From Campylobacterota bacterium (GTDB lineage Bacteria; Campylobacterota; Campylobacteria; Campylobacterales; Sulfurimonadaceae): DNA of 12,791 bases. Within the stretch, counting starts at the first letter, position 1. The number at the start of each line of letters is the position of its first letter. A program made the translations under genes and the position numbers. Of this stretch, positions 1 to 12,791 are shown in pieces. The stretch spans positions 1-12,791 of the forward strand of contig JAYEMF010000035.1 of NCBI GenBank assembly GCA_034717975.1, written 5' to 3'. Under the pieces are notes generated by a model. The model had not been told where the DNA came from, made no database searches, and saw nothing but the letters and a program-made list of their open reading frames with translations.

Positions 1-26
1 TTATATAACTTTCATAAATATAAAAA

Positions 27-1970
27 TTAAAACAGGTACTCCACCCCAGCCCAGAATCGGCGCTCGATGACAGGGACTATGACACGGTTGCCAGGGGTGA
101 CCATATAATCCCACTCCAGTCCGTCGTCAAAGATATTTTCCCCTTTGAGATTGAATGTCAGGTCCCTCGTGGGATGATAGCGGACACCGGCACTGTAGTC
201 ATGGCCGTTGGAAACATATGCGTATCCTTCATGAATAATCAGTTCATTGAAGAGGTCAAAATTTCCGAAGCTGTTTAACATCCGGATGACACCCATATGA
301 TGACGGGCGTCACGGCCATCTTGCACAGGCGATTCGAGAAAAAATGTGCTGATCTGCAGTTCGAGTTTGTCTTTTTCCCGAAAGAAAAAGGTCTGCTCGA
401 GGGCGGCTGAGTGGCCGTATATATCTTTGTCGCTGTTTATCATCTTTCCATAGGTGGGACTGGCCGGATCTGCATCGAGGATCGGCGTATCTTCATTTTT
501 ACCGTACCCTAAAACAAGCTTTGTCAGTGTCGTATCGGTATGATAGGCAAACTCCTGAAAGATGGAGTAGTAGGCCTCTTTGTCAAGATCTGCATTGCCA
601 TACTGCGTTGAAGTGGTCATATAGGGCTCTGATGAAAACTCCTGATGGGAGAGAAAGGTTTTGGCTACCCAGTGCTCATCGGTATAGATGTACCCCAGAC
701 GTCCCTGAAAGGTCTCCTGATCATCCACACTGCTCTGCTTTCGATGATAATGCTGTCCCATCAGTGAAAAGGTCACCATCTGATGCTCATCGATGCTGTA
801 CTCATCCTGCAGAAAAAGGGAGTAGACGTCTTCGCTATAGTAGGGCTGATCGGTAGGTAAAGGGAAAGGAGTCGGCGGTGGCGGATCAATTAAATATATA
901 TCTGCATCGGTATCGGTCGAATCAAAATGTTTATGTCGAAACTGTATGCCTCCGCTTAGGGTATGCTCTTCAAAATGCCATGTTTTTTTGACTCCGGCTG
1001 TATAGCTGTCCTCCTTGCTTTGCTGATCGAGTGAGTAGAGGGCAAGCGTGCCAATTCCCGGACGAACGGTTAATGCAGGATTTGTTGGAGCGTAATCAAA
1101 GTCATACTCACCGGTTTTATTAAGAAATGAGAGATCCAATGTCACTGTTTTGTCTTGAAAGGTCGAATGTGATGCAACGCTGATATAGCGGGCCTTTGTA
1201 GCAGTCTCCTGCGGAGTCGCCCCTACTAGAGTACCCAAAAAGGCATCTCCTTTTTGATGGTAACCGTGTATGTCGAGGCGGTGGTTTTCTGAAGCGATCG
1301 AAGCGAAAACCCGTTCTTTTCGTGCATTGCGTTTGAGTGTTTCACCGTCATGGCTGAACTCTTTACGTTCATTGTCATATCGGCTGGCATAGGCAAAATA
1401 AGAGAGACCGTCAAACTCATCGGCATAATAGGCACTTTCGAGGTTGGCACCATAGGTTCCGCCCTGTGCTCTGATGCGTCCGCCGGCATCGTGTTCGGCG
1501 GTTTTACTGTAAAGCCGGATGACGATGGTGGCCGGTTCGATCCCGAAGTCAAAAGAGGGGAAGCCTTCATAGATCTCGATATGGTCGATAAAATCGAGTT
1601 CCATGTCGCCAAAATGGACAAATCCGCTTCCGGCAAGGGGTGTATACAGCTCATTGTCATTCAGGTAGAGCCTGACGCTTTTACTGTAATAGGTGACGGG
1701 ATCCTGATTGAGCATGTCCGGCTGCCCCATCCGGTTTTCTGCGTAGTGAAAAAAGCGCAGCGATTTGATGATGTCCTTAAGGGTATTGGCCTGCATCCGC
1801 TCCAGATCGTCACGTGTGTAGACGATGAGGTTACCGGCAGCTTCATCTTTGGTTTTGTTGGAAAGCTCAGAGGCTTTTTCGTAGGCAGTGAGCAGGTTGT
1901 CGATCTCTTCAGAGTATGCTGATACGGTCAGTATCGATGTGAGTATAAAAAGATGAAGCAGTTTCTGCAT
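27..1970 (-). CDS. TonB-dependent receptor-like outer-membrane beta-barrel protein with plug domain (647 aa)
   Basis: Sec signal peptide (MQKLLHLFILTSILTVSAYS). Plug-like segments (LIVYTRDDLERMQANTLKDII; IDHIEIYEG). Amphipathic aromatic-rich beta-strands and a C-terminal ENIFD...RRFWAGVEYLF ending in Phe. SD AAGGA at 1976-1980 (-). Confidence 0.85.
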   Translation of the reverse strand: MQKLLHLFILTSILTVSAYSEEIDNLLTAYEKASELSNKTKDEAAGNLIVYTRDDLERMQANTLKDIIKSLRFFHYAENRMGQPDMLNQDPVTYYSKSVRLYLNDNELYTPLAGSGFVHFGDMELDFIDHIEIYEGFPSFDFGIEPATIVIRLYSKTAEHDAGGRIRAQGGTYGANLESAYYADEFDGLSYFAYASRYDNERKEFSHDGETLKRNARKERVFASIASENHRLDIHGYHQKGDAFLGTLVGATPQETATKARYISVASHSTFQDKTVTLDLSFLNKTGEYDFDYAPTNPALTVRPGIGTLALYSLDQQSKEDSYTAGVKKTWHFEEHTLSGGIQFRHKHFDSTDTDADIYLIDPPPPTPFPLPTDQPYYSEDVYSLFLQDEYSIDEHQMVTFSLMGQHYHRKQSSVDDQETFQGRLGYIYTDEHWVAKTFLSHQEFSSEPYMTTSTQYGNADLDKEAYYSIFQEFAYHTDTTLTKLVLGYGKNEDTPILDADPASPTYGKMINSDKDIYGHSAALEQTFFFREKDKLELQISTFFLESPVQDGRDARHHMGVIRMLNSFGNFDLFNELIIHEGYAYVSNGHDYSAGVRYHPTRDLTFNLKGENIFDDGLEWDYMVTPGNRVIVPVIERRFWAGVEYLF

Positions 1971-1999
1971 CCCTTTCCTTTGTTAAACAAGTATGACAC

Positions 2000-2009
2000 A
2001 TTATACTCA
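2000..2009 (-). promoter_or_regulatory. Putative sigma70 -10 box (TGAG-TATAAT) for the receptor gene
   Basis: Minus strand reads tgagTATAAT, with a perfect hexamer at 2000-2005, about 30 nt upstream of the ATG at 1970. Confidence 0.55.
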
Positions 2010-2028
2010 AAGAGGCGCCCTTAATATA

Positions 2029-2502
2029 TTAAAACATCTTTTTGATCGCGTCGGTCATTCCGATATGAAGATTATAGTTGGCGATGGGGAAATCAAGCGA
2101 TTCGTTTTCAAGGTCAACCGTGTAGCTGCTCAGATAGGAGCCGAGTGGTTCGAGATCAATGTGTTTGTACTCAGCACTCTTTTCAGCGGCATAGTCGGTT
2201 CGTTCGAGCCTGCCGCTGGCGTTGCTTTTCTGCAAAGTGAAAGCGAGGGTTTTCAGACTCAGAAGGTCACACCAGCCAAGCAGCAGTTCGGGGGTGAGTG
2301 TTTCCACCGGTTTTCCTTCCGGAGTAAAGAGAAGCTGCTGCTCTTTGAGTGGCTCTAAAACAGAGAGAAGAGCTTCCAGAAAAGGGACTGTTTTTTGTAC
2401 CCAGAACGGGGACTCGTCAGAGTTTTCCAGAGCGAGTGTTATAGCGCTGATGATCTCTTCTGAAGTGGCATCGTGGAGCAGTTGGGACATCGGTTTAAAC
2501 AT
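2029..2502 (-). CDS. Hypothetical all-helical protein (157 aa), resembling the all-alpha domain of DotL/IcmO/TrbC coupling proteins
   Basis: Clean ORF starting 2 nt after the S4 gene stop, with no signal peptide or TM segment. The blocks FWVQKTVPFLEALLSVL, DLLSLKTLA, LEPLGSYL and NLHIGMT match, in order, the DotL helical insert as I recall it. Alternative ATG at 2490. The confidence value refers to the CDS; the family call is less certain. Confidence 0.8.
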   Translation of the reverse strand: MFKPMSQLLHDATSEEIISAITLALENSDESPFWVQKTVPFLEALLSVLEPLKEQQLLFTPEGKPVETLTPELLLGWCDLLSLKTLAFTLQKSNASGRLERTDYAAEKSAEYKHIDLEPLGSYLSSYTVDLENESLDFPIANYNLHIGMTDAIKKMF

Positions 2503-2504
2503 GG

Positions 2505-2711
2505 CTAGTCTGTCACTTCAATGGTCACATCAGCGATGGTAATGGTGTCTCCGGCGATGATCTTGGCACGCTTGCGGGTCTCGACCTCTCCGTTTCGAAA
2601 TACCATCTCATTGGCGATCAGCTGTTTGGCTTCACCGCCGCTGTCGACAAGGTCGAGAAGTTTGATAAGTTTGTAGAGTTCAATGTAGTCGTCTTTGAGT
2701 TGATAGGTCAT
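2505..2711 (-). CDS. Stand-alone S4-domain RNA-binding protein (YbcJ/YaaA family, 68 aa)
   Basis: YIELYKLIK...SGGEAKQLI...V.RNGEVETRKRAKI..GD.I is the hallmark S4_2/YbcJ pattern. Confidence 0.92.
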   Translation of the reverse strand: MTYQLKDDYIELYKLIKLLDLVDSGGEAKQLIANEMVFRNGEVETRKRAKIIAGDTITIADVTIEVTD

Positions 2712-2737
2712 GTTGTTTTATGCTCGTTTTATAAGAA

Positions 2738-2770
2738 ATTGTAGAATGGTAACAGATAATGTGTTAAAAT
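2738..2770. promoter_or_regulatory. Divergent promoter pair: TACAAT (-, 2738-2743) and extended -10 TGtTAAAAT (+, 2762-2770)
   Basis: AT-rich 101-bp gap between divergent genes, with -10-like hexamers correctly oriented on each strand. SD AAAGGA at 2801-2806 serves the cytochrome gene. Confidence 0.5.
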
Positions 2771-2812
2771 CTTTTTCATACCACGCCCGATTTTTTTATT
2801 AAAGGATATCAC

Positions 2813-3370
2813 ATGAAAACCTACTCACTTCAGCTGCGTATCTGGCACTGGCTTCACGCCATTACTGTTCTGGGACTGCTGGGAACTTTCTTTCTTCGTA
2901 AAACTTTTTTGAGCTGGCGGGCCAACTCCGAGATATTGATGGCTAAACTTGCCGAGTTCGATATCGTCGTTACGGCAGATCAGGCCAAGGCGCTTGCCAA
3001 AGCCGTTCGTGCCCCGATGTGGGAGTGGCACATCATACTCGGCTTTGTGTTTGCCGCGCTGGTACTGTGGCGGCTGGTCATGATCGTAAAAGATGGCTTT
3101 GGCTACAGCGCTGAAGATACCCATATGAAACTGGTACACCTGGGCTACAAGGTTATCTATGTGGTGTTGACTTTTATGGCGATAAGCGGGATCGTGATCT
3201 ATCTCTATCAGGATATCGGACTGACTAAAGATACCGCTCATAGCATTAAAGAGATCCATGAACTTACAGCCTGGGGTGTCGCAGGTTTTGTCATAATGCA
3301 CATTGCCGGGGTGTTCGTCGCGGATAACCAGGATCAAAAAGGGATCGTCTCCCGAATGATCTCCGGTTAG
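2813..3370 (+). CDS. Di-heme cytochrome b (cytochrome b561 / Ni-hydrogenase cyt b-like, 4 TM, 185 aa)
   Basis: R..HW motif (LRIWHWLHA), WEWH at the start of TM2, IHE...MHIAG in TM4, C-terminal SRMISG, four hydrophobic segments and a strong SD. Confidence 0.9.
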   Translation: MKTYSLQLRIWHWLHAITVLGLLGTFFLRKTFLSWRANSEILMAKLAEFDIVVTADQAKALAKAVRAPMWEWHIILGFVFAALVLWRLVMIVKDGFGYSAEDTHMKLVHLGYKVIYVVLTFMAISGIVIYLYQDIGLTKDTAHSIKEIHELTAWGVAGFVIMHIAGVFVADNQDQKGIVSRMISG

Positions 3371-3381
3371 GTATAACCGGA
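3362..3381. repeat. 8-bp hairpin TCCGGTTA-GGTA-TAACCGGA spanning the cytochrome b stop codon
   Basis: Arms at 3362-3369 and 3374-3381 are exact reverse complements. Confidence 0.6.
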
Positions 3382-3414
3382 TTAAGGGCAAGCTTGAGTG
3401 CCACAGTGGCTAGC

Positions 3415-3442
3415 GTAGTCAAATGGGCTTAGCTCATTTGAC
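3415..3442 (+). repeat. REP-like palindrome GTA-GTCAAATGGGCT-T-AGCTCATTTGAC (possible bidirectional terminator or 3' stabiliser)
   Basis: 12-nt arms at 3418-3429 and 3431-3442 with one G-T pair. GTAG at 3415-3418 sits at the foot of the stem. Lies between convergent genes. Confidence 0.6.
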
Positions 3443-3445
3443 GTG

Positions 3446-3468
3446 CTGAAGAGATTAAATCTCTTCAG
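3446..3468. repeat. 10-bp hairpin CTGAAGAGAT-TAA-ATCTCTTCAG spanning the stop codon of the FedB-like gene
   Basis: Arms at 3446-3455 and 3459-3468 are exact reverse complements. Confidence 0.6.
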
Positions 3469-3982
3469 TAATAATGCTATAGCCAAGTTCATGCATACGC
3501 ATATCGATCATCTCGACAGCTTTTTCAATGGTCTGGTAGCTGATGTCGGGCAGCTTTCCTCCCCACATCGCTTCGGCTTCATTAAACCCCTGTAAGATAC
3601 CGGCCCGTCCGGCACGCAGCAGGTCTTCATTGTCGCCGGCACCGTTAAGCACAAAGTTGGCGATCCGCTCAGAGGTCTGGGTGACTCCGAAAAAACCATC
3701 TTCCGAGACAAGCTCGGCAGCTTCATCCTGTGAGAGTTCGGCGATCGGTCCGCCGTTATAGCCAATACCCTCCAGAAAACTTTGGAACTCCTCGTAATCA
3801 GCCTGAAAATTGTTATCTGCAATACCGCTTTGAAATTCAAACGAGGTGTAACTGTAGCTGAACGACTGCTCCTGCATCTGAAAACTCAACTGCTTATCAT
3901 TACCCTTCTCGCTTTTATTGGTTTGAAGAGAGGTGTAATTTGTATGAAGGTTCATGGTTGAAAATGATGCTGAGATATTCAT
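3455..3982 (-). CDS. Cj0391c/FedB-like protein (DUF5610-type; family often labelled 'hydrogenase-4 component G'), 175 aa
   Basis: The C-terminal motif GY.G.PI.ELSQDEAAELVSEDGFFGV..TSERIA.FV..GAGD....L..GR.G...GF.EAE.MWGGKLP.IS..TI is recognised from Campylobacterota homologs. I moved the start from 4117 to the ATG at 3982 because AAGGAG lies at 3989-3994 (-) and the longer ORF overlaps the upstream gene. Confidence 0.82.
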   Translation of the reverse strand: MNISASFSTMNLHTNYTSLQTNKSEKGNDKQLSFQMQEQSFSYSYTSFEFQSGIADNNFQADYEEFQSFLEGIGYNGGPIAELSQDEAAELVSEDGFFGVTQTSERIANFVLNGAGDNEDLLRAGRAGILQGFNEAEAMWGGKLPDISYQTIEKAVEMIDMRMHELGYSIITEEI

Positions 3983-4041
3983 GGCTGACTCCTTTATTGA
4001 TTGTGAAGCCACATCAATTGAGAGACTTCTATCTAGCAGCA

Positions 4042-4068
4042 ATATCGGCAGTTTTAAGTATTTACTAA
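4042..4068 (-). promoter_or_regulatory. Putative sigma28 (FliA) promoter TTAG-N15-GCCGATAT
   Basis: Minus-strand GCCGATAT at 4042-4049 matches the consensus GCCGATAA at 7 of 8 positions. The -35 is weak (TTAG versus TAAA). Confidence 0.55.
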
Positions 4069-4622
4069 AGCAGACCCCGGCGTTTGAGCTCAGCCGCTGC
4101 TGCTTCACCGATTTCATGCTTCAGGATGTCGATAGCGGTCGGATTCTCTGTGAGTTGCAGGGCTGTGCCATAGGGATATTTACGTTCGATGCTTTGCAGC
4201 TCTTCATCAGATACCTGCTGGATTGTCTCATCGGAGAGTTTTGCCTTTGTGACATTGAAATGGTTGAGCTTTCGCTGCTCTTCGATCTCGAAAAAGAAAA
4301 GATTTGCAGGTTTCTTGTTTCTGCCAAAAGCGACATCAAGATACTCCTGGTAGGTATAACCCCTCTGTTTTGTATAATGCTTGAAGGCCTTTTTGCTCAT
4401 CTGCAGCAGTTTTTCTCTAAGAGCAGCTTGTTCATCTACTCTTGCTTTTTCATCGTCTGCAATGGCATCTTTAAACTTCTCAATACGCTTGACTTTTTCC
4501 TGGGCATGGACTCTTTTTGATCGTTTGCGCAGCCGACTTATGAGAAAAATGATGAGAATAAGTACGGCTATGATGCCAGCGGCAGTAAAGATAAGGGAGT
4601 TGTCGGAAATCATGTTTTGCAT
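4065..4622 (-). CDS. Hypothetical single-pass membrane protein (185 aa)
   Basis: N-terminal hydrophobic helix (LIFTAAGIIAVLILIIFLI), then a basic cluster (RLRKRSKR) and a charged helical or coiled-coil segment. It fills the gap between co-oriented genes. No family recognised. Confidence 0.78.
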   Translation of the reverse strand: MQNMISDNSLIFTAAGIIAVLILIIFLISRLRKRSKRVHAQEKVKRIEKFKDAIADDEKARVDEQAALREKLLQMSKKAFKHYTKQRGYTYQEYLDVAFGRNKKPANLFFFEIEEQRKLNHFNVTKAKLSDETIQQVSDEELQSIERKYPYGTALQLTENPTAIDILKHEIGEAAAAELKRRGLL

Positions 4623-4628
4623 GTGAGA

Positions 4629-4643
4629 AGTATAGAAAAAAAA
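4629..4643 (-). promoter_or_regulatory. -10 box TATACT with an upstream T8 tract, 6 nt before the ATG (leaderless configuration)
   Basis: Minus strand reads TTTTTTTT-C-TATACT-TCTCAC-ATG, with no SD. Confidence 0.55.
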
Positions 4644-4686
4644 GGTTTACAGAGCGCTTGAAAAGGCAGTTGCAATGAAGATGGGT

Positions 4687-4959
4687 TTACCAGGTGTCAC
4701 GCGGTGGTCGAGGCTCTTTCGGACGGGCTTCGTTGACACAGATATGCCGGCCGTCAATTTCATAATTTTCAAGTTTTTTTATGGCTTCATCGGCTTCATC
4801 GTCGTTAGGCATCTCAACAAATCCAAATCCGCGCTGTCGTCCCGTTTCCCTGTCATTGATCATGTTGACCGAGGTGACCTGGCCATACTGTTCGAAGAGT
4901 CTCCTAAGCTCCTCTTCCGTTTGGGTGAAAGGGATGTTGCCTACATAGATCTGCGTCAT
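4687..4959 (-). CDS. RRM (RNP-1) RNA-binding protein, 90 aa
   Basis: RNP2 IYVGNI, DRETGR, RNP1 RGFGFVEM and VNEARP. Start set at the ATG at 4959 by SD AAGGAG at 4967-4972 (-), rather than the TTG at 4992. Confidence 0.95.
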   Translation of the reverse strand: MTQIYVGNIPFTQTEEELRRLFEQYGQVTSVNMINDRETGRQRGFGFVEMPNDDEADEAIKKLENYEIDGRHICVNEARPKEPRPPRDTW

Positions 4960-4991
4960 GTTACGACTCCTTGTAACAAAATAATACGCCA

Positions 4992-5015
4992 ATTTTATCG
5001 GAAAGATATTAGAAT
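4992..5015. promoter_or_regulatory. Back-to-back -10 boxes: TAAAAT (-, 4992-4997, RRM gene) and TAGAAT (+, 5010-5015, pta)
   Basis: Hexamers are correctly oriented in the 86-bp AT-rich divergent gap. Confidence 0.45.
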
Positions 5016-5045
5016 AGTGAAGAAACTATATTTTTGGAACCATTC

Positions 5046-7133
5046 ATGAAAATAAAAAGCCTTTATATCGCTTCGCTTGAACCGATGGCCGGAAGTCTGT
5101 TTGTGACGGTCGGGATGACAGAGCTCCTCAAACGTCGGCTTGACAAGATCGCCTTTTTTTCTCCGGTTATAGAGTGTGACAAGAAGCCTGATTGCGATAC
5201 CGTCTTTATGCTAGAGCACTTTTCAATCGATATGCCCTATGAAGATACCTATGGGTTTACGGTTGATGAGGTTGAGTCGATGGTGGCCGACGGCCGTGGA
5301 AAAGAGGTGGTTGAGACTCTGATCAAAAAGTTTAAACAGCTTGAGCGTAATTATGATTTTGTGATCTGCGAGGGGTTGAACCGTATCAGTTTTACAGCGA
5401 TTTTTGATTTTGATATCAATCACCTTCTTGCAAAAAACTTTAACAGTCCCTATATAAGTATTTTGAATGGTAAAGAGAAAGAGAGTTCGGAACTGATAGA
5501 AGAGATTCAGATTGAAGAGCAGGTGAACCGTCGGGCGGGGGTCAATCACTTCGCTACGTTTGTCAACAGGATCGATGAGAAGGCATTTGATGAAATCAGT
5601 CAAAAACCGCCTGAGACAGGAAGGCCGGTCTATCTGCTTCCGGAAGTTGAGGAGCTTGACCGTCCGTCGGTAGGGGAGGTGATGCAGACACTGGATTGTC
5701 GTCATATCTATGGTGCTCCCGAAGATCTTTCACGTGAAGTCCGACAGAGTAAAATCGCTGCGATGACACTTGAAAACTATCTGCTTCATATTGAGGAGGG
5801 TGACCTGATCATTGTACCGGGTGACCGTGCAGACATCATCATCACTTCACTGGCCGCTGTCTACTCCCAAAAATATCCACACATTGCCGGTCTTTTACTA
5901 ACGGGAGGTCTCTCTCCCAGGAAGCAGGTTATGAAGCTCTTTAAGGGATTGAACTATTTTCCTATTCCGATCCTCAGCATTGAAACCGATACCTATACGA
6001 CAGCCGTGGCAGTAGATGAAGTTCCCTCCAGGATCAGGCCGCACAGTGACCGTAAGATAGCTCTGGCCATGGGGCTTTTCAATACTCACGTCGATATAGA
6101 GCAGGTCGAGAGCAAGCTAAATACCGTTTCGTGTAATGTTGTTACGCCAAGTATGTTCGAGTTTAACCTGTTTGAACAGGCGCGGTCCGTGCGTAAAAAG
6201 ATCGTCCTGCCTGAAAGTGCTGATGACAGGATCCTGCAGGCTGCGGAGATTCTGCTCCGCCGTGATGTGGTCGATATCGTTTTGCTCGGTGATCCAAAAG
6301 AGATCGCCCATAAAAGTGCGATGCTGGGTCTTGATATCAGCCGTGCCGAGATTATTAAACCGGATGAATCACCGTTAATGAAGAAGTTTACGGATGAATT
6401 TTATGAACTTCGTAAAGCCAAAGGTCTGACACGGGATACTGCAGAAGATGCAATGATGCATCTGACCTATTTTGCGACAATGATGGTGCATCTCGGGTAT
6501 GCGGACGGAATGGTCTCGGGAGCGATCCATACGACAGGTGAAACGATCCGTCCGGCACTGCAGATCATTAAGACCCGGCCGGGGATCTCCATTGTCTCTA
6601 GTGTCTTCTTTATGTGTATGGATACCCGTGTGCTGGTCTATGGTGATTGTGCGGTCAATCAGGATCCAAATGCTGAAGAGCTTGCCGAGATCGCGATCTC
6701 ATCAGCGGAAACGGCAGGGATGTTCAACGTCGATCCGAAGATCGCTATGCTCTCTTACTCGACGGGGGATTCGGGAACCGGCGATGATGTTGAAAAGGTA
6801 CGCAAAGCGACGAAGATCGTTAAAAAAAGCCGACCGGACCTGCTTATAGAGGGGCCGATCCAGTATGATGCGGCGATTGAACCGAGTGTGGCTAAGAAAA
6901 AACTGCCAAAAAGTGATGTGGCCGGCAAGGCGACGATCTTTATCTTCCCGGATCTCAATACGGGGAACAATACCTACAAGGCTGTTCAACGCTCGTCGGG
7001 TGCTGTGGCGATCGGGCCGGTACTGCAGGGTCTGAAAAAACCGGTCAATGACCTTAGCCGCGGCTGTCTTGTGGCCGATATCGTCAATACGGTTGCGATT
7101 ACGGCCATTCAGGCACAGGGGATTGAGAAATGA
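5046..7133 (+). CDS. pta: Phosphate acetyltransferase, long form (BioD-like N-domain, DRTGG, PTA_PTB), 695 aa
   Basis: LIIVPGDRADI (DRTGG-type), IVLPESADDRIL, GDCAVN, GPIQYDAA, FIFPDLNTGNNTYKAVQR and QGLKKPVNDLSRG. ATG at 5046 (MKIKSLYI) preferred over the TTG at 5034. Confidence 0.97.
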   Translation: MKIKSLYIASLEPMAGSLFVTVGMTELLKRRLDKIAFFSPVIECDKKPDCDTVFMLEHFSIDMPYEDTYGFTVDEVESMVADGRGKEVVETLIKKFKQLERNYDFVICEGLNRISFTAIFDFDINHLLAKNFNSPYISILNGKEKESSELIEEIQIEEQVNRRAGVNHFATFVNRIDEKAFDEISQKPPETGRPVYLLPEVEELDRPSVGEVMQTLDCRHIYGAPEDLSREVRQSKIAAMTLENYLLHIEEGDLIIVPGDRADIIITSLAAVYSQKYPHIAGLLLTGGLSPRKQVMKLFKGLNYFPIPILSIETDTYTTAVAVDEVPSRIRPHSDRKIALAMGLFNTHVDIEQVESKLNTVSCNVVTPSMFEFNLFEQARSVRKKIVLPESADDRILQAAEILLRRDVVDIVLLGDPKEIAHKSAMLGLDISRAEIIKPDESPLMKKFTDEFYELRKAKGLTRDTAEDAMMHLTYFATMMVHLGYADGMVSGAIHTTGETIRPALQIIKTRPGISIVSSVFFMCMDTRVLVYGDCAVNQDPNAEELAEIAISSAETAGMFNVDPKIAMLSYSTGDSGTGDDVEKVRKATKIVKKSRPDLLIEGPIQYDAAIEPSVAKKKLPKSDVAGKATIFIFPDLNTGNNTYKAVQRSSGAVAIGPVLQGLKKPVNDLSRGCLVADIVNTVAITAIQAQGIEK

Positions 7134-8311
7134 AAATTCTAGTGCTCAACTCCGGCAGCTCTTCGATAAAATTTCAGCTCTTTGAGATGGAAGATGAACG
7201 TGTTCTGGCATCGGGACTGATCGAGCAGATCGGTGAAATCAGCGGGCGTGCGACACTTAAAAGCAGTGATGCAGAACCGGTCACCAAAGTGTGTGGTATT
7301 ACTGATCATCAGGTTGGTTTAGAGATGATGCAGGAGATGTTAAAAGAGGCCGGTTTCGGTTCGTTCGATGCAATCGGACACCGTGTCGTTCATGGCGGTG
7401 AGGTATTTCACGTACCCACACTTATTGATGATGAAGTCTTGCAGGTGATTGAAGGACTCTCGCCGCTTGCCCCCTTACACAATCCGGCCAATGCTGCCGG
7501 TATTCGTGTAGCAAAAAGTGTTAATCCAACGCTTCCTCAGGTCGCAGTTTTTGATACGGCTTTTCATCAGACGCTTCCCAAACACGCTTATTTATATGCA
7601 CTGCCGTATGAACTGTATGAGAAGGCAGATATCCGTCGCTACGGCTTTCATGGAACATCCCACGCTTTTGTCGCTCAAAGTGCAGCGGAGTATCTCAATC
7701 AACCGCCGGAGTCACTGAATCTCATCACTTTGCATCTGGGCAACGGTGCGAGTGCAACAGCCATCAAAGCTGGAAAAAGCATTGATACTTCGATGGGCAT
7801 GACACCGCTTGAAGGGCTGGTGATGGGAACACGCAGCGGTGATCTTGATCCGGCAATCCTGTTTTATCTTGCCCGTAAATATGGGATGAGTATTGATGAA
7901 CTTGATCAGCTTTTGAACAAGCAAAGCGGCTTGAAGGGGATCAGCGGGAAAAACGATCTGCGCAGTGTCACTGAAGCGGCGGCATCGGGAGATGAACAGG
8001 CCAAAACGGCTATGGCGATGATGGGTTACCGCATCAAGAAATATATAGGTGCCTATACGGCAGCTTTGGGACGCGTAGATGCTATTGTCTTCACCGGAGG
8101 GATAGGTGAACATTCGGTTGAGATGAGAAATCTTGCCTGTGAGGGGTTGTCTGATGGGCTTGGGATTATGCTTGATCCGGATAAAAACAGTGCCTATAAG
8201 CGTGGTGTCATGGAGCTTCATTCTGATCAGAGCCGAGTGAAAGTACTGGTGGTGCCGACCAACGAGGAGCTTGAAATCGCGCGTCAGACAAAAATGATGA
8301 TCACATCATGA
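7130..8311 (+). CDS. ackA: Acetate kinase, 393 aa
   Basis: [73 protein letters not shown] and TNEE. ATGA overlap with pta. Confidence 0.98.
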
Positions 8312-8757
8312 AGTGCCCATGCGGTTCCGGTCAGCCGTTTGAACTCTGCTGCGGCAGGTTCATTAACGGGAGTGCAAAAGCAGCCACGCCACTGGAACTG
8401 ATGCGCTCTCGTTACAGTGCCTATGCAACCGGAGCAGGTGCTTACCTGGTAGAGACGACTACGTGTGAAAACCGTTATGAGGGAGATGCAGAACTTATCG
8501 GCGAATTTGCCCGGAAAAGTGACTGGATCAAACTCGAGATCGTCGATGAAGCCACCGAGGATGAGACGGGAATGGTCGAGTTCAAAGCGTATTACCGTGA
8601 AAACGGTGAGATCAGACTCCATCATGAAAAGAGCCTTTTTCTGAAAGAGGAGGGGGAGTGGCGTTACGATCAGGGAACACTGTTCGAGACGAAAATAGGG
8701 CGTAATGAAGCCTGCCCGTGTGGCAGCGGGAAGAAATATAAACGCTGTTGCGGCTAA
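8308..8757 (+). CDS. ychJ: YchJ family protein with SEC-C metal-binding motifs at both ends, 149 aa
   Basis: N-terminal [31 protein letters not shown] and W.Y..G. C-terminal [22 protein letters not shown] overlap with ackA. Confidence 0.93.
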
Positions 8758-8760
8758 TTA

Positions 8761-8844
8761 GGAAAGAGGGAAGGGGAAAGCGTGAAGAGGAGAGAGGGGA
8801 GAGTAATAACATGGCTTGGGGAAGTGAAAAGAGAAAGGGGAGAT
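8761..8844 (+). repeat. Degenerate purine-rich heptamer tandem array
   Basis: GGAAAGA GGGAAGG GGAAAGC GTGAAGA GGAGAGA GGGGAGA GTAATAA CATGGCT TGGGGAA GTGAAAA GAGAAAG GGGAGAT. Ten of the 12 units start with G in one register. Confidence 0.65.
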
Positions 8845-10045
8845 GATGTGGAAACTGTTCGATAAAACCAAAATCCTCAAGAGTGATCTGCTCTCCTTTA
8901 AAAATGAACCGCTTTCCGGACTCTCTGTCCTCTTACTGATCGTTCTGGATATCTTTATCTTCTCCAATGTGATGGTCGGCATTGAGGGTGAAACGGCCAA
9001 ATCACCTAGCCACTATGTTTATTACCCGAGTAGCTGCAGTAACCATTTTGATGCACCAAAAACAAGTTACAGCGGATTTGGTGATGTTGTACGTTACCGT
9101 AAATATACTTTTGAAGAGCAGGTCAGTCCGCACTGCGAAGAACTGCGTCAGAAGATCAGCCGATTCAGCCAGACAGCTCACTTTAAAGAGCGTCTCAAAA
9201 GTATCCGTGCCATTGATGATAAACTGACGCAAAATAACAAACGTCTCAGGGTGATATCCCAGCAGTACAACACCCGGCTCTTTGAACGAATCGCCCTGAT
9301 GCCGAACAATCATGCCCTGCGCAGTGCAAAAGATGAGTATGAAGCGCTTAATTCAGACAATAAAAAACTAAATGAGAAAAAAGCGGCTATCCCCTCAGTG
9401 ACAACGCTGGATGGTTACCGTGAATATCGTGATTATGTGGTGAGGAATAAAGCGGCGTTCAAAGTGGCAAAAGAGTCTTATGAGTTTTGGCAGCCTTTCA
9501 GAGAGTTTGCTCATGTATTGACCTTTGTCCTGCCGCTGCTTCTTGTCTTTGGATTTTTCTATTATCGCAGCAAGCGTAAGGAGTTACGGGGTGAACACTA
9601 TAATCCGATTGTGAAGATCATAAGCACACACATTTCGCTGATCCTCGCACTTCCACTGATCTGGTACACCATCTATATTATCTACCATGTCATGCCAAAG
9701 ACTCTGCTGCGGCAGATCATCGACTACCTTGTCTCCGTCGGACTGCTCTCTATCCTGAACTATCTGGCTATTGCAGCGGTTGTCCTTGTGTTTGGCGTGC
9801 TCATCTATTTCATCCAAAAACGTACCATCAGGCACAAAAAAATCGGCAGTGAGAAGAACATTAAAAAGATTATTTCCTTTTCACAGTGTCCGCGCTGTAC
9901 TTTCAAAGTGGATTATTCAAAGCCGCATTGTCCGTTTTGCGGGGAGAAACTGTTGGATGCTTGTAAGTCATGCGGAGAGATGACGATCAGAGGACTTCCT
10001 TATTGCCAGCAGTGCGGGGAGTCATCCACGGTAAATCAAAACTAA
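8843..10045 (+). CDS. Multi-pass membrane protein with a large helical/coiled-coil loop and a C-terminal double zinc ribbon, 400 aa
   Basis: TM1 (LSVLLLIVLDIFIF), a long soluble loop with two Cys, three further TM segments, then four CxxC motifs (CPRC, CPFC, CKSC, CQQC). SD-like GGAG at 8839-8842 favours the second ATG at 8846. Confidence 0.85.
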   Translation: MMWKLFDKTKILKSDLLSFKNEPLSGLSVLLLIVLDIFIFSNVMVGIEGETAKSPSHYVYYPSSCSNHFDAPKTSYSGFGDVVRYRKYTFEEQVSPHCEELRQKISRFSQTAHFKERLKSIRAIDDKLTQNNKRLRVISQQYNTRLFERIALMPNNHALRSAKDEYEALNSDNKKLNEKKAAIPSVTTLDGYREYRDYVVRNKAAFKVAKESYEFWQPFREFAHVLTFVLPLLLVFGFFYYRSKRKELRGEHYNPIVKIISTHISLILALPLIWYTIYIIYHVMPKTLLRQIIDYLVSVGLLSILNYLAIAAVVLVFGVLIYFIQKRTIRHKKIGSEKNIKKIISFSQCPRCTFKVDYSKPHCPFCGEKLLDACKSCGEMTIRGLPYCQQCGESSTVNQN

Positions 10046-10069
10046 GATTTATATAAAATAGCGCATGCC

Positions 10070-10135
10070 GTCATTCCTGCGAAGGCAGGAATCTTGAGTA
10101 TTTGAGGCTTAGATTCCTGCCTTCGCAGGAATGAC
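10070..10135. repeat. 66-bp palindromic element: perfect 25-bp inverted repeat, each arm with an internal hairpin (dRS3/RPE-like)
   Basis: GTCATTCCTGCGAAGGCAGGAATCT (10070-10094), a 16-nt spacer, then AGATTCCTGCCTTCGCAGGAATGAC (10111-10135). Internal hairpin ATTCCTGC-GAAG-GCAGGAAT. Confidence 0.9.
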
Positions 10136-10213
10136 TGAGCGTACACCTTAAGCAGAGGTGAGTTTTGAATTACCATGGGAGTCATCTGAGTAGATATTTT
10201 AGTAATACTTTTC

Positions 10214-10222
10214 TGGTATAGT
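10214..10222 (+). promoter_or_regulatory. Extended -10 promoter TGgTATAGT for the pglG-like gene
   Basis: TG-n-TATAGT lies 30 nt upstream of the ATG at 10253. It is overlapped by a 6-bp inverted repeat AATACT/AGTATT (10204-10209 and 10220-10225). Confidence 0.5.
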
Positions 10223-10252
10223 ATTGATGATTTTAAATAAGGTCGGTTATTA

Positions 10253-11161
10253 ATGGTCGCATCAGATATTCAAAACTTTTCCGAAGGTCGTACAAAGGCG
10301 AGGGCCTATTTCTGTTATCTCTTTTCAAAAAATATTCCCAACCGGTTGCCATCACTCTCAGAAGAGATGATCATGCCCCGTCTTTTAAAGATCAAAGCTG
10401 ATCTTGAAAACTGTGAGGGTGTCTATCTTTTAGATACCCGCGGTGTTCAGATCACACCGACATTTACAGCAGACGGACAGATAGATGATGATGCCGGAAA
10501 GATCCGTGCAGACCGGGCTTACTACTATCGTGCGGTGCGCGAAGGGCGATGTACCATAACCGACCCTTATCCGTCACTCATAACGCAGGAGTTGACGGTA
10601 ACCGCTTCTCAGCCTATCTTTGATGAGAATGGCGATATTAAATATGTAGCCTGTCTGGATATGTCGCTTGATGAGGTTATAAAGATATCGCGTCAAAACA
10701 TTTTTGACATATTTTTCAGCAAGCTGTTCAAGTATTCGTATGCAGGCTTTTCACTGGCGCTTATTGCCGTGGCACTGCTGCTCTTTTTCAAGGGAGTACA
10801 GAGCTTTTTTATTCATGAGATAACACCTACACATTTTGAGATAAAAGATGTCTTTGAAGCGACGATCCTCCTGACACTGGCACTCGCTATTTTTGATCTG
10901 GCAAAGACATTAATAGAAGAGGAGGTGCTTGGCCGGCATAAAGAGCACAATATATCCGGACCGCATAAAACAATGGTCAGGTTTCTGGGTTCCATCATCA
11001 TCGCCCTGTCAATCGAAGCATTGATGTTAGTGTTTAAGTTTGCGATCACCGAGCCGGAGAAACTGATGTATGCGATGTTTATAGTCGGTGGTGTCTCGAT
11101 GCTGCTGATCAGTTTGGCCGTGTATATAAAATTTACAAAAGTGAGGAATGCAGAAGAGTAG
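10253..11161 (+). CDS. pglG: PglG-like protein: N-terminal Cache/PDC-type sensor domain plus about 4 C-terminal TM helices, 302 aa
   Basis: DIQ.F.E.R.KARAY..Y....N.PN.LP N-terminus as recalled for C. jejuni PglG. Cache motifs YLLD..G.Q, R.DRAYY..A, ITDPYPS, T.S.PI.D..G and CLD. C-terminal hydrophobic block (LTLALAIFDLAKT; RFLGSIIIALSIEALMLVFK). Confidence 0.8.
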   Translation: MVASDIQNFSEGRTKARAYFCYLFSKNIPNRLPSLSEEMIMPRLLKIKADLENCEGVYLLDTRGVQITPTFTADGQIDDDAGKIRADRAYYYRAVREGRCTITDPYPSLITQELTVTASQPIFDENGDIKYVACLDMSLDEVIKISRQNIFDIFFSKLFKYSYAGFSLALIAVALLLFFKGVQSFFIHEITPTHFEIKDVFEATILLTLALAIFDLAKTLIEEEVLGRHKEHNISGPHKTMVRFLGSIIIALSIEALMLVFKFAITEPEKLMYAMFIVGGVSMLLISLAVYIKFTKVRNAEE

Positions 11162-11173
11162 TTTTGCATCTTT

Positions 11174-11242
11174 AGAGGTGCCCTTTATCTCCTTGACACC
11201 AACCCTTCGATATAATCACGAAAATTAATAGAGGGCACCTCT
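11174..11242. repeat. 15-bp imperfect inverted repeat (AGAGGTGCCCTTTAT / ATAGAGGGCACCTCT) enclosing the ABC-F promoter
   Basis: Arms at 11174-11188 and 11228-11242 are complementary at 14 of 15 positions, with a perfect 11-bp core and a 39-nt spacer. A related copy, AGAGGCGCCCTT, lies at 2011-2022. Confidence 0.7.
11211..11216 (+). promoter_or_regulatory. sigma70 -10 box TATAAT for the ABC-F gene
   Basis: Perfect hexamer in a GaTATAAT context, 61 nt upstream of the ATG at 11278. Confidence 0.6.
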
Positions 11243-11277
11243 GACGCCTTCTAAACATCACAGAGAGAATTACAACT

Positions 11278-12791
11278 ATGGTACAAGTAACAAAATTAAC
11301 AATGCGATACGGCAGCCGTGTGCTGTTCAGCGAGATCAACCTCAAGCTCGACCGTCACAAACGTTACGGTCTTATCGGTGCAAACGGTGCGGGTAAAACG
11401 ACATTTCTGAAGATCTTAAGTGGTGAGATCAAAGAGTATGAGGGTGACATCTCTATTGAACCTGGCCTGAAGGTCGGTGTCCTTGGGCAAAATCAGTATG
11501 CTTTTGAAGAGTTCACTATCGCCGATGCCGTCTTGTTTGGGAACAAGCGCCTCTACGATGCGATCAAAGAGAAAGAGGAGCTTTACACTACGGGCGATTT
11601 TGAAGATGATGCCGTCAACAACCGCCTTGCAGAACTTGAGGTAGTCTGTGTTGAAGAAGATCCGACCTACGAGTATGATGTCAACATCACGAAAGTTCTT
11701 GAAAATGTCGGCATCCCGGCAGAAAAACATCATGACCTGATGTCGACACTCGACACCTCTGACAAATTCAAGGTCCTTCTGGCGCAGGTCCTCTACCCGA
11801 AACCCGATGTCCTCTTCCTCGATGAGCCTACCAATAACCTCGATATCGAAACGATCGGCTGGCTGGAAAATGAACTCAAACGTCATGAAGGTACCCTGGT
11901 CGTTATCTCGCATGACCGACACTTTATCAACTCGGTCGTTACGAACATTCTTGACGTTGACTATATGAAGATCCGTGAGTTTACGGGTACGTACGATGAC
12001 TGGTATATTGCGGCCAATGTCATGGCAAAACAGGCAGAGATGGACCGTGACAAAAAGATGAAAGAGAAAGAGCAGCTTGAAGCTTTCGTCCGCCGTTTCT
12101 CCGCCAATGCTTCCAAAGCCAAACAGGCAACATCCCGCCAGAAACAGCTGGATAAACTAAATATCGAAGATATCAAACCCTCATCCCGCCGTGACCCGAG
12201 CATTGTGTTCAAGGGGAAACGCCAGATGGGTGATGAAGCACTGGATGTCAATGTTTCTCATGACTATGGTGAAGGTGCTGTACTTACAGATTTCAACCTC
12301 CATGTAGAACCAGGTGAAAAGATCGCGCTGATCGGTGCCAACGGTGTCGGAAAATCGACACTGTGCAAGATCATCATGGAAGAGATGAAACCAAGCAGCG
12401 GAACGGTTAAGTGGGGTGCAACGGTAGAGCCGAGTTACTTCCCACAGGATACGACTGACCGAATCCAGAGCAGTGACACCCTGTATGAGTGGCTGCGTGC
12501 CTATGACCCGAAGCGTGAGATCGCCGAGATCCGTAACTGTCTGGGACGTATGCTCTTTAACGGTGAGCAGCAGGAGAAGAGTGCAACGAACATTTCCGGG
12601 GGTGAAAAACACCGTATGATGCTCTCTAAAATGATGCTTGAAAACGGTAATTTCCTCGTACTTGATGAACCGACCAACCACCTTGACCTTGAGGCCATTG
12701 TCGCTTTGGGTGAAGCGCTCTACAACTTTGATGGCAATGTGATCTGTGTCTCGCATGACCGTGAACTTCTCGATGCTTTTGCCGGTCGTAT
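11278..12791 (+). CDS. ABC-F family translation-factor ATPase (YbiT-like), 3'-truncated by the window edge
   Basis: Translated by hand from the ATG at 11278 (MVQVTKLTMRYG...). Walker A GANGAGKT and GANGVGKS, Walker B LFLDEPTNNLD and LVLDEPTNHLD, two SHDR motifs, linker FVRRFSANASKAKQATSR and signature ISGGEK. No TM segment, and open to the end of the window. Confidence 0.95.
   Translation, partial: MVQVTKLTMRYGSRVLFSEINLKLDRHKRYGLIGANGAGKTTFLKILSGEIKEYEGDISIEPGLKVGVLGQNQYAFEEFTIADAVLFGNKRLYDAIKEKEELYTTGDFEDDAVNNRLAELEVVCVEEDPTYEYDVNITKVLENVGIPAEKHHDLMSTLDTSDKFKVLLAQVLYPKPDVLFLDEPTNNLDIETIGWLENELKRHEGTLVVISHDRHFINSVVTNILDVDYMKIREFTGTYDDWYIAANVMAKQAEMDRDKKMKEKEQLEAFVRRFSANASKAKQATSRQKQLDKLNIEDIKPSSRRDPSIVFKGKRQMGDEALDVNVSHDYGEGAVLTDFNLHVEPGEKIALIGANGVGKSTLCKIIMEEMKPSSGTVKWGATVEPSYFPQDTTDRIQSSDTLYEWLRAYDPKREIAEIRNCLGRMLFNGEQQEKSATNISGGEKHRMMLSKMMLENGNFLVLDEPTNHLDLEAIVALGEALYNFDGNVICVSHDRELLDAFAGR

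Follow-up and report, generated by a model that had tools for sequence, protein, structure and literature searches.

A stand-alone homologue of the all-alpha domain of type IVB coupling proteins, conserved in the Sulfurimonadaceae and co-inherited with a second small protein

INTRODUCTION

No part of type IV coupling proteins is less well understood than the all-alpha domain (AAD). It is believed to choose the cargo of the conjugation or effector-secretion machine, and it is hard to study within a membrane-bound hexameric ATPase. A window of 12,791 nucleotides, by which we mean the whole stretch of DNA analyzed here, from a bacterium of the family Sulfurimonadaceae contains a gene for a 157-residue protein in which a preliminary description had recognized the AAD of a DotL/IcmO/TrbC-type (type IVB, T4B) coupling protein, apparently domesticated. 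The locus thus raises the question of whether this likeness is genuine and, if so, what an AAD might do in a cell without the motor to which it normally belongs. We addressed it by computational analyses of the gene, its relatives and their genomic surroundings.

RESULTS

A soluble helical protein without an ATPase domain

The gene and its parts are the following.

2029..2502, minus strand: gene of the AAD-like protein (P0001), 157 aa, from the ORF list and its translation
2098..2469, minus strand: residues 12-135, in ungapped alignment with the all-alpha insert of I-type/T4B coupling proteins
2305..2334, minus strand: beta-hairpin LLFTPEGKPV, residues 57-66, with DSSP strands 58-59 and 65-66 in the model
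2059..2094, minus strand: family-specific invariant motif DFPIANYNLHIG, residues 137-148, ahead of the last helix

The stop codon occupies positions 2029-2031, and the translation is exactly the 157 residues quoted in the preliminary description, which had called the product soluble, helical and devoid of Walker motifs. Those traits were borne out. The Walker A pattern is absent from all 157 residues, and neither Pfam nor NCBIfam gave a P-loop or coupling-protein match, indicating that there is no nucleotide-binding domain (NBD). The GRAVY value is -0.1 and the highest 19-residue Kyte-Doolittle mean reaches only 1.22, so that a membrane helix is not expected. Judging from this hydropathy and from the compact, soluble helical model, the N-terminal transmembrane anchor of coupling proteins is missing as well. 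The AlphaFold2 model (pLDDT 92.4, pTM 0.87) is almost entirely helical, with one short hairpin.

We found 414 relatives of similar length (153 to 187 aa among the 120 listed), and the alignment of the family, called A1, has 31 invariant columns. The hairpin contributes L57, L58, P61, E62 and G63 to them, and the nearest coupling proteins have its motif too, with matching stretches in P0152, P0143 and the protein of L104, a metagenome contig. The second conserved block comprises the invariant residues D137, F138, P139, Y143, N144, L145, H146 and G148. H146 aligns with the histidine of the QHG motif, the point where coupling proteins return to their ATPase domain. In keeping with this alignment, the hhalign comparison of A1 with P0152 extends to NLH / RQH; the EQHGF stretch of DotL lies at residues 334-338. 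The family is acidic, with a median pI of 5.0 and a median net charge of -5.9 (-12 for the protein of the window), and the AADs of the nearest coupling proteins are likewise acidic, with pI values of 4.5 to 5.9.

Similarity to the insert of TrbC/DotL-type coupling proteins

The A1 profile was searched against 1.84 billion representative sequences, yielding 37 matches. They included P0141 (743 aa; E 3e-16, residues 218-359), P0152 (703 aa; E 4e-8) and P0157 (587 aa; E 5e-5). All three are coupling proteins, whose best NCBIfam match is NF041447 TrbC_conju (1e-48 to 3e-52, below the cut-off), and the stretch matched by A1 falls between their P-loop and TraG-D_C matches. At the sequence-profile level, the AAD-like protein is therefore significantly similar to the segment inserted between the Walker A and B motifs. 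Comparison of A1 with P0152 by hhalign gave a probability of 97.6 and E 3e-12. With single sequences, residues 12-135 align by BLASTP with residues 214-337 of the L104 coupling protein at 38% identity over 124 residues, ungapped (E 1e-24), and the protein shares 28% identity with residues 225-362 of P0141 (E 3e-18). The L104 coupling protein adjoins an IcmL/DotI-like gene and a prepilin-type gene. Given E 3e-16 over the whole library and E 1e-24 for the L104 protein, the similarity is far beyond chance. One match of the profile search, P0150 (562 aa, eight matched stretches), is a tandem-repeat protein; it was regarded as spurious and set aside. P0148 (570 aa) combines an AAD-like stretch with an intein match and has no ATPase match.

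No direct sequence method joins the AAD-like protein to the canonical members of the group. It has no Pfam match at E <=1, so that the gathering threshold of PF10412 TrwB_AAD_bind is not reached, and no NCBIfam match at E <=10. DotL was not recovered from the PDB at E <=10 by the single sequence or by the A1 profile, which returned only chance rows at E >=0.67. Searches of 72,556 plasmids by tblastn (E <=10) and of PADLOC and PHROGs (E <=1) gave no match. The link to DotL runs through P0141, which matches PDB IcmO (DotL) with E 6.5e-50. Three of the five DotL strings given in the preliminary description (GSSSMLTQLVVSLM, MWKGRAIAFVEALMRLL and EQHGFITMQLVRSF) occur letter for letter in the HMMER alignment of P0141 with 6sz9_A, and transitively, via P0141, they fall where they had been placed.

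The AAD-like protein has the fold of solved AADs. Among 48,161 PDB chains compared with the model by VIA-align, DotL (7ovb_A) ranked first with a Z of 9.4 and an rmsd of 3.0; the alignment covers 119 of the 157 residues and DotL 210-347, at 16% identity. It ends at model residue 157, paired with DotL 347, as did the fifth sequence block of the preliminary description. Cagbeta came next (6jho_D, Z 5.9; 8dol_A, Z 5.8), and TrwB 1e9r_A was eighth (Z 4.1, residues 185-288). As the aligner itself notes that helical models often reach Z values of about 14 by chance, a Z of 9.4 alone is not decisive. The ESM Atlas assigned 18 of 30 feature matches to T4SS-DNA_transf clusters, and its 'IcmO (DotL)' cluster matches the model at a TM score of 0.64 over 130 residues. 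Foldseek against the PDB did not recover the match; its best E was 0.39, with no coupling protein in the list. Chains of XerA, XerD and IntI gave Z values of 3.7 to 4.0 over 72 to 80 residues, a range that the aligner calls common, and no recombinase domain was found in the AAD-like protein in the ORF list or by Pfam.

Profiles, fold and the reciprocal genome search described below all agree on the proposed homology with the DotL/IcmO/TrbC all-alpha domain. We are nearly certain that the protein is a genuine, functional, stand-alone AAD homologue.

Genomic context

The gene lies in the following surroundings.

2505..2711, minus strand: S4_2 / YbcJ-like RNA-binding-fold gene, 68 aa, upstream; Pfam PF13275, 4.6e-25
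2738..2767, minus strand: promoter-like site upstream of the S4_2 gene, 10/12 hexamer matches, a consensus match only
27..1970, minus strand: outer-membrane receptor-like gene, 647 aa, downstream; weak Plug and TonB-dependent barrel matches, both below cut-off

We looked for decayed ATPase sequence in the flanks, which would make the gene a mere fragment. Searches of the window by tblastn with P0141, P0152, P0157, P0148 and P0143 returned only positions 2086-2472, besides chance P-loop matches in an ABC-F gene, and no NBD remnant was found in any of the six frames. Intact genes flank the AAD-like gene 2 nt and 58 nt away. The genome of origin, 99.9% complete, holds a single copy; its best TrbC_conju match reaches only E 0.23, and no PF10412 match is above the cut-off. 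The window neighbors all have other functions (S4_2, the receptor-like gene, cytochrome b561, pta-ackA and ABC-F), with no mating-pair-formation or relaxase gene among them, and related loci carry DUF445, ClpB, PepP, CheW and rhodanese genes. The gene therefore stands alone among housekeeping neighbors, in a window with no conjugation or secretion genes, as had been stated from the first reading.

The S4_2 stop codon lies 2 nt ahead of the start of the AAD-like gene, and from this spacing the two genes are probably co-transcribed in this genome. The S4_2 protein also has NCBIfam YaaA/YbcJ matches, both below cut-off. The promoter-like site is one of two in the region, against 1.1 expected. The linkage is not general: of 80 related loci, 28 have an S4_2 gene no more than 5 kb away, and in four (L015, L024, L032 and L049) it is directly adjacent. 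The receptor-like gene, 58 nt downstream, has a homologue in that position in 1 of 80 related loci; it is context, outside the module discussed below. The most frequent neighbors were instead DUF445, on the opposite strand, and a gene that we call c2; the gene caller missed the AAD ORF in 10 of the 80 loci, so neighbor counts are out of 70. The stretch is present in four DNA sequencing runs from one study, with no RNA run among those listed.

Family-wide conservation under purifying selection

Domestication, as suggested initially, predicts a gene that is kept. The AAD-like gene was found in 172 of 201 Sulfurimonadaceae genomes (~86%), in 141 of the 155 of high quality and in 21 of 23 genera. 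A survey of the phylum Campylobacterota, of the kind advised in the preliminary description, located stand-alone copies in 33 of 34 genomes of the family and almost none elsewhere (2/23 in one other family, 0/343 in twelve others).

The reciprocal search used the L104 coupling protein as the query against the 201 family genomes, 166 of which matched. All listed rows but one cover only its AAD part, within residues 177-365, in open frames of 122 to 248 aa; a single match among those rows covers the NBD. I-type/T4B coupling proteins thus seem rare in the Sulfurimonadaceae, and nearly all genomes with the AAD-like gene show no TrbC/DotL-type ATPase.

The median dN/dS of the gene was 0.12 (range 0.03 to 0.42; 79 pairs with dS between 0.05 and 1.5, none of the usable pairs including the window's own gene), showing that it is under purifying selection. 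In a phylogenetic tree, a branch with 94/85 support, recovered in 98% of the bootstrap trees, sets the 37 stand-alone rows apart from all others. Branches are long in this tree, and P0153, a short AAD-like protein, adjoins the stand-alone clade with weak support (82/65). Phyletic spread, purifying selection and a single clade together support domestication.

Co-inheritance with c2

c2 encodes a 142-aa alpha/beta protein. In the same 201 genomes, both genes were present in 170 and both absent in 25, with 6 discordant cases (AAD only in 2, c2 only in 4). This co-inheritance is new here. In 31 of 70 scored loci c2 directly follows the AAD-like gene in the same orientation, with a gap of -38 to +9 nt in 28 of the 31, and the two often overlap as an operon. 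It lies elsewhere in the locus, also on the same strand, in 48 of 80; these gene orders and co-occurrences come from related, non-independent genomes. In the window's own genome c2 is on another contig, C88. The DUF445 neighbor is distributed otherwise, with 17/17 in genus g7 and 0/10 in genus g10 versus 4/17 and 10/10 for the AAD-like gene.

A profile search with c2 collected 1380 proteins; those with names among the 120 listed are all 'hypothetical'. In the fold search c2 stayed within background, with a ribosomal S6 permutant and ACT-like domains on top at a Z of 5.1; the best Foldseek row from the PDB had E 0.089, and the ESM Atlas had no usable match. No c2 homologue was found in 35 metagenome loci, among which only L104 carries a close coupling protein. 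A complex prediction for the two proteins scored 0.00 against a mark of 0.32 and, run without controls, counts neither way. c2 is acidic too (median pI 4.9), so charge itself does not favor a tight pair.

DISCUSSION

Comparison with known all-alpha domains

The nearest sequences are the TrbC-type proteins (NF041447) together with P0141, P0152, P0157 and the L104 protein, which share 28 to 38% identity with the AAD-like protein across the whole AAD and have W34, LSVLxPLR, LLFxPxG and SN in common with its family. They differ in being ATPases of 587 to 743 aa with P-loop and TraG-D_C domains, and the L104 coupling protein, unlike the AAD-like genes, sits in a T4B-like locus. AFT and DFPxxxYNLHxG are motifs of the AAD-like family's own. 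The DotL AAD (6SZ9/7OVB, chain A) has the same helix order, ending in a QHG-type turn and a last helix, but it interrupts a membrane-anchored ATPase between Walker A and B, whereas the AAD-like protein consists of the domain and nothing else, encoded in genomes where no T4B coupling ATPase is detectable. DotL also carries a lengthy C-terminal tail, described in PMC7280309 as binding DotM, DotN and IcmSW.

Two further systems bear comparison. The TrwB AAD of R388 (1E9R) is found at the corresponding position of its coupling protein, and a part in DNA binding has been suggested for it, in contrast to the strongly acidic AAD-like protein. The weak fold match to it (185-288) falls inside its AAD, delimited as G184-G297 in PMC7434980. 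Cagbeta, the VirD4 protein of Helicobacter pylori (6JHO, 8DOL), provides the second- and third-best fold matches, although it is a type IVA coupling protein whose domain is part of the ATPase. PMC12624023 presents its AAD as a docking platform dedicated to a small partner protein, CagZ, which offers a working model for the AAD-like protein with c2. No likeness between c2 and CagZ can be claimed, as c2 shows no detectable resemblance to any solved structure.

Alternative explanations

Could the ORF be simply a piece of a broken trbC or dotL? It corresponds to no more than the central part of a coupling protein, and a few relatives have split, frameshift-like matches (e.g., G024). This explanation is nevertheless already contradicted, and we give it almost no weight: neither flank holds an ATPase remnant, the length is steady among relatives, and the invariant columns, the low dN/dS and the presence in most genera are those of a maintained gene. 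Another possibility is a split coupling protein, with the AAD acting in trans on a separate ATPase that has lost its helical insert. The genome does encode a 484-aa TraD-like ATPase on contig C93 (SXT_TraD 3.4e-41, below cut-off), and HerA- and FtsK-type ATPases share the core fold, HerA chains reaching Z values of 3.4 to 5.3 in the fold search. However, the C93 ATPase turned up in none of 36 family relatives and in none of 24 other genomes, which rules it out as the conserved partner. The roughly 260 residues that separate its Walker motifs moreover leave space for an insert of its own, and TrbC/DotL-type ATPases are absent from this genome and almost absent from the family. We consider such an arrangement very improbable.

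Two guesses made in the preliminary description appear less likely than retained protein binding, as an acidic, near-universal and slowly evolving protein fits neither of them well. A free AAD might be a decoy or fertility inhibitor that soaks up I-type relaxosome or adaptor proteins, or poisons the coupling protein, and limits the spread of the element. Defense and interference genes are usually patchy and fast-evolving, unlike this single-copy, syntenic gene, and the protein has no PADLOC match. Coupling happens in the donor, and a chromosomal decoy would therefore act only once the element is already inside the cell; nor does a simple decoy predict tight co-inheritance with c2. The idea has points in its favor: the nearest relatives are AADs of I-type/T4B coupling proteins, which seem rare in the family; AADs confer specificity for the cognate relaxosome and accessory proteins, according to a passage of PMC7434980 citing Whitaker 2015; and the regulator CagZ binds at the Cagbeta AAD, as described in PMC12624023. 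On balance a decoy is unlikely; if true, it would constitute a chromosomal, family-wide brake on I-type conjugation. A role in DNA or RNA binding, in concert with the S4-fold RNA-binding protein of the neighboring gene, is suggested by the 2-nt spacing and the S4_2 genes in some related loci, and by the weak likeness of the model to the DNA-binding domains at the N termini of XerA, XerD and integrases, a likeness also noted for the TrwB AAD in PMC7434980. The acidity of both the family and the nearest coupling-protein AADs argues against it, as do the scarcity of direct S4_2 adjacency, the prevalence of DUF445 and c2 as neighbors, and the Xer-like Z values, which are common for helical models. 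We hold a nucleic-acid-binding role to be improbable.

A possible acidic adaptor derived from a conjugation system

The explanation that we favor, by no more than a little over even chances when its mechanism is included, is that an I-type conjugation system gave rise to an acidic adaptor that binds proteins. The AAD would have been captured once, near the base of the Sulfurimonadaceae, from a conjugative element with an L104-like coupling protein, and then turned to a cellular use unrelated to conjugation. As to mechanism, we tentatively propose, as a possibility somewhat short of even, that the protein keeps the ancestral task of AADs, the binding of partner proteins, and acts as an acidic helical adaptor together with c2. 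The hairpin LLFTPEGKP may form one contact surface, and DFPxxxYNLHxG a second, on the face through which coupling proteins return to the ATPase. The recruitment of substrates and adaptors by the AADs of other coupling proteins, as reported in PMC7434980 and PMC12624023, provides the precedent.

No description of a free-standing AAD protein was found among the listed papers on AADs, as judged by titles and the beginnings of abstracts, in agreement with the preliminary description, and no paper was found for Sulku_0570, which is the locus tag of one named relative. Two unannotated families, the AAD-like protein and c2, both 'hypothetical' in public annotation, are thereby defined. The AAD-like protein is a natural, soluble AAD of 157 residues, long kept under selection, which makes it an easy target for structure and binding work. 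Its hosts are free-living sulfur oxidizers without the matching secretion system. It may be, though we regard this as rather speculative, that the AAD-like protein and c2 together make up a new cellular module of two proteins, derived from conjugation machinery and adopted family-wide for a housekeeping task. If so, the module might serve, for instance, as a substrate or adaptor receptor for another machine; it would provide the first example of a recruitment domain from a coupling protein that operates in the absence of its motor, as well as a minimal system in which to ask what T4B all-alpha domains recognize. For the Sulfurimonadaceae, the finding means that the machinery of mobile elements can be cut at domain boundaries and fixed as core genes.

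Homology of P0001 to the all-alpha domain of coupling proteins

P0001 is encoded by the following ORF, whose position and length had been given exactly in the preliminary description.

2029-2502 (-): AAD-like ORF, 157 aa, ATG start (from the ORF list and its translation); AAD, all-alpha domain of type IV coupling proteins

The Walker A pattern was not found in the 157 residues, as the preliminary description had it, and no membrane helix is expected since the highest 19-residue hydropathy mean is 1.22. The AlphaFold2 model, computed from A1, a 37-sequence alignment of the stand-alone family, is confident (pLDDT 92.4, pTM 0.87) and comprises eight helices and one short hairpin. P0001 is acidic (net charge -12; family median pI 5.0), as are the AADs of the nearest coupling proteins.

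The link to textbook coupling proteins is not directly visible. P0001 matched nothing in Pfam, NCBIfam, PADLOC or PHROGs, nor by tblastn at E values up to 10 among 72,556 plasmids, P0001 and the A1 profile gave chance rows only against PDB sequences, and the Foldseek comparison proposed in the preliminary description returned nothing better than E 0.39 against the PDB. Among 1.84 billion representative proteins, the A1 profile had 37 matches, largely to members of the family or to short pieces. Pfam (TrwB_AAD_bind, TraG-D_C and T4SS-DNA_transf) identifies three long ones, P0141 (743 aa, E 3e-16), P0152 (703 aa, 4e-8) and P0157 (587 aa, 5e-5), as coupling proteins; their best NCBIfam model, below its cut-off at 1e-48 to 3e-52, is TrbC_conju NF041447, the I-type relative of DotL. 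The AAD of coupling proteins is inserted between the P-loop and the C-terminal TraG-D_C region, and the stretch matched by A1 lies there in all three. P0141 aligned with IcmO (DotL) of the PDB at E 6.5e-50; three of the five DotL blocks given in the preliminary description are printed in that alignment at the positions it assigned.

Pairwise BLASTP of P0001 and P0141 gave 28% identity over 138 residues (E 3e-18), and hhalign of A1 with P0152 a probability of 97.6. A metagenome scan with a coupling-protein alignment yielded a 674-aa coupling protein, the closest to the stand-alone family, which is 38% identical to P0001 over 124 gapless residues (E 1e-24). Its gene is preceded by an IcmL/DotI-like gene and followed by a prepilin-type one, surroundings of T4B / I-type character.

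L104, metagenome contig of 16,219 bases: features at 4798-5478, 9891-11915 and 12128-13831

This T4B-like locus is low in GC (27-36%) and contains the IcmL/DotI-like gene, two DUF285 genes, the coupling-protein gene and a gene whose 567-aa product has a prepilin-type N-terminus; upstream there is a helicase fragment bearing an intein end. Whereas the nearest coupling proteins carry the AAD within an ATPase with P-loop and TraG-D_C, P0001 is an AAD alone. A1 has 31 invariant columns. Residues common to the stand-alone family and the nearest coupling proteins are mostly kept (W34, LSVLxPLR, the LLFxPxG hairpin and SN); the family's own invariant motifs are AFT and DFPxxxYNLHxG, the latter located at the point where coupling proteins return to the ATPase domain.

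We compared the P0001 model with 48,161 chains using VIA-align, independently of Foldseek. DotL came first (7ovb_A, residues 210-347; Z 9.4, rmsd 3.0 over 119 residues), indicating the same fold, followed by weaker matches to two Cagbeta entries (Z 5.9 and 5.8) and, at rank 8, to the AAD of TrwB (residues 185-288, Z 4.1); because helical models can attain such Z values by chance, this match is given weight solely for its agreement with the sequence evidence. In the ESM Atlas, T4SS-DNA_transf clusters made up 18 of 30 feature matches, and an 'IcmO (DotL)' cluster aligned at TM 0.64 over 130 residues, which agrees independently with the predicted AAD fold. Judged from the sequences, homology of P0001 to the coupling-protein AAD is real and solid, and the preliminary assignment is upheld by profile, BLASTP, hhalign and fold alike.

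Four other AAD-like matches lie outside the Sulfurimonadaceae family. In P0148 (570 aa) an intein splicing domain comes after the AAD-like stretch, and there is no ATPase match; P0146 (159 aa), P0153 (171 aa) and P0155 (149 aa) might be fragments, or else free-standing AADs of independent origin.

A conserved stand-alone gene

The window is contig C35 in full, from a 2.52-Mb assembly with 99.9% completeness. When the window was searched by tblastn with five coupling-protein-related sequences, matches were confined to 2086-2472, bar one row under E 0.1, a chance match to the P-loop of the ABC-F gene. The decayed ATPase remnants that would have marked a broken dotL or trbC were thus not found in the window, and intact genes flank the AAD-like gene 2 nt upstream and 58 nt downstream, which excludes a dead remnant. 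The gene is single copy in its own genome, where TrbC_conju reached at best E 0.23 and PF10412 had no match over its cut-off. One ATPase was found on another contig.

C93, L083:475-1929 (+): TraD-like P-loop ATPase, 484 aa (SXT_TraD 3.4e-41, below cut-off)

It was not found in 36 family relatives and 24 other genomes; as found in 0/60, it is considered unrelated to the AAD-like gene and strain-specific, probably part of an integrated element.

A database search returned 414 AAD-like relatives; among the best 120 listed, all have 153-187 aa and every given name is 'hypothetical'. The gene is encoded in 129 species-representative genomes, and the titles of the 80 loci kept are all of Campylobacterota (Sulfuricurvum, Sulfurimonas, Sulfurimonadaceae, Helicobacteraceae, Campylobacterales) but for one MAG labelled Pseudomonadota. 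An even sample of the family had it in 172/201 genomes (141/155 of high quality) and 21/23 genera, with genus g7 mostly lacking it (present in 4/17). The survey of Campylobacterota suggested by the preliminary description, an even phylum sample, found it in 33/34 genomes of the family, 2/23 of one other and 0/343 of twelve others, and no full-length coupling protein was matched in that sample. In the reverse search, the L104 coupling protein matched 166 of the 201 family genomes; among the matches listed, all but one, a 748-aa frame in G023, cover the AAD part only, in open frames of 122-248 aa.

Nei-Gojobori dN/dS had a median of 0.12 (range 0.03-0.42) over 79 pairs with dS of 0.05 to 1.5. 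In a tree of the 37 stand-alone sequences and eight AAD stretches taken from proteins that are longer or could not be placed, the former occupy one side of a branch (support 94/85; 98% of bootstrap trees), with the caveat of long outgroup branches. Such a picture would be expected had the gene been captured once and then inherited vertically. The AAD-like gene is old, conserved and family-wide, and its spread, dN/dS and single branch bear out the apparent domestication.

In G024 the AAD profile match was split into two adjacent, weaker-scoring pieces (C81:178843-179214), and G034, G163, G169 and G173 likewise had two matches, which points to frameshift or decay of the gene in a few genomes of genus g2.

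Gene neighbourhood

The other annotated features of the window are as follows.

Upstream of the AAD-like gene, 2-nt gap: S4_2/YbcJ-like gene, 68 aa
Upstream of the S4_2/YbcJ-like gene: predicted promoter-like site
3455-4117 (-): ORF, 220 aa, faint DUF5610 match, no clear family
4065-4622 (-): ORF, 185 aa, one N-terminal hydrophobic stretch, no clear family
4687-4992 (-): gene for a 101-aa protein with RRM-like sequence
5034-8311 (+): pta-ackA, stop and start overlapping
8308-8757 (+): protein with CxxC pairs at both ends
8843-10045 (+): 400-aa membrane protein ending in cysteine-rich zinc-ribbon-like repeats

The last four, read from translation, appear to be ordinary chromosomal genes. The ends of the 220-aa and 185-aa ORFs overlap by 53 nt, and a homologue of the former occurs near the AAD-like gene in 2/80 related loci. 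The S4_2 arrangement is local to the window (within 5 kb in 28/80 related loci, adjacent in 4/80). Upstream, the usual neighbour encodes a DUF445 membrane protein and lies on the opposite strand (46 of 70 scorable loci); downstream, it is most often c2, for a protein of 142-143 aa, on the same strand (31 of 70). Genes for ClpB, Xaa-Pro aminopeptidase, CheW and rhodanese lie farther away. Conjugation genes were found neither in the window, as described previously, nor in any related neighbourhood.

Co-inheritance with c2

The link with c2 is the main new finding. The two genes are separated by -38 to +9 nt in 28 of 31 adjacent cases, mostly overlapping by 1 to 8 nt as parts of one operon, and 48 of the 80 fetched loci contain c2 on the strand of the AAD-like gene. 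In the window's own genome it is on another contig.

C88, L091:1498-1929 (-): c2 (alignment A2), beside a GGDEF-EAL gene

Among the 201 genomes, 170 have both genes, 25 neither, two the AAD-like gene only (both 76-81% complete) and four c2 only. DUF445, used as a control, was found in 17/17 genomes of g7, most of which lack the pair, and in 0/10 of g10, where both genes are always present; given this different pattern, joint absence is neither an assembly effect nor a general property of the locus. The same DUF445 query also found nothing in the two other genomes of the window's genus. The co-inheritance is strong but not conclusive evidence for a shared function, because related genomes are not independent. 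c2 has no family, clear fold relative or informative name in the libraries and fold searches; its model is a confident alpha/beta sandwich (pLDDT 92.7), and its C-terminal GWSYSYN is nearly invariant in A2.

Possible function

The AAD and its fold are already known. In the literature searched we found no description of a free-standing, family-wide, selected AAD paired with a second protein, and no library names the stand-alone protein; the preliminary description had likewise called the family undescribed. Two reviews and a T4CC structure paper locate the AAD at the base of the coupling-protein hexamer on its cytoplasmic side, attribute relaxosome and accessory-protein specificity to it and propose it for XVIPCD effector recognition in Xanthomonas (PMC7434980, PMC12624023, PMC7280309). 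They also describe the small regulator CagZ docking on the Cagbeta AAD (PMC12624023) and a contribution of both AAD-end regions of DotL to the DotM interface (PMC7280309). This background, the shared residues kept, the new invariant motifs and the acidity make a protein-binding adaptor that would work with c2, unconnected with conjugation, the role we tentatively think most likely.

A free AAD acting as a decoy against I-type elements would be consistent with the I-type ancestry but agrees poorly with a core gene that is near-universal and syntenic and evolves slowly, and coupling takes place in the donor; we regard it as unlikely. A nucleic-acid binder could be argued for from the S4_2 gene next to it in this window and from weak fold matches of Xer-like type, but the acidic charge makes this rather improbable. 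That the AAD serves in trans with a separate ATPase, as a split coupling protein, is very doubtful given that no conserved ATPase partner was found. The adaptor is a function that we infer; the AAD-like gene itself neatly illustrates how a mobile-element domain can become a core gene.
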